A program made the translations under genes and the position numbers. A DNA stretch of 58,679 nucleotides from Thermoplasmata archaeon. GTDB taxonomy: Archaea > Thermoplasmatota > Thermoplasmata > Lutacidiplasmatales > UBA184. Below are positions 1 to 58,679 of the stretch, piece by piece (the first letter of the stretch is position 1; the number at the start of each line of letters is the position of its first letter). The notes under the pieces were generated by a model that was given only the letters and a program-made list of their open reading frames with translations, made no database searches and was not told the DNA's origin. The DNA lies in the NCBI GenBank assembly GCA_030037395.1, contig JASHRJ010000099.1, positions 1 through 58,679 on the forward strand. Reading direction: 5' to 3'.

Positions 1-533
1 CACGCCCGGCGGACCGCCGCCGCTTCGAACCGTCCGACCCGCTCGTGGCGCGCTCGGAGGGCGAGAGGATGGCGGACCGGGTCGTCGGCCGCCCGGGCGG
101 CCCGCGTCCGGCCCGACACCACGAGGTAGACGGTCAGGTCGGCTAGGCCGATCTCGCCTCGGCCCGCGAGCCGGGCGGCCCGGCGCGCCAGCGCGAGGAA
201 CGTTCCGAGGCGCGCCGCACCGGAGGCGACCAGACCGGCCGTGTAGCCGACCGGATCGACGAAGCCGGTGTCCGCGACGACCGTCCGGCCCCGCGCCCGC
301 ACGGAGCACGCCTCCCGGTACCGGCGCGCCTCCTCGGCGAGGAGACGCAGCTCGAGCCGGCGGAGCTCCCGCTCGGATCGGTAGTCGAGGTCGGGCCGGG
401 GCCGGATCCGGTCGTACGCCTCCTCGAGGTACGTCGCCCCGAGACGTCGGGCGAGCAGGCGCGCGACGGTGGTCTTCCCGGAGCCGGACGGGCCGGCGAG
501 CGCCACGATCACCCCCCGCTGCGGCCGCCGCAT
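1..533 (-). CDS. P-loop NTPase / kinase-like protein, C-terminal part cut by the window edge
   Basis: The minus-strand frame is open from the ATG (533-531) to the window edge. Hand translation MRRPQRGVIVALAGPSGSGKTTVARLLARRLGATYLEEAYDRIRP... contains a Walker A motif (GPSGSGKT). GC3 is high. It is absent from the ORF track because no stop lies inside the window. Confidence 0.55.
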   Translation of the reverse strand, partial: MRRPQRGVIVALAGPSGSGKTTVARLLARRLGATYLEEAYDRIRPRPDLDYRSERELRRLELRLLAEEARRYREACSVRARGRTVVADTGFVDPVGYTAGLVASGAARLGTFLALARRAARLAGRGEIGLADLTVYLVVSGRTRAARAADDPVRHPLALRARHERVGRFEAAAVRRA

Positions 534-582
534 CGGGCCGGCGCACCGGCTGGCCGCGGAAAGCCTCCGCGCGCACCGGGGC

Positions 583-589
583 GATATAC
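583..589 (+). promoter_or_regulatory. TATA-like box upstream of folP
   Basis: GATATAC is the only A/T-rich hexamer in the 78-bp divergent spacer. Its centre is about 26 nt upstream of the folP ATG at 612, the spacing expected for an archaeal TATA box with a leaderless mRNA. Confidence 0.35.
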
Positions 590-611
590 GCGGCGGGCCC
601 TCGCCCGGCAG

Positions 612-1892
612 ATGCCCGAGCCCCCCGGGGTGCCGCGGTACTTCCCCCGGGTGCTGGACGGAGGCCCCCCCAGCGAGGTGGCCCGGGAGATCGAGGCGAC
701 CGAGAGCGACCCGGAGGGGGTCGGCATCATGGTCCGGAAATCCCGGATCTATCCGGTCCGCGTCGAGGAGGTCCCCCTCAAGGCGGCGCCCCTCCTCAAG
801 CAGGAGCTCCTAGCGGTCGGCGGGGACGCAGCGCACGCGCGGGGGATCGCCGATCACTCCGTGACCAGCTCTTCCGCGGTGCTCCTCGCGACGTGGGCCC
901 AGTACCAGCACCTTCTCCCCAAGCTCCGCCGGCAGCCGTTCGGCCTTCGCCGGCTCGCGGACGAGGTCGAGCGGGCCCTGCGGGCGTACGCGGGCCGGGG
1001 CTCGCCGGCGCTCTCCGGGGCGCGTCGGGAGCTCCGGTTCGGCGCCCGACCGCGCGTCCTCGGGGTCGTCAACGTGACGCCGGACTCGTTCTCGGACGGC
1101 GGCCGGTTCCTCGAGCCGGCGGCGGCCGTGGCGCAGGCGGAGCGGCTCGTCGCCGACGGCGCCGACGCGCTGGACGTGGGGGCCGAATCGACGCGGCCCG
1201 GGGCGACGCCCGTCCCGCCGGAGGAGGAGTGGGCCCGGCTCGAGCCGGTCCTGGCCGGCCTGGCCGGCCGGCTCTCCGTCCCGATCTCGGTGGACACGCG
1301 GCACCCGGGGGTGGCCCGCCAAGCGCTCGAGGCCGGCGCGGACCTCGTCAACGACGTCGAAGGGCTCCGGGACCCGGCGATGCGCGCCGTCGTCGCCGAC
1401 CGGGGCGCGGGGGCGATCCTGATGCACCTGCGCGGCCGCCCCGCGACCATGCACCGGGAGCCGCCGTCCGACGACATCCGGCGGGAGGTTTACCGCGACC
1501 TCGCCACGGCGCTCGGCGCGGCCGAGGCCGCAGGGATCCGGCCCGAGAAGCTCGCGATCGACCCGGGGCTCGGCTTCGGGAAGACCTCGGAGGAGAGCCT
1601 GGAGCTGCTCGCGCATCTTGGCGAGCTGCGAAGCCTCGGCTTCCCGGTCGTGGTCGGCGCGTCGCGGAAGTCGTTCCTCGGATGGGCGACGGGGGAGGCC
1701 GAGCCGCTCGCCCGGGTCGACGCGGGAGTGGCCGCTGCGATCCATGCGGCCGAGCAGGGCGTCGCGATCGTGCGGACCCACGATGTGGCGCCGACCGTCC
1801 GCGCCCTCCGCCTGTGGGAGCGGATCGAGCTCGCCCGCCGCCGTGTGCCCCGCACTGCGGAAGGCCGGGACGCCGCGAGGGCCGAGCTGTAG
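612..1892 (+). CDS. folP: Dihydropteroate synthase with N-terminal DHPS-associated domain
   Basis: 426 aa. Classic DHPS motif RVLGVVNVTPDSFSDGG, then DVGAESTRPG and GLGFGK. The N-terminal roughly 110 aa (..DPEGVGIMVRKSRIY..LLKQELLAVGGDAA) resemble the extra domain seen in archaeal DHPS. GC3 is high from codon 1. Confidence 0.9.
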   Translation: MPEPPGVPRYFPRVLDGGPPSEVAREIEATESDPEGVGIMVRKSRIYPVRVEEVPLKAAPLLKQELLAVGGDAAHARGIADHSVTSSSAVLLATWAQYQHLLPKLRRQPFGLRRLADEVERALRAYAGRGSPALSGARRELRFGARPRVLGVVNVTPDSFSDGGRFLEPAAAVAQAERLVADGADALDVGAESTRPGATPVPPEEEWARLEPVLAGLAGRLSVPISVDTRHPGVARQALEAGADLVNDVEGLRDPAMRAVVADRGAGAILMHLRGRPATMHREPPSDDIRREVYRDLATALGAAEAAGIRPEKLAIDPGLGFGKTSEESLELLAHLGELRSLGFPVVVGASRKSFLGWATGEAEPLARVDAGVAAAIHAAEQGVAIVRTHDVAPTVRALRLWERIELARRRVPRTAEGRDAARAEL

Positions 1893-1900
1893 GGGACGGC

Positions 1901-2665
1901 TCACCGCCGGGCGTAGAGGACGACGTTCTCCAGGTCGCGCCAGACGACCGCGGCCGACGCGAAGCCGGCCCGGCGCAGCGCCCGCAGGTGGAACGTGAGC
2001 GGAAGATCACCGGTCCTCGGGTGCTGGCTCTGTCGCCGCTCCCGCTCCGCGAACAACGGACCGAGCTCGGGGTCCCTCTCCGCGGCCGCCCACCACGCAT
2101 GCCAGGCGCCCCACGCCGCGCTCCGGCGCTTTCCCGGGAAGCGGACCCGCCGTACGCGCTCGGCGAGGCGCGTCAGCGCGGGCTCGTCGTCGGCCCACGG
2201 CAGGCGGTCGCCGTTGAGGAAGACCGCGCCCCGACGCAGGCGACGCGCGAGGTCCCCGTACAGCCGGGCGAGGGCCGGGCGGCCGAGCCAGTGGAGGGCG
2301 GTGGTGCTCAGCGCCGCGTCGTACCGGCCCGGCGGGAGCGCGCGGTCCCAGCCGGGGGTGCCGAGCCGCGCGTCCACCCACGTCAAACGGCCGCCGCACG
2401 ATCCGAGGGCGCCCCGGCCGACCCGCAGCACGACCGGATCGTAGTCGACGGCGACCGCGCGGGCCCCGGGGAACCGCCGCAGGAGCCGGGCCGACAACGC
2501 CCCGGGCCCGCACCCCAGGTCCAGGGCGACGAACCGGCGGGGCAGGACCGCCGCGGCGACGTCCAGCATCGCCGAGAACCGCGCCTCCCGCTGGGGGTTG
2601 AAGCTCTCCTGCTGGAGCTCCCAGCGCCGGTACCAGCGGGCCATCGCTCCGGAGCGCCGACGCAT
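1901..2665 (-). CDS. Class I SAM-dependent methyltransferase
   Basis: 254 aa with SAM-binding motif I VALDLGCGPGALS and a following acidic residue (AVDYD). Convergent with folP. The start could instead be the internal ATG at 2644. Confidence 0.8.
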   Translation of the reverse strand: MRRRSGAMARWYRRWELQQESFNPQREARFSAMLDVAAAVLPRRFVALDLGCGPGALSARLLRRFPGARAVAVDYDPVVLRVGRGALGSCGGRLTWVDARLGTPGWDRALPPGRYDAALSTTALHWLGRPALARLYGDLARRLRRGAVFLNGDRLPWADDEPALTRLAERVRRVRFPGKRRSAAWGAWHAWWAAAERDPELGPLFAERERRQSQHPRTGDLPLTFHLRALRRAGFASAAVVWRDLENVVLYARR

Positions 2666-2690
2666 CGGCCGCCGAGCGCGCCCGGCCCTC

Positions 2691-2888
2691 TTACGATTGC
2701 CGGTCCCCCGAGCGCTCGGCCTCGGCCGCGACGTCCGGCAGGTCCTGCTCGAGCACGAGCGAGCCGACGTAATCGCACGCCGCGCAGCGATACACCTGGC
2801 CGACGATCGAGCCCGCGATCAACGAGATCCTCGCCGAGCCGCACTGGGGGCAGAGGAGGACCGTCCTACCCCGCGGTCGACGAGGCAT
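2691..2888 (-). CDS. Small zinc-ribbon protein
   Basis: 65 aa from the ATG at 2888: [18 protein letters not shown]...[11 protein letters not shown] (CxxC...CxxC). GC3 is high. Its start overlaps the last 23 nt of gyrA. The longer 81-aa ORF-track version would lie deeper inside gyrA. Confidence 0.5.
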
Positions 2889-5463
2889 CGTCGTCCTCCT
2901 CCGGCGCCTCGTCGGGCGGCTCCTCCGCGGGCGCACCCTCGTCGTCCGCGGGCCCCGGGGCGTCGTCCCCGCGACCCGGCGGCTCCGGCAGCGCCCCCTC
3001 CGCGCCGCCGTCGACCGGCGGCGCGAGCACGACGGCGTCCCGGACCGCGTCGCCGTCGTCCAAGCGGATGATGCGGACGCCGAGCGTGTTCCGCGCCTGG
3101 ACGCGGATCCCCCGGACGGCCATGCGGATGGTGATCCCGCGCTGGGTGGTCACGAGGAGCTCGGAGGCGTCGGTCGTCGGCAGGACCGCGACGACGCCCC
3201 CGTTCCGGCCGCCGGTGCGGATCGTGCGGACCCCCTTCGCTCCCCGCCGGGTCTCCCGGTAGGCGTCGGTCGGGCTGCGCTTCCCGTACCCCGTGGTCGT
3301 GATCGACAGGAGCGTCGGGAACCGGGGGCTGACGGGCGCCATGGCGACGAGCCGGTCGTCCTTCGCGTCGGAGAGGCGGACGCCGATCACCCCGTAGGTG
3401 GCCCGGCCGGTGGGGCGGACCTCGGCGATCGGGAACCGGACGAGCTGGCCGGCGTGCGTCGCGAGCACGATCTCCGTCGCCTCGTCCGTGACGAGGGCGA
3501 CGTCGACCAGCTCGTCCCCCTCCTCGAGGAGCGCCGCCTGGATCCCGCTGATCCGGATGTTCTGGAACTGGTCGAGACCGGTGCGCTTCACGATCCCGCG
3601 CCGGGTCGCGAAGCACAGCGAGCCGCCCCCCTCGAGGCCCCGGAGCGGGAGCAACGTGCGGACGTGCTCGCCGTCCTTGAGGCGGGGCAGCAGATTGATC
3701 ACCGCCTTCCCCTTCGAATGGCGGCTCCCCTCCGGCAGCTCGTACGCCTTGAGCCGGTACACCCGACCGAGCGTCGTGAAGAACAGCACGTCGTCGTGCG
3801 TCCGGGTGACGAACGTCCGGGTGACGAAATCCTCCTCCTTCGTCTCCATCTGGACGAGCCCGCGGCCGCCGCGACGCTGCCGTCGGTACTGGTCGAGCGG
3901 CAGGCGCTTGACGTAGCCGTCGCGCGTTACCAGCACGACGACGTCGGTGTCGGGGATCAGGTCCTCGAGCGAGCGGGCCGTGAACCCCGGAACGATCCGG
4001 GTCCGCCGGGCGTCGCCGAACCGCTGCTTGAGGTCGGTCAGCTCGTCGACGATCAGGCGGTCGAGCCGCTTCGGGGAGGCAAGGACCTCCCGCAGCTCCT
4101 GGGCGAGCGCCTCCTTCTCGGTCTTCTCCCGTTCGATCCCCTCGCGCTCGAGCGCGGTGAGGCGCGCGAGGCGGAGATCGAGGATCGCCTTCGCCTGCTC
4201 GCTCGAGAGGAGGAATCGGCCCATCAGGCTCGCCTCGGCGGCCGCCGCGTCCCGGGCCCGGCGGATGAGCCGGATCACTTCGTCGATGTGGTCGATGGCC
4301 GTGAGGAACCCCTCGAGGATGTGCAGCCGCTCCTCGGTCTTGCGGAGATCGAAGGTCGCCCGGCGCGTGATCGTCCCGCGCCGGTGCTCCAGGTGGTGGG
4401 CGAGCAGCTCCTTGAGGCCAAGCACCCTCGGGCGGCCGTCGACCAGGCAGAGGTTGATCACGCCGAAGCTCGTCTCGAGCGGCGTGTGCTCGTACAGCCG
4501 GTTCAGGACGATCTCGGCCGGGGCATCCCGCCGCAGCTCGAGGACGACGCTCGTCCCCGATCGGTCGGACTCGTCGCGCAGGTCGGTGACCCCCTCCAAG
4601 CGCTTGTTCTTGACGAGGTCGGCGATCAGCTCGAGGAGCCCGGACTTGTTCACCTCGTACGGGATCTCGGTGATCACGATCTCGTCCTTGCCGCCCCGCT
4701 CGCGGGGCTCGGCCCGCCCGCGCAGGTGGAGCATTCCACGACCGGTCTCGTACGCCTCCCGGATCCCCTCCTGCGAGAGGTAGCCCCCGGTCGGGAAGTC
4801 CGGACCCGGGACGCGCTCCATCAGCTCGTCGAGCGACGCCTCCGGCCGCTCGAGCAGGAGCAGGAGCGCGTCGACGACCTCGCCAAGGTTGTGGGGCGGC
4901 ATGTTCGTCGCCATGCCGACCGCGATCCCCGCCGAGCCGTTGATCACCAGGTTCGGGACCTTCGAAGGCAGGACGAGCGGCTCTTGGAGGGTCCCGTCGA
5001 AGTTGTCGGTCCAGTCGACGGTCTCCTTCTCGATGTCGACGAGCAGCTCCTCCGCGAGCGCGGAGAGCCGGGCCTCGGTGTACCGCATCGCCGCGGGGGC
5101 ATCCCCGTCGATCGAGCCGAAGTTCCCCTGGCCGTCGACGAGCGGATAGCGGAGGCTGAACGGCTGCGCCATCCGCACGAGCGCGTCGTACACGGCGATG
5201 TCGCCGTGCGGGTGGTACTTGCCGAGGACCTCGCCGACCGTCCGCGCGCTCTTGCGATAGGCCTTGTCGTGCGTGGCGCCGGACTCCCACATCGACCAGA
5301 GGATCCGACGCTGGACCGGCTTCAGCCCGTCGCGGCCCAGCGGCAGCGCTCGGCCCACGATCACGCTCATCGCGTAATCGAGGTACGATCGGTGCATCTC
5401 CTGCTCGAGGGGCCGATCGCGCAGCCGCTCCACGACCGGGGGCGACGCCGCGGTGTCGCTCAC
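2866..5463 (-). CDS. gyrA: DNA gyrase subunit A
   Basis: 865 aa. Contains the active-site region [10 protein letters not shown], the GyrA box QRRGGRG in the C-terminal beta-pinwheel, and an acidic C-terminal tail. The GTG start overlaps the upstream stop (GTGA). Confidence 0.97.
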
Positions 5464-6854
5464 GCCGCCGCCTCCCTAGGCTCCCGCTGGCGGGCGAGCT
5501 CCCGGTTCGCCGCTTCCAGGAACCGGTCGCGGGCGCCCGGAGGTATCGTCGCCCCGCTCGCGACCCGATGACCTCCCCCCTCGCCGCCGACCTCCCCGGC
5601 CGCCGCCCGGCAGACGCTCGCGAGGTCGAGGCCCTGCGCGACCTGGCGCTCGAGCCCGCGCGCGCTCACCTTGGTCGGGGCGGCCCCCATCTCCGAGAAG
5701 ACGAACACCGGCAGGTCGCTCGGAAGGAGGTAGTTCATCGCGAGCCCGGCCTGGGTCCCGGCCAGCGGCATCTCGGGGCTCTCGAACCAGCGGAGCGATG
5801 CCATCGCACGAACGCCGTCCTCTTCGATGCGGCGCAGGCCGCGCAGCAATCCGGTCCTCCAGTCGGCCTCGGTCGCCCGCGCGCGGTCGGCGGCGCGCGG
5901 GTCCCCGAGGGCGTAGGCGACCCCGACGCCGGGGATCCCCGCGCGGCCGGTGGCGTTCTGGAGGTTCGAGACCTCCTCTGCGTCGAGCCCGAGCGACGGC
6001 ACGTACCAGCGCTCGCCGCCGATCATCGAGGCGAACTCCGGGAGGACCCGGTCCCGCTCCAGCCGCCCGCGGATCGCGGCGGTGAGCCGGTCCGCCTCCG
6101 GGGGCGAGAGCTCCGTCGGCCGCCGCCCCGGGTCCAGACCTAGCTCCCGAAGGAAGGCGATCGCCTGCTCGGGGCGGCCGGAGAGTCCGCGGACGTACGG
6201 GTCGACGCTGCCCGCGAGCGCGTCGCCGAGCGAGCGGCCGAAGAGGGCCAGGCCGCGGCGCCGCTCCAGGAGCCCCTGGCGCGCCGCCTCCTCGGCAAGC
6301 GTCGCGTTCAGGCCCCGGAAGCCCCCGACGTGCTGCCGGTCGTGGATCGCTCCGGAGAGCCCCCAGGGGGCGTTGTCCCAGTTCGCTGGGTCGAGGAAGA
6401 CGGTGAACAGCCAGGTGAGGGTCGCCGCCGACAGCTCGTTCATCCCGTCGACCCCCCAGTCGAGGGGGTTGACGAACGCGACGTGCGAAGGGAGCGGCGG
6501 CGGGGTCGGGACCCCCGGGTACCGGTGGTGGTCGAGGATCACGATCGGCTGGTCGCGTCCGGCGACGAGATCGAGCCAACTGGCGCCCGTGTCGGTGAGC
6601 AGGATCGGACCGGGAGTGTTGCGCGCGATCTCCGCGAACCGCTCCCGCTCGACGCCGAACAGCGGGGTCGCCTGGGCCGGATAGCCGAGCCGGGCGAATC
6701 CGCGCAGCGCGGCGGAGGCGGCGGCGACCCCGTCGCCGTCGTAGTGGTAGACCACGCGCCAGCGCCGGGGCTGCCCCAGGACCAGCGCCCGGGCCTTTGC
6801 AAACTCCTCGGAGTACCGGGGATCTGAGACGAACCGTTCCGGACCCGAGGCCAT
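5460..6854 (-). CDS. DHH/DHHA1 phosphoesterase, archaeal RecJ-like nuclease
   Basis: 464 aa from the ATG at 6854 (MASGPERF...). DHH-family motifs HYDGDGV, LLTDTG and ILDHH are present, plus the DHHA1 motif GGGHRVASG. The ATG overlaps the rps15 stop (TGATG). The 592-aa ORF-track version runs through rps15 and is rejected. Confidence 0.85.
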
Positions 6855-7309
6855 CACTCCACCTGGAGCGCCGCGCCGGCGGCGGAGTACCGCCAGCTCT
6901 CGGGGATCCGTCGACGCTGCCGGTAGTACCGGGCCAAGCGGCGGATCCGGGACTCCATGAGGGTGAGCCCCCGTCGGTTCGCCAGGTCGTTCGGGTGGGT
7001 CTCGAGGTGGCGCTGGAGGTGGACGACGCGCTTGAGGAGGGCCTGGAGGTCGTCCGGGATCTCGGGCCGGATCCCGCCGTCCGCGAGGACGGTGGCAAGG
7101 CGCTTTCCGGTGAGCAGTCGGACGCCCGGCACCCCGAAGCCGTCGCGGAGCGCGGCGCCGACCTGGGCCGCCGAACGGCCGCCCTTCGCGAGCTGCACCG
7201 CCTGGCCGGCGGCCTCCTCGGGAGCCACGGTGACCCACTCGGGGCGGGCCGCCGGGTACGGGCGATGGGAACCGGCACGGCCCTTACGCCCGGAATGAAT
7301 GCGCGACAC
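6854..7309 (-). CDS. rps15: 30S ribosomal protein S15 (uS15, archaeal type)
   Basis: 151 aa. MSRIHSGRKGRAGSHRPYP... has a typical archaeal S15 N-terminus, with the C-terminal S15 fold (LESRIRRLARYY). Confidence 0.92.
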   Translation of the reverse strand: MSRIHSGRKGRAGSHRPYPAARPEWVTVAPEEAAGQAVQLAKGGRSAAQVGAALRDGFGVPGVRLLTGKRLATVLADGGIRPEIPDDLQALLKRVVHLQRHLETHPNDLANRRGLTLMESRIRRLARYYRQRRRIPESWRYSAAGAALQVE

Positions 7310-7334
7310 GGCCGGGCGAACGACAGGGGGGGCC

Positions 7335-7341
7335 TACTTAA
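7335..7341 (-). promoter_or_regulatory. TATA-like box upstream of rps15 operon
   Basis: The minus strand reads TTAAGTA. Its centre is about 29 nt upstream of the rps15 ATG (7309). Confidence 0.3.
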
Positions 7342-7365
7342 CGCTTGGCGCGCGGCGGTCCCGGC

Positions 7366-7698
7366 TCAGGCGATGCGGTCGGTCTTCTCGAGCGCCCCGA
7401 CCAGGAACTGCTTGCCTTCCGGGGTGATCCGGTACCGCGCGCGGGCAGCGGCGGCGCCCGCCGGGGAGCCCAGCTCCGCGCGCACGAGGCCGTTGCGGAC
7501 GAGGAGCCCGAGGGCGAGCGGAAGCTTCACCTTCTCCTCGTCGACCGCCCAGAACCGGCGCAACGTCTTCTCCAGGTCGTCGAGGAGCAGCGCCTGCTCT
7601 AGTCCGGCCCCCTCGTTCCGGGACTCCGCGCGGTTGAGCTGCTGCAGGATCGCGACGAACGTGGCCCGGACCGGGTCGGGGGCGGGCGCCTCGGGCAT
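7366..7698 (-). CDS. Small hypothetical protein, probable winged-helix fold
   Basis: 110 aa from the ATG at 7698 (MPEAPAPDPVRATFVAILQQL...RYRITPEGKQFL). GC3 is very high throughout. The upstream part of the 275-aa ORF-track entry is Arg/Pro-rich and overlaps the plus-strand gene. Confidence 0.55.
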   Translation of the reverse strand: MPEAPAPDPVRATFVAILQQLNRAESRNEGAGLEQALLLDDLEKTLRRFWAVDEEKVKLPLALGLLVRNGLVRAELGSPAGAAAARARYRITPEGKQFLVGALEKTDRIA

Positions 7699-7721
7699 CG
7701 GCGCGGGTACGTCGGCTCCCC

Positions 7722-7729
7722 CTACATAG
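7722..7729 (-). promoter_or_regulatory. TATA-like box upstream of 7366-7698 gene
   Basis: The minus strand reads CTATGTAG. Its centre is about 27 nt upstream of the ATG at 7698. Confidence 0.3.
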
Positions 7730-7811
7730 AGCCTCGCGCCGCCGTCGGTTCCCCAGGCCGTCCGGGACCTGGCGGACGCCGGCCGGGGTCCTGGCCCGGC
7801 GGCCCTCGGGC

Positions 7812-7817
7812 TTTTAG
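7812..7817 (+). promoter_or_regulatory. TATA-like box upstream of the Zn-ribbon/trpS unit
   Basis: TTTTAG, centred about 28 nt upstream of the ATG at 7843. Confidence 0.35.
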
Positions 7818-7842
7818 GGCGGGAGGAGAACTGGGGGGCGGC

Positions 7843-8151
7843 ATGACCTGCACCTGCCGGAGCCCCGCCCGTTGTCCGATCTGCAACACGCAGGTCCGGG
7901 TACCGCTTTCCAATCTGGAGAACGCGGCCGGCGCCGCGATCCTCGTCGACAAGTTCGCGCGGCGGGACTCCTCGTCGTCGCGCGAGGGGCTCCGTCGCCT
8001 GATCGAGGGGTGGACGACCTGCCCGGCGTGCGGCCACTCGGTGCGGTTCGAGCACTCCCGGTTGTGTGTCTCCGCGGCGCTGGCCGCCGCCGGGGTCCCG
8101 CCGACGGACCGCGAGGCGATCCTCGCCCGCATCACCTTCCCGGAAGGCTGA
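7843..8151 (+). CDS. Zinc-ribbon protein of unknown function
   Basis: 102 aa with two Cys pairs (CPICN ... CPACGH). GC3 is high. It ends 13 nt before trpS and is probably co-transcribed with it. Confidence 0.6.
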   Translation: MTCTCRSPARCPICNTQVRVPLSNLENAAGAAILVDKFARRDSSSSREGLRRLIEGWTTCPACGHSVRFEHSRLCVSAALAAAGVPPTDREAILARITFPEG

Positions 8152-8164
8152 GGCGCCGCGCGCG

Positions 8165-9319
8165 ATGCCCGACACCGAGGAGTTCGTCGTCACCCCGTAC
8201 GAGGTGCGCGGCCGCGTCGACTACGACCGCCTCCGCGAGATGTTCGGCACGCAAGAGCTGACCGGCGAGCTCCTGGCCCGACTGCGGCGCCTCGCGGGCG
8301 GGGAGCTCCACCCGCTCCTCGAGCGCGGGATCTACTACTCGCACCGGGACCTCGGAGCGCTGCTGGACGCCTACGAGGGCGGGCGCCCGTTCTTTGTCTA
8401 CTCGGGACGAGGGCCGTCCGGACCGCTCCACACGTCGCACCTCGCGCAGTTTGACCTGTGCCGGTGGTTCCAGGAGCGGCTCGGCGTCTCCATGTACATC
8501 CAGATCACGGACGACGAGAAGTACTGGTCCCGCGCCGGCCTGAGCCGGGAGGAGACCGTGCGCTGGGGGTACGAGAACCTGTACGACATCCTCGCGCTCG
8601 GCTTCGACCCGAAAAAGACCCGAGTGTTCTTCGACTCCCGCTCGATCGCCGCCCTGTACCCGCTCGCGATCCGCGTCGCCCGCAAGATCCCCTACTCGAG
8701 CGTGAAGGCGGTCTTCGGGCTGGAGCCGTCGGCCAACATCGGCTGGATCTTCTACACGGCGCTCCAGAGCGTCCCGGCGTTCTGGCCGTCGTGGGCGGAA
8801 GGGAAGCCGGTGCCGTGCCTGATCCCGTGCGGGATCGACCAGGACCCGCATTTCCGCCTCAGCCGCGACATCGCCGAGGGGCTGGGCTTTCCGAAACCCG
8901 CGCTGCTCCACAGCCGCATGGTCCCCGGCCTGCTCGGCGAGGCGGCGATGTCCACGACCGGATCCTCCGCCGACAACGCCCTCTTCTTGGACGACCCGCC
9001 CGCGGTCGTCGAGCGCAAGATCCGCAACGCGTTCACGGGAGGCCGGGCGACCGTCGAGGAGCAGCGCCGGCGGGGCGCGGTCCCGGAGGTCTGCTCCGTC
9101 TGGGCGCTGTGGCGGACCCGGTTCGCGGAGTCGGACGAACGGCTCCGCCAGGTCACCGACGACTGCCGCACGGGCCACATGCTGTGCGGCGAGTGCAAAG
9201 GGATGCTGCTCGAGAGAGTCCACCGGTTCTACCGGGAGCACGAGGCCGCCCGAGAGCAGGCAAAGGCGTGGGCGGAAGGCGCGATCGTCACCGGCCCACC
9301 CGCCGGCGCCGGCGTTTAG
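8165..9319 (+). CDS. trpS: Tryptophanyl-tRNA synthetase (archaeal/eukaryotic type)
   Basis: 384 aa from the ATG at 8165 (MPDTEEFVVTPYEV...). Class I motifs are GPSGPLHTSHL (HIGH-like) and AMSTTG (KMSKS-like region). The upstream part of the ORF-track entry is Arg/Ser/Pro junk. Confidence 0.93.
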   Translation: MPDTEEFVVTPYEVRGRVDYDRLREMFGTQELTGELLARLRRLAGGELHPLLERGIYYSHRDLGALLDAYEGGRPFFVYSGRGPSGPLHTSHLAQFDLCRWFQERLGVSMYIQITDDEKYWSRAGLSREETVRWGYENLYDILALGFDPKKTRVFFDSRSIAALYPLAIRVARKIPYSSVKAVFGLEPSANIGWIFYTALQSVPAFWPSWAEGKPVPCLIPCGIDQDPHFRLSRDIAEGLGFPKPALLHSRMVPGLLGEAAMSTTGSSADNALFLDDPPAVVERKIRNAFTGGRATVEEQRRRGAVPEVCSVWALWRTRFAESDERLRQVTDDCRTGHMLCGECKGMLLERVHRFYREHEAAREQAKAWAEGAIVTGPPAGAGV

Positions 9320-9324
9320 TCCGG

Positions 9325-10071
9325 CTACCCGACCTCGGGCCGCGGAGGGGGCCGCACCGCCTCGGGGCGCAGGGGCCCGTCCGGTCCGGCCAGGGTCCCG
9401 GGCGGCGCCTCCCCGCCCTCGCCGACCGCCGAGAGCAAGCGGAGCATCGGGCGGAACAGGGAACCGGCGGCGCGCTCCGGGTCGAGGGTGTACGCTCGCT
9501 CGTAGGCCGCCACCGCCTCCTCCTGGTCCCCGAGGGCGAGCAGCGACAGCGCGAGGTCGAGCCAGCTCTTCGCCTCCCGGGCCCCTTCCCGCTCGCCTCC
9601 CTCGTCCCCGTGGTCGTCGGCGCGGGCGGCCCGGGTCGGGGCCGGACCCCGGCCGCCGGGGGGGGACTCCCGGGACAGCACGAGCGCCCGCTCGAACGCG
9701 GCGGCCGCCGCCGGCTCGTCGCCCGACTCGGCCAGGGCGACGCCGAGCCGGTGCCAGGCGACCAGGTCCCTCGGCTCTAGCGCCACCGCCCGGCGGTAGG
9801 CGCTGGCAGCGTCCGGCCACTCGTCCCTCAAAGCCCGGGCGACGCCCAGATGGAACCAGGCCTCGCCGTCCTGGGGGGCGAGCGAGACCGCCCGCGAGAG
9901 CGCCAGCTCCGCCTCCCCGGCCTTGCCGAGGTGCGTGAGCGCGATGCCGTAGCTTGACCACGCCCGCCCGTCCGACGGGTTCTCCCGGACGACGGAGGAG
10001 AACGCCGCGGCGGCGCGGTCGTACTCTCGGTGCAGCAGGTGCTGCACCCCGAGGCGAAACTGCTGGCTCAT
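9325..10071 (-). CDS. TPR repeat protein
   Basis: 248 aa with repeated A-x-x-x-Y/F-x-x-A-hydrophobic 34-residue units (AAAAFSSVV..., AASAYRRAVALEPRD..., AVAAYERAYTLDPE). Confidence 0.8.
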   Translation of the reverse strand: MSQQFRLGVQHLLHREYDRAAAAFSSVVRENPSDGRAWSSYGIALTHLGKAGEAELALSRAVSLAPQDGEAWFHLGVARALRDEWPDAASAYRRAVALEPRDLVAWHRLGVALAESGDEPAAAAAFERALVLSRESPPGGRGPAPTRAARADDHGDEGGEREGAREAKSWLDLALSLLALGDQEEAVAAYERAYTLDPERAAGSLFRPMLRLLSAVGEGGEAPPGTLAGPDGPLRPEAVRPPPRPEVG

Positions 10072-10254
10072 CCCGGGGTCCGCCGACGCCCGCCGCCCCC
10101 CAAAAGGCTACCGCTGGAGCCGCGCCGGCCACGCTTTTCGGCCGACCGGCCGGGAAGGGGCAGCCCGGGCGGCCCCGCCGGGCTTATATGCGCCGGGCGC
10201 GGTGGGTCGCTAAGGAATCCCAGAGCCGGCCCGATTCGAGCGTCCCGCCCGTCC

Positions 10255-10261
10255 TAATTTT
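10255..10261 (+). promoter_or_regulatory. TATA-like box upstream of ssb (implies a leader of about 58 nt)
   Basis: TAATTTT, centred about 29 nt upstream of position 10287 and 86 nt upstream of the ssb ATG. The stretch 10287-10343 has low GC3 (about half), unlike coding sequence here, so it is taken as a 5' UTR. Confidence 0.3.
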
Positions 10262-10343
10262 GCGACGAGTGTTCGCACGAGCCGCGGTGGCTCGACGATT
10301 CCGAGAGACAGAACGCGAAACGCGAACGAGGCGACAAGAGACC

Positions 10344-10844
10344 ATGGTGGACAAACCCCTGACGAAAGTGCGAGACCTGACGCCGAACTCGAAGCAAGTG
10401 AACGTGCTCGCCAAGGTGCTGAGCATCGGAGAGCCGAAGGAAGTGATGGGGAAGTTCGGCGACCCACGGAAGGTGTGCGAGGCCGTGGTCGGCGACGACA
10501 CGGCAACGATCACCCTCTCCCTCTGGAACGAGCAGATCGGCTCGATCACCAAGGACGAGGTGGTCCTCATCGACAACGGCTACGTGTCGCTCGTGCGCGG
10601 CCACATGCGCCTGAACGTCGGCCGATACGGCAACCTGTCGAAGTCGACGGAGGCGATCGGCGAGATCAACCAGTCGCTCGACATGAGCCAGCAGGAGTTC
10701 GAGAGCGAGCGCCGCTCGTTCGGCGGCGGCGGCGGCTACCGTGACCGGGGCGGAGGCTACGGCGGCGGCGGCGGCCGGTACGGCGGTGGCGGCGGCGGAG
10801 GCGGCCAGGGCCGCGACCGCTCCGACACCTACAAGCGGTACTAG
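10344..10844 (+). CDS. ssb: Single-OB-fold ssDNA-binding protein with Gly/Arg-rich C-terminal tail (crenarchaeal/Thermoplasma-type SSB)
   Basis: 166 aa. MVDKPLTKVRDLTPNSKQVNVLAKVL...VVGDDTATITLSLWNEQ... matches the layout of single-OB archaeal SSBs as I remember them. The tail is GGGGGYRDRGGGYGGGGGRYGGGGGGGGQGRDR. Confidence 0.85.
   Translation: MVDKPLTKVRDLTPNSKQVNVLAKVLSIGEPKEVMGKFGDPRKVCEAVVGDDTATITLSLWNEQIGSITKDEVVLIDNGYVSLVRGHMRLNVGRYGNLSKSTEAIGEINQSLDMSQQEFESERRSFGGGGGYRDRGGGYGGGGGRYGGGGGGGGQGRDRSDTYKRY
10721..10809 (+). repeat. GGC/GGY triplet low-complexity tract (encodes the SSB RGG/Gly tail)
   Basis: Runs of ggcggcggcggc interrupted by tac/cgg codons, inside ssb. Confidence 0.8.
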
Positions 10845-10933
10845 GCGTCGGCGCGCCGGGACCGACGGACCGCCGGACCTCCGGGGCGGCGAACCCCTTC
10901 CTTCCCCGCCGACCGCACGTGGGGGCGGTCCCC

Positions 10934-10939
10934 TAAATA
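10934..10939 (+). promoter_or_regulatory. TATA-like box upstream of the 10966 gene
   Basis: TAAATA sits inside the near-hairpin CCCCTAAATAGGGG. Its centre is about 30 nt upstream of the ATG at 10966. Confidence 0.35.
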
Positions 10940-10965
10940 GGGGAGACCGCTCGACACGGACGACG

Positions 10966-11655
10966 ATGGCCGGCGAGGTCCGCGAGCTCACCCTCTACAT
11001 CCAATCCAAGAAGGCGGTCACGACGTTCTACCAGCGGCCGCTGGTCGCCCCGAGCGTGGCGGGCGGCTTCGGCGCCGCGACGACCACGCGGGTCGGCGGG
11101 GCCCCCTCCGTTGCGGGCGACGCGGCCGCCACGAGCGAGGATCGGCCGGTGTACTTCCTCTCCGACGACCAATCCCGCGCGATGGCCCTTACCGAGGAGC
11201 TGGCCAAGCGCCGGGGCTACCGGCTCAAAATCGTCGACGTCGAGAAGGCGGGGCGCCTCGAGCGGCTCGTCACCGAGCACCTCCGGGGAGTCCAGACCTT
11301 GCCGGTGCTGGTCGGGACCGCCGACCTGCGGCTGGTCGGCTGCGAACAGTTCACCGAGGAGAACATCGCGGCGCTGATGCCGACGGAGCTCCAGAGCGTC
11401 CGGGCCCTCTCCTACCTCAAGGTGCACGGGGGCGACCTCGATCGGATCCGGCGGCTCCTCGAGGGGTTCCCCGAGGTGAAGGAGCTTCACTTCCTGACCG
11501 GCGACTGGGACATCCTCGTGGTCCTCGAGTTCCCGCCGACCACGACGAACAAGCGCCGGGTCCTTGACTTCGTGACCGAGCGGATCCGTGGGATCCCCGA
11601 GATCCTCGACACCTCGACCCTCGTGCCCGAGTACTCGGTCACGAAGTTCCCGTAG
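10966..11655 (+). CDS. Fusion protein: glutaredoxin/thioredoxin-like fold (no CxxC) plus Lrp/AsnC-type ligand-binding (RAM) domain, no HTH
   Basis: 229 aa from the ATG at 10966. The middle part (PVYFLSDDQSRAMALTEELAKRRGYRLKIVDVEK...LPVLV) looks glutaredoxin-like but has no cysteines. The C-terminus (LSYLKVHGGDLDRIRRLLEGFPEVKELHFLTGDWDILVVLEF) is typical of the AsnC ligand-binding domain. Confidence 0.75.
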   Translation: MAGEVRELTLYIQSKKAVTTFYQRPLVAPSVAGGFGAATTTRVGGAPSVAGDAAATSEDRPVYFLSDDQSRAMALTEELAKRRGYRLKIVDVEKAGRLERLVTEHLRGVQTLPVLVGTADLRLVGCEQFTEENIAALMPTELQSVRALSYLKVHGGDLDRIRRLLEGFPEVKELHFLTGDWDILVVLEFPPTTTNKRRVLDFVTERIRGIPEILDTSTLVPEYSVTKFP

Positions 11656-11658
11656 GCC

Positions 11659-14600
11659 TCAGCGACGGGAGGCGCCCCGCCCCCGCCGGCGCCGCGGCAC
11701 CACCGGGATCCGCGGCGGTGTCGCCGGCGCGACCGCGCCGGGTTCGGGGCTCCCGTAGAGGGGTTCCACCGTCAACGGGTGCTCCTCCAGCCAGGCGACC
11801 CCCTCCACGTACGCGGAGAACGTCTCGAGGCTCGTGAACAGCGGGACGCCGAGCTCGACCGCCCGACGGCGCAGGACGTAGTCGTCCTCGAGCATCCGCT
11901 CGAACTTCTCCTGCGTGAGCGACGCCGGGACGTTGAGCAGCAGGTCGATCTCGCCCCGGTCGAGCGCCTCCGTCACGTTCGGGTGACGTTCCGGCTCCGA
12001 TACCTTGTGGAGGATCCGGACGCGGCGCATGCCGTGCGACCGCAGGAACGCCCCGGTGTCCTCGGTCGCGGCGAGCCGGAGCCCGAGCCCGCGGAGCCGA
12101 CGGGCGATCGGCACGAGCGCCTCCTTGAGCGTCGGGCCCCCCACGGACAGGAACGCCGTCCCGCGCCGAGGGACGAGCCGGACCCCGGTAGCGACCAGCG
12201 CCTTGACGAGGGCGTCCGAGAACGTCGGTCCGAAGCAGGCGACCTCGCCGGTCGACTGCATCTCGACCCCGAGCAGGGGGTCGGAGCCGGTCAGCTGCAG
12301 GAACGAGAACTGGGGAACCTTGACGCCGAAGCGGCCGTCCGGCAGCGGCGCGATCCCGTCCCGGGAGAGGGGCCGGCCGAGGAGCGCCCGGGCGGCCTCG
12401 CGGAGCAACGGGAGCCCGGTCGCCTTCGCGAGGAACGGCAGCGAGCGGCTGGCCCGAAGGTTGAGCTCGATGATCTGGTAGGCCCGGTCCTTGACCAGGA
12501 ACTGGACGTTGAACGGCCCTCGGATCTTGAGGGTCCGGGCGAGACAGCGCGCGGCGGCGACCAGGTCGTCCTGGACCGCCGCGGGGGTGTGGCGGGGAGG
12601 CAGGCAGAAGATCGCGTCCCCCGAGTGGACCCCCGCGCGCTCAACGTGCTCCAGGATCCCGGCGACGAGGACCCGTCGCCCGTCGGAGATCGCGTCCAGC
12701 TCCACCTCGTCGGCCCCCTCCACGAACTTCGTGATCACCACCGGGTGCTCGGGGGAGACGCGGGCCGCCTCCGACAGGAACCGGCCGAGGTCGGCTCGGC
12801 CGCTAATGACCCGCATCGCTTGGCCGCTGAGGACGTACGACGGCCGCACGAGGACCGGGTAGCCTACCTCGTCCGCGAAGGCGCTCGCCTCCTCGACCGT
12901 CGTGAACGCCCGCCAGGCGGGCTGGGGGATCCCGAGCTGCTGGAGGAGGCCGGCAAACTGCGCCCGGTCCTCCGCGGCGTCGATCGAGGCCGGCGCCGTC
13001 CCGAGCACCGGGATGCCGCACATCGCGAGCAGCGGGGTCAGGTTCTGGGCGAGCTGGCTGCCGACGCAGGTGACCACCCCGCGGAACCGCTCGAAGTCGT
13101 GGAGGTCCCGGAGCCGCTCGAGGGTGATCTCCTCGAAGTAGAGGCGGTCCGAGCGGTCGTAGTCGGTGGAAACGGTCTCCGGGTTCGAGTTGAGCAGCGC
13201 AACGCCGCCGAGCCCCTCGGCCTTGAGCCCGTCGACGAGGTTCATCGTAGACCAGTCGAACTCGACGCTGGAGCCGATCCGGTACGGGCCGGCGCCGATG
13301 ACCAACGCCGAGCCCCGGGGCATCGGGCGGACGTCATCGGCGTCCGCCCGGTACGTGAGGTAGAGGTAGTTCGTCCGCGACGGCCACTCGCCGGCGAGCG
13401 TGTCGATCATGCGAACCCGCGGCCGGATCCCGGCCCCGAGGCGACGTCGGCGCACCTCCTCCTCGTCCAACCGGGCCGCCCGACCGATCGCGCGATCGGA
13501 GAGGCCGAGCTCCTTGGCCCGCCGTAGCAGATCCGGCGGGAGCTCGCCCCCCGGTACCGCGCCGAGCGCCCGGTGGGTCGCCTCGATCTCGGCGAGCGCG
13601 TCGACGAACCAGCGGTCGATGTAGGAGACGTCGGAGATCCGCTCCGGGGAGAGGCCGGCACGAAGCCCCTCCAGGACATGGCCCAGCACCGCGGGGGTCG
13701 GGGCCGAGAGGTCCGCCACGATCGCCTCGGGGGAGCGGATCTCGGCCGGCGGCAGGAGGTCGACCCGGGGGTCGGCCATCCGGTACGCCTTCGAGACCGC
13801 CTCGGGGAACGACGCGCCGATCCCCATCGCTTCGCCGACGGACTTCATCGACGGCCCGAGCCGGGGGTCGGCCCGCGCGAACTTCTCGAGGTCCCACCGG
13901 GGCAGCTTGACGACCACGTAGTCGAGCGACGGCTCGAAGCAGGCGGTCGTCACGCCCGTGACCCGGTTCTTGAGCTCGGGGAGCGTGTAGCCGAGCGCGA
14001 GCTTCGCCGCGACGTAGGCGAGCGGGTAGCCGGTCGCCTTGCTCGCGAGCGCGCTCGAGCGCGACAGGCGCGCGTTGATCTCGATCGCGTAGTACTCTTC
14101 GCTCTTCGGGTCCAGGCAGAACTGAATATTGCACTCGCCGACGATCCCGACCTCGGCCACGGCCCGCAGCGCGGCCTGGCGCAGCATCTGGTACTCGCGG
14201 TCGGTGAGCGTCTGGCTCGGCGCGATCACGATGTTGTCCCCCGTGTGCACGCGCATCGCGAGGACGTTCTCCATGTTGCAGACGGTGAGGGCGTTCCCCC
14301 GGCCGTCCCGGACGACCTCGTACTCGATCTGCTTGAACGAGCCGACGTACCGTTCCAGGAGGACCTGGCGCACCGGGCTGGCCCGCAGGCCCCGCCGGAC
14401 CACCTCCCGGAGCTCGGCAGGATCGCGGGCGACGCCGCCGCCTTTGCCGCCCAGCGTGAAGGCGACCCGCACGATCAGCGGAAAGCCGATCTCTTGCGCG
14501 GCCTGCTCGGACTCCTCGAGGGTGCGGACGGCCCGGCTCGGGAGCGTCGGGACCCGCGCCCGCGCCATGGCGCGTACGAACTTCTGGCGGTCCTCGGTCG

Positions 14601-14970
14601 CGCGGATGCCCCACAGCGGGGTGCCGAGGACCTTGGTGTCGGCCTGGGCCAGCACGCCGAGGTCGCTCAGCTGGACGCCGCAGTTCAGCGCGGTCTGGCC
14701 CCCGAAGGACAGCAGCAGCCCGTCCGGGCGCTCCTCGCGGAGGATCGGGGCGACGAACTCGGGAACGAGCGGCTGGAAGTAGACCTTCCCGCAGCGGGGG
14801 GGGTCGGTCTGGAGGGTCGCGATGTTCGGGTTGACGACGATCGCGTAGACCCCGTCCTCCTCGAGCGCCTTCAGGCACTGGCTCCCCGAGTAGTCGAACT
14901 CCCCGGCCTCGCCGATCTTCAACGCCCCGCTCCCAAGGAGGACGACCTTGCGCGGCAGCTCCGGCGTCAT
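11659..14970 (-). CDS. carB: Carbamoyl-phosphate synthase large subunit
   Basis: 1103 aa from the ATG at 14970 (MTPELPRKVVLLGSGALKIGEAGEFDYSGSQ). It has two ATP-grasp halves and an MGS-like C-terminus. The ATG overlaps the carA stop (ATGA). Confidence 0.97.
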   Translation of the reverse strand: MTPELPRKVVLLGSGALKIGEAGEFDYSGSQCLKALEEDGVYAIVVNPNIATLQTDPPRCGKVYFQPLVPEFVAPILREERPDGLLLSFGGQTALNCGVQLSDLGVLAQADTKVLGTPLWGIRATEDRQKFVRAMARARVPTLPSRAVRTLEESEQAAQEIGFPLIVRVAFTLGGKGGGVARDPAELREVVRRGLRASPVRQVLLERYVGSFKQIEYEVVRDGRGNALTVCNMENVLAMRVHTGDNIVIAPSQTLTDREYQMLRQAALRAVAEVGIVGECNIQFCLDPKSEEYYAIEINARLSRSSALASKATGYPLAYVAAKLALGYTLPELKNRVTGVTTACFEPSLDYVVVKLPRWDLEKFARADPRLGPSMKSVGEAMGIGASFPEAVSKAYRMADPRVDLLPPAEIRSPEAIVADLSAPTPAVLGHVLEGLRAGLSPERISDVSYIDRWFVDALAEIEATHRALGAVPGGELPPDLLRRAKELGLSDRAIGRAARLDEEEVRRRRLGAGIRPRVRMIDTLAGEWPSRTNYLYLTYRADADDVRPMPRGSALVIGAGPYRIGSSVEFDWSTMNLVDGLKAEGLGGVALLNSNPETVSTDYDRSDRLYFEEITLERLRDLHDFERFRGVVTCVGSQLAQNLTPLLAMCGIPVLGTAPASIDAAEDRAQFAGLLQQLGIPQPAWRAFTTVEEASAFADEVGYPVLVRPSYVLSGQAMRVISGRADLGRFLSEAARVSPEHPVVITKFVEGADEVELDAISDGRRVLVAGILEHVERAGVHSGDAIFCLPPRHTPAAVQDDLVAAARCLARTLKIRGPFNVQFLVKDRAYQIIELNLRASRSLPFLAKATGLPLLREAARALLGRPLSRDGIAPLPDGRFGVKVPQFSFLQLTGSDPLLGVEMQSTGEVACFGPTFSDALVKALVATGVRLVPRRGTAFLSVGGPTLKEALVPIARRLRGLGLRLAATEDTGAFLRSHGMRRVRILHKVSEPERHPNVTEALDRGEIDLLLNVPASLTQEKFERMLEDDYVLRRRAVELGVPLFTSLETFSAYVEGVAWLEEHPLTVEPLYGSPEPGAVAPATPPRIPVVPRRRRGRGASRR

Positions 14971-16154
14971 GCCCGGCGCCTCACCTTGCGGACGAACTCG
15001 TCGAAGACGAAGCCGGCCTCCTGCGGACCGGGGTGCCCTTCCGGATGGCCCTGGAGCGCCAGCAGCCGGCCGAGGTCGTCGCGGACCCCCTCCAGCGTGC
15101 CGTCGTCCGGGTTCGTCGCCCACGCGCGGAGGCCGCTCGCGGCGAGCGAGGCCGGGTCGACGGCGTAACCGTGGTTCTCGCTGACGATGAACGCCCGCCC
15201 GTCCTCGAGGCAGATCGTCTTGTTCTGCCCGCGATGGCCGTACTTCAGCTTGAACGTCCGACTCCCCCGCGCCAGGGCGAGGAGCTGGTGGCCGAGGCAG
15301 ATCCCGAGGGTCGGGAGCGACCGGGTCGAGGGGCGTCCCAACTCTTCGATCGTCGCGGAGAGCCTGGCCGGGTCCCCCGGCCCGTTGCCGACGACGAGGC
15401 CGGCGACCCGCCGGCCCTGCCACGAGGTCGGGACCTCGTGCCCGGGCGGCAGCCGCAGGACGCCGGCCCCCCGATCGAGCAGGGCGCGGACGATGCTCGT
15501 CTTCGTGCCGCAGTCGAGCAGGGCGACCAAAGGCCCGCCGTTCCGAGGGAGCAGCGTCGGCTCCTTCGGCGCCACCTGGCCAACGAGGTCCTCGTCACCG
15601 TAGCGCGGCGCGCGGCGCAGCGCGGCGGCGAGCTCGTCGTCCGACGCGCGGCGTTCGCCGGCCGGCACGTCGACGATGCCGCGCAGCACGCCGTGGGTCC
15701 GCAGGTGCTGGGTGAGGCGGCGCGTGTCGATGCCGACGATCCCCGGGACCCCCTCGTCGTGCAACCATCGATCGAGGGTCCGGTCCATCGCCCAGTGGTG
15801 GGGACGGGTGGTGCCCCGCACGACGACGCCGCGGACCTGGAGTCCCTCGCTCTCGAGGAGCGCGAGCCCGTCCGGGCCGCGCTCGCCGCGGGGAGGGACC
15901 CCGTAGTTCCCGAGGAGCGGGTAGGTGAAGACCAGGATCTGGCCACGGAACGACGGGTCGGTCAGCGACTCGGGGTATCCGACCATGCCGGTGGTGAAGA
16001 CGACCTCGCCGGCGCGGCGGCCGGGCGCCCCGAACCCCGCGCCGTCGAAGCGCGTGCCGTCCTCCAAATACAAGGTCCCCGCGCGGGAACGCTCGTCGGC
16101 GTCGGACGGCACGGGCCGGGGAACCCGAGGTGAGCGAGGCGGGGCCTTGACCAT
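14967..16154 (-). CDS. carA: Carbamoyl-phosphate synthase small (glutaminase) subunit
   Basis: 395 aa from the ATG at 16154 (MVKAPP...). Contains FTTGMVGYPESLTDPS and the GATase triad region GICLGHQLL. The longer ORF-track start (16295) would overlap the divergent gene. Confidence 0.93.
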   Translation of the reverse strand: MVKAPPRSPRVPRPVPSDADERSRAGTLYLEDGTRFDGAGFGAPGRRAGEVVFTTGMVGYPESLTDPSFRGQILVFTYPLLGNYGVPPRGERGPDGLALLESEGLQVRGVVVRGTTRPHHWAMDRTLDRWLHDEGVPGIVGIDTRRLTQHLRTHGVLRGIVDVPAGERRASDDELAAALRRAPRYGDEDLVGQVAPKEPTLLPRNGGPLVALLDCGTKTSIVRALLDRGAGVLRLPPGHEVPTSWQGRRVAGLVVGNGPGDPARLSATIEELGRPSTRSLPTLGICLGHQLLALARGSRTFKLKYGHRGQNKTICLEDGRAFIVSENHGYAVDPASLAASGLRAWATNPDDGTLEGVRDDLGRLLALQGHPEGHPGPQEAGFVFDEFVRKVRRRA

Positions 16155-16211
16155 AAGATTTGCCGTCGCAGCGCCGGCCGCGTCGGCCGCGGGGCGACGC
16201 TGAGCCCTCAA

Positions 16212-17231
16212 ATGCCGGCGCCCGATGCTCGCCGGGTGCCCGGCTTCCCCCGCCTGCGGGACGACTACGACCTCGTGATCGTCGGAGGTGGCCACGCCGG
16301 CCTGCAGGCGGCCGCGAAGGCGGCGCTCCTACGTCGCACGGTCGCGCTCATCGACCGGGGGCCGAAGTACTCGCGGTCGTACTATGCGCCGAAGATGGAC
16401 AACATCCCCGGGTTTCCCGAGGGGATCTCGGGCCACCGGCTGCTCGACCTCCAGGTCGACGCGGTCCGGCGGCTCTCCGCCTGGGTCGACTACTTCACGC
16501 CGGCGCGCGCCACCTCGGCGGAGGCATCGCCGCCGGGCTTCACGGTCCGCTTCGACTGGCTCAAGCAGTCGCTCGCGGCGCGGGCCCGGGTCTTGGTGCT
16601 CGCCATGGGCGTGATCGACCGCATCGTGGAGATCGGAGGGAAGATCGATCCCATCTTCCCCTGGGCGAACCAAGCGCTCGTCGACTTCTGCCTCGTCTGC
16701 GACGGGCACGAGCTCACGGACCGGACCATCGGGGTCATCGGCCACGACACGCTCGCCGCGCGGACCGCTCTCGACCTCTTCGAGTTCGCCCCGCGGTCGG
16801 TCGAGATCCTGACGCACGGTCGCCGCCCGGAGTTCGGAGGCAGCCCGGAAGAGCGGACGGCGCTCGCGACGGCGCTGGCCGAACGGCAGGTCGGGATCGT
16901 GGAGGCAGCGATCGCCGGGTTCGACGAGATCCGAGAGCACCGGTTCGGGGTGCGGTTTGCCGACGGCAGCCATCGCTCCTACGAACGCGGCTTCTCGGCC
17001 CTCGGCTGGTACGACATGCATCGAGGGTTCCCCGAGGGTCTCGGCTGCCGGTTTGATCCTGAGGGGTTCGTCGACGTCGACGCCGACAGCCGGGCGCTGG
17101 CCGCCGCCGACGGCCGGCCGATCCCCGGCCTCTACGTGGTCGGCGACCAGAAGAGCGGTTGGAACCAGATCCCCGAGGCGTGGGGATCCGCCGAGCGGGC
17201 GGTCCTCCACGCGTGGGCCGACTACCTGTGA
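16212..17231 (+). CDS. Thioredoxin-reductase-like flavoprotein (FAD motif and CxxC present, NAD(P)H motif degenerate)
   Basis: 339 aa. Contains the FAD motif DLVIVGGGHAGLQAA and the redox-centre-like CLVCDGHE. The position of the second GxGxxA motif reads VIGHDTLAA. Confidence 0.85.
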   Translation: MPAPDARRVPGFPRLRDDYDLVIVGGGHAGLQAAAKAALLRRTVALIDRGPKYSRSYYAPKMDNIPGFPEGISGHRLLDLQVDAVRRLSAWVDYFTPARATSAEASPPGFTVRFDWLKQSLAARARVLVLAMGVIDRIVEIGGKIDPIFPWANQALVDFCLVCDGHELTDRTIGVIGHDTLAARTALDLFEFAPRSVEILTHGRRPEFGGSPEERTALATALAERQVGIVEAAIAGFDEIREHRFGVRFADGSHRSYERGFSALGWYDMHRGFPEGLGCRFDPEGFVDVDADSRALAAADGRPIPGLYVVGDQKSGWNQIPEAWGSAERAVLHAWADYL

Positions 17232-17238
17232 GCCTCGG

Positions 17239-17982
17239 TCACGCCGAGGGGGCGGGCGGGGCGACGGCGAGAAACCTCGCCAGCTCGGGGAGGTCTCGGG
17301 CGATCGCGCCCGCGCCGGCCCCGCGGAACCGGTCGGCGGCCGCCGCCGGATCGTCGCGCTCGCTCGGATCGGGGAGCACGGCGTAGAACCGGACCCGCGC
17401 CGCGGTCGCGCACTCGGCGTCCAGGGGATGATCGCCCACGAACAGCGCGCGCCCGACGGGCACGCCCATCTCCCCGAGCAGGTGCAATAGCGCCTCGGGC
17501 GACGGCTTCGCCGGCCCTGGCGCGCTCCGCGACCGGAGGTAGGCGAAGTGGGTCGCCAGGCCCGCCTTGGTGAGCGCCGCCCGGGCGAACGCCTCGGAGG
17601 CCCGGGTGAGGACCCCCAGCCGGAACCCCCGGGCGCCCAGCCCGCGCAAGAGCTCTTCGGCGCCGGGGCGGGCGATGGTCCGGGGGAGCGCCTCGAGCTC
17701 GATCGCGTCGATCGCCTTCGGGTACTCTGCCTCGAAGCGCCAGAGCTCTCCGGGCAGGCCGTTGGAGGCCCGCATCGCCTCCCGGGCCTCCTCGACGATG
17801 CGGTGGACCGGCTCGCGGACCGACAGGCGACCCGGCGGCACGCCATGGCGCTCGGCGATCCGGACGACCTCGGCTCGGATCCGGCCGAAATCGTGGTGCG
17901 AGAGCACGAGGGTCCCGTCCAGATCGAACACGATGCCGAGCAGTGGCTCGAGGAACTTCGGCGCGGAGGTCGACGACGCCAT
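17239..17982 (-). CDS. HAD-superfamily hydrolase (phosphatase)
   Basis: 247 aa from the ATG at 17982. Contains HAD motif I FDLDGTLV, motif II LGVLT and motif IV-like VGDHPLD. Confidence 0.85.
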   Translation of the reverse strand: MASSTSAPKFLEPLLGIVFDLDGTLVLSHHDFGRIRAEVVRIAERHGVPPGRLSVREPVHRIVEEAREAMRASNGLPGELWRFEAEYPKAIDAIELEALPRTIARPGAEELLRGLGARGFRLGVLTRASEAFARAALTKAGLATHFAYLRSRSAPGPAKPSPEALLHLLGEMGVPVGRALFVGDHPLDAECATAARVRFYAVLPDPSERDDPAAAADRFRGAGAGAIARDLPELARFLAVAPPAPSA

Positions 17983-18064
17983 AGGGGGCCCCGCGCCGGG
18001 CGCTCCGGCCCGATTCCCGATAAGCGTTTGGTTGCAGGCGCGCCGGGCGAGCTGCCCCCGGCGG

Positions 18065-19591
18065 TCAGGCGGCCGCGCGACCTCGCGCCGGCCGCCGGAG
18101 CGAAACGACGGACTCGCGGAGCTCGAACGACCTCCGCTGGCCGCTGCGACGGGTGCGGGCCACCTCGACCCCGACGATCTCGAAGCCGAGGTCCGCGCCG
18201 AGTCGGGCGAGGATGAGGTCGCCGGGTACGTACGTGCCGGCGAGGAGGGAGTCGCCCACGACCAGGACGAACCGTCCGCCCGGCCGGAGCGCCCGCAGCA
18301 CACCGGCCAGGACCGTCCGCAGGTCCGCGAAGTACCGGTGTACGATCGCGTGCATGTCGTCCCGTCGGTACGTCGCCTTCCGCGCCACGTTCTCGCGTAC
18401 CCTCGCGAGGATCTCCGGCAGCCACGGGTCCGGGGCGGAGCCGACCTCGGCGTACGCCCGGGTCTCGGCTCGGGGAAGGTTGTCGCAGGCGACCTCGAGG
18501 CTGCGGAGGCGGCGCAGATCCGCGTAGCTGCGGGCCATCGCGAGCCAGGCCAGGTCGAGCTTGTAGTTCATCACGTAGTCCAGGCCGTTGACGTACGGCG
18601 GGCTCGTGATCGCAACGTCGACCGAGCCCGGCCGCACCGACAGGCGACGCGCGTCCGCGCGCTCCACCTCGGCGGTCGGCCCCCACCGCTCCGCTTCGGA
18701 GCGTAGCGCCTCGAGGTCCCCGGCCATCGTCGCAACGGCCTCCGCGAACCGGTCGCGCGGACTCCGCCCCTCCCCCGGGCCGGTGCGGCGGTAGCCGAGG
18801 CACGGCGAGCGGTGGAGGCGGCTCGACGGGATCAGGATCCGGCCGAAGGCGAGGCGGAGCGCCTCCGAGACCCCGGTCCTCCCTACCGGGAGGGCCGCCC
18901 GGAGCCGCAGGAGCTCGTCGAGCGCCGCGGGAGCGAACTGGCGTCGGGTCTCCCGGAGGAACGGCAGCGGGGCTCGCGGGCCGTGCCGCGAGGCTCGCAG
19001 CGTCGCCTCCGCCCGCTCGCGGAGCCCCCGGGGATCGAGCTCGAACCTCGTCTTGACGCGGGCCGCGAGCACCGCCGGCTCGAGCAGCTCGACGCCCAGC
19101 GCGTGGGCGCCGGCGCGTCGCGCTTCCACGAGGGTCGTGCCGCTGCCGGCGAAAGGATCGAGCACGGTCGTGCCCGGTCCGGCGTCCGCGTCGCCGAGCG
19201 CACCGCGGACGAACTCCGCAGAGAAACCCTGAACGTACGGCCACCACCGATGGACCGGGACCGTCTCGTTCGATCGGAACGTGATCGGTCCCTGGTACCG
19301 GCCGATCGCCACCCCGTTCTCGTGCTCGAAACGCTCCGTGTACGTGGCGGGCTCGACGAAGTCCTCCCGGTCGAGGAGAGTTCCGTACGCGCGGAGGATC
19401 CAGAGGCCCCGGCCCAGCCGCTGGACGGCGCCGGCGCGTTCCCACCGCTCCAGCGCGGCCTGCACCTCGTCCTCCGAGGCGCTCAGGACCGAAGCGAGCT
19501 GGCGGTGCGTGGCCCCGATCGGCCCGGTCGCATCCAAGGCGCGACGCAGCGCGAGCGTGTCGACCGGTCCCGGCAGTGCCCCCGCGGTCAT
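18065..19591 (-). CDS. SAM-dependent DNA methyltransferase, SPPY motif IV (N4-cytosine or N6-adenine type), N-terminal winged-helix; no adjacent restriction enzyme
   Basis: 508 aa from the ATG at 19591. Motif I LDPFAGSGTTLVEA is followed about 170 aa later by motif IV ITSPPYVNGLDY and by LRPGGRFVLVVGDS. The ATG overlaps the stop of the CHAD gene (ATGA). Confidence 0.8.
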   Translation of the reverse strand: MTAGALPGPVDTLALRRALDATGPIGATHRQLASVLSASEDEVQAALERWERAGAVQRLGRGLWILRAYGTLLDREDFVEPATYTERFEHENGVAIGRYQGPITFRSNETVPVHRWWPYVQGFSAEFVRGALGDADAGPGTTVLDPFAGSGTTLVEARRAGAHALGVELLEPAVLAARVKTRFELDPRGLRERAEATLRASRHGPRAPLPFLRETRRQFAPAALDELLRLRAALPVGRTGVSEALRLAFGRILIPSSRLHRSPCLGYRRTGPGEGRSPRDRFAEAVATMAGDLEALRSEAERWGPTAEVERADARRLSVRPGSVDVAITSPPYVNGLDYVMNYKLDLAWLAMARSYADLRRLRSLEVACDNLPRAETRAYAEVGSAPDPWLPEILARVRENVARKATYRRDDMHAIVHRYFADLRTVLAGVLRALRPGGRFVLVVGDSLLAGTYVPGDLILARLGADLGFEIVGVEVARTRRSGQRRSFELRESVVSLRRPARGRAAA

Positions 19592-20481
19592 GCAGCCCCC
19601 CGGGCCGTCGCCGCGGCCCGCTCGCCGCGGGCGGCGATCCGCTCGAGGGTGAGACGGACCGCGCGGCGGAGCTCCCGACGGACCTCCTTCAAGCGCAACG
19701 CCGGGACCGAACCGGCGAGGCCCTCCGGTATCGTCGCAACGGCCACGTCTAGGTCGTGGAGCCGGCCGAGCCGGTCCTGGAGGCGACGCCAGGAGAGGGG
19801 CGGGGGGTGGTTCGCGGTCGCCCGGGCGAGCCCCTCGAGGCTGGCGAGGTGACGCCACTGGCGGATTCGTATCCTCAGCCGGTGCAGCCGCTCGCCGGTA
19901 GGATCCCGGCGCGCCTTCCGCTGGGCCCTCCGTACCCGGGCCTGCCGACGCCGTCGTTCCTCGGCGAGAATGTGATGCAGGCCGCGGCCGGCGTCGCGGC
20001 GCGGGGCCGTCGCGAGCAGGCCCCGGGCCCGTTCGAACAGGCCCCCCTGACGTTCGGTCCGCAGGAACGCCCGGAGCAGCTCCCGACCGGTGTGGGAGTC
20101 TTCGCGGAGCTGACCGAGGAACTCGCGCCAGGCCTCGGGGGGAGGGCGCACACGGCCACCCCGAGAGATCGGCGCGAGGAGGGAGGCGGTGACGTCGCGG
20201 TCGCGGACCCGGCCGACCAGGCGCGCAAGCCGCCGGAGCCGGCCCGCCACCTCCCGCGCCTCGGGGTGCGTGTCGGCCGGCAGCAGTCGACCCCAGACCG
20301 TGAGGCCGCTCGCGAGCCGTCGGAGGTCGCGGTGCAGGTCGTGGACCTCCCCGGGGGTGAGCGGGACATGCTCGAGGGCGCGCTCGATCTGCCGATCGAG
20401 CGCCCCGAGGACTCGGACGAGCTCGCCGCGCAGCCGGCCAGGACCGGACGAGGGGGGCGCCGTCCGGGGTCGTTGCGGCAC
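19588..20481 (-). CDS. CHAD domain protein (polyphosphate-granule associated family)
   Basis: 297 aa with a GTG start. It has repeated helical, His/Arg-rich CHAD-like motifs: VHDLHRDLRRLASGL, VRDRDV, LHRLRIRIRQWRHL and LHDLDV. Confidence 0.8.
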   Translation of the reverse strand: MPQRPRTAPPSSGPGRLRGELVRVLGALDRQIERALEHVPLTPGEVHDLHRDLRRLASGLTVWGRLLPADTHPEAREVAGRLRRLARLVGRVRDRDVTASLLAPISRGGRVRPPPEAWREFLGQLREDSHTGRELLRAFLRTERQGGLFERARGLLATAPRRDAGRGLHHILAEERRRRQARVRRAQRKARRDPTGERLHRLRIRIRQWRHLASLEGLARATANHPPPLSWRRLQDRLGRLHDLDVAVATIPEGLAGSVPALRLKEVRRELRRAVRLTLERIAARGERAAATARGAA

Positions 20482-20503
20482 CGGACCTCCGACCGCGCCG
20501 CGC

Positions 20504-20510
20504 TAGTTAT
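20504..20510 (-). promoter_or_regulatory. TATA-like box upstream of the CHAD-methylase(-HAD) unit
   Basis: The minus strand reads ATAACTA. Its centre is about 26 nt upstream of the GTG at 20481. Confidence 0.35.
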
Positions 20511-20543
20511 GGCTTCGGTGAGCGGCGACGGCCTCCCGCGGCC

Positions 20544-20554
20544 ATAGACCTTTA
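20544..20554 (+). promoter_or_regulatory. TATA-like box upstream of the ppx operon
   Basis: ATAGACCTTTA, centred about 28 nt upstream of the ppx ATG at 20578. Confidence 0.35.
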
Positions 20555-20577
20555 CCCCGGCCGGACTCTGGGCGCGC

Positions 20578-22134
20578 ATGCGGGGCCCGCGAGCGAGCCC
20601 GGCGCTGGCCGCGGCGGACCGCGTGACGGTCCGTTCGCCGCTCGGCGTCCTCGACGTCGGCTCGAACACCGCGCGCTGCGTCATCTTCGAGGCGCATCCG
20701 GCGGGGGCGATCCGGCCGATCTTCGAGACGAAGGAGGCCCCCCGCCTAGGGCTGGGCACGGGGTCGGACGGCTCGCTTTCGGAAGCGGCGATCGCCCGCG
20801 GCGTACACGCCGTACGCCGGTTCGCCCGGACGCTCGAGCGGCTCGACGTCTCGCGGAAGCTCGGGGTCGCCACCAGCGCGGCGCGCGACGCCCCCAACGG
20901 TCCGGCGTTCGTGCAGGAGGTGGAGCGGGCAACCTCGGTCCGGCTCCGGATCCTGACCGGCGCCGAGGAGGCCCGGTACGCCTACCTCGGAGTCGCCGGC
21001 ACGCTGGAGCTCCAGGACGACCTCGTCTGCGACCTCGGCGGAGGCTCGCTGCAGCTCGCGGAGGTGCGCGGCGGGGTGCTCGCGAACTCCGTCAGCCTGC
21101 CCCTCGGCTCCCTTCGACTGTCCCGTCGGTTCCTCGAGCACGACCCCCCGAAGCGCCGGGAACGCGACGAGCTGCGAGAGCATGCCCGCAGGGCCATTCG
21201 TTCGACGATGGAGGCGTTCGGCGGCCATCCCCGGCGGCTGATCGCGGTCGGGGGAACCGTCCGGTCGCTGGCGCGGGCCTCGATTGAGCTCACGGAGTTC
21301 CCGGTCCGGCGGGTGCACGGCTACCGGCTCTACGCCCGAGCGCTCGAGGCGATGGACGAGCTGCTCGGAGAGATGCCGGCGAGCCGCCGCAAGTCGGTCC
21401 CCGGGATCGGCTCCGACCGGGCGGACGTTGTCCTCGCCGGGATCACCGTCTTCGAGGAGATCGAGCGGGCCCTCGCCGTGGACCACCTCGTGGTCTCCGG
21501 CGCCGGGATCCGCGAGGGGATCGCCTACGAGGCGATCCGGGCCAAGCTTCCGGCGCCGGCGCAGGAGCTGGTCGATCGCTCGGTGGAAGCGGCGAGCGCA
21601 TCGTTCGCGTTCGACGCCGAGCGCGGGCGCGAGGTGGCGGAGGTCGCCGACCGGCTGTTCGCCCTCCTCGCCCCGCGGTACGGGTGGACCCGCAGCGAGG
21701 GGCTGGCGCTGCGCGCGGCCGCCCGGATGCACGACGCCGGGATCGCCGTCGACCTGTGGAACCACCCGCAGCATTCGTCGTACCTCATCCGCAACTATCC
21801 GATCGGGGGCCTCGACCCGCGCGAGGTCCTCCTCGCGTCGATGGCCGCCTTCCTGCACGACGGGGACGATCCCCCCTCCGCCTGGAAGAAGCGGTTCCAG
21901 CCGCTCGTCGGCGGCTCCGAGGTCACGACCGCGGTGCGGCTGGGGGCGATCCTCGAGGTCGCGAAGACCGTCGCCGGGCCCCGCACGGTCCTCTCGCTCG
22001 TCAACGGGGGGGCGGCGCTGGCGGTGGGCTTTTCTTCGGGCTCCGACTCCTCGCTCTCGTCCCGCTGGCAGGAGAAGGTGCGCAAGGCGATGGGAAGGGT
22101 CTTCGACCTCGAGCTCCGGGTGCGCGATGGGTGA
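20578..22134 (+). CDS. ppx: Exopolyphosphatase, Ppx/GppA family, with C-terminal HD-like domain
   Basis: 518 aa. Contains the ASKHA-fold phosphate-1 motif LDVGSNTARCVIFE, then DLGGGS, and AARMHDAG in the C-terminal domain. Confidence 0.9.
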   Translation: MRGPRASPALAAADRVTVRSPLGVLDVGSNTARCVIFEAHPAGAIRPIFETKEAPRLGLGTGSDGSLSEAAIARGVHAVRRFARTLERLDVSRKLGVATSAARDAPNGPAFVQEVERATSVRLRILTGAEEARYAYLGVAGTLELQDDLVCDLGGGSLQLAEVRGGVLANSVSLPLGSLRLSRRFLEHDPPKRRERDELREHARRAIRSTMEAFGGHPRRLIAVGGTVRSLARASIELTEFPVRRVHGYRLYARALEAMDELLGEMPASRRKSVPGIGSDRADVVLAGITVFEEIERALAVDHLVVSGAGIREGIAYEAIRAKLPAPAQELVDRSVEAASASFAFDAERGREVAEVADRLFALLAPRYGWTRSEGLALRAAARMHDAGIAVDLWNHPQHSSYLIRNYPIGGLDPREVLLASMAAFLHDGDDPPSAWKKRFQPLVGGSEVTTAVRLGAILEVAKTVAGPRTVLSLVNGGAALAVGFSSGSDSSLSSRWQEKVRKAMGRVFDLELRVRDG

Positions 22135-22825
22135 GGCCCCGAGCCCGGCGCACGGCTTTCCCGGGCGCCTGTTCGTCTTCGAGGGGCTGGACGGCAGCGG
22201 CAAGTCGACGCAGGCGGCCCTGCTCGGCAAGTGGCTCGCGGCCCAGGGGTACCGGGTCTTCTCGACGGAGTGGAACTCCTCGGAGCTCGTTTCGAGCGTG
22301 ATCAAGCGCGGCAAGAAGAAGGGGCTCCTGACCCCCACCACGTTCAGCCTCCTCCACGCCACCGACTTCGCCGACCGCTTCGAACGCCGGATCCTCCCGC
22401 CGCTCCGGGCGGGGTACCTGGTCGTCTGCGACCGCTACGCGCACACCGCGTTCGTCCGCGACGCGGCGCGGGGATGCGACCCGGCGTGGGTGCGGACGAT
22501 CTACTCGTTCGCGCCGCGCCCGGACCTTGCCTTCTACTTCCGGGTCCCCGTGGCGACGACCCTCAAGCGCAAGCTCGCCTCCCGGCAGAAGATCAGCTAC
22601 TACGAGGCGGGCATGGACCTCGGCCTGTCGGACGATGTCGCCGAGAGCTACGAGCGGTTCCAGTCCCGGCTCCGGCGGGAGTACGAGCGGATCGCGGAGG
22701 CGGACCGGTTCACCGTGATCGATTCGTCGCGGCCGGTCGAGGAGATCCAGCGCGCCCTCCGCGACCACGTGCGGCCGGTGCTCGAGAACTTCCCGACGGG
22801 GGCGGCGCTCACGCATGACGGCTAG
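22127..22825 (+). CDS. Thymidylate-kinase-fold protein 1 (canonical P-loop); candidate catalytic subunit of a Tmk-like polyphosphate kinase
   Basis: 232 aa from the ATG at 22127, overlapping ppx by 8 nt. Contains the P-loop FEGLDGSGKST and the DRY motif VVCDRYAHT. An atypical segment, ISYYEAGMDLGLSDD, is shared with the next gene. Confidence 0.85.
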   Translation: MGEAPSPAHGFPGRLFVFEGLDGSGKSTQAALLGKWLAAQGYRVFSTEWNSSELVSSVIKRGKKKGLLTPTTFSLLHATDFADRFERRILPPLRAGYLVVCDRYAHTAFVRDAARGCDPAWVRTIYSFAPRPDLAFYFRVPVATTLKRKLASRQKISYYEAGMDLGLSDDVAESYERFQSRLRREYERIAEADRFTVIDSSRPVEEIQRALRDHVRPVLENFPTGAALTHDG

Positions 22826-23564
22826 AACGTACGGGACGCGCCCCCCCGGCATGCCGGCCGGGAGCCTGCCCGGACGGCTGATCGTGATCGAAGGGGCGGA
22901 CGGCTCGGGTCGGACGACCGAGGTCGCCCAGCTCAAGGAGCGGCTCGAGATCGAAGGGCACGCGGTCGTCGATACGGGCCTCCGCCGCTCGGATCTGGTG
23001 AGCGCCGAGATCGACCGCGCCAAGCAGGGCCACACGCTCGGCGCTTCGACGATGGCCTTGCTGTACGCCGTTGACTTCGCGGACCAGCTCGAGAACAAGA
23101 TGGTGCCGGCGCTCGCCGCCGGCGCGACCGTCCTTGCCGACCGGTACATCTACACGCTGATGGCACGGGCGGTCGTGCGCGGCGCTTCTCGGGCATGGGC
23201 CCAGGAGCTGTACGCGTTCGCCCTCCGCCCGGATCGGGTGCTGTTCCTCGAGGCGCGCCCGGAGATCCTGTTGCACCGGGCGATCGCGAAGTACGGCAGC
23301 CTCGACTACTGGGAGAGCGGCATGGACCTCTGTCTCTCGCGGGACCTCTTCGAGAGCTTCTTCCTCTACCAAGAGCACCTCTCGCGGGAGTTCGAGTGGA
23401 TGCGCAGCGCCTACGGCTTCGAGGTCGTCGACGCGAACCGCGCCCCCGAGCAGGTCCACGAGGACGTGGTCCGCCGGGTCGCGCCGCTGTACGGCGGGCC
23501 CCTCGGGACCCCGGCGCCGCGTCGGCCGACTAGGCGTCCCGCTTCGCCAGCTGTTTCCGAGTGA
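22815..23564 (+). CDS. Thymidylate-kinase-fold protein 2 (Walker A Lys replaced by Arg); candidate non-catalytic partner subunit
   Basis: 249 aa, overlapping the previous gene by 11 nt. The P-loop reads IEGADGSGRTT (R in place of K). DRY is kept (VLADRYIYT), and the shared segment is SLDYWESGMDLCLSRD. It aligns without gaps to the upstream paralog by eye. An alternative start is the ATG at 22851. Confidence 0.8.
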   Translation: MTARTYGTRPPGMPAGSLPGRLIVIEGADGSGRTTEVAQLKERLEIEGHAVVDTGLRRSDLVSAEIDRAKQGHTLGASTMALLYAVDFADQLENKMVPALAAGATVLADRYIYTLMARAVVRGASRAWAQELYAFALRPDRVLFLEARPEILLHRAIAKYGSLDYWESGMDLCLSRDLFESFFLYQEHLSREFEWMRSAYGFEVVDANRAPEQVHEDVVRRVAPLYGGPLGTPAPRRPTRRPASPAVSE

Positions 23565-24066
23565 ACAGCCAGACGAGCCGTCCGGCCCCGGGCTTGACGC
23601 CGCCCGGAAAGTCGAGGCAAGCCGCCCCCCCACGGGTCAGGCGGACCACCGAGATCCCGTCCCCGACGAGCGCCATGCCGACGAACTCCGCGAGCGTCGG
23701 CTCGTGGCCCACCAGGACGACCTCCTGCCCCGGGCGCGTCGAACGCCGCAGCCGAGCGAAGATCGGGTCCGGCAGGTTCCCCGGTGCCAGCTCCGGCCAG
23801 ACCTCGAGCGTCGGGGCCGAGGGGAGCTCCCCGGCCACGATCTCGGCGGTCTTGGCGGCTCGGTCCGCTGTGCTCGTCACCAGCCGATCCGCCGGGGAGA
23901 CGATGCGCGCGAGGCCCCGCGCCGCCCGCCGCGTCTGGCTCCGACCCTTCGAGGTAAGCGGCCGGCGGTCGTCGTTAGGCCACCGGGCGGGGTCTCGCGG
24001 CTCCGCGGGCCCATGCCGCACGACCACGATCCGAACGTTCCGGGGGGAGCGGCTTGGGCGGTGCAC
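23530..24066 (-). CDS. sixA: Histidine phosphatase superfamily, SixA-like phosphohistidine phosphatase
   Basis: 178 aa with a GTG start. Contains the catalytic RHG motif IVVVRHGPAE, then PLTSKGRSQ and LVGHEPTL. The 3' end overlaps the tail of the convergent Tmk-like gene by 35 nt. Confidence 0.75.
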   Translation of the reverse strand: MHRPSRSPRNVRIVVVRHGPAEPRDPARWPNDDRRPLTSKGRSQTRRAARGLARIVSPADRLVTSTADRAAKTAEIVAGELPSAPTLEVWPELAPGNLPDPIFARLRRSTRPGQEVVLVGHEPTLAEFVGMALVGDGISVVRLTRGGAACLDFPGGVKPGAGRLVWLFTRKQLAKRDA

Positions 24067-24098
24067 GGGCTCTCGCGGGGGCGCGCCTTGGGCCGTGC

Positions 24099-24112
24099 GG
24101 GGCTAAAACCCC
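24099..24112 (-). terminator. GGGGTTTTAGCCCC element downstream of phoU and upstream of sixA (oligo-T terminator and/or TATA box)
   Basis: The minus strand has a G4/C4 stem flanking TTTTAG, 30 nt after the phoU TAA stop and about 38 nt before the sixA start. Its function is ambiguous. Confidence 0.25.
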
Positions 24113-24141
24113 TTCGACCCGCGGCCCTCTACGAAGTAACC

Positions 24142-25167
24142 TTACTCCTCGAGTCGCGACGGCCGTTCGGGGCCCGGGCTCGCGCGGGGGCCCGCGGGGA
24201 GGCCGCCGGCGCCGTGCGCCCGGACGGTGGCACGGTCGAAGTACGCCTGGGCGATGTCCTGGCTGTAGGCGATCGTCCGGGAGATCGCCTCCACGGCCCG
24301 CGCGACCGCCGCCGCCGACGCGGGGGACATCGCCCTCCCCTCGACGGCCGGCAGCAGCCGTTCGGCCAGCGTGCGCCCGCCCGCGGCAAGCGCCTCGCCG
24401 ACGTCCAGGAGATCGTTCGCCCGGTCCGCGTCCGACCCGCGGAGCACCGCCTCCAGATGGTCCATCGCCTGGCGGTGGAACTGGCGGAGCTCCCGCAGCA
24501 GGCCCCCGTCGGCCCCCAGGTCTGCGAGACGAGGCCCGACCTCCCCGAGGGTGACGGCATGGTCCGCGATCCGCTCGAGGCTCCGCGCGACCGTCCAGAG
24601 CGCGGCGGTCTCGCCCCGGGTCCGCGCGGGGGTCCGGTCGAGCCGGGAGACCTCTCGCTCGACCGCCCACGCCTCGCGATCGACCTCGTCGTCGCGGCGC
24701 TCCCAGAACCGCTCGTCCCCGAACGGCAGCAAGGTCCAGCTCTCGGCGGCCTCGCGATGAAAGGAGAGGACCTTTTCGCCGAGCTGACCCAGCCTCACGT
24801 CGAGGGGTGCGGCCCCTTGAGGGTCGAGATCGACGAGCTCCAGGGCGTCCGGCTCCGCCCGGACGAGCTGGGGGCCCGAGGTCCGGCGGCAGAACTCTCG
24901 GACGATCTCCCGGGTCGTGGGAGAAAGACCGCGGCGCTCCCGGACCTCGAAGTCCGTGGCCCCGCCGAGGTAGGCGGAAAGGAGGGACCGGAACAGATGC
25001 TCCGGGGGTGCTCCCGGCGCGACCGTGACGACGGAGCGCGCGAACGGTCGGGAGACGGCGGGCGGGATGCCTAGGCTCCGGCGGTCGGCGGGGGTCGGCG
25101 GCTGCCGGCCCGCGGAGCGGCCCGGCGCCGCGAGGGCCGGCGCTCGGCCCAGCGTGCGGTTCGACAT
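24142..25167 (-). CDS. phoU: PhoU-family phosphate-regulon regulator (archaeal long form)
   Basis: 341 aa with two PhoU-like helical repeats carrying conserved motifs: WTVARSLERIADHAVTL and AISRTIAYSQDIAQ. Confidence 0.8.
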   Translation of the reverse strand: MSNRTLGRAPALAAPGRSAGRQPPTPADRRSLGIPPAVSRPFARSVVTVAPGAPPEHLFRSLLSAYLGGATDFEVRERRGLSPTTREIVREFCRRTSGPQLVRAEPDALELVDLDPQGAAPLDVRLGQLGEKVLSFHREAAESWTLLPFGDERFWERRDDEVDREAWAVEREVSRLDRTPARTRGETAALWTVARSLERIADHAVTLGEVGPRLADLGADGGLLRELRQFHRQAMDHLEAVLRGSDADRANDLLDVGEALAAGGRTLAERLLPAVEGRAMSPASAAAVARAVEAISRTIAYSQDIAQAYFDRATVRAHGAGGLPAGPRASPGPERPSRLEE

Positions 25168-25185
25168 ACGCCGGCATCATCCGGT

Positions 25186-25250
25186 CGGCAGGATATATGG
25201 AAATCTGATGTAGACTATGTATTAGTGCATACTTACTCCCGCGAGGCTCT
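25186..25250. promoter_or_regulatory. AT-rich island between phoU and tRNA-Val
   Basis: ggatatatggaaatctgatgtagactatgtattagtgcatacttac is by far the most AT-rich stretch I saw in the window. It contains the phoU TATA box, a direct ATGTA-N4-ATGTA repeat, and GTAT..ATAC inverted ends. Confidence 0.45.
25193..25198 (-). promoter_or_regulatory. TATA box upstream of phoU
   Basis: ATATAT, centred about 28 nt upstream of the phoU ATG at 25167. Confidence 0.45.
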
Positions 25251-25276
25251 CGAGGGCCGGCGCGGCGGGGACCGGA

Positions 25277-25349
25277 TGGGCCGGGGCGGATTCGAACCGC
25301 CGTCCTCCGCGTTGTAAGCGCGGCATCTTCACCGCTCGACTACCGGCCC
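25277..25349 (-). tRNA. tRNA-Val (anticodon TAC)
   Basis: The reverse complement is GGGCCGGTAGTCGAGCGGTGAAGATGCCGCGCTTACAACGCGGAGGACGGCGGTTCGAATCCGCCCCGGCCCA. It folds with a 7-bp acceptor stem (GGGCCGG/CCGGCCC), anticodon stem CCGCG/CGCGG with loop CTTACAA, and T arm GGCGG-TTCGAAT-CCGCC. Length is 73 nt and CCA is not encoded. Confidence 0.9.
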
Positions 25350-25357
25350 GCCCCGGG

Positions 25358-27190
25358 TCACGGTCCGCCCGTCTTGGCGGTGTCGGCCGGCGCGTGGCGC
25401 CGGTGCCGGACCCGGACCGCGAGCCCTCGGCGCACGTCCCCGAGGAGCGGCCCGGGCAGCGCGGCCTCGCCGACGGCCGCGAGCCGCCCGTCCTGGAATA
25501 TCCCGACCGAGTCGCCGATGCGGACCGACGGGTCCGCGCCCCGGACCCCCGGGGCGAACAGGTCCCCCTCCAGCGAGAGCGCCGGGTCGGCGTCGACCCG
25601 CGGAACGGTCGGGCCGAGCCGTTCGGCGCCGGCGACGGTGAGGTGGAAAAGGCCGCGCTCCTCGCGCACGGAGGCGAGGTCCCGGTGGCCGTCGGTGAGC
25701 CGCTGGAACCACGGCCGGCCCGCCAGGCGGAGCGGCGGGGCGAAGAGCCGCCCGGCCGCGGCCCGCCCGAACTGTACGCTGGCGAGCTCGCGGAGTTCCT
25801 CGGCGACGACGGCGAGCGGGCCGGATCGCTCCGCCGGCCCCTCCGCCAGCGCCTCCTCTAGCCCGACCCGCAGCTCCGCGATCGCCGCGGGAGAGGTGGT
25901 GCGGCCGTCCGGACAGGTCTGCCGCACGTCGACTCCCGGCGGCAGCGCGTCCAAGAGGAAACGATACTCCGCGGGGTCGAGGTGCACGAGGACCCGGCGG
26001 TACGTGCCGGACTCGAGGAGATGACGGACGCCCCGCACGACCGGCCCGCGCTCCTCCTCGCTCCAGTCGCCCGTGACCGGGACGTCGTAGTGCCGGGCCG
26101 GCGGGACGTCCTCGAGCTCCCGCGGCACGACGCCGATCGGCGAGCTCACGGAGACGACGTGGACGGCGGTCGACCCCGGGACGCCGTCCCAGGCCTGCGC
26201 GAGGCGGCGGTGCGACGGCGACCTCCGGTACGGCTTGGTCCGCGAGCACGGGACGAGCAGGAGCACCGATTTCGACGGCGGCGGCCGGTACCGCTCGATC
26301 AGCCGGTCACGGAACCGGCGCATCTCCGGCCGTCGCAGCGACTCGGCGAAGACGTACGAGCGCACGCCCTCCCCAACCACCGGGGCGCGGCCCTCCAACA
26401 GGCCGGCGAGGTCCCGGTCCGCGTACCGAAGCATCTCCGCGAGCGCCGGCTCGGCGCCGAGGCGGGCCTCGACCAGCTCGCGCAGGGCGTGCCGCCGAAG
26501 CGCGGCTCGGAGCTCGAGGAGGGCGCGGCGACCGGTCGCCCGCGCGTGCTCGACCAGGTCCCCCGAGCCGTTCGGGCGGCAGGCCGGGCAGTCGCATCCC
26601 CGGGCCGGCCCCGGCCCGGGGTCGGGGCGCGGGCCGAGGCTCGCGTCGAGGAACTCCCCACCCGCAGCCCGGAGCTCCGCCTCTGTTGTGTCGACGAGGT
26701 CGATGCCGAGGTAGGCCAGCAGCGGCAGTCGGTGCGGGAGCCCGACCCTCGGAGCCCAGAGCAACGGTTCGGCGCCGACCTCGGTACGGAGCTGCCCCAC
26801 GGCTCGCACGAACGGCTCGCCGTCGCGAAACAGCGCGCGAGCGTTCCCAAGGATCAGGAGGTCCGGGCGTGCGTGGCGGAGCTCGCGGAGGGCCTCCCCG
26901 GGTATCGGGGCCCGCAGGAGGTAGGCCCCGGGCCCGACCGGGTGGACGCCCGAGCCGCCCGCACCGATCTCGGGCGCGAGGACCGGGAGCTCGAGCCGAA
27001 GGCGATCCGACCCGGCCCCGACGACCAGCCGACGCAGGCCCGCCGCCGCCGGCTCCCACGCCACGGTCGGGCGGGCCTCGTCCACCGCCTCACCGGCCGG
27101 TTCGAGGAGGGCGGGCAGGTCGAGACGGACCGGTCCGGCCGTCCCCTCCCCCGCGAGCGCCAGCCCCTCGAGATGCGTCGTTGCCCTCAT
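25358..27190 (-). CDS. arcS: Archaeosine synthase ArcS (TGT-like domain, DUF5591-like middle domain, C-terminal PUA)
   Basis: 610 aa. Contains the TGT-type zinc motif CDCPAC, the segment LLLVPCSRTKPY...VSSPIGVVPRELE, and a PUA-like C-terminus (FAPGVRGADPSVRIGDSVGIF..GRLAAVGEA). Confidence 0.85.
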   Translation of the reverse strand: MRATTHLEGLALAGEGTAGPVRLDLPALLEPAGEAVDEARPTVAWEPAAAGLRRLVVGAGSDRLRLELPVLAPEIGAGGSGVHPVGPGAYLLRAPIPGEALRELRHARPDLLILGNARALFRDGEPFVRAVGQLRTEVGAEPLLWAPRVGLPHRLPLLAYLGIDLVDTTEAELRAAGGEFLDASLGPRPDPGPGPARGCDCPACRPNGSGDLVEHARATGRRALLELRAALRRHALRELVEARLGAEPALAEMLRYADRDLAGLLEGRAPVVGEGVRSYVFAESLRRPEMRRFRDRLIERYRPPPSKSVLLLVPCSRTKPYRRSPSHRRLAQAWDGVPGSTAVHVVSVSSPIGVVPRELEDVPPARHYDVPVTGDWSEEERGPVVRGVRHLLESGTYRRVLVHLDPAEYRFLLDALPPGVDVRQTCPDGRTTSPAAIAELRVGLEEALAEGPAERSGPLAVVAEELRELASVQFGRAAAGRLFAPPLRLAGRPWFQRLTDGHRDLASVREERGLFHLTVAGAERLGPTVPRVDADPALSLEGDLFAPGVRGADPSVRIGDSVGIFQDGRLAAVGEAALPGPLLGDVRRGLAVRVRHRRHAPADTAKTGGP

Positions 27191-27294
27191 CGGTCCCCGC
27201 CGAGCCCAGCCTCGGGGAGCGGCGCCCCTCCGCTCCGCCCGGGCACCGAGCCGGCCGCCCGGGCGGAGGAGACCACGCCGGAGGTTGAGGCCAT
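27187..27294 (-). CDS. Possible 35-codon upstream ORF coupled to arcS
   Basis: Hand-found and below the ORF-track size cutoff. The ATG at 27294 lies about 30 nt from a TATA-like box. The peptide is MASTSGVVSSARAAGSVPGRSGGAPLPEAGLGGDR with high GC3. Its TGA overlaps the arcS ATG (ATGA). The peptide is low-complexity, so this may be a chance ORF. Confidence 0.2.
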   Translation of the reverse strand: MASTSGVVSSARAAGSVPGRSGGAPLPEAGLGGDR

Positions 27295-27320
27295 CGCCGG
27301 CCCGGGGACCGGGTGGCCCT

Positions 27321-27326
27321 CTTTAG
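27321..27326 (-). promoter_or_regulatory. TATA-like box downstream of ubiA and upstream of the arcS leader/uORF
   Basis: The minus strand reads CTAAAG. Its centre is about 30 nt upstream of the ATG at 27294 and 133 nt upstream of the arcS ATG. Confidence 0.3.
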
Positions 27327-27343
27327 CTCCGCCGCGGCCCAGC

Positions 27344-28216
27344 TCAGAGGGGCGGAAGGAACAGCGCCGCCGCGACGCCGAGCAGGAAGACCGCCGCGAG
27401 CACGAAGTGCTGGCGGAACGCGACCCGTACCTCCGAGGGGTCCCGGGCGAGGCGATGGTCGATTGCCGCGACCCCGATCGCGATCGCGACGAGGGCCCCG
27501 AAGTACGGCCACGCGAGCTGTTCGGCAGCGCCGAACGCCGCCAGGAAGCCCAGCGCCAGGGCGTGGAGTGCCGCCACCCAGCGCACGGCCCGTCGGGGGC
27601 CGAGCCGCACCGGAAGCGAGCGAAGCCCCAGTCGGCGATCGCTCTCGAGATCCCCGAGGCTATGCACCGTCTCGAACGCCGTCCCCCAGGCGAGGACCCC
27701 GGCGACCGCCAGGAACGCGGCGAGGGGCAGCGTCCCGGTCAGGGCGACGAACGCCGCGGCGGGGGTGATCGCCTCCACCAGGCCGAGGAACACCGTGGTC
27801 AGGGCGGTGAACCGCTTGGTGTAGCTGTAGCCGAGCACGAGGGCGAGCGCCACCGGAGACAGGGCGAGCGCGAGGGGGTTGAGGAGCGCGGCCGCTCCGA
27901 CCAGGACGGCCGCGCTGATCCCGGCGACCGCAAGCGCGAACGCGGGCGAGAGCCGGCCGGCGGCCACGGCCCGATCGCGGGTGCGTGGGTTGTTTGCGTC
28001 GAGGTGTCGATCCGCCCAGCGGTTGAAGGCGTGCCCCGCGTTCCGTGCCGCGACGAAGGCGACGACCACCAGCAGCAGCGGCTCCCAACGGGGAACGCCA
28101 CGGCTGGCCACGAGCACGAACGCCAGCGCCAGCGGAACGTTGAGCCCGAGGTTCTGGATCTCGAGGAAACGGCCGAGCTCCCGGGCCCCCGGGCGCGGGG
28201 CCGGCGGGTCGCTCAC
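27344..28216 (-). CDS. ubiA: UbiA-family aromatic prenyltransferase
   Basis: 290 aa and multi-TM. Contains the Asp-rich motif NRWADRHLDANNPRTRDR. The GTG start overlaps the ubiD stop (GTGA). Confidence 0.88.
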   Translation of the reverse strand: MSDPPAPRPGARELGRFLEIQNLGLNVPLALAFVLVASRGVPRWEPLLLVVVAFVAARNAGHAFNRWADRHLDANNPRTRDRAVAAGRLSPAFALAVAGISAAVLVGAAALLNPLALALSPVALALVLGYSYTKRFTALTTVFLGLVEAITPAAAFVALTGTLPLAAFLAVAGVLAWGTAFETVHSLGDLESDRRLGLRSLPVRLGPRRAVRWVAALHALALGFLAAFGAAEQLAWPYFGALVAIAIGVAAIDHRLARDPSEVRVAFRQHFVLAAVFLLGVAAALFLPPL

Positions 28217-29694
28217 GGCTTAGGCCGCGGCACGAGCCGCGCGAGGGCGGGCTCCGAGCTCAAGAGCCGCTCGGCCGCCTCCGCCGCGGCCGGGTCCGAG
28301 CGGATCTCCTCCGGCCAGGGCCTCGGAAAGCCGTCGTCGGGCCCCTTGCGGGTCGCGTCGATCCCGACCTTGCCGCCGTAGTTGGGGAGAGGGTTCGAGA
28401 TCGACAGCTGATCGACCGGGCCCTCCACCACCTCGAGGTCGCGCGCCGGGTCCGCCTGCAGCCCGACCCGGTACAGCACCTCCGAGAGGTCGTGGACGTT
28501 CACGTCGTGGTCCACCACGATGACGTACCGGACGAACATCAGCTGCCCCAGCCCCCACAGGGCGTGCATCACCTTGCGGGGGTGGCCCGGGTACGCCTTG
28601 CGAACCGAGACGATCGCGACGTTGATGAACAGCCCCTCGCGCGGCAGGTTCAGGTCGACGACCTCGGGGAGCACCAGGCGGACGACCGGCAGGAAGATCC
28701 GCTCCACCGCCTTTCCGAGGACGGCGTCCTCCGTCGGCGGCTTGCCCGTGACCGTCCCCAGGTAGATCGGACGCGCCCGGCGGGTGATCCGGGTCACGTG
28801 AAAGACCGGGAACCGCTCCGGCGCCGAGTAGTAGCCGGTGTGGTCGCCGAAAGGGCCCTCGATCGCCCGCTCGTCCGGCGGCACGTGGCCCTCAAGGACG
28901 ATCTCCGCCGACGCCGGGACCTCGAGGTCGACGCTCCGGGCCTTGACCAGCTCGACCGGGGCCGAGCGGAGGAGGCCCGCGAAGGCGAAGTTCGAGATCC
29001 CTTCGGGGACCGGCGCGAGCCCGGAGAACACCGTCGCCGGGTCGGCCCCCACGATCGCCGCGACCGGCATCGCCTCGCCGCGAGCCGACCACTTGCGGAA
29101 GTTGCTGGCTCCGACGCGATGTACCTGGAAGTGCATCCCGAGCGTGGTCGGACCGTACTGCTGGAGCCGATAGATCCCGGCGTGGGCAAGACCCGTTTCC
29201 GGGTCGCTCGTAACGACGACGGGGAACGTTACGGTCCGGCCCCCGTCCTTCGGCCAGCAGCGGAGGATCGGGAGCCGGTCGAGGTCCACCTCCGCCTCCT
29301 CGACCTCCTGGCACGGGCCGGTGCGCACGCGCTTCGGGGCGAGCGCGCGGAGGCTCGATAACGTCGAGATCGTGCCGTCCAGGTCGCGTAGCGCCCCGAG
29401 GAGGCCGGCCGGGGGGCGCAGCCGGGTGAGCTCGGCGACCCGACCGGCGACCTCGTCGAGCGACGCGGCGCCCAGGGCCAGGGCGATCCGGCGGGGAGAG
29501 CCCAGGACGTTGGTCGCGACCGGCATCGAGGCGCCGGGCACGTTCTCGAACAGGAGGGCCGGTCCGTCGGCCCGCACCACCCGCTGCGTCAGCTCGGCGA
29601 TCTCGAGGTCCCGAGCGACCGGCGCCCGGACGCGCACGAGGTCGCCTCGGGCCTCCAGCGCCTCAAGGAACTCGCCGAGCGAGCCGAACGCCAC
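28213..29694 (-). CDS. ubiD: UbiD-family (prFMN-dependent) decarboxylase
   Basis: 493 aa if started at the GTG at 29694 (VAFGSLGEFLEALEARGDLVRV...), a typical UbiD N-terminus and length. That GTG lies about 27 nt from a strong TATA box. An alternative ATG at 29772 would leave only 9 nt to the divergent gene. The 799-aa ORF-track version is rejected. Confidence 0.88.
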   Translation of the reverse strand: MAFGSLGEFLEALEARGDLVRVRAPVARDLEIAELTQRVVRADGPALLFENVPGASMPVATNVLGSPRRIALALGAASLDEVAGRVAELTRLRPPAGLLGALRDLDGTISTLSSLRALAPKRVRTGPCQEVEEAEVDLDRLPILRCWPKDGGRTVTFPVVVTSDPETGLAHAGIYRLQQYGPTTLGMHFQVHRVGASNFRKWSARGEAMPVAAIVGADPATVFSGLAPVPEGISNFAFAGLLRSAPVELVKARSVDLEVPASAEIVLEGHVPPDERAIEGPFGDHTGYYSAPERFPVFHVTRITRRARPIYLGTVTGKPPTEDAVLGKAVERIFLPVVRLVLPEVVDLNLPREGLFINVAIVSVRKAYPGHPRKVMHALWGLGQLMFVRYVIVVDHDVNVHDLSEVLYRVGLQADPARDLEVVEGPVDQLSISNPLPNYGGKVGIDATRKGPDDGFPRPWPEEIRSDPAAAEAAERLLSSEPALARLVPRPKP

Positions 29695-29717
29695 GCCGTG
29701 CGTCGAGCCGGGCTCCG

Positions 29718-29725
29718 TATTTATT
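29718..29725 (-). promoter_or_regulatory. TATA box upstream of the ubiD-ubiA operon
   Basis: The minus strand reads AATAAATA. Its centre is about 27 nt upstream of the GTG at 29694. Confidence 0.4.
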
Positions 29726-29781
29726 CCCGCCGCGAGCGGCGATGCCCAGGGTTCATAACGGAACCTCGCCATCGCCGGGCG

Positions 29782-30513
29782 ATGCAGACGGTGACGCTGC
29801 GGTTCCGGACGGAGGACCTGGTCCGTCTCGGGGTCATCCCGGACCGGCTCTTCGAGAAGTTCGAGGAGGTGGAGCTGGTCGAGACCCTCCGGCTCGAGAC
29901 GGGGTCCCGGCTCGAGCTCCTCCGGGTCCGGCGGAAGGGCCCGGTGCGGTCGGCCGCCGAGCTGGAGCACGACGCCCGCCGGATCCGTGCCCTGTACGGG
30001 CTCGCCCAGCTCGAGGTCGTCGACGTCCGCCCGAGGACGCGGGACTACGTCGTCCTCGTGCGCCAGCGGAACCCGGAGCGGCTGCGCCGTTGGCTCGCGC
30101 TCGCCGGCGGCGGCATCACCCCGACGGCGCCGTTCCGTCTCGGCGAAGAGGAGACGATCGCCTCGTTCCACGGCGAGGAGCGCGCGCTCCGTCGGGTCCT
30201 CCGACGCCTCGACGAGGAGGAGTTCCCGTACCGGGTCGTCCGGGCGAGCGCCCGGATCCCGGTCGCCGACCGCGCGACGAGCGAGCTCACCCCTCTGCAG
30301 GCGCGGCTCCTCGCGAGGGCGTGGGTGCTCGGCTACTACGCGATTCCCCGGCGGGTGACGCTCACCCGCCTCGCCCGCTCGACCGGCCGGAGCGCACCCG
30401 GGCTCGGGAAGCTCCTCCGCCGCGCGGAGGGGCGCCTGGTCGCCCGCTGGCTCGCCGCGCGGGGCGATCTCGCGGGGGCGCTCGCCCCGCCCGAGGCCGG
30501 CCGCGGGGCCTAA
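29782..30513 (+). CDS. HTH_10 (bacterio-opsin-activator-type) transcriptional regulator
   Basis: 243 aa from the ATG at 29782 (MQTVTLRFRTEDL...). The C-terminal HTH is LTPLQARLLARAWVLGYYAIPRRVTLTRLARSTGRSAPGLGKLLRRAE. Divergent from ubiD. Confidence 0.75.
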   Translation: MQTVTLRFRTEDLVRLGVIPDRLFEKFEEVELVETLRLETGSRLELLRVRRKGPVRSAAELEHDARRIRALYGLAQLEVVDVRPRTRDYVVLVRQRNPERLRRWLALAGGGITPTAPFRLGEEETIASFHGEERALRRVLRRLDEEEFPYRVVRASARIPVADRATSELTPLQARLLARAWVLGYYAIPRRVTLTRLARSTGRSAPGLGKLLRRAEGRLVARWLAARGDLAGALAPPEAGRGA

Positions 30514-30536
30514 AGCCCCCGGGAGCTGGCCCGCGC

Positions 30537-30980
30537 GTGGGCGGGAGGGCCGCGAAGGTCCGGTTCGAGATCCTGCCGGAGACCCCGGCGGCGCGGCTGC
30601 CGGCGCGCGCAACGGCCGGCTCGGCGTGCTTCGACCTCGCGGCGGCGGCCCCCGCGGTCCTGGTCCGCGGCAGGGTCGAGCTCGTCCGGACCGGTCTCAA
30701 GGTCCGCTGCCCGGCCGGGACGTTCCTCGAGGTACGGCCCCGGAGCGGACTCGCAGCCAAAGGCGTCCTGATGGTGAACGCCCCCGGCACGATAGACCGC
30801 GACTACTCCGGCGAGGTCCGGGTCCCGCTCACCTACCTCTTCGACGGGAGCTACCAGATCGAGGCCGGCGACCGGATCGCCCAGGTGCGGCTGGTCGCCG
30901 AGACCCCTACGGCGCTCGAGCGCGGCACGGTCGCGCCGGTCGCGTCCCGCCGCGGAGGCTTCGGGAGCACCGGCCGCTAG
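30537..30980 (+). CDS. dut: dUTP diphosphatase (trimeric dUTPase)
   Basis: 147 aa from the GTG at 30537. Contains dUTPase motifs AGSACFDL, RSGLA, PGTIDRDYSGEV and the C-terminal RGGFGSTG. Confidence 0.85.
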   Translation: MGGRAAKVRFEILPETPAARLPARATAGSACFDLAAAAPAVLVRGRVELVRTGLKVRCPAGTFLEVRPRSGLAAKGVLMVNAPGTIDRDYSGEVRVPLTYLFDGSYQIEAGDRIAQVRLVAETPTALERGTVAPVASRRGGFGSTGR

Positions 30981-32581
30981 GGGAACTCGGACAGCAGCCG
31001 CTGCACCTTGCGGCCGGGAGGGGACGGAGGGGCCGTCCCCCCGGCCGTCTCCCGTTCGACCTTCTCCAGCATCTCGTGCATCCGCCGCTCCCGGGCGAAC
31101 GCCGAGCGGTGCAACCCGACGTCCCGGGTCCCCTCGGCTACGAGGACGACCGCACGGCCGGCCCGAGCCCGGCCGGTGCGACCGCGGCGCTGGATCGTCC
31201 GGATGACGTCGGGGATCGGCTCGTAGAAGACGACCAGGTCGGTCGCCGGAATGTCGAGGCCCTCCTCGGCCACCGAGGTGGCGACCAGGCAGTTCAACTC
31301 GCCGCGGCGGAACCGATCGAGGACTCCAACCTGCTCGCGTTGGGTGAGCCCGGGGTCCTCGCCATGGCTCGCCTGCCCGACGAAGCGGGCCGCCCGGACG
31401 GCCGGGTCGTGGAGCGCGTCGAGCTCAGCGACCAGCCGGTCGACCGTGTCGCGGTACTGCGAGAAGACGATCGCCCGCGCGTCCGGTGTGCGGGCCAGCT
31501 CGGACCGGACCCGGGTGACCGCCTCGGCGATCTTTGGATGCTCGAGCGTGATCGTCGCGAGGCGGCGCCGGACCTCTTCGACGTCCGGGTCGCTCAAGAA
31601 GGCGCGCTGCGCCGGCGTCGCCCGACGGCCGGCGTTCGTCGCCTGACGGCCGAGGAACTCCCGCAGCGCATCGACCCCCTGGCTCTCGATGAGGTCGAGC
31701 GCGTGCAAGCCCTTCATCACGACCGACTGCGCCGTGACCGCCTGCCAGAGCCCGGCCGAGGACGCCCCTCCCTGGGTCCGCTCGATCGGGATCCGTCGGT
31801 GGAGCTGATCCCCGAGCGCGAGGACCGTGCGGCGGTTCACCTCGCCCGCCCCGAGCAGGCCGAGGCGCTGCAGGGTATCGGCCGCCCGGCCCACGGCCGC
31901 CCGGAGGAGGATCGCTAGGTGGCGTACCTCCGGGGGGACCGGCACCACCACGGTCTCCACGCCGACGCCGTGGAGGTACGGAGCGACGTCCGCGCTCTCC
32001 TCCGTCCGGTACTCGAACCGCTCGATGCCCAGGTTCGTCCAGACCGCCCGGATGTGCGGCAGGGTACCGCCCGGCGAGGCGGTCATTGCCAAGACGCGGA
32101 CCCGTGGGCCGTCCCGGTTCGCCCGGCCGATCTTCACGTACGGATAGTCGCCGACCGCGCGGTGGGCCTCGTCGAAGACGAGCAGCGAGAACGTGTCGAG
32201 AGGGATCCCCCCGCCCGCGAGGTCGTTCGCGACGACCTGGGGGGTCGCGAGGACGATCTGGGGAGGTCGCAGGAGCTCGGCTCGTCGGTCGGGGGCCACA
32301 GCACCGGTCAGGGTGAGTGGCGGGGGCGCGAGCAACAGTCGTTCGGCATCGCGCGCGTGCTGGACGACCAGCGGACGCGTCGGGGCGAGGAGGAGGATCG
32401 AGCGGGTCGGTTCGCGGAGGAGCGACGCCGCCGCCACCCGGAGCGCGATCGCGGTCTTGCCGAGGCCGGTGGGAAGCACGACGAGGGTGTTGTGCTCGAA
32501 CGCCTCGCTCGCGATCGCGGCCTGGTAGGCGCGCTCCTCCAGGAGGCCCGGCCGGATCCGAGGGTGTTCCACGGTCGCCAC
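30977..32581 (-). CDS. Hef/FANCM/Mph1-family SF2 helicase (helicase-only, no ERCC4 nuclease domain)
   Basis: 534 aa. Contains LPTGLGKT (motif I), FDEAH (motif II) and VATSVAEEGLDIP...QRRGRTGR (motifs V/VI). It ends shortly after the helicase core. Confidence 0.88.
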   Translation of the reverse strand: MATVEHPRIRPGLLEERAYQAAIASEAFEHNTLVVLPTGLGKTAIALRVAAASLLREPTRSILLLAPTRPLVVQHARDAERLLLAPPPLTLTGAVAPDRRAELLRPPQIVLATPQVVANDLAGGGIPLDTFSLLVFDEAHRAVGDYPYVKIGRANRDGPRVRVLAMTASPGGTLPHIRAVWTNLGIERFEYRTEESADVAPYLHGVGVETVVVPVPPEVRHLAILLRAAVGRAADTLQRLGLLGAGEVNRRTVLALGDQLHRRIPIERTQGGASSAGLWQAVTAQSVVMKGLHALDLIESQGVDALREFLGRQATNAGRRATPAQRAFLSDPDVEEVRRRLATITLEHPKIAEAVTRVRSELARTPDARAIVFSQYRDTVDRLVAELDALHDPAVRAARFVGQASHGEDPGLTQREQVGVLDRFRRGELNCLVATSVAEEGLDIPATDLVVFYEPIPDVIRTIQRRGRTGRARAGRAVVLVAEGTRDVGLHRSAFARERRMHEMLEKVERETAGGTAPPSPPGRKVQRLLSEFP

Positions 32582-32614
32582 CGCCGGGGACCCCGCGCGC
32601 TCCAGCGACCGCGC

Positions 32615-32621
32615 CTTTATC
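32615..32621 (+). promoter_or_regulatory. TATA-like box upstream of the GT2 gene
   Basis: CTTTATC, centred about 25 nt upstream of the ATG at 32643. Confidence 0.35.
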
Positions 32622-32642
32622 AGGAGCCGGCATCGCCGGCGG

Positions 32643-33794
32643 ATGCTCGCGGGCGGGCTGGTGGTCGCGGCGGCGGTCGCGGCCGTCGTCGTCCTCCTCT
32701 ACCAGGGGGCCGCCCTCTGGCTCGCTCGCGGGATGCCCCGTCTCGACCCGCTCCCCCCACCGGCGACGGACGAACCGCGGCCCGGGGTCGGCGTCGTGGT
32801 CGCCGCCCGGGACGAGGACCAGGACCTTCCCGAGACGCTCGCCTCGCTGCGGGCCCAGGACCTGCCGGGACTCGAGGTGGTGGTGGTCGAGAGCCGGTCG
32901 CCCGGCGCTGCGGTCCGGCCCCCGCCCGCGTCCGACCCGCGCGTCCGATGGCTTGACGAGCCGCCGTTGCCGGCCGGCTGGGTCGGCAAGAACTGGGCCT
33001 GCTGGGTCGGCGCCCGCGAGGTGCGCGCCCCCTGGCTCTTGTTCTTGGACGCCGACGTACGGCTGGCGCCGACCGCCGTCCGGACGACCGTCGCATGGGC
33101 CGCGCGGGAAGGGGCGAGCCTCGCCACGATCGCGCCCCGCGTCGAGATGGCCAGCGCGTGGGAGTGGACGGTCCTACCGTTCTACGTACAGATGGTCCTC
33201 ACGTACTTCCGGGCCCCGCACGTCAACCGCGACCGCTCGCGTGCCGCGATGGCGAACGGGCAGTACTGGCTCGTCCGTCGAGCCGACTACGAGGCGGTCG
33301 GCGGCCACGAAGCCGTGCGGGGGCAGATCCTGGAGGACGTCGCGATCGCGCGGAGGTTCCGGGCCGCCGGGCGCAAGCTGCGGCTCGCCTGGGCCCCGGA
33401 GCTGGCGTCGACCCGCATGTACCGCGATCGGCACGAGATGTTCGAGGGGCTCCTCAAGAACGTCCACGGCACCGAGTTCTCGGCCTGGCGACAGCTCGCG
33501 TTCCTGGCCGGTCTGGTCGGCTTCTTCTGGCTCCCGCTCGCGGTACTGCCGATCGGCCTGCTGGCCGGGAGCCTCCCCCTGGCGGCGATCGGCGCGGTCC
33601 TTGCGGTCGCGCTGTTCGCCAAGCACGCCGCGTTCGCCCGCGCGGTGGGGGCCCCGGCGCGGTACGGCCTCCTGTTCCCGGTCGCCGTGGGGTTCTACGT
33701 CGCGCTCGTCCTGACCTCCCTCGAGCGGGGCGTGCGGGGGGGCTCGGTCACTTGGAAGGGCCGGTCGTACCGCCTTGGACCGCGATCCCCCTAA
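32643..33794 (+). CDS. Family 2 glycosyltransferase with C-terminal transmembrane region (CrtQ/HpnB-like architecture)
   Basis: 383 aa. It has an N-terminal TM helix, a GT-A domain (VGVVVAARDE..., DxD-like FLDADV), then 3-4 C-terminal TM helices, and ends in VTWKGRSYRL. Confidence 0.85.
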   Translation: MLAGGLVVAAAVAAVVVLLYQGAALWLARGMPRLDPLPPPATDEPRPGVGVVVAARDEDQDLPETLASLRAQDLPGLEVVVVESRSPGAAVRPPPASDPRVRWLDEPPLPAGWVGKNWACWVGAREVRAPWLLFLDADVRLAPTAVRTTVAWAAREGASLATIAPRVEMASAWEWTVLPFYVQMVLTYFRAPHVNRDRSRAAMANGQYWLVRRADYEAVGGHEAVRGQILEDVAIARRFRAAGRKLRLAWAPELASTRMYRDRHEMFEGLLKNVHGTEFSAWRQLAFLAGLVGFFWLPLAVLPIGLLAGSLPLAAIGAVLAVALFAKHAAFARAVGAPARYGLLFPVAVGFYVALVLTSLERGVRGGSVTWKGRSYRLGPRSP

Positions 33795-33797
33795 CCG

Positions 33798-33803
33798 CTA
33801 TCT
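33798..33803 (+). promoter_or_regulatory. TATA-like box upstream of the ALDH gene
   Basis: CTATCT lies just after the GT2 stop. Its centre is about 26 nt upstream of the ATG at 33827. Confidence 0.3.
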
Positions 33804-33826
33804 GAGCGCCCGCCTCGACCGGTCCG

Positions 33827-35293
33827 ATGGCGGCGGACGCGACGTACGGGCTCGTGATCGGAGGCGTCGAGTCCGAGGCGGCCGAGACCGAGGCGCTGCT
33901 GGACCCGTCGACCAACCGGCCGATCGCCCGCGTCGCGGTCGGCACCCCGGAGGACGCCCGGCAGGCGATGGAGTCCGCCCAGGCCGCCTTCGAGAGCTCC
34001 GACTGGGCGGGCGGCGACGGCACGAAGCGCTCGCGCGCGCTGCTTCGGCTCGCCCATCTGCTCGAGGAACAGCAGGAGGAGTTCGCCCGGTCCGAGACGC
34101 AGAACATGGGCAAGACCCTGCGCGAGTCCCGTATCGACGTGGGGTTCGTGGTCCGGACCCTCGAGTACGTCGCCGGACTGGCCGACAAGATCCAGGGCGA
34201 GACGATCCCGGTGCCGGGGAGCCGGTTCAACTACACCGTCCGCGAGCCGCTCGGGGTCACCGTCCACATCGCGCCGTGGAACTACCCGCTCCTGCTCGCG
34301 ATGCGGTCGGTCGCCCCCGCGCTGGCGGCCGGCAACACGGTGGTCCTGAAGCCCGCGAGCCTCACCCCGGTCACCGCCGTTCGCCTCGCCCGCCTCGCCC
34401 GGGCGGCGGGGATCCCCGACGGGGTCCTCAACGTCGTACCGGGCCCGGGCGGCCGTCTGGGCGCGGCGCTCCTCCGAGACCCGCGATGTCGGTCCGTCTC
34501 GTTCACGGGCAGCGGCGAGGTCGGGCGGACGGTCGCCGCGCTCGCCGCCGAGCGCCTGCTCCCGGCGATGCTCGAGCTCGGCGGCAAGAGCCCGGTCGTC
34601 GTGCTGCCGGACGCCGATCTCGACCGGGCGGCCCGAGGGGTGGCGCAGGGGATCTTCGGCAACGCGGGCCAGATGTGCTGGGCCGGCTCGCGCCTGATCG
34701 TGCACGAGTCGGTCCGCACCCCGTTGCTCGACAAGCTTCGGGGGATCGCCGAGGCGATGCGCCTCGGGCCGGGCGCCGAGGAGGGTTCCGAGATGGGGCC
34801 GCTCGTCTCGCGGGGCCAGGAACGCCGGGTGCTCGAGTACGTCGAGGTCGCCCGAGCGGACGGCGGCCAGATCGTCACCGGGGGGACGAAGGCAAGCCGG
34901 GCGGAGCTCGCCGAGGGGAACTTCGTCGCGCCGACGGTGGTCGCCGACCTGCCGGAGGGGTCCCGGGCGGCGCGGGAGGAGATCTTCGGCCCCGTCCTCG
35001 CCACCTTCGCGTTCCGCGAGGTCGAGGACGCCGTGCGGCTCGCGAACCAGGGCCCGTACGGTCTCTTCGCGGCTGTCTGGACCCGCGACCTCGCCACCGC
35101 CCACACGTTGGCGCGTCGCCTGGACGCCGGCATGGTGGTGGTGAACGAGCCGCCGCTCACCTTCCCCCAGACCCCGTTCGGAGGGTTCAAGGAGAGCGGC
35201 CTCGGCTCCGAGCAGGGCTCCCACGTCGTCGAAGGCTACACCCGGGTGAAGAACGTCCTCGTCAACGTCGGCCTGCCGAAGAGAAAGGGGTAG
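33827..35293 (+). CDS. NAD(P)+-dependent aldehyde dehydrogenase
   Basis: 488 aa. Contains FTGSGEVGR, the catalytic Glu region LELGGKSP, the catalytic Cys region GNAGQMCWAGSR, and EEIFGPV. Confidence 0.93.
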   Translation: MAADATYGLVIGGVESEAAETEALLDPSTNRPIARVAVGTPEDARQAMESAQAAFESSDWAGGDGTKRSRALLRLAHLLEEQQEEFARSETQNMGKTLRESRIDVGFVVRTLEYVAGLADKIQGETIPVPGSRFNYTVREPLGVTVHIAPWNYPLLLAMRSVAPALAAGNTVVLKPASLTPVTAVRLARLARAAGIPDGVLNVVPGPGGRLGAALLRDPRCRSVSFTGSGEVGRTVAALAAERLLPAMLELGGKSPVVVLPDADLDRAARGVAQGIFGNAGQMCWAGSRLIVHESVRTPLLDKLRGIAEAMRLGPGAEEGSEMGPLVSRGQERRVLEYVEVARADGGQIVTGGTKASRAELAEGNFVAPTVVADLPEGSRAAREEIFGPVLATFAFREVEDAVRLANQGPYGLFAAVWTRDLATAHTLARRLDAGMVVVNEPPLTFPQTPFGGFKESGLGSEQGSHVVEGYTRVKNVLVNVGLPKRKG

Positions 35294-35306
35294 GGTTCCG
35301 GCCGCG

Positions 35307-35987
35307 GTGGGGGCCACCGCGTTCGTACGAAACCCCAAAAGCCCGGCTCCCGGCTGGTCGGCGGGAACGACCGTGGGCGCGGCGACGGCGGTCTGGGGCT
35401 CGTGCCGGTTCTGCGGGACCGCCGTCGCGCCGGGGGCCGCGGTGTGCGGGATCTGCGGGGCCGACGGACCGGTGCGGGCGGGGACGTTCGCCCAGGCGCC
35501 CCGGTCCGTCCGCCGACGCATCGTGCTCACCGGCACGCTGCGGACCCTGATCGTCGTAGGGGTCGCGGTGGCCCTCGCTTACACCCTGATCGCGAACGCG
35601 CTGAGCGGACCGCCGACCGTCGCCGACCCCCTCACGACGAGCGGCACGTACACCGTCGGACCCGGTCAGGCCGAGATCCTCCAGGGGGCCGTCACCGGGG
35701 GCGACTACATCGTCGGGAACTTCACGAGCGTTCGGCCGTTCGGCGCGGACATCGCGTTCGAGGTGTACAATTCGACCGAGTGGAACCGAACCCTCGCCGG
35801 CGAGAACGCCTCGATCGCCTACACGACCGGGAACGAGAGCGCCGCGCGGATCGTCTTCTCCGCCGAGTATACGGACAACTACACCTTCGTGCTGGTCAAT
35901 CCGTACCCCGCTTCGAGCCACCTCAATATCACGGTGTACGTGGCAACGCAGTACGAGTCGAACGTCGGGGACGACGGCTTCGGCTAG
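35307..35987 (+). CDS. Zinc-ribbon / single-pass membrane protein with sequon-rich extracellular domain
   Basis: 226 aa with a GTG start, 13 nt after the ALDH gene. Layout is CRFCG...CGICG, then a TM helix (LRTLIVVGVAVALAYTLIA), then a domain of about 130 aa with 7 N-x-S/T sequons. Confidence 0.65.
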   Translation: MGATAFVRNPKSPAPGWSAGTTVGAATAVWGSCRFCGTAVAPGAAVCGICGADGPVRAGTFAQAPRSVRRRIVLTGTLRTLIVVGVAVALAYTLIANALSGPPTVADPLTTSGTYTVGPGQAEILQGAVTGGDYIVGNFTSVRPFGADIAFEVYNSTEWNRTLAGENASIAYTTGNESAARIVFSAEYTDNYTFVLVNPYPASSHLNITVYVATQYESNVGDDGFG

Positions 35988-36646
35988 CCCGACCCGGACG
36001 CCCCGTCGGGGACCGGTTCGGAACGGCGGAGGAGCTCCGCCGGAATCCGGTCCGCGAGGTAGACCGTCTTGCCGGCCTGCATGATCACGATCCCGTCCGC
36101 CTGGGCCTTGCGCGCATCGACCTCGAGCACGATCGGCTCGGGGGTGCGGACCTTGCCCGCCGCGACCGCGTCGGCGGCGGTCTTGGAGAGATGGACCTTC
36201 TTGCGGTCGGACGGCCGCAGTCCGACCTCGAGCACGATCGCGGCCTCGTCCGCGGTCACCGGGTAGTACAGGTGCTCGGGGATGTTCGCGGTCGGCAGGT
36301 CGAGCTCGATCTCGAGGGTGTGGCCGTACGTCGCCCGGATCCGATCCTCGCGGACCTCGTAGCGGCCCTTGCCGTCGGTCTCGGCGATCGCCACCAGGTG
36401 CTGCGGCCGCAGCCACCGGTAGACCGGATGCCGCTGGGTGATCGCCCGCGCGATCGCCGAGAGCTCGATCCATCCGTGGGGATCGACCGAGAGGCCGTAC
36501 CGGTCGGGGAAGTGCCGGAGGATCCCCGTCAGGACCCGGCCGAGGTGGTCAAGCTCGCGGTCGTTGAGCACGAACCGGCCACCCTGCCCGCAGACCGGGC
36601 AGCTTTCGGCACGGAAGTAGCCGTGCTGGGCGCACTCCTTCAGCAT
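35984..36646 (-). CDS. kptA: RNA 2'-phosphotransferase (Tpt1/KptA) with N-terminal zinc ribbon
   Basis: 220 aa from the ATG at 36646. MLKECAQHGYFRAESCPVCG is followed by KptA-like LGRVLTGILRHFPDRYGLSVDPHGWIEL...ATYGHT...HLS. Confidence 0.85.
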   Translation of the reverse strand: MLKECAQHGYFRAESCPVCGQGGRFVLNDRELDHLGRVLTGILRHFPDRYGLSVDPHGWIELSAIARAITQRHPVYRWLRPQHLVAIAETDGKGRYEVREDRIRATYGHTLEIELDLPTANIPEHLYYPVTADEAAIVLEVGLRPSDRKKVHLSKTAADAVAAGKVRTPEPIVLEVDARKAQADGIVIMQAGKTVYLADRIPAELLRRSEPVPDGASGSG

Positions 36647-36663
36647 CGGGACGGTTCGGCCGG

Positions 36664-36951
36664 TCAGGCCTTGACCTTGTCGGCCTTCTTCTCGAAGTCC
36701 GTCAGGAGATCGTCGTACAGGTCGGTGAGATCCTTGAGGACCCGCTTCAGGACCTGCTGCGGCTTCTCGCCCTTCGTGCGGAGCTGAAGGCTCGGTCGGT
36801 CGAGGAACGGGTGGCCCAGCAGGTAGCGGGCCTCGACGACCTTCTCCTCGCGCTGCAGCGCTTCGACCAGCGGCACCAGCAGCGTCTCCTCTCCCTTGGG
36901 GAACTCGACGCGCAGCAGGTCGTGCTCCTTCTCGATGACGCGCAGCTCCAT
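36664..36951 (-). CDS. rpoL: DNA-directed RNA polymerase subunit L (Rpo11)
   Basis: 95 aa. MELRVIEKEHDLLRVEFPKGEETLLVPLVEALQREEKVVEARYLLGHPFLD... has the typical Rpo11 layout. Confidence 0.85.
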   Translation of the reverse strand: MELRVIEKEHDLLRVEFPKGEETLLVPLVEALQREEKVVEARYLLGHPFLDRPSLQLRTKGEKPQQVLKRVLKDLTDLYDDLLTDFEKKADKVKA

Positions 36952-37052
36952 CGGAGGATCCGGGAGGACGGCCCACCGGGGTTGGCTTCTTAAGGGTAGC
37001 GCCGCGGTCCCGGCACCGGAGCGGTCCGTCCGTCGGGCGGTTCCGCCGGACC

Positions 37053-37058
37053 TTTAAC
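37053..37058 (+). promoter_or_regulatory. TATA-like box upstream of purD
   Basis: TTTAAC, centred about 26 nt upstream of the GTG at 37081. Confidence 0.35.
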
Positions 37059-37080
37059 CTTCGGGACCTCCGCGGGCGCC

Positions 37081-38490
37081 GTGACGCGCTGGCTCGTCGT
37101 CGGGGGCGGTGCCCGCGAGCACGCGATCGGCCGGGCGCTCGTGCGCGCCGGCGCCGAGATCGTTGTAGCGAGCCCGAACGCGAACCCCGGCCTCGAGCGG
37201 CTGGCGGCGAGTTCTCGCCGGCTAGCGCTCGACGAGCCCGAGAAGCTGGTCGAGTTCGCCACCGCGGCCGGCGCTTCGGCGGCGGTGATCGGGCCCGAGG
37301 CGCCGCTCGCCGCCGGCGCGGCCGACGCGCTTCGCGGCCGGGGGATCCCGACCGTGGGACCGGACCGCTCGACCGCTCGTCTGGAGGCCTCCAAGGCGTT
37401 CTGCCGGGAGCTGCTCTCCCGCCACGGGGTCACGGGCCAGCCGAGCTTCGTGGTGCTCACGGCTCCGGAGGAGGTCGAGCGGGCGATCGCGGAGTTCGCG
37501 GGCCCGCTGGTGGTGAAGCCGAGCGGCCTCACCGCGGGCAAGGGGGTCTGGGTCGAGGGGGTGGATTTCCCGGACCGTCGGGAGGGCGCGGTCTACGCGA
37601 AGTCGCTCCTGCTGCAGGGCAACGCCGTCGTGCTGGAGGAGAGGCTCGACGGCGAGGAGTTCAGCCTGATGGCGTTCGTCACCGACGACGGGATCGCACG
37701 CATGCCCGCGGTCCAGGACTTCAAGCGGGCCCTCGAGGGCGACCGGGGAGCGAACACGGGCGGGATGGGCTCGTACTCCCAACGGGACCACCTCCTGCCG
37801 TTCCTCGGCGCGGCCGATCGGGACCGCGCGCAGGCCATTCTCGACGGCGCGGTCGCCGCCCTGCGGGCCGAGGGCCTCCCCTACCGAGGGGTCCTCTACG
37901 GCGGCTTCATGCTCACCGCCGCCGGGCCGCGGCTGCTCGAGTTCAACGTGCGGTTCGGCGATCCCGAGGGGATCAACGCGCTGACGCTTTACGAGGAGGG
38001 AAACCTCTCCGACCTGCTGCTCGGGATCGCCTCCGGCCACCTCGAGCCGAACCTCGCGCGGTTTCGGCTCCGCGCGACCGTCGTCCGGTACCTGGTCCCG
38101 CCCGGCTACGGGAGCCGGGCGGTCGCCGGCGGCCTGCTCACCCTGGACGAGCGGGCGATCGAGGCCGAAGGGGTCCACGTCCTGTACGGGAGCGTCGAGG
38201 CGGCGGGCCCGGCGACGGTGCGGCTCGGCAGCGGCCGCGGGATCGCGCTGGTCGGGGAGGCGAGCGCGATCCATGAGGCCGGCGCGCGCATCGAGAGCGC
38301 GCTCAAGCACGTCCGCGGGGAGTTCTACGTCCGGCACGACATCGGCACTCAGGCGGACCTCACCCGCCGCTGGGAGCACATGCGCCAGCTCCTCCGCCCC
38401 GGCGCGCGCCCGTCGCCGCTCCCGCTGAGCGTGGCGCCGCCGGACGCCCCGCCGTCGAGCGCCGGGCCACCGGCCCAGCTCACCGGGTAG
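37081..38490 (+). CDS. purD: Phosphoribosylamine-glycine ligase
   Basis: 469 aa with a GTG start. Contains VVGGGAREHAIG and an ATP-grasp core (LVVKPSGLTAGKGV, NTGGMGSY, EFNVRFGDPE). A Pro-rich C-terminal extension of about 40 aa is present. Confidence 0.95.
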   Translation: MTRWLVVGGGAREHAIGRALVRAGAEIVVASPNANPGLERLAASSRRLALDEPEKLVEFATAAGASAAVIGPEAPLAAGAADALRGRGIPTVGPDRSTARLEASKAFCRELLSRHGVTGQPSFVVLTAPEEVERAIAEFAGPLVVKPSGLTAGKGVWVEGVDFPDRREGAVYAKSLLLQGNAVVLEERLDGEEFSLMAFVTDDGIARMPAVQDFKRALEGDRGANTGGMGSYSQRDHLLPFLGAADRDRAQAILDGAVAALRAEGLPYRGVLYGGFMLTAAGPRLLEFNVRFGDPEGINALTLYEEGNLSDLLLGIASGHLEPNLARFRLRATVVRYLVPPGYGSRAVAGGLLTLDERAIEAEGVHVLYGSVEAAGPATVRLGSGRGIALVGEASAIHEAGARIESALKHVRGEFYVRHDIGTQADLTRRWEHMRQLLRPGARPSPLPLSVAPPDAPPSSAGPPAQLTG

Positions 38491-38505
38491 CCGAGAGCCC
38501 AAGCG

Positions 38506-38512
38506 GTAAAGA
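38506..38512 (+). promoter_or_regulatory. TATA-like box upstream of tfs-asnS
   Basis: GTAAAGA, centred about 30 nt upstream of the ATG at 38539. Confidence 0.3.
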
Positions 38513-38538
38513 GCCCCGGCCCGCTGGCACGGTCCTGC

Positions 38539-38847
38539 ATGTTCTGCCCGAAGTGCAAACGCCTGATGCGCCCGGACCGGGAGCGCCACGTCTGGCAGTG
38601 CTCCGGCTGCGGCCACACCGAGCCGCTCGGGCGCGGGGTCGAGGTCGGCCGGTCGACACCGCAGGGGAGGGAGGTCGCGGTCGTCGAGACCAAGACGGTG
38701 ACGCTCCCGAAGGCCGAGGAGACCTGCCCGAAGTGCGGGAACGGGGAGGCGTACTGGGTCCTGCGGCAGACGCGGGGCGCCGACGAGCCCGAGACCCGGA
38801 TCTTCGAGTGCACCAAGTGCGGGCACAAGTGGCGGGAGTACCAGTGA
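38539..38847 (+). CDS. tfs: Transcription factor S (TFS / RpoM-like)
   Basis: 102 aa. It has an N-terminal Zn ribbon (FCPKC...CSGCGH) and a C-terminal TFIIS-type ribbon (CPKCGN..AYW..QTRGADEPETRIFECTKCGHKW) with the acidic DE loop. Confidence 0.9.
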   Translation: MFCPKCKRLMRPDRERHVWQCSGCGHTEPLGRGVEVGRSTPQGREVAVVETKTVTLPKAEETCPKCGNGEAYWVLRQTRGADEPETRIFECTKCGHKWREYQ

Positions 38848-40148
38848 GCCCGGAGCGGTTCGCGCCGATCCGCGCGGCGTTCGGGCCCGAAGCGCTCGGC
38901 CGCCCGGTCCGGGTCCGAGGGTGGGTGCTGCGTTCCCGCTCCTCCGGCGGGATCCTGTTCGTCGTGCTGCGCGACCGGACCGGCTCGGTCCAGGTCACCG
39001 GCCGCCGCGACGTGCTCGGGGAGGCGGCGTTCGAGGCGGCCGAGCACGTGCAGGCCGAGGGAGCGATCGAGGTCGAGGGGCTCGTCGCCGAGGACCGTCG
39101 GGCCCCGGGGGGCCGCGAGGTCCGGGCGTCGGCGATCCGCGTCGTGGACGCCGGGCAGCCGTTCCCGATCTTCGCCGACCAGACCGAGGAGTTCCGCCTG
39201 GACAAGCGGCACCTGGTCGTCCGCTCCCCGGAACACGTCGCGACGTTCCGGGTGAAGGCGGAGCTCCTCCGCGCCCTCCGGGAATTCCTCGAGCGCGAGG
39301 AGGTCCTCGAGACCACGCCGCCGATCCTCTCGGGGAACGCCGCGGAAGGCGGGGCCGAGGCGTTCCAGATCGACTACTTCGGGCGCCCGGGGTACCTCTC
39401 GCAGACGGCGCAGCTGTACCTCGAAGCGCTGCTGTTCCCGAACGAGAGGGTCTACGCCCTGACCCCGTCGTTCCGCGCGGAGAAGTCCCGGACCCCACGC
39501 CACCTGACCGAGTACCTCCACCTCGAGGTGGAGCTCGCCTGGTGCGACCTTGCCGGGCTGCTGGAGTTCGAGGAGCGGATGGTCGTCGGCGCCGCGCGCG
39601 CGCTCGCCGAGCGGTGCGCAGAGGAGCTCGCCGTGCTCGGCCGACCGCCGGACGAGCTGCGCGCGCTCGCGGCGCCGTTCCCCCGGCTCCGCTACGCGGA
39701 GGCGATCGACCGGCTCGCCGCCCAGGGGTTCCCCGTCCGGTGGGGCAGCGACCTCGGGACCGCGGAGGAGCGCGCGCTCACCGTCGAGGAGCGCTCGCCG
39801 GTGTTCGTCACCCACTTTCCGAAGGAGCTCAAGGCGTTCTACATGCTCCGTTCGCCGGACGATCCGCGGACCGTCGAGGCGGCGGACCTGCTCGCCCCCG
39901 AAGGCTACGGCGAGATGATCGGCGGCTCCTGCCGCGAGACCGACGTGGATCGGCTCGCGGAGCGCCTCCGCGCCTCCGGCGCTTCGGTCCCCGAGTACGA
40001 GTGGTACCTCGATCTCCGCCGTCACGGAAGCGTGCCGCACGCGGGCTTCGGCCTCGGCGTCGAGCGGATGCTCCGCTGGATCTTGCGGCGGGAGCACATC
40101 CGCGAGACCACCCCGTTCCCGAGGACGCCGTCCCGCCACACGCCGTGA
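38844..40148 (+). CDS. asnS: Asparaginyl-tRNA synthetase
   Basis: 434 aa from the GTG at 38844, which overlaps the tfs stop (GTGA). Class IIb motifs are FRAEKSRTPRHLTEY, KAFYM, LLAPEGYGEMIGGSCRE and WYLDLRRHGSVPHAGFGLGVERM. These match AsnRS rather than archaeal AspRS signatures. Confidence 0.92.
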   Translation: MSPERFAPIRAAFGPEALGRPVRVRGWVLRSRSSGGILFVVLRDRTGSVQVTGRRDVLGEAAFEAAEHVQAEGAIEVEGLVAEDRRAPGGREVRASAIRVVDAGQPFPIFADQTEEFRLDKRHLVVRSPEHVATFRVKAELLRALREFLEREEVLETTPPILSGNAAEGGAEAFQIDYFGRPGYLSQTAQLYLEALLFPNERVYALTPSFRAEKSRTPRHLTEYLHLEVELAWCDLAGLLEFEERMVVGAARALAERCAEELAVLGRPPDELRALAAPFPRLRYAEAIDRLAAQGFPVRWGSDLGTAEERALTVEERSPVFVTHFPKELKAFYMLRSPDDPRTVEAADLLAPEGYGEMIGGSCRETDVDRLAERLRASGASVPEYEWYLDLRRHGSVPHAGFGLGVERMLRWILRREHIRETTPFPRTPSRHTP

Positions 40149-40167
40149 GCGACCACCGCGCGACCGC

Positions 40168-40776
40168 GTGCGGCCCGGCGTGAGCAAGATTCAAGAGCGC
40201 GCGAGCGCCTTGCGCGTCCGCTCGCACATCGGGGGACCCAGCGTGGCAACGGAGCAAGGGTCGGACCGGGGGGGCGAGCGCACGCCGACCGCGGCCGAGA
40301 AGCCGGCGGCGGAGACCGTCGTCGACCGGGTCACCCACCTGGATGTCCCGGCGATCTGCCAGCTGTACAAGAAGGTCTGGGAGTCGGAGCCGCCCGGGCT
40401 GCCGGCGGAGCTCGGCAAGTCCTGGCAGCCCACGCCGCTCGAGTTCACCAGCCGGATGGAGGGCGTCACGTTCTTCGCGGCCCGGCGCGGCGGGCATCTC
40501 ATCGGGGTCTTGGGCTGCGAGCTCCGGCAAGGCTCCTGCCACTTGGTCCACCTGGCCGTCGATCCGGAGGGCCGTCGTCAGGGGGTCGCGACCGCGCTGG
40601 TCGCGGCGGTGGTCGACTGGGCGCGGCGGGCCAACGCGACCGCCATCTGGGCCGATCCGCTCGGACGGTTCCAGGCCGCCTCCGCGCTGCTCAAGAAGCT
40701 CGGGTTCGCGGAGAGCGGCGTGCTCCACCGGCACGCGTGGAACGAGGACGTCCGACTGCTCGAGCGCGTGCTGTAG
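40168..40776 (+). CDS. GNAT-family N-acetyltransferase
   Basis: 202 aa. Contains the acetyl-CoA binding motif LAVDPEGRRQGVATALV. The N-terminal roughly 25 codons have mixed GC3, so the true start may be the in-frame GTG at 40243. Confidence 0.75.
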   Translation: MRPGVSKIQERASALRVRSHIGGPSVATEQGSDRGGERTPTAAEKPAAETVVDRVTHLDVPAICQLYKKVWESEPPGLPAELGKSWQPTPLEFTSRMEGVTFFAARRGGHLIGVLGCELRQGSCHLVHLAVDPEGRRQGVATALVAAVVDWARRANATAIWADPLGRFQAASALLKKLGFAESGVLHRHAWNEDVRLLERVL

Positions 40777-40782
40777 CTCGCA

Positions 40783-41748
40783 TCAGCCGGCCGGCGCGGG
40801 CTCCGCGAGGCCCCGCGCGTCGCGCAGGGCGCGCAGACGTCGGCTCGCCTCTTCCACGTTCCCTTCGACCAGCGCCCGGGCGGCCACCGCGAGCTCGCGG
40901 ACCTCCTCGGCCGGCGGCGCGGCCCCTCCCCCGCGCGCGGCGAGCCGATCGCCGAGCTGACCGATCCGCTCCGGCAGCGCCTCGGCGGCACGCTCTGCCG
41001 CGCGCGAGCGCAGGACCCGCAGCTGTTGCTTGAGCGGCGCGAGCCGCCCGGCGCGCAGTTCGGCTTCGAGATCGGCGCCGGTTTCGCCCGGTTCGGCGGG
41101 GTCAACGATGCCAAGGGCCCCGAGGTCGCGCAGGAACCCGAGCAGCCGTTCGAGCTCGCCGCGCGCCTGGTCGAGATGCCGCTCCTTGAGCGCGACGACC
41201 CGGTCGACCTGCTGGAACGTAGCCAGCGCCTGCGCGATGTCGCCGACCTGGGCGGCGTGCAGGGCGTCCTCGACCTGGCCCCGTTCGAGACGGCTGTCGA
41301 CCGAGTAGGCTTCGAGACGACCGATCCGGGCGGAGGTCCGCTCCTCCCAGCGCTCGAACGCGGTGGAGATCCGCCGCTGGGCGAGGCGCTCGACGCCGCG
41401 GACGACCTCGGCCCACGGCTCCGGCGTGCGCGAGCGCGCGGCGGCCTCCTCGGCCCACGGGGGCAGGCGGGGAAGATCGATGCCGAGCGGCTCCGCCGCC
41501 TCGCCCCACTGCGCGAGTCGGGCCAGACGCCGGCTCAGCTCGGCGGAGAACGGGTTGTCGTGGGCACGGCTCACGACCGAGGGCTGAGGTACGCCCCCGG
41601 CGCGGCCGTCCGGAGACGCGGGGGCGCGCGGCGCGGCCTCTCGCCCCGGGCCGGCCCGGGCGATCGCCGCGCGGCAGACCGGGCACGTCATCGTTCCCCA
41701 CGGCACCTCCACGCCGCAGGACGGGCAGGTCGACGGGCCGCTCGCCAT
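40783..41748 (-). CDS. Zinc-ribbon protein with long helical/coiled-coil C-terminal region, unknown function
   Basis: 321 aa. MASGPSTCPSCGVEVPWGTMTCPVCRAAI is followed by a Pro/Ala linker and then about 230 aa of charged helical sequence. Confidence 0.6.
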   Translation of the reverse strand: MASGPSTCPSCGVEVPWGTMTCPVCRAAIARAGPGREAAPRAPASPDGRAGGVPQPSVVSRAHDNPFSAELSRRLARLAQWGEAAEPLGIDLPRLPPWAEEAAARSRTPEPWAEVVRGVERLAQRRISTAFERWEERTSARIGRLEAYSVDSRLERGQVEDALHAAQVGDIAQALATFQQVDRVVALKERHLDQARGELERLLGFLRDLGALGIVDPAEPGETGADLEAELRAGRLAPLKQQLRVLRSRAAERAAEALPERIGQLGDRLAARGGGAAPPAEEVRELAVAARALVEGNVEEASRRLRALRDARGLAEPAPAG

Positions 41749-41776
41749 CGCCGAGGGTACGAAGGCAGCGCCGGGG

Positions 41777-41783
41777 CTTAAGG
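41777..41783 (-). promoter_or_regulatory. TATA-like box upstream of the 40783-41748 gene
   Basis: The minus strand reads CCTTAAG. Its centre is about 32 nt upstream of the ATG at 41748. Confidence 0.3.
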
Positions 41784-41821
41784 TCGGACCTCCGCGGGGC
41801 CTCGGCCGGCGCGCGGGAAAG

Positions 41822-41906
41822 TGCAGGGGGTGAGATTTGAACTCACGAACTCCTACGAGACCAGGACCTCAACCTGGCGCCTTTGACCAAGCTGGGCCAC
41901 CCCTGC
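41822..41906 (-). tRNA. tRNA-Leu (anticodon GAG)
   Basis: The reverse complement is GCAGGGGTGGCCCAGCTTGGTCAAAGGCGCCAGGTTGAGGTCCTGGTCTCGTAGGAGTTCGTGAGTTCAAATCTCACCCCCTGCA. It has acceptor stem GCAGGGG/CCCCTGC, anticodon stem CCAGG/CCTGG with loop TTGAGGT, a long variable arm (class II) and T arm GTGAG-TTCAAAT-CTCAC. Length is 85 nt. Confidence 0.9.
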
Positions 41907-41937
41907 GCGTCCCGTCGCGCGGCTACGGGACCCGGCC

Positions 41938-41947
41938 GATAACCTTT
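41938..41947 (-). promoter_or_regulatory. TATA-like box upstream of tRNA-Leu
   Basis: The minus strand reads AAAGGTTATC. Its centre is about 36 nt upstream of the mature tRNA 5' end, which implies a short leader removed by RNase P. Confidence 0.3.
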
Positions 41948-42067
41948 GTGAAGCGCCGACGCCCGTCGCGTCGGGGTGGCACCCCGACTGGACCCGGGCG
42001 ATCCGGGTCCCGGCGCGCCGTCTTCCATCGACAAAGGCCTTGTAGGGCGGCGCGGTGGCGCGCACCC

Positions 42068-42406
42068 ATGCCCGAGCCCGCGACGCCCGGTGCCACCGTC
42101 TTCATCGGGTTGAAGCCGACGATGACCTACGTCTTCCAGGTCGTCACGCAACTCAACTCCGGTGCCGGGCCGGTGATCGTGAAGGCGAGAGGGAACGCGA
42201 TCGCCAAGGCGGTCGACGTCGCCGAGGTGGTGCGGCGCCGTTTCCTCGAGGGTCAGGTGGAGGTCGGGCCGATCTCGATCGAGACCGAGCGGCTGACGAA
42301 CCGCGAGGGACGGGAAGCGAACGTCTCCTCGATCTCGATCCCGCTCACGCGGACCGGGCCCCCGCTGCCGGCGGGCGCGATGGGCCCGGTGCCGCCGGCG
42401 GCGTAG
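42068..42406 (+). CDS. albA: Chromatin protein Alba
   Basis: 112 aa from the ATG at 42068. The Alba fold signature is VFIGLKPTMTYVFQVVTQLNSGAGPVIVKARGNAIAKAVDVAEVVRRRF, followed by a Pro-rich tail. Confidence 0.9.
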   Translation: MPEPATPGATVFIGLKPTMTYVFQVVTQLNSGAGPVIVKARGNAIAKAVDVAEVVRRRFLEGQVEVGPISIETERLTNREGREANVSSISIPLTRTGPPLPAGAMGPVPPAA

Positions 42407-44192
42407 CCCGCACCACCCACGTCTCCGCCCAGAGGTCCCCGAGCCGCTGGCGCTCGGCCGTGAGCAGCATCACGAGCACGCCGATGATCCCGGCGATGCC
42501 GACCCCCACGACGATCGCCACGGCGAGGCCGAGCAGGGCGAGGGTGCCGGTGCCGAGGCCCAGGAGGGACGCGCCGGCGATCGCGGAGCCCCGGAGGCCG
42601 GCCGCCACCAGGAGGGCGAGCCCGATCCCGAGCAGCGTCATCGCCGGGAGGAGCGGGGCGTTCCGCAGCATGGAGGCGACCCCGTCGATCGGGCCGAGGT
42701 CGCGGGTGCGCACGCGGAGCCCCAGCAGGTACTTGCCGACGGTGGCTCCTCGCCAGAGCTCGAGCAACGCGAAGTAGAGCAGGGCCGCGGCGACGAAGGC
42801 ATAGATCGCGGTGTTCAGCGCCAAGCCCCCGAGCACCGTGGCAAGGTCGCCCGGGGTCCGGGCCACCGCCAGGGCGAACAGCGCCGCCCCGGCGCCCCCG
42901 AGGATCGCGAGATCGATGCCGAACGCCGCCAGCCGTTCGGCGACGCTCGCGAAGCGGCGCCGCCCCAGCTCCCGGCCGACCGCGACGAGCGAGCGGGCGG
43001 TCAGCCACGCGCGGAACGCCTCCCGCGGGTCGGCGGTCCCCGACCGGCCCACGCTCTCGAGGTTCGCGAGGTCGCTGACCACCCAGCCCGGGACCGGTAG
43101 CCCCTCCCACGGCCGGAGGTCGGGGGCCCGAGGCCGACCGAGCAGCCGCTGCGCTTGCTGCGCCGCTTCCCGGGCGGCGCTCGCCGACGCGGCCAGGGAC
43201 GCTCCGAGCGAGCCGTCCACGCCGTGGCCGTACGCCTCCCGGAGCCTCCGGATCGGGTCGGGGATGCCGTCGGTCGTCCGGCGCCCGACCGGCGCGAGGC
43301 TCCGGCCCGCCAGGCGGTGGGTAGCGAACGCCCCCAGAAACCCGAGGAAGGACGACAGGTAGACCAGGTCCAGGACACCGGCCCCGCCGATCACGTACAG
43401 CCCGGGGGCTCCCGTGCCATACAAGGGGGGTTGGCGGAGGACGTCCGCGCCGAGGACCACGCCCCAGCCGGCCGCGAGGAACGAGACCGGGATCGCGAAC
43501 GCTTCCGCGCCCGGAAACATCCGCGGCGCCGCGGCGACCGCCACGATCCCCACGAGCAGCGGCGGGACCAGGAAGTACGGGAACGTCTCGACGATCCCGA
43601 CCCCCGGGATCGCCTGCGAACCGGCGAACGTCAGAACCGCCACGCCGCCGATCATCGCGAACGCCGCGGCGACGGCCCGTCGGGCCGGGTCCCCCGAGGC
43701 CTCGGCCCCCGCGAAGACTCCCGCGGTGATCGCGCCCGCAACGAGCGTGACGAGGAGGATCTCGGCCGCGTTGGGGCTGACGCGCAGGGCTGCGGCGAGG
43801 CTGTCGAGGGCACCCGCTCCGGCCAGGAGCACGACGCCGAGGAGGACCAGGAACTCGACGGTTAGCAGCACCAGCAGGGTGCCGGCCGAGCCGCGCAGCG
43901 GGGGGGCATACCGCTCCAGCGTCAGCAGACCCACCGCGAGCGGGAACACCGCGCCGGCGAAGCTGACGGCCATGACATCGTTCGAGATCGGGGCGATCGG
44001 GAGGAAGGCGAACGACGCGAGGAGCGAGCCGGGCAGCAGGAGCCAGAATTCGCGGCGACCCAGGCCGAGGCTCGCGGAGAACGCCGGGCGCTGCCAGGCT
44101 AGGAAGAACAGCACCGCCCAAGCGATGCCCGGCAGGGCGAGCGACACGGCGATCGCGAAGATGTCGGAGGCGACCGCCGGGGGCGCGACCAT
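42345..44192 (-). CDS. Polytopic membrane protein: N-terminal DUF1614-like region fused to a C-terminal RDD domain
   Basis: 615 aa with more than 12 predicted TM helices by eye. The motif VLRQPPLYGTGAPGLYVIGGAGVLD recalls DUF1614 (from memory). The C-terminal region (AFGIDLAILG...ELWRGATVGKYLLGLRVRTRD) is RDD-like. The 3' end overlaps albA by 62 nt (convergent). Confidence 0.75.
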   Translation of the reverse strand: MVAPPAVASDIFAIAVSLALPGIAWAVLFFLAWQRPAFSASLGLGRREFWLLLPGSLLASFAFLPIAPISNDVMAVSFAGAVFPLAVGLLTLERYAPPLRGSAGTLLVLLTVEFLVLLGVVLLAGAGALDSLAAALRVSPNAAEILLVTLVAGAITAGVFAGAEASGDPARRAVAAAFAMIGGVAVLTFAGSQAIPGVGIVETFPYFLVPPLLVGIVAVAAAPRMFPGAEAFAIPVSFLAAGWGVVLGADVLRQPPLYGTGAPGLYVIGGAGVLDLVYLSSFLGFLGAFATHRLAGRSLAPVGRRTTDGIPDPIRRLREAYGHGVDGSLGASLAASASAAREAAQQAQRLLGRPRAPDLRPWEGLPVPGWVVSDLANLESVGRSGTADPREAFRAWLTARSLVAVGRELGRRRFASVAERLAAFGIDLAILGGAGAALFALAVARTPGDLATVLGGLALNTAIYAFVAAALLYFALLELWRGATVGKYLLGLRVRTRDLGPIDGVASMLRNAPLLPAMTLLGIGLALLVAAGLRGSAIAGASLLGLGTGTLALLGLAVAIVVGVGIAGIIGVLVMLLTAERQRLGDLWAETWVVRATPPAAPGPSRPPAAGARSA

Positions 44193-44367
44193 CGTGCTGA
44201 GGACCCCCCGGGGACTCCCCTAGCAAGGCGGTCCCCCTAATCCGTTTGGGTGGGCGCCGTCCCTCGGCCTCCGACGCAAGGGGTTGGCCCGCGGTCCCCC
44301 GAGGAGCCCCCGGCAGGCGCCTCCGCCCGCGGGCCGCCGGTCGGGGGGAGGGAGCCGCCGAGTGCCG

Positions 44368-44376
44368 AAACGTTTT
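44368..44376 (+). promoter_or_regulatory. TATA-like box upstream of aspA
   Basis: AAACGTTTT, centred about 30 nt upstream of the ATG at 44402. Confidence 0.3.
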
Positions 44377-44401
44377 CTCGCGGACCCCTCTCCGCTCGCC
44401 C

Positions 44402-45802
44402 ATGGCGAACACCCGGACCGAGACCGATTCGCTCGGTCCGCGCGAGGTCCCCGCTTCCGCCCTCTGGGGCATCCAGTCGCTGCGGGCCCGCGAGAATTTT
44501 CCGGTAAGCGGCCTGACGACCTCCCGGCACCTCCGACGCGCCTACGCCCTCCTCAAACTCGCCTGCGTCCGGACGAACGTGGAGAAGGGCGGCCTCGACG
44601 CGGAACGCGGGAGGGCCCTGGAGCAAGCCGCCCGCGAGATGGCGGAGGGTCGGTTCGACGACCAGTTCGTCGTGGACGTCTTCCAGGCGGGGGCAGGGAC
44701 CTCGCTGAACATGAACGTCAACGAGGTGCTCACGAACCGGGCGCTCGAGCTCCTCGGCAAGCCTCGCGGCGACTATGCTACCCTCGGCCCGAACGACCAC
44801 GTCAACCGGGGCCAGTCGACCAACGACACCTTTCCGTCCGCGGCCCAGGTCGCCGCGCTCCTCGCGCTCGCGGAGGTCCGTGCCGCCGCCGGGCTCCTCG
44901 CCCGAAGCCTTCGGGCGAAAGGGGTCGAGTTCGCCGAGCTGGCGAAGGCCGGCCGCACCCACCTCAAGGACGCGATGCCCGTGTCCCTCGGCGCGGAGCT
45001 GCAGGCCTACGCCTCCGCGATCGAGCACGTCCTCGAGGCGCTACCGGCGGTGGAGAAGGCTCTGGCCGAGATCCCGCTCGGCGGAAGCGCGGTCGGCACC
45101 GGGGTGAACTCGGTCCCCGGGTTCCGGATCGGCGCGGTCGCGGAGTACGCACGGTTGACCGGCCTCCCGCTCGCGGTCGCCCGGGACCCGTTCGAGACGA
45201 TGCAGAGCCGCTGGCCGCTCGGCTTCGCCTCCGCCTGGCTCCGGACGCTCGCGCTCGAGCTGGTCCGGATCGCCAACGACCTGAGGCTGCTCTCGAGCGG
45301 CCCGGCGACCGGGCTTGACGAGCTGCGGGTCCCCGAGATCCAGCCGGGGTCGTCGATCATGCCGGCGAAGGTCAACCCGTCGGCCGCCGAGTGCCTGACG
45401 ATGGTCGCCTTCCACGTACTGGGGGCGGACGTCGCCGCGTCGTACGCGGTCCAGGCCGGCCAGCTCGAGATCAACGTCATGATGCCGCTCGCCGCGTTCG
45501 AGGTTCTCTTCTCGGCAGAGATCCTCGCCAACTACGTGCCGGTGTTCTCCCGGAGCTGCGTGGACGGACTGACCGCCCGCCCCGAGCGGCTGGAGCAGTA
45601 CCTTCTCGGCTCCGCCGCGCTCGCCACCGTCCTGACACCGCGGCTCGGATACCTCGGGGTTGCCGAGGTCCTGCACGAGGCCGAGCGGACGGGCCGGCCG
45701 GTGCGCGAGGTCCTGATCGCCCGCCGGCTCGTCACCGCGGAGGAAGCGGACGCGCTGCTCGGACCGGAAGCGCTCCGGCGCCTCACCCGGCCCGTCCCCT
45801 GA
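44402..45802 (+). CDS. aspA: Aspartate ammonia-lyase (class II fumarase/aspartase family)
   Basis: 466 aa from the ATG at 44402. The signature GSSIMPAKVNP (Ala, not Gly), together with QAGAGTS, GQSTND and QAGQLEINVM, fits aspartase better than FumC. Confidence 0.85.
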   Translation: MANTRTETDSLGPREVPASALWGIQSLRARENFPVSGLTTSRHLRRAYALLKLACVRTNVEKGGLDAERGRALEQAAREMAEGRFDDQFVVDVFQAGAGTSLNMNVNEVLTNRALELLGKPRGDYATLGPNDHVNRGQSTNDTFPSAAQVAALLALAEVRAAAGLLARSLRAKGVEFAELAKAGRTHLKDAMPVSLGAELQAYASAIEHVLEALPAVEKALAEIPLGGSAVGTGVNSVPGFRIGAVAEYARLTGLPLAVARDPFETMQSRWPLGFASAWLRTLALELVRIANDLRLLSSGPATGLDELRVPEIQPGSSIMPAKVNPSAAECLTMVAFHVLGADVAASYAVQAGQLEINVMMPLAAFEVLFSAEILANYVPVFSRSCVDGLTARPERLEQYLLGSAALATVLTPRLGYLGVAEVLHEAERTGRPVREVLIARRLVTAEEADALLGPEALRRLTRPVP

Positions 45803-45858
45803 TCGGCCGGGCGGGGGACTAGATTAAGGGCCCCCGGCGCGGTGGACCGGCCCACCCG

Positions 45859-46614
45859 ATGAGCTCCGTCGAGGAGACCGCGGTGGCCCTCGGGAACCCG
45901 ACCAGCGAGGAGTTCCGCCGTGCGGTCGGCGTCCTCGGCAAGGTGGGCCTCACCCAGTACGAGGCCCGGGCGTACATCGCCCTGGTGGCGCGCGGCGTCG
46001 GGGACGCCGCCGGCCTCGCGGCGGCGGCCGGCATCCCCCGGACGAGCGCCTACAAGGTCCTCGAGTCGCTCGCCGCGAAGGGGTATGCGCAGCCGACGGG
46101 CGGCAAGCCGATCCTCTTCCGCCCCACGCCGCCGTTGGACGTGGCGGAGACGCTGAAGGGAGCGATCCAGGAGGTGTTCGAACAGCTTGCGCAGCTCCAC
46201 CGGGTCGTCGCGGAGCACGGCGAACCCCAGCTCGTCTACCTGCTCTCGGACCGGGAGAAGGTGATCGCGAAGATCGGGGAGCTGCTGGACCAGTCGAGCC
46301 GGACGTTCATCCTCACCACGCCCTTGGTCGCCGACCTCCGGGACGGCCTAGGCAAGAAGATCCAGAGCGCGGTCAAGCGCGGGGTGCACGTGACGTTCGT
46401 CACGGCCCCGCTGCAGCGGCTGCCGGAGGGGGTCGAGCACGTGCCGCGCGAGAACCTCTTGGCGACCGAGGTGCTGGCCGACGGCGAGCACGCCCTTCTC
46501 GCGGCGCCGGGCCTGGACGCGTGCGGATTCACCGACAATCCGATCCTCATCGCCCACCTCAAGCAGTTCCTCGACGTCGTCCTCGAGAAGGGGGCGCCGA
46601 CACCGCCCCCGTAG
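45859..46614 (+). CDS. TrmB-family transcriptional regulator
   Basis: 251 aa. The N-terminal wHTH is LGKVGLTQYEARAYIALVARGVGDAAGLAAAAGIPRTSAYKVLESLAAKGY, and a TrmB-like effector domain follows. Confidence 0.85.
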   Translation: MSSVEETAVALGNPTSEEFRRAVGVLGKVGLTQYEARAYIALVARGVGDAAGLAAAAGIPRTSAYKVLESLAAKGYAQPTGGKPILFRPTPPLDVAETLKGAIQEVFEQLAQLHRVVAEHGEPQLVYLLSDREKVIAKIGELLDQSSRTFILTTPLVADLRDGLGKKIQSAVKRGVHVTFVTAPLQRLPEGVEHVPRENLLATEVLADGEHALLAAPGLDACGFTDNPILIAHLKQFLDVVLEKGAPTPPP

Positions 46615-46625
46615 CCCCGGGACCG

Positions 46626-47477
46626 ATGACCGGCCGCCCTCCCTCGCCTGCGGAGAGGGTCCGTGCGCGCCTCCGGGCGGCGGCCGGTGCGCAGGTCGCC
46701 GGCGCCATGCCCCGGGGGTACCAGCGGATCGGTACCGTGCTCCTCCTTCGCCTGCCTCCGAAGCTCGCCCCGTACCGCCGCCTGCTGGGCGAAGCCTGGC
46801 AGGAGGAGCTCGGGGTGGAGACGGTCCTAGCCCGGACCGGCCCGATCGACGGAGAGCTCCGGCACCCGCGGGTCGAGCGGCTCGCAGGGGACACCACGGT
46901 GACCGAGGTCGTCGAACACGGGGTCCGGTGGCGGCTGGACGCCGCGCGGGTCATGTTCGCGGCCGGCAACCGGACCGAGCGCCACCGGGTCGCGGGGCTC
47001 GTCCGCCCCGGGGAGCGGATCGCCGACCTGTTCGCCGGGATCGGCTACTTCGCAATCCCGGCCGCCCTCGCGCTCGCCCGCGTTTCGGCGGTCGAGAAGA
47101 ACCCGATCGCCTACCGCTATCTTGTCGAGAACGCAGCGCGGAACGGCGTCCAGGAGCGGCTGGAGCCGCACCTCGGGGACAACCGCGACGTGCCGCTCCC
47201 CCGCGGGGCGTACGATCGAGTGTTCCTCGGCTATCTTCCGAGCGCGGTCCCGTGGATCGGGCGGGCCCTCGAGCTCGCCGCTCCCGAAGGGGCCACGCTC
47301 CATGTCCACCTCGTGGTCGACGCCCGGGGTGCCCTGCCCCGAGCCCGCGAAGAGGTCGCCGCCGAGGTCGCGCGACGCGGGGCCCAGAGCGCCGGACCTG
47401 CGCGCGCCCGCGCGGTGAAGCCGTACGGGCCCGGGCGTACCCACGTAGTGGTCGACGCGCCGGTCCGCACCGGTTAG
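46626..47477 (+). CDS. Met-10+/Trm5-Taw2 family tRNA modification enzyme (SAM-dependent)
   Basis: 283 aa from the ATG at 46626. Contains VMFAAGN, SAM motif DLFAGIGYFAIPAA, EKNPIAYRYLVENAARN and GDNRD. The size fits Taw2 or a short Trm5. Confidence 0.85.
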   Translation: MTGRPPSPAERVRARLRAAAGAQVAGAMPRGYQRIGTVLLLRLPPKLAPYRRLLGEAWQEELGVETVLARTGPIDGELRHPRVERLAGDTTVTEVVEHGVRWRLDAARVMFAAGNRTERHRVAGLVRPGERIADLFAGIGYFAIPAALALARVSAVEKNPIAYRYLVENAARNGVQERLEPHLGDNRDVPLPRGAYDRVFLGYLPSAVPWIGRALELAAPEGATLHVHLVVDARGALPRAREEVAAEVARRGAQSAGPARARAVKPYGPGRTHVVVDAPVRTG

Positions 47478-48592
47478 CGGGCCGCCACCGACCGGGCCGA
47501 GAGGGTCCGCATCACCTCGGGGAACGCCCGGGCGAACCGCTCGATGTCGGACGGCGGATTCGAGAACGAGACCCGAACGAACCGGCCCCCGTGCGCCGGA
47601 GAGAGGTAGTTGCCCGCGCGGACGAACACGAGGTGGCGCCGCAGGAGTTCCTCCTGCACCGCTTCCGGCCGCAGGCCGGTCTCGGCGAGGTCGATCACCG
47701 TCATGTTCGCGCGGGACGGGCTCACCGGTACCGAGGTCCCGGGAACCTCCCGAGCGACCTCGTGGATCCGGCGCCCGTTCGCTCGCGTCCGGCCCACGAC
47801 CTCGCCGATCCACGTGCGCTTGCTCCTCAGCGCCGCGCGGGCCGCCATCTGGGCGAGGATGTTCACCCCGAGGTCGTTCGTGTTGAACCGCGCGATGCGA
47901 CCCGTGAGCTCCGGCGAGGCCGAGAACCCACCGATCCTCAGACCGGCAAGGCCGCAGTTCTTGGAGACCGACCAGACGGTGATCGTCTCCTCCGGCGCGA
48001 ACTCGGCCGCCAGCGCGTGGCCCTCGGAGAAGTCCCGGTACGTCACGTCGTTGAGCAGGAGAAGGTGCCGGTCGTGGGCGATCTCCGCGATCGCGCGGAC
48101 CTCCTCGCGGGGGTAGCCGGAGCCGAGGGGGTTGAGCGGGTCGATCAGGAGGATCATCCGCGTGCGCGGCCCGATCGCCGCCTGCACCGCGTCCGCGGTG
48201 AGGCGGAAGGGGGAGCGGTAGATGTCCAGGCAGTTCGGCCGGGCCCCCGAGAGCTCGACGAACCGGTGGATGATGAGGTAGCTCGGATCGGAGGCGACGA
48301 CCTCGTCGCCCGGCCCGAGGGTCGCGCGCGCGACCATGTAGAGGGCCTCCGTCCCACCGGACGTAAGGAACGGCTTTGCCCCGGGCAGCCCCAGATCGGA
48401 CCGGACGAGCTCGAGAAGCTCCGGGTCTCCGGACGCGAGCGGATACCCCTCGTACCGGCGTTCGGCGATCGCCTCGTCGAGGGCGGCCCGCACGACCTCG
48501 GGAGGGACCAGATGGTTGGTGTTCTGGGAGAGCCAGGCGACCTCCCGCCGGTGCTCGTGCGCAAAACGGAACGCGTCGAACGGAGCGCTCAC
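47474..48592 (-). CDS. Class I/II PLP-dependent aminotransferase
   Basis: 372 aa. Contains the PLP-lysine motif SVSKNCGLAGLRIGG, and NPLNPLG upstream of it. Confidence 0.9.
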   Translation of the reverse strand: MSAPFDAFRFAHEHRREVAWLSQNTNHLVPPEVVRAALDEAIAERRYEGYPLASGDPELLELVRSDLGLPGAKPFLTSGGTEALYMVARATLGPGDEVVASDPSYLIIHRFVELSGARPNCLDIYRSPFRLTADAVQAAIGPRTRMILLIDPLNPLGSGYPREEVRAIAEIAHDRHLLLLNDVTYRDFSEGHALAAEFAPEETITVWSVSKNCGLAGLRIGGFSASPELTGRIARFNTNDLGVNILAQMAARAALRSKRTWIGEVVGRTRANGRRIHEVAREVPGTSVPVSPSRANMTVIDLAETGLRPEAVQEELLRRHLVFVRAGNYLSPAHGGRFVRVSFSNPPSDIERFARAFPEVMRTLSARSVAAR

Positions 48593-48616
48593 GCGGTCCG
48601 AGGGGGCCCGGCTCGC

Positions 48617-49387
48617 TTAACCCCTTTGGCCGCGCGCCGGCGCCTCCGCGAGGTAGGCCGTGACGATGCCCATGGAGATCGGTCGCGCCACCGCCCGAAC
48701 GAACCCGGCCGCGTCGAGGATCGTCACCACCTCGCGAACCGACGGGAACCGTCGCAGCGACTCCGGCAGGTACCGATACGGCCCCTCCCGACCGAACGCA
48801 CGCCCGATCATCGGGACCACGCGGTCGAAGTGGGCGTGGAACAGCCGACGGACCGTCGGGGACGCCGGCTCGGACACCTCGAGGGTGAGGAGCGAGCCGC
48901 CGGGCCGGAGCACCCGGCAGAGCTCCCGCGCCGTCCCGCGAAGGTCCGCGAAGTTCCTCGCCACGAACGCGCTCGCCACCAGGTCGAACGTCCCGTCGGC
49001 GAACGGCAAGCGGCTCGCGTTCGCGACCCCCAGCGCTCGCGGGGTTCTGCGTCTGCGGCCGGCGGCGGCGACCATCGCACGGCTGAAGTCGACGGCGACC
49101 ACCTCGGCGCGGGGATAGCGGTCGGCGAGCCGCCGTGCCAGTCCGCCGGTCCCGCAGCCCACGTCCAGGGCGCGCCGGACCGGGAGGTGCCGGTACCGGT
49201 CGAGCTCCCAGAGCGCCCGGGGGCGCCAAACCAGGTCGAGCCCGAACGTGGCCAGATGGTTGAACGCGTCGTAGCGGTCCGCGATGGAGGCGAACATCGC
49301 GCGGACCTCCCGCTCGAACGTCGGGCGGGCGCGGTCCGGATACGGGGAGCCGTCCCGCGCGACCGGGCCGTCGCGGTCGGGGGCCAC
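48617..49387 (-). CDS. ubiE: UbiE/MenG-family (demethyl)menaquinone/ubiquinone C-methyltransferase
   Basis: 256 aa. Contains the family N-terminal motif MFASIADRYDAFNHLATFGLDLVWR, the SAM motif LDVGCGTGGLA, and YRYLPESLRRFP. Confidence 0.88.
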   Translation of the reverse strand: MAPDRDGPVARDGSPYPDRARPTFEREVRAMFASIADRYDAFNHLATFGLDLVWRPRALWELDRYRHLPVRRALDVGCGTGGLARRLADRYPRAEVVAVDFSRAMVAAAGRRRRTPRALGVANASRLPFADGTFDLVASAFVARNFADLRGTARELCRVLRPGGSLLTLEVSEPASPTVRRLFHAHFDRVVPMIGRAFGREGPYRYLPESLRRFPSVREVVTILDAAGFVRAVARPISMGIVTAYLAEAPARGQRG

Positions 49388-49411
49388 CGACGGCCGGACC
49401 CGAGCCGCCCC

Positions 49412-51802
49412 TTAACCCGGCGGGTCCGCCCCGGCTCCGAGCGCGGCGTCCAGCTCGTGCGCGTCGTCGGCGAGGTCCCCGCGCAGGTCGTCCAGGCCGC
49501 ACGCCCGGGCCTCGGCCAGAAGCTCCCGCGCGGCCCCGGGGTCGCCCCGCTGGCGCGCGAGGCGGGCCCGGCGGAACAGCATCTCGGCGATCTCGCCCCT
49601 CAGCCCCATCCCCCGGGCGCTCTCGAGCGCTTCGCCGAACGCCCGCTCGGCGTCGTCGTACCGCCGCTCGCGCTCGGCGATCATCCCGCGGATCATCTGC
49701 GACTGTTGGAGCGCGAGCCGATCGCCCGTGGGCGTGAGCAGTCGGTCCGCCCGTTCGATCGTCTGGCGCGCGAGCTCGGTCTTGCCGAGCTCGGTATGCC
49801 ACTGGGCGAGGTTGATCAGGCAGTAGCCGATCCAGACGGGCGAGCGGGAGCGTTCCGCCGCGTCGAGCGCCCGGCCGATGTCCCGGAGGGCGTCGTCGAT
49901 GCGGCCGATCCGGTGCTCGAGGACGGCCCGGTTCATCAGGACCCGCGCCACCGCGTTCGGGTCGTCCTCGCGGGCGAACAGCTCGGCGGCCTGCTCGTAG
50001 AGCGCGAGCGTTGCTTCGACGAACTCGGCCCCGCGGGGGATGAGGGCGTTCGCGACGTCGATCAGCGCGTGGCCCCGCTCGTGCGGAGTGCCGTCGCGCT
50101 CGGCGATCGCCAGCGCGGCCCGCTGGTGCTTCTCGGCGAGATCGAGATCGGACCGTCGCCAATACAGGGTCCCGAGCACCCGGTGGGCGGCGAGCAGGTC
50201 TCGGGGGTTCCCGGCGCGCTCCAGGAGCGTCGCCGCTTCGAGGGCGAGCGGCTCGGCGGTGGCGTACTCGCTCTGCTCGATGCCGACCCACGCGAGGCCG
50301 AGGAGGGCCCGGCCGAGCGGACCTTCGAACTCGGTCTCCCGCCGCGCGAGGCCGACCGCCTCCGTCAGCGAGCGGGCGGCGCCCGTCAGGTCGCCGGTCT
50401 CGTCGGTCAGGCGTCCGATCTCCGTGAGGAGGCGGACCTCGAGCCGGGGGTCGGGGGGAGGGAGTCGCCGCCGCGCCTCGAGCGTCTGCCGAAGCAGGGT
50501 CAGCGCGACGTCGAAGGCGTACGCGGCGGCCGCCCGCTCGGCCGCGCGCGTCCCGAACTCGATCGCCTTCGGGTCGTCGCGGCCCAGGTAGTAGTGGCGG
50601 GCGAGCTCGAAGTCCGTGGTGGCCGGCTTCCCCTCCAGCGCGTGGCCGATGCGGCGGTGGAGGATGGCCCGGCGGGTCTCGGTGATGCTCGCGTACAGGC
50701 TCGCGCGGAACTCCTCGCTCACGAACTCGTAGACCTCGCGACCCCGTTCGCGAAGGATCCCGCCGCGCACCAGTCGGTCCACTGCCTCGGACAGCCGCTC
50801 CTCGGGGAGGTCCACGACCGAGCGAAGCCGCGCGAAGGCGAACTCGCGTCCGAGGACGCTGGCGTAGGTGAGCACCCGCCGGTCGACCTCGTCGAGGACG
50901 GCGGCCCGCCCGAGCAGCGCCTGGGTCAGGTCCGCCGGCGCCGTGGCCGACCGGTCCGCGTGCCGCGAGCGGCCCGCCGTCGACCGGACGAGCAGCTCGA
51001 CGAACAGCGGGTGTCCCTCCGTCTCGGCGTGCCACCGAAGGACGTCCTCCAGGGACGGCGGAGCCCCGTCGCGCAGCCAGGTGGCGAACTCCGTGACCTC
51101 GCTGGTCGTGAACGGACGGATCGGCACCACCTTGAACGCCGGGTCCCGCAGCAGCGCGGCGATCGCCGCGCGCGCCCGTTCGGGGACCCCCGGCCCCGGA
51201 TCGACGGTGGCGACGAACGCCACCCCTCGGGAAGGCCCCTCGCGCGCGAGCGCCTCCACGAAATCGAGCGAGAGCCCGTCCGCCAGGTGCAGGTCATCGA
51301 CCAGGATCGCCTCGGGCTGCCGGGCCGAGAGCCGGAGGAAGCGGTCGAGGAACCGCGCCCGAGCCGCCTCCCGCTCGGACGCCAGCCCCTCCACCGAGGT
51401 CCGGCCGAGCGGGGCTAGGAGGCGGTCGAGATCCTCCTCGGCCGCCGGGCCGGTGGTGGGCGGCGGGGTTCGACGCGCCGGGTCCGGCAGCAGGTCGGTC
51501 GGCTCGGGTTCGCTGTCGTGCTCCTCCGCGTCGGTCCAGAGGTCGCGCGCGAGGCCGAGCGGCACCGCGAGATCCCCGGGCAGACCCCGGCCCCGGATCG
51601 CCGTGAACCCCCGGCCCTCTGCCCGTGCGGCCGCATCGTCCAGGACCACGCTCTTGCCGCTCCCGCCCGCACCGGCGAGCAGCAGCGCGCGGCCTCGGGA
51701 GGATCCCACCTCGTCGAGCGCCCGCTCGACCTCCTCGATCACCTCCGAGCGACCGAACAGCGGCCGAAGGGGCCCGCGCCGGGCTCGGAACGTCCCGTCC
51801 AT
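49412..51802 (-). CDS. STAND-type P-loop NTPase (AAA_16-like) with winged-helix and long TPR array
   Basis: 796 aa. Contains Walker A LLAGAGGSGKS and Walker B ILVDDLHLAD, a wHTH-like segment (RVLTYASVLGREFAFARL...LVRGGILRE), and then about 10 TPR-like repeats. Confidence 0.85.
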   Translation of the reverse strand: MDGTFRARRGPLRPLFGRSEVIEEVERALDEVGSSRGRALLLAGAGGSGKSVVLDDAAARAEGRGFTAIRGRGLPGDLAVPLGLARDLWTDAEEHDSEPEPTDLLPDPARRTPPPTTGPAAEEDLDRLLAPLGRTSVEGLASEREAARARFLDRFLRLSARQPEAILVDDLHLADGLSLDFVEALAREGPSRGVAFVATVDPGPGVPERARAAIAALLRDPAFKVVPIRPFTTSEVTEFATWLRDGAPPSLEDVLRWHAETEGHPLFVELLVRSTAGRSRHADRSATAPADLTQALLGRAAVLDEVDRRVLTYASVLGREFAFARLRSVVDLPEERLSEAVDRLVRGGILRERGREVYEFVSEEFRASLYASITETRRAILHRRIGHALEGKPATTDFELARHYYLGRDDPKAIEFGTRAAERAAAAYAFDVALTLLRQTLEARRRLPPPDPRLEVRLLTEIGRLTDETGDLTGAARSLTEAVGLARRETEFEGPLGRALLGLAWVGIEQSEYATAEPLALEAATLLERAGNPRDLLAAHRVLGTLYWRRSDLDLAEKHQRAALAIAERDGTPHERGHALIDVANALIPRGAEFVEATLALYEQAAELFAREDDPNAVARVLMNRAVLEHRIGRIDDALRDIGRALDAAERSRSPVWIGYCLINLAQWHTELGKTELARQTIERADRLLTPTGDRLALQQSQMIRGMIAERERRYDDAERAFGEALESARGMGLRGEIAEMLFRRARLARQRGDPGAARELLAEARACGLDDLRGDLADDAHELDAALGAGADPPG

Positions 51803-51824
51803 GGTTCGTCGCTCCGCCGGGGAC

Positions 51825-53429
51825 CTACGCCGGCGGAGGATCGGCGCCCGCGCCCCGCCTCGGTGCGCCGGCGCGGCTCGGATCGGCCGCGACGACCTCG
51901 GCGGCGAGCTGCCGTTGGAGCTCCGCGTACGCCCTCTCCAGTCGGGGCGACAGCTCGGTGACCTTCAGCTCGGTCGCCCGGCCGAACGCCGTTCGGGCCC
52001 CGTCCACGTCGTGGTTCTTGTAGCGCAGCCGGGCCAGGTAGAGCTGGGCGTCGGCCTCGTCGGCGGTCAGTCGCAGCGCGCGGGCGAGCTCGGCCGCCCG
52101 CCGGTACGCGGTCTCCGCCTCCTCCCATCGGCCCCGCTTCTCGGCGATCCGACCGCGGTTGAGGACGACCTGCTCGCAGCCCAGCTCGTCGGCGAGCCCT
52201 TGGAGCAGGCGCCCGGCCTGATCGTTGTCCCGGTCCGCCTCCTCCAGCTGGCCAAGCGCGACTCGCAGCTCGACCCCGGACAGGAGCGCCCGGCCGATCG
52301 AGCGGGGGTCATGCCCCTCGGCGGCCGCGTCGCGTGCCCGTTCCAGGAGCTCGAGCCCCTCCTCGGGCCGGCTCTCGCCGACCGCGCTGCCCAGGTTGTG
52401 GAGCGCCCGCGCGAGCTCCGCGCGGTTGCGGGTACCGCGCAGCCGTTCGACCGCGCGGCGGTACCACTCCACCGCCACCGGGCGCACGTCGTCCCCCAGC
52501 AGCGTGAACGCGTTGCCGATGTCGATCGAGAGCTGGCCAAGGGTCTCGGGGTCGGCGTCGCTCGGGAGCGCTGCCAGGGCGCGCATGGTCTCGTCCAGCG
52601 AGTCCCGGTACCTGCCGAGCTGAAAGGCCACGCGCCCAAGCAGGCGGTAGGCCTGGGCGGCGCCGTACGGATCCGGGTCGAGTTCGAACAGCTTGAGCGC
52701 CAGGTTCGCGCCGTCGACCGCCCCCGCGCTGTCGAGCCCCTCCCGGGCCACCTCCGCCCGCGCCAGCAGCAACCGGGCTCGGGTCCGGGGGCGCTCGTGC
52801 TCGGCGTCGTCGAGCGCCTCGCGGTAGTACCGGTCGGCCGCCCGGAAGGATCCGATGGAGAACGAGAGATCGCCGAGGGTCTCGGCGAGCCGCGCCCGCT
52901 CGGCCCGGTGGTGCCCGGGCAACGAGCCGAGATCGACCAGCGCCCGCTCCAGCGCCGGGATCGCGGAAGGCGGATCCGGTCCCTCCCGGGCGATATCGCC
53001 GGCCCGGCGGTTGTAGCCGTACGACCTCTCGGGGACCTTCCCTAGGAAGTAGTGCCGCCCGAGCTCGGCGACGACGGCCCCGGTCGGCTCGGGGTGCTGC
53101 TTCTCGAGCGCTCCGGCGATCTTGCGATGAAGGACCCGGAGCCGGCTCTCGGTCATCGACCGATAGACGGCCGCGCGGTCCTCCTCCTCGACGAAGACGA
53201 ATCGGCCGCCGCCGGGCCGCTCGCGCAGCAGTCCCAGGTCCACGAGACGCTCGAGCTGCTCGGCGAGGGTCTCCTCGTCGGCCCCCATCGCGTCGCGGAG
53301 GAGTCCGAAGGGGACCTCGGAGCCGATCGCGCTCGCGTAGGCCAGGATCCGCCGCAGCTCCGGTGCCAGCGTCAGCAGCAGCCCCCGGCCGCCGGTCCGC
53401 GGCGAACCGAGAGAGCCGGCGGCCGTCAT
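51825..53429 (-). CDS. Winged-helix + TPR protein, NTPase-less paralog of the downstream STAND gene
   Basis: 534 aa. The N-terminus (RRILAYASAIGSEVPFGLLRDAMGADEETLAEQLERLVDLGLLRE...VLHRKIAGALE) parallels residues of about 300-400 of the 796-aa protein, and TPR repeats follow. There is no P-loop. Confidence 0.8.
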   Translation of the reverse strand: MTAAGSLGSPRTGGRGLLLTLAPELRRILAYASAIGSEVPFGLLRDAMGADEETLAEQLERLVDLGLLRERPGGGRFVFVEEEDRAAVYRSMTESRLRVLHRKIAGALEKQHPEPTGAVVAELGRHYFLGKVPERSYGYNRRAGDIAREGPDPPSAIPALERALVDLGSLPGHHRAERARLAETLGDLSFSIGSFRAADRYYREALDDAEHERPRTRARLLLARAEVAREGLDSAGAVDGANLALKLFELDPDPYGAAQAYRLLGRVAFQLGRYRDSLDETMRALAALPSDADPETLGQLSIDIGNAFTLLGDDVRPVAVEWYRRAVERLRGTRNRAELARALHNLGSAVGESRPEEGLELLERARDAAAEGHDPRSIGRALLSGVELRVALGQLEEADRDNDQAGRLLQGLADELGCEQVVLNRGRIAEKRGRWEEAETAYRRAAELARALRLTADEADAQLYLARLRYKNHDVDGARTAFGRATELKVTELSPRLERAYAELQRQLAAEVVAADPSRAGAPRRGAGADPPPA

Positions 53430-53454
53430 GTCGGTCGTTCTAGCCCGCTTCAGG

Positions 53455-53461
53455 GATTAAG
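53455..53461 (-). promoter_or_regulatory. TATA-like box upstream of the TPR/STAND operon
   Basis: The minus strand reads CTTAATC. Its centre is about 29 nt upstream of the ATG at 53429. Confidence 0.35.
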
Positions 53462-53544
53462 ACCTCTCGAGCGCGGGAAGGGGCGGCGCCTTGCGGTCCT
53501 CGGGACCCGGAGCCGGGGGTTCGGCCGGGGCCCGCGGCGTAAGG

Positions 53545-53550
53545 GTTATC
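53545..53550 (+). promoter_or_regulatory. TATA-like box upstream of the small membrane protein gene
   Basis: GTTATC (within GTAAGGGTTATC), centred about 31 nt upstream of the ATG at 53578. Confidence 0.3.
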
Positions 53551-53577
53551 ACGCACCCCTCGGGTCGGCCGCCGTCG

Positions 53578-53841
53578 ATGGAAGGGCAGGCCGACCACGC
53601 GACCGGGACGACCGAGCCGAGCCGCGTGCGCGAGATGCCGCTCCCCCGCAAGGTGACGTTCTGGGGGTTCGCGGGGCTGGTGATGCTCGGCGTGGGGTTC
53701 TACCTGTGGTGGGGCCTCGCCTTCGGCGTCTGGATCGACAACGGCGTGTACGCCGTCACGATCACGCTCCTCCTGTTCGGCCTCGCCGGCATGTGGCTCG
53801 TGCTGCCGAACCCGCCGGCCCCGTCCGCTCCGCCCCGGTAA
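53578..53841 (+). CDS. Small membrane protein (2 TM helices)
   Basis: 87 aa from the ATG at 53578; an alternative ATG at 53635 gives 68 aa. Two hydrophobic helices are present (FWGFAGLVMLGVGFYLWWGLAF; VYAVTITLLLFGLAGMWLVL). GC3 is high. Confidence 0.5.
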   Translation: MEGQADHATGTTEPSRVREMPLPRKVTFWGFAGLVMLGVGFYLWWGLAFGVWIDNGVYAVTITLLLFGLAGMWLVLPNPPAPSAPPR

Positions 53842-53857
53842 CGGGGCGCCCGGCCCC

Positions 53858-55285
53858 CTACATCGGCTGTCCGGCGATCGCGAGGCGGACCCCTAGGGTC
53901 TTTCCGCAGGCCACGCAGCTCGCGGGCGCCACGACCGGGAACGGCAGCGGTCCCTCGGGCGTCCCGAGCAGTGCCCCGTCGATCGCCTGCTCGATCGCGT
54001 GCCCGCACGCCTCGGCTCCGCACCAGCCGACCAGCCGCACCTGGCGCGACCCGTGCAGGTCCGCCAGCGTCGCCGCCGGAGCAAACGACGCCGCGAGGGC
54101 GGCCTCGGCCCGCCGGGCAAGTTCCCGGTCGAAGGCGACCAGGCGCGCGGCAACGTCGGCCGCCAGGGTCGCCCGGCCCACGGGCTCCTTGCGCCCGAGC
54201 CGGTCGACGCTCGTCCAGCGGTCGGTCTCCAGCTCGCGCGCGCCGACCTCGATGCGCAGGGGCACGCCGGCGAGCTCCCATCGGTAGTACTTCGCCCCGG
54301 GTCGCTCCTCCCCCGCGTCCAGGACGACCCGGCGACCGGCCGCCTTCAGGGTCTCCGCGACGTGCTGTGCCGCCGCACCCACCTTCTCCGCGGCGGCCGC
54401 GGTCGTTACCGGGACCACGACCACCTCGTACGGCGCGGCCTCGGTCGGGAAGACCACCCCCTTGGCGTCGCCGTGGACCCCCACGATCGCCCCGAGCAGC
54501 CGCTCGGACAGGCCGAACGTTGTCTGGTGGACGACGCGCACGGAGCCGTCCGGGGCCTCGTACCGAATCCCGTACGGGACCGCAAAGTTGTCGCGGTAGT
54601 GGTGGACGCTGCCGACCTGCAGCGTGCGCGCCCCGGCCAGCGGCAGGTCGAAGGCGATCGAGTAGTGCGCCCCCGCGAACTTGTCCCACTCCGGCCGCCG
54701 CACCGCGATGTACGGCAGGGCGAACGCCGCGGCCATCCGCCGGAACGCCTCCAGGTTGGAGGCGACCCGCTCCGTCGCCCGCGCCTCGTCGGCCTGGCAG
54801 GTGTGCTCCTCGAAGAAGTGGATCTCCCGGACCCGGACGAACGGCCGCGTGGTCTTGGTCTCGTAGCGGAACGTGTTGACGATCTGGTAGACGTTCAGCG
54901 GGAGGTCCCGGTGCGAGCGGACCCACAGCGCGAAGATCGGGTAGATCGCCGTCTCGCTCGTGGGGCGCAGCACGAGGGGGACGTCGAGCTCGGAAAGGCC
55001 CCCCCGGGTCACCCAGAACACCTGGGCGTCGAACCCCTTGATGTGCTCCTTCTCCTTGGCGAACTCGGTCGCCGGGATCAGCGCGGGGAACTCGACGGCC
55101 TCCGAGCCGGTCGCCTCGATCTCGCGGACCAGGACCCGATCGAGGTTCCGGCGCGCCTTCAGCCCGTACGGCGTCCAGACGTTCATCCCCTTAACGCCGT
55201 AGCGCTTGTCGGAGAGGTTCGCCGCCTCGACCACGGCGAGGTACCACTCCACGAACGACGCGCTCTTGTCCGGCAGCTCGACCAT
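53858..55285 (-). CDS. proS: Prolyl-tRNA synthetase (archaeal/eukaryotic type with C-terminal Zn-binding domain)
   Basis: 475 aa. Contains class II motifs (NTFRYETKTTRPFVRVREI, GARTLQVGSVHHY), an anticodon-binding domain, and C-terminal Cys residues (CGAEACGH...CVACGK). Confidence 0.95.
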   Translation of the reverse strand: MVELPDKSASFVEWYLAVVEAANLSDKRYGVKGMNVWTPYGLKARRNLDRVLVREIEATGSEAVEFPALIPATEFAKEKEHIKGFDAQVFWVTRGGLSELDVPLVLRPTSETAIYPIFALWVRSHRDLPLNVYQIVNTFRYETKTTRPFVRVREIHFFEEHTCQADEARATERVASNLEAFRRMAAAFALPYIAVRRPEWDKFAGAHYSIAFDLPLAGARTLQVGSVHHYRDNFAVPYGIRYEAPDGSVRVVHQTTFGLSERLLGAIVGVHGDAKGVVFPTEAAPYEVVVVPVTTAAAAEKVGAAAQHVAETLKAAGRRVVLDAGEERPGAKYYRWELAGVPLRIEVGARELETDRWTSVDRLGRKEPVGRATLAADVAARLVAFDRELARRAEAALAASFAPAATLADLHGSRQVRLVGWCGAEACGHAIEQAIDGALLGTPEGPLPFPVVAPASCVACGKTLGVRLAIAGQPM

Positions 55286-55311
55286 CGGGACGGCGAACGG
55301 GCGCCGGGAGG

Positions 55312-55316
55312 TATAT
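55312..55316 (-). promoter_or_regulatory. TATA box upstream of proS
   Basis: The minus strand reads CATATAC with core ATATA. Its centre is about 29 nt upstream of the ATG at 55285. Confidence 0.4.
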
Positions 55317-55404
55317 GAGCCCGGGGGCGAGCGGCCCCCCGCGCCGGGGTCCGCCGCCGCCGACCCGCCGGGGTCGCCGTGCCGGGCGGCCGGAAAACCT
55401 AAGC

Positions 55405-55411
55405 CATTAAG
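55405..55411 (+). promoter_or_regulatory. TATA-like box upstream of the DUF373 gene
   Basis: CATTAAG, centred about 31 nt upstream of the ATG at 55439. Confidence 0.3.
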
Positions 55412-55438
55412 CGGGCGGCCGGCTCTAGGACTCGGGCC

Positions 55439-56527
55439 ATGCGCCTGGTCGTCTGCGTCGACCGCGACGACGACCTCGGCCGCAAAGCCCAGATCGACGG
55501 CCCGATCGTGGGCCGGGCCGACGTCGTCGACGCGGCGGTTCGGCTCGGGACCGCCGATCCCGAGGACTCCGACACGAACGCCCTGTTCGCGGCCGTGTCG
55601 CTGTTGGACGAGCTGCGGGCCGGGGGAGAGCCGTGCGAGGTGTGCGTGCTCACCGGGGCGGCGAAGGTCGGGATCGCCTCGGACCGCCGTGTCGCCGAAC
55701 AGTTCGACCAGGTCCTCGAGCGGGTCCGCGCGAGCTCCGCCTACCTCGTCAGCGACGGGGCGGAGGACGAGTACCTGTTCCCGATCCTCGCGTCCCGCGT
55801 GCGGATCGACGGCGTCCGGCGGGTCTACATCCGCCAGAGCCCGAGCCTCGAATCGACCTACTACACCCTGGTCCGAGCCCTGAAGGACCCGAAGCTGCGG
55901 GCCAAGACGATCCTGCCGTTCGCCTTCGTGCTGTTGATCCTCGGCTTCGCGGCCGCCGGCGGCGTGCTGCTCTGGGGCGTCATCGGGCTCGCGATCGTGC
56001 TCGGCGTCTACCTCATCTTCTGGACGTTCGACATTGACGAGACGCTGATCGACGCCGTCCGCAGCGCCTCGGCTGACACCCGCCAGGGGTCGGTCGCCTT
56101 TGGGTTCGGCCTGTTCGCCGTCGCGCTCGTGGGGGTCGGCTTCCTGACCGGCTACAATCAGTACACCGGCAACGGGGGGGTGCCCGCGTTCGACCGCGTC
56201 CTCCTGTTCCTACAGGCCGGCCTGCTCTGGTGGGTCCTCGGGGCGTTGGTCTGGGAGAGCGGCCGGGCGCTGCGCCGCATGTTCTCCCGGGGGCGGTTCC
56301 CCCGCTCGTTCGTCGTGGCGACGACGAGCGTCGCCGGGATCGGGCTGGTCAGTTACGGGATCGTGTTCCTCGTGCGCTACCTCCAGCACCTGACCCCGGT
56401 GGCCCAGGTGCCGTTCCTTGCCGGGCTGCTCGTCACCGGGCTCGGGCTCGTGATCGGCGCCGGGATGATCCAGCAGCACTTCCGGGCGGTCGCCCGGCGA
56501 GATATCCCGCCCGCGCCGAGCAGCTAG
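55439..56527 (+). CDS. DUF373-family archaeal membrane protein
   Basis: 362 aa. It has a soluble N-terminal domain (MRLVVCVDRDDDLGRKAQIDGPIVGR..., as I recall for DUF373), then about 6 TM helices. Confidence 0.8.
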   Translation: MRLVVCVDRDDDLGRKAQIDGPIVGRADVVDAAVRLGTADPEDSDTNALFAAVSLLDELRAGGEPCEVCVLTGAAKVGIASDRRVAEQFDQVLERVRASSAYLVSDGAEDEYLFPILASRVRIDGVRRVYIRQSPSLESTYYTLVRALKDPKLRAKTILPFAFVLLILGFAAAGGVLLWGVIGLAIVLGVYLIFWTFDIDETLIDAVRSASADTRQGSVAFGFGLFAVALVGVGFLTGYNQYTGNGGVPAFDRVLLFLQAGLLWWVLGALVWESGRALRRMFSRGRFPRSFVVATTSVAGIGLVSYGIVFLVRYLQHLTPVAQVPFLAGLLVTGLGLVIGAGMIQQHFRAVARRDIPPAPSS

Positions 56528-57132
56528 GCGTCTCCGGGCCGGACCCGGCGGAGATCGGCGACCGGGACGTCCAGGCCGCACCGGTCGCGCAACGTATCGC
56601 GGATCCCCTCCAGACCGGAGGCGACCGCCGCCGCGCGCTCCGCGAGGGAGGCAAGGTCCTCCCAGTAGTTCCACGGGAAGACGACCCAGACCCACGCCCC
56701 CCGGGGGATCTCCTCGGCGAAATACGTCGGCACGAAGCGGGCATGGCCGATGTGCAGGAACGCCGCGGTCTCGACCGAGCGGGGCCGCGCCGCGGCCACG
56801 TGCTCGCGCGCGAGGGCGAGGCTCTCGCCGGTGTCGGTAATGTCGTCGACGACGAGGACCGACTCCCCCTCGACGGGTCCGGAGAGGCCCTCCGTCAGCC
56901 GGGCCTGTCCGTCCCGCGCGGCGGTCACCCCCCAGTGCTGGGCGCGCAGCGACAGCAGCCGACGGACGCCGAGGCGGTCGCCCAGAAGCCGGGCCGGCAC
57001 CCACCCCCCGCGCGTCAGCCCGACGATCGCCTCGGGGGTCCGGCCCGCGTCCCGGATCCGGGCGGCGAGCGTGTCCGCCCAGCGCTCGACCTCGGCCCAG
57101 TCGGCCCGCCGGCACCTCGGCAGGTCGGCCAT
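56524..57132 (-). CDS. Purine phosphoribosyltransferase (Gpt/Hpt-like, type I PRTase)
   Basis: 202 aa. Contains the PRPP-binding motif VLVVDDITDTGESL, and the N-terminal region IVGLTRGGWVPARLL. Confidence 0.85.
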   Translation of the reverse strand: MADLPRCRRADWAEVERWADTLAARIRDAGRTPEAIVGLTRGGWVPARLLGDRLGVRRLLSLRAQHWGVTAARDGQARLTEGLSGPVEGESVLVVDDITDTGESLALAREHVAAARPRSVETAAFLHIGHARFVPTYFAEEIPRGAWVWVVFPWNYWEDLASLAERAAAVASGLEGIRDTLRDRCGLDVPVADLRRVRPGDA

Positions 57133-57151
57133 CGGGGACCGGCCGCCCGGC

Positions 57152-58420
57152 CTACGGGTAGATTCCGCGGGTCTTCATCGCGTCGACGACCCGCTGGATC
57201 GCGAGCACGTAGGCCGCGGACCGGTTGTGGACCTTCTTGTCCACGGCGACCTTGCGGACATCGGAGTACGAACGGACCATGACGCGCTCGAGGCGCTGGT
57301 TGACCTCCTCCAGCGACCAGAAGAACCCCTGGATATCCTGCGCCCACTCGAAGTAGCTGACCGTGACGCCGCCCGCGTTGGCGAGGATGTCCGGAAGCAC
57401 CGTGACCTTCTTCTGGAACAGCGCGGTGTCGGCCTCCGGGAGCGTCGGGCCGTTGGCGGCCTCGGCGACCATCTTCGCCTGGATCCGGTCCGCGTTCTTA
57501 CCGGTGATCTGGTTCTCGAGCGCCGCCGGGATCAGGATGTCCGCCTTGGTCTCGAGGATCTCCTCGTTCGAGATCGCCTTGGCCCCGGGAAAACCGACGA
57601 CCGAGCCGGTCTTCCGCTTGTGCTCTTCGACCGTGTGCGGGTTCAGCCCCTCGGGCTTGACGATCCCGCCCTTCGAGTCGGAGATCGCGACGATCGTCGC
57701 CCCCTGCTCGTCGTGCAGCAGGTTCGCGGCCACGCTCCCGGCGTTCCCGAACCCCTGGACCGCCACCGTGCCGCCCTTCACCCGCACGCCGGCGTCCTTC
57801 GCCGCCTCGCGGATGACGTAGGCGCACCCCCGACCGGTCGCTTCGCCGCGGCCCTCGCTGCCGCCAAGGGCGATCGGCTTGCCGGTGACGACCCCCGGGA
57901 CCGAGTAGCCCTTCTGCATCGAGTAGGTGTCCATGATCCAGCTCATCGTCTGGCTGTCGGTGTAGACGTCCGGCGCCGGGATGTCGATCTCCGGGCCAAT
58001 GAACGAGGCGATCTCGCTCGCGTAGCGGCGGGTGAGGCGCTCGAGCTCCCCGATCTTGAGCGTCTTCGGATCGCAGACGACCCCACCCTTCGCGCCGCCG
58101 TACGGGATGTTGACGACGGCGCACTTCCAGGTCATCCAGGCCGCGAGGGCCCGGACCTCGTCCAGGGTCACCTGCGGGTGGTAGCGGATCCCGCCCTTGG
58201 TCGGACCGCGGGCCATGTTGTACTGGACCCGGTGGCCGGTGAAGACCCGGTAGGAACCGTCGTCCATCCGCACCGGGAAGTTCACGGTGAGCTCGCGCTT
58301 CGGGTGCTTGAGCAGCTCGCGCACGCCTCCGTTGATGCCGATGAGGTCGGCGACGATATCGATCTGGCGGCGGGCGGTATCGAACGGGTTCACGGAAGGA
58401 CCGGCGCGCTCCATCGTCAT
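57152..58420 (-). CDS. gdhA: Glutamate dehydrogenase
   Basis: 422 aa from the ATG at 58420 (MTMERAGPSVNPFD...). Contains GPTKGGIRYHP, the catalytic-Lys region PYGGAKGG, and the Rossmann motif VAVQGFGNAGS. Confidence 0.95.
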   Translation of the reverse strand: MTMERAGPSVNPFDTARRQIDIVADLIGINGGVRELLKHPKRELTVNFPVRMDDGSYRVFTGHRVQYNMARGPTKGGIRYHPQVTLDEVRALAAWMTWKCAVVNIPYGGAKGGVVCDPKTLKIGELERLTRRYASEIASFIGPEIDIPAPDVYTDSQTMSWIMDTYSMQKGYSVPGVVTGKPIALGGSEGRGEATGRGCAYVIREAAKDAGVRVKGGTVAVQGFGNAGSVAANLLHDEQGATIVAISDSKGGIVKPEGLNPHTVEEHKRKTGSVVGFPGAKAISNEEILETKADILIPAALENQITGKNADRIQAKMVAEAANGPTLPEADTALFQKKVTVLPDILANAGGVTVSYFEWAQDIQGFFWSLEEVNQRLERVMVRSYSDVRKVAVDKKVHNRSAAYVLAIQRVVDAMKTRGIYP

Positions 58421-58449
58421 CCCTCGGACAGGCCGGCAGCCGGCCGGGG

Positions 58450-58679
58450 CTACTTGAACGTGGCGTGAGCCCTGCGATACCCCGGCACGGGGCGGCGGGA
58501 GAGGCCTTCGGCGGCGACGCCGAACGGGTCCCATCCGGCCCTCGGCATCGGTCGGCGGCCCGCCGCGGCGGCGAGGACCGCCCCTCGGCCGGGCTCGACG
58601 TGGCCCACCGCGGTGAGCCGACCGCCGACGGACCGCACCGCCCGCACCGCCGCCGCCAGCCGGCCCGGCGGCACCGCGG
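58450..58679 (-). CDS. Possible 3' end of a gene extending beyond the window (hypothetical)
   Basis: The minus-strand frame is open to the window edge and ends with TAG at 58450, 29 nt upstream of gdhA. GC3 is high by eye (...LTAVGHVEPGRGAVLAAAAG...). No family was recognised. Confidence 0.3.
   Translation of the reverse strand, partial: AVPPGRLAAAVRAVRSVGGRLTAVGHVEPGRGAVLAAAAGRRPMPRAGWDPFGVAAEGLSRRPVPGYRRAHATFK

Follow-up and report, generated by a model that had tools for sequence, protein, structure and literature searches.

A ppx-coupled pair of thymidylate-kinase-fold genes as a probable family-3 polyphosphate kinase in a Thermoplasmata archaeon

We analyzed two overlapping genes, here called tmkA and tmkB, that lie directly behind ppx in a high-GC Thermoplasmata archaeon from soil, and concluded that they very probably encode both subunits of a family-3 polyphosphate kinase (PPK3). 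The whole stretch of DNA analyzed, 58.7 kb in length, is referred to as the window. The pair is an already known kind of enzyme and not a new kind of system. The ppx-adjacent PPK3 of Sulfolobus acidocaldarius (SaPPK3), which the earlier note on this DNA had brought up, is published as Saci_2019 (cPPK3) and Saci_2020 (rPPK3), encoded beside ppx (Hofmann et al., J Biol Chem 2026, PMC12995831; bioRxiv 10.1101/2024.08.28.610084), and publications of 2024-2026 also cover the family as such, the PPX, SixA and CHAD genes around it and its distribution, mostly among bacteria. The homology to the S. acidocaldarius pair that had been considered holds subunit by subunit, TmkA going with cPPK3 and TmkB with rPPK3. 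This c/r assignment rests on a PDB sequence search, Foldseek, a bootstrapped neighbour-joining (NJ) tree, independent clade HMMs, diagnostic residues and synteny. The locus has the following features.

19588..20481, minus strand: CHAD-domain protein, 297 aa, divergent from ppx (Pfam PF05235, 4.8e-24)
20482..20577, no strand: divergent intergenic region between the CHAD gene and ppx, 96 bp (read directly from the sequence)
20578..22134, plus strand: ppx, exopolyphosphatase, 518 aa, Ppx-GppA plus domain III (Pfam PF02541, 6.1e-53; PF21447, 1.6e-10)
22127..22825, plus strand: tmkA, predicted cPPK3-type catalytic subunit, 232 aa (Pfam PF02223, PDB phmmer, Foldseek, clade HMM, tree)
22815..23564, plus strand: tmkB, predicted rPPK3-type non-catalytic partner, 249 aa (clade HMM, tree position, gene order, Lys to Arg)
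23530..24066, minus strand: SixA-like histidine phosphatase, 178 aa, convergent with tmkB (Pfam PF00300, His_Phos_1, 2.7e-11)
24142..25167, minus strand: PhoU-domain protein, 341 aa, putative phosphate-signalling regulator (Pfam PF01895, 4.7e-08)

The ppx gene is the first of an overlapping ppx-c-r unit. Its stop codon (22132-22134) and the tmkA ATG at 22127 give an overlap of 8 nt, and the tmkA TAG (22823-22825) and the tmkB ATG at 22815 give one of 11 nt; both figures had been proposed before and are exact by start and stop coordinates. From these overlaps, ppx, tmkA and tmkB are probably translated as a single unit. At its 3' end tmkB is overlapped by 35 nt of the SixA-like gene. The ppx/CHAD/SixA/PhoU neighbourhood that the earlier note had pointed out was borne out by Pfam, which matched the Ppx-GppA, CHAD, His_Phos_1 and PhoU domains. 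On the NCBIfam models, the ppx product reached 270 bits with TIGR03706 exopolyphosphatase (under the cutoff of 307), the SixA-like protein 70.7 bits with TIGR00249 sixA (just under 74.5) and the PhoU-domain protein just 27.9 bits with phoU_full (far under its cutoff). Genomic association with polyP genes (PPX, SixA, CHAD, Pst) is a trait of PPK3, and here ppx lies upstream and overlaps, the CHAD gene is divergent, and the SixA-like and PhoU-domain genes are downstream. We propose that these genes, together with tmkA and tmkB, constitute a polyP/phosphate-homeostasis island.

The profile and structure searches that had been suggested place both proteins in the thymidylate kinase (Tmk) fold. Pfam PF02223 (Thymidylate_kin) matched TmkA at 1.3e-26 and TmkB at 1.1e-17. 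The two proteins align over 212 residues with 84 identities (40%) and 0 gaps, as had been judged by eye, and with a BLASTP E value of 1e-52 the likeness is far above chance. The paired motifs listed in the earlier note (GSGKST/GSGRTT, VVCDRYAHT/VLADRYIYT and ISYYEAGMDLGLSDD/SLDYWESGMDLCLSRD) were all found in the translations. The AlphaFold2 (AF2) monomer models had a pLDDT of 89.4 for TmkA and 91.0 for TmkB, and with both models Foldseek found Tmk-fold structures at a TM score (target) of 0.85-0.94, in agreement with the Tmk-fold P-loop kinase architecture that is a trait of PPK3. For both models the top ranks were entries of ST1543 (2plr, 4nzy, 4rzx, 5h70), canonical Tmk trailing by six to nine orders of magnitude; ST1543 was also the best match of both in the PDB sequence search.

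An NJ tree with 100 bootstraps, using four bacterial canonical Tmks as the outgroup, separated PPK3 from canonical Tmk with a bootstrap of 100 and resolved a c clade (97) and an r clade (87). TmkA fell in the Thermoplasmata c subclade (bootstrap 100) and TmkB in the Thermoplasmata r subclade (95). The tree, a phylogeny of the kind proposed earlier, put the window pair within PPK3 and apart from the four canonical Tmks. We also built clade HMMs that contained no window, Thermoplasmata or Sulfolobales sequences. TmkA scored 338 bits with the c and 246 with the r model, TmkB 197 and 310, Saci_2019 283 and 209, and Saci_2020 92 and 143, respectively. Canonical Tmks reached 38-65 bits on these models, compared with 310-338 for the window proteins.

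The biochemistry of the pair can be discussed by reference to SaPPK3. Saci_2019 alone forms polyP from ATP and is activated about tenfold by Saci_2020, which by itself shows trace ADP formation and no polyP; dTMP kinase activity is absent from both, and the complex is an a2b2 tetramer (PMC12995831). [quoted passage not shown] For TmkA and TmkB the analysis establishes the homology, the subunit to which each corresponds, the residue patterns, the fold and the conserved synteny; that the pair acts as a polyP kinase, has no dTMP kinase activity, is heteromeric and prefers polyP-dependent ATP formation would be transferred from an orthologue that is ~47% (c) and ~29% (r) identical. TmkA would then be a Tmk-fold P-loop kinase with the dTMP pocket replaced by a conserved basic surface, and would reversibly shift the terminal phosphate between ATP/ADP and the end of a polyphosphate chain. 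TmkB would be a non-catalytic partner, its Walker-A lysine changed to arginine and the lid arginine and most c-specific basic residues missing, and by analogy with Saci_2020 it may oligomerise with TmkA and thereby activate it.

The pair had been put forward as the polyP synthase of this lineage. The homology in that statement stands, but the phrase as a whole goes beyond the evidence, given the strong preference of SaPPK3 for polyP-dependent ATP formation and its need of a high ATP/ADP for making polyP. The same preference is in favour of a reading in which the pair is of PPK3 type but mainly consumes polyP (polyP + ADP -> ATP, as an energy buffer), net synthesis being carried out by another enzyme, for example a PPK1 or PPK2 encoded elsewhere. 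We regard this as possible but rather doubtful, given that most PPK3-bearing genomes encode neither PPK1 nor PPK2 and that Saci_2019 alone does make polyP from ATP (PMC12995831). The absence of both enzymes from the window, as claimed before, also argues against it: Pfam scans of ~40 further ORFs in the 58.7 kb (heuristic ORF choice, 74% GC) detected no PPK1, PPK2 or third Tmk domain. A canonical dTMPK paralogue elsewhere in the same genome counts as a further trait of PPK3 (PMC12995831).

TmkA has the intact ATP-site residues that characterize cPPK3, namely the lysine of Walker A (GSGKST, K26) and the arginine of DRY (R103), along with the signatures TEWNSS, GKKKGLLTP and YYEAGMD. Its best PDB match by phmmer was ST1543/STK_15430 (2plr/5h70) at E 8.5e-58, followed by the T. 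thermophilus Tmk at 2e-19, and its Foldseek matches were 2plr (E 5.6e-21) and 5h70_B (7.0e-21, TM 0.84/0.94, rmsd 1.5), the best canonical Tmk reaching 1.5e-12. TmkA agrees with the cPPK3 alignment, of which it is a part, at each of the 46 invariant columns. It is basic at K35, R61, K63, K64, K65, R84, R111, R115, R123, R139, R148, R153 and R212, positions that are basic in at least 85% of 83 c subunits; K35, R61, K65, R84, R123, R139, R153 and R212 are conserved in c subunits solely. In cPPK3 the conserved basic residues form a positively charged cleft (PMC12995831). Judged by its sequence, TmkA is a cPPK3 orthologue with every hallmark of a catalytic subunit.

In TmkB, the Walker A is GSGRTT, R33 replacing the lysine, and the DRY arginine (R110) is kept. 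The protein has neither TEWNSS nor the lid arginine and lacks most c-specific basic residues, with E, G, Q, Q, E, Y and V at seven of the eight c-only basic positions. Its C-terminal tail of ~25 residues is poorly modelled by AF2. In the PDB sequence search it matched ST1543 at E 4.4e-30 and the best canonical Tmk at 3.8e-12, and its best Foldseek match was 2plr (E 1.0e-18). Its scores on the clade HMMs, its place in the tree and the gene order make TmkB an rPPK3-type partner. The suggestion of one catalytic subunit and one degenerate partner, made from GSGKST in TmkA and GSGRTT in TmkB, is consistent with the published Sulfolobus biochemistry. The published explanation of rPPK3 inactivity is a replaced DRX arginine (PMC12995831), a trait absent from TmkB with its DRY. 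Among 80 r subunits, the DRX arginine is kept in 77, being replaced in the two from Sulfolobales (DGY) and in one more (C), and the Walker-A Lys to Arg change, TmkB R33 included, is found in 79; we therefore read DRX loss as probably a trait of the Sulfolobales subunits and not family-defining.

The Arg-for-Lys P-loop of TmkB might keep nucleotide binding or some activity. TmkB would then not be inert: it would bind adenine nucleotide as an allosteric sensor of energy charge or be a weak second active site, and the complex would have two functional nucleotide sites. In line with this, the substitution in the r subunits is a conservative K to R and not a loss of the P-loop, the DRX arginine is nearly always retained, and G-x-x-G-x-G-R-[ST], R118, R122 and R155 are strongly conserved, which argues for selection on the nucleotide site; in addition, ADP inhibits SaPPK3, as does ATP above 2 mM (PMC12995831). 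However, the poor activity of Saci_2020 alone and the absence from TmkB of the lid arginine and of most of the basic residues found in the c-subunit cleft speak against it, and we consider this reading unlikely. Tentatively, a family-wide version may be formulated. The r subunit would be a conserved Walker-A Lys to Arg pseudokinase in which the DRY arginine and a nucleotide pocket under selection are retained, and it would bind ATP/ADP and gate c by energy charge; DRX loss would be a Sulfolobales peculiarity; and PPK3 would be far wider than reported (at least 577 species genomes), with fused forms that carry eukaryote-typical domains.

The preferred assignment, a cPPK3/rPPK3 pair, can be compared with known systems. 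Like SaPPK3, the window has two Tmk-fold paralogues directly 3' of, and overlapping, ppx, in the order ppx, c, r, with SixA and CHAD genes in the locus. TmkA shares 47% identity with Saci_2019, TEWNSS, KKKxLLTP, HATDFADR, DRYxxTA and EAGxD occurring in both, and TmkB and Saci_2020 both score higher with the r-clade than with the c-clade HMM. The two systems differ in the host (Thermoplasmata versus Thermoproteota), in the r subunit (DRY and the Walker-A K to R in TmkB, whereas Saci_2020 keeps the lysine in SSGKTT and has DGY, at an identity of only ~29%), in Ppx (518 aa with domain III versus 411 aa) and in the additional PhoU-domain gene of the window. In the window the SixA and CHAD genes run opposite to ppx and the pair, whereas in Sulfolobus they belong to the same operon, CHAD being saci_2021 (PMC12995831). 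The best sequence and structure match of both window proteins, ST1543 of Sulfurisphaera tokodaii, was identified as a cPPK3 homologue in the JBC paper (PMC12995831), and its neighbour STK_r has a GSGR P-loop as in TmkB. It differs in its deposition as a thymidylate kinase, in a structure solved without an r subunit and in its thermoacidophilic source; its identity to TmkA is 45%. In the two-domain class II PPK2 (P. aeruginosa PA3455) an inactive P-loop kinase module likewise supports an active one in phosphotransfer between polyP and nucleotide, a parallel also drawn by the JBC authors (PMC12995831); however, that enzyme belongs to PF03976, has fused domains in place of two subunits, and is published only as a polyP-dependent AMP/GMP kinase. 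A PPK2 identity for the window proteins was rejected, neither of them matching PF03976 at E <= 0.01.

Relatives were found in at least 577 species genomes, spanning many bacterial phyla, Nitrososphaerota, Thermoplasmata and Methanoliparum, which suggests a PPK3 family much broader than 'a few bacteria'. Two adjacent c and r paralogues in one predicted operon are a trait of PPK3, and tmkA and tmkB show it by their 11-nt overlap, HMM scores, tree and residues. In the best 80 loci, taken from the at least 577 genomes, the c/r pair occurred in 77, in the order c then r except for a reversal in L043, and most of these 80 had ppx and SixA-like genes nearby. The ppx, c, r order with overlaps is common to the window, S. 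acidocaldarius and S. tokodaii. The block of polyP genes is conserved in related Thermoplasmata loci: the CHAD gene keeps its position in six species-representative loci (L006-L010, and L011 with the gene downstream) and in L001-L003, three MAG contigs that are near-identical, and a PhoU-domain gene lies beside SixA in four species-representative loci (L006, L007, L008, L010) and in L002/L003. Related assemblies are GCA_030045875.1, GCA_030051125.1 and GCA_030048845.1, and the nearest homologues carry the name 'Thermoplasmata archaeon', which agrees with the non-crenarchaeal lineage supposed in the earlier note.

The pairwise distances of the c subunits correlate with those of the r subunits (r = 0.83; permutation maximum 0.10), which indicates that the two are inherited together. 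We also observed natural fusions, namely c-r, c-r with Ppx domain III, and Tmk-like domains with inorganic pyrophosphatase or SPX. They support a phosphate/polyP role, and the c-r fusions, along with the distance correlation, give indirect support to the predicted heteromer.

Canonical Tmk (PF02223, TIGR00041; E. coli 4tmk, T. thermophilus 5x7j) has the same fold, P-loop, DRX and lid architecture as the window proteins (Foldseek TM (target) ~0.85-0.89), but the identity is 24-37%, the window genes are paired and ppx-linked, and a PPK3-specific segment, YYEAGMDLxLS, comes after the lid. R39/E40/P41/G42/G43, F74, R78, T105, Y108 and Q109 of E. coli Tmk, which we take to be the dTMP-site residues of the 4TMK structure, correspond to E/W/N/S/S, H, F, A, a gap and R in TmkA and to G/L/R/R/S, Y, F, L, a gap and R in TmkB. 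The conserved dTMP pocket (TREPGG with its arginine, the stacking Phe, Arg78 and Tyr108/Gln109) is thus replaced at all positions in both proteins. On the TIGR00041 dTMP-kinase equivalog (cutoff 83.25), TmkA scored above at 96.0 bits and TmkB below at 73.3, and therefore sequence models alone do not exclude a dTMP kinase; cPPK3 and true Tmk are not told apart by this model, as Saci_2019-type proteins too bear the name dTMP kinase. That the two are ordinary thymidylate kinases, a housekeeping enzyme and a redundant paralogue lying beside ppx by chance, is highly improbable: although both match PF02223, TmkA passes the equivalog cutoff and public records label orthologues of both subunits 'dTMP kinase', their dTMP-contacting positions are all replaced, their clade stands apart at a bootstrap of 100% (NJ, four Tmks), the ppx/SixA association recurs in most of the best 80 loci across many phyla, and the Sulfolobus orthologues lack the activity, which Saci_0893 has (PMC12995831).

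The literature searched contained no report of PPK3 in Thermoplasmata, a lineage not named in the main text of the PPK3 papers. Our assignment places a candidate polyphosphate kinase in this lineage and corrects a systematic public misannotation, in which both subunits are labelled 'dTMP kinase' and the catalytic one passes the NCBI equivalog model. It also offers for soil archaea a testable polyP/energy-buffer system composed of ppx, cPPK3, rPPK3, CHAD, SixA and PhoU. The cross-family survey yields a cleaner diagnostic for the r subunit: a P-loop of G-x-G-R-[ST], no TEWNSS and loss of the c-specific basic residues.

The intergenic region between the CHAD gene and ppx holds the sole AT-rich patches of the area, 'ctagttatgg' at ~20503-20512 and 'catagaccttta' at 20543-20554. 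With a start codon ~26-29 nt away in either case, they are possible TATA-like elements of the archaeal type, candidates for driving leaderless transcripts.

The ppx-coupled pair of Tmk-fold genes, which the earlier note had put forward as a candidate heteromeric polyphosphate kinase, is very probably a Thermoplasmata member of the family-3 polyphosphate kinases (PPK3). The genes of the locus are as follows.

19588-20481, minus strand, CHAD-domain gene (Pfam/NCBIfam)
20578-22134, plus strand, ppx, 518 aa, Ppx-GppA by Pfam/NCBIfam
22127-22825, plus strand, tmkA, 232 aa
22815-23564, plus strand, tmkB, 249 aa
23530-24066, minus strand, SixA-like histidine phosphatase gene (Pfam/NCBIfam)
24142-25167, minus strand, PhoU-domain protein gene (Pfam/NCBIfam)

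We observed that ppx and tmkA overlap by 8 nt (ATGGGTGA) and tmkA and tmkB by 11 nt (ATGACGGCTAG), as read from the sequence, so the coordinates and overlaps first reported for this trio match. Five species-representative genomes of Thermoplasmata have the 11-nt junction as well, in the form CATGA[CT]GGnTAG. All the motifs quoted in the earlier note were found in the window, and the gapless similarity that it had seen by eye between the two proteins corresponds to 40% identity over 212 residues (E 1e-52). Pfam and NCBIfam agree on the proposed ppx/CHAD/SixA/PhoU neighbourhood, where SixA is to be read as SixA-like and PhoU as a PhoU-domain protein. As had been stated for PPK1 and PPK2, the 58.7-kb window showed neither of them, and no third Tmk domain, in Pfam scans of ∼40 further ORFs; among the proteins that these scans did identify, RpoL, TFS, TrmB and an ArcS-like DUF5591+PUA protein are archaeal markers. 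A (p)ppGpp-related role via Ppx/GppA was set aside, as Ppx scores far higher with the exopolyphosphatase model than with the GppA model. In the 96-bp spacer between the CHAD gene and ppx, the sole AT-rich patches lie about 26–29 nt from each start codon, and these may be putative archaeal TATA elements of leaderless transcripts. The SixA-like gene is convergent with tmkB, with which it shares 35 nt at the tmkB 3′ end (23530-23564), an arrangement likewise present in the related Thermoplasmata loci L006-L010. The PhoU-domain gene adjoins SixA in several related Thermoplasmata loci; in its 341-aa product the PhoU matches are weak and confined to residues 156-307, leaving outside an N-terminal region of ∼150 aa.

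The S. acidocaldarius system named in the earlier note is real (Hofmann et al., bioRxiv 2024; J Biol Chem 2026, PMC12995831). Saci_2019 and Saci_2020 form the heteromeric polyP kinase SaPPK3; their genes lie behind ppx (saci_2018) in an operon that also encodes SixA and a CHAD protein (PMC12995831; bioRxiv 2024, Hofmann et al.). Saci_2019 (cPPK3) is the catalytic subunit; Saci_2020 (rPPK3), itself inactive, makes the enzyme about ten times as active and drives its assembly into a tetramer, and the preferred direction of the enzyme is polyP + ADP → ATP (PMC12995831). dTMP is phosphorylated by Saci_0893 and by neither Saci_2019 nor Saci_2020, and PPK3 genomes carry multiple dTMPK paralogues, mostly without PPK1 and PPK2 (PMC12995831).

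Next, we compared the window proteins with all PDB sequences. The best match of TmkA was ST1543 (2plr/5h70; E 8.5e-58), followed by T. thermophilus Tmk at 2e-19; for TmkB the values were 4.4e-30 for ST1543 and 3.8e-12 for canonical Tmk. The entry 5h70 (S. tokodaii STK_15430) is the cPPK3 homologue named in the PPK3 paper (PMC12995831). The AF2 models of both proteins were confident (pLDDT 89.4 for TmkA and 91.0 for TmkB), and in Foldseek ST1543 entries again came top for both (5.6e-21 for TmkA and 1.0e-18 for TmkB versus about 1e-12 for canonical Tmk). The PDB sequence search and Foldseek, the latter one of the checks suggested earlier, both favour the cPPK3 homologue over canonical Tmk.

A phylogeny, as had been suggested, gave a concordant picture. 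In a neighbour-joining tree built from four canonical Tmks and 30 sequences each of c and r (100 bootstraps; a small bacterial outgroup drawn from E. coli and PDB alignments), PPK3 was split from canonical Tmk with a support of 100, and the c and r clades were recovered at 97 and 87; TmkA and TmkB were placed within Thermoplasmata subclades at 100 and 95, respectively. A canonical tmk was found in none of the fetched loci, whether as outgroup or as third paralogue. Clade HMMs trained without window, Thermoplasmata or Sulfolobales sequences scored TmkA at 338 bits (c) and 246 (r), TmkB at 197 (c) and 310 (r), Saci_2019 at 283 (c) and 209 (r), Saci_2020 at 92 (c) and 143 (r), and canonical Tmks at 38–65. 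By pairwise identity alone TmkB cannot be placed (29–33% to the Sulfolobales r subunits, 32% to Saci_2019); its r-type assignment rests on profiles, tree and motifs. An origin of TmkB as an independent, lineage-specific duplicate of TmkA was rejected: TmkB groups with r subunits from other phyla (bootstrap 87%, with the r HMM 113 bits ahead of the c HMM), and the trees of c and r agree. The c–c and r–r pairwise distances correlated with r = 0.83 (permutation maximum 0.10), and therefore both genes travel together.

The dTMP-holding positions of E. coli Tmk, which we take from the 4TMK structure to be the TREPGG arginine, F74, R78, T105, Y108 and Q109, are all replaced in TmkA (TEWNSS, H, F, A, deletion, R) and in TmkB (TGLRRS, Y, F, L, deletion, R). 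All 83 c subunits, TmkA included, keep both the Walker-A lysine and the DRX arginine. TmkA also retains eight basic positions conserved in c and not in r (K35, R61, K65, R84, R123, R139, R153 and R212), at seven of which TmkB has E, G, Q, Q, E, Y and V; judged by sequence, these positions would agree with the published polyP-binding cleft. The shared segment that had seemed unfamiliar from canonical dTMP kinases follows the lid (YYEAGMDLxLS/DYWESGMDLxLS) and proved to be a PPK3-family signature, its T. thermophilus Tmk counterpart being shorter and dissimilar.

With a cPPK3 alignment as query, a scan of genomes showed a cPPK3 relative in the genomes of at least 577 GTDB species, including Nitrosopumilales/Nitrosotalea, Methanoliparum and more than 10 bacterial phyla. 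The published distribution comprises Sulfolobaceae, Nitrososphaeraceae and 'a few bacteria', and was called a 'narrow distribution' (PMC12995831; bioRxiv 2024); the spread of cPPK3 relatives is much wider than this. The best 80 of these loci (L006-L085) include seven from Thermoplasmata at 71–81% identity, one of them labelled only 'bacterium', and many from Nitrososphaerota, Acidobacteriota, Planctomycetota, Chloroflexota, Nitrospirota, Verrucomicrobiota, Methanoliparum and others. Of the 80 loci, 77 have a second Tmk-fold gene next to that for cPPK3, in most of them scoring better against TmkB than against TmkA, and ppx and SixA-like genes are close to c/r in most. The order ppx→c→r is common to the window and the Sulfolobales loci, those of S. 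acidocaldarius and S. tokodaii reading SixA–ppx–c–r–CHAD with overlaps at ppx/c and c/r. Among the paired best-80 loci, the second Tmk-fold gene comes after the cPPK3 gene in all but L043:8001-9517 (Acidobacteriota), which has the r-type gene before the c-type. One Thermoproteota MAG (GS_HAYS_MAG_00077) has two ppx-linked cPPK3 genes (L053:3563-4240 and L065:4258-4938), and no r-type gene was detected in the two fetched loci, tblastn included; they could be c-only systems, have r elsewhere or come from a mixed bin.

We then compared 80 r subunits (r-type genes of L006-L085, the genes L004:6621-7253 and L005:6626-7243, and TmkB). The Walker-A lysine is changed to arginine in 79 of them, and thus GSGRTT, read earlier as a mark of degeneracy in the second protein, is a correct r diagnostic; Saci_2020 alone keeps the lysine. 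The DRX arginine is retained (DRY) in 77, TmkB included, and replaced in three, two from Sulfolobales (DGY) and one other (DCY); the S. tokodaii r subunit carries both changes (Lys→Arg and DGY). The inactivity of rPPK3 has been attributed to replacement of the DRX arginine (PMC12995831), whereas TmkB keeps DRY and has the Walker-A change; the published explanation fits only three of the 80 sampled r subunits. With Lys→Arg (79/80) and DRY (77/80), TmkB therefore has the features usual for r subunits across the family. Conservation of the r pocket suggests selection on it, which would allow a sensor role.

Homology, fold, residue patterns and conserved operon structure are established for the pair, and a mechanism may be proposed by analogy with SaPPK3. 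TmkA would hold ATP/ADP in its P-loop, with polyP bound along its basic surface, and transfer the terminal phosphate reversibly, while TmkB would form the core of the heteromer and activate TmkA. The overlaps with ppx could couple translation of the enzymes of polyP synthesis/use with that of the polyP-degrading enzyme, and the CHAD, SixA-like and PhoU-domain genes would make up the rest of a phosphate/polyP island.

PPK3-like Tmk domains also occur within long fusion proteins (P0362, P0372, P0389, P0405, P0427, P0441, P0475, P0483 and P0494), whose representatives were retrieved with window 22815-23561 as query. They comprise a c–r fusion of 460 aa, two Tmk domains with Ppx-GppA domain III/HD (∼690 aa), an MFS transporter with Tmk-like and DUF2252/APH domains, an SPX domain with Tmk-like and APH/DUF2252 domains, and inorganic pyrophosphatase (InPase) with a Tmk-like domain. 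These fusions tie the PPK3-like family to phosphate metabolism, and the SPX fusion hints at eukaryotic PPK3-like members.

This kind of system is already known (preprint August 2024, paper February 2026), and a PPK3 member in Thermoplasmata is useful rather than surprising to a specialist. The main texts of both versions of the PPK3 paper, as distinct from the supplementary tables, make no mention of Thermoplasmata, and our literature search found no paper joining PPK3 with Thermoplasmat*. The survey results (the K→R hallmark, the spread over at least 577 species, and fusions to MFS, SPX, pyrophosphatase or Ppx domain III) would modestly raise the interest of the system if followed up. Both subunits are publicly named 'dTMP kinase' or 'thymidylate kinase' (window 22127-23564; homologues P0001-P0360). 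TmkA scores 96 bits with the dTMP kinase equivalog TIGR00041, above its cutoff of 83.25, and mislabelling of cPPK3 by annotation pipelines is therefore expected to persist.

The nearest homologues are MAG proteins labelled 'Thermoplasmata archaeon', and in three near-identical NCBI MAG contigs a TmkA with 100% identity is encoded within the same gene block. In two of these three (L002:3462-4160 and L003:2802-3500), the gene caller put a 232-aa ORF without Pfam match opposite the CHAD gene, which is called at the same place in the third and in the present scan (19588-20481, minus strand). The GC content of the window is 74%, and the 232-aa ORF is a shadow-ORF miscall typical of such DNA. At the window start lie two long, mutually overlapping ORFs, one on each strand: 3-809 (minus) has a P-loop kinase match (AAA_28, 1.1e-10) and a weakly cytidylate-kinase-like N-terminus, and 147-1892 (plus) matches Pterin_bind (dihydropteroate synthase) in its C-terminal half only (residues 306-545).
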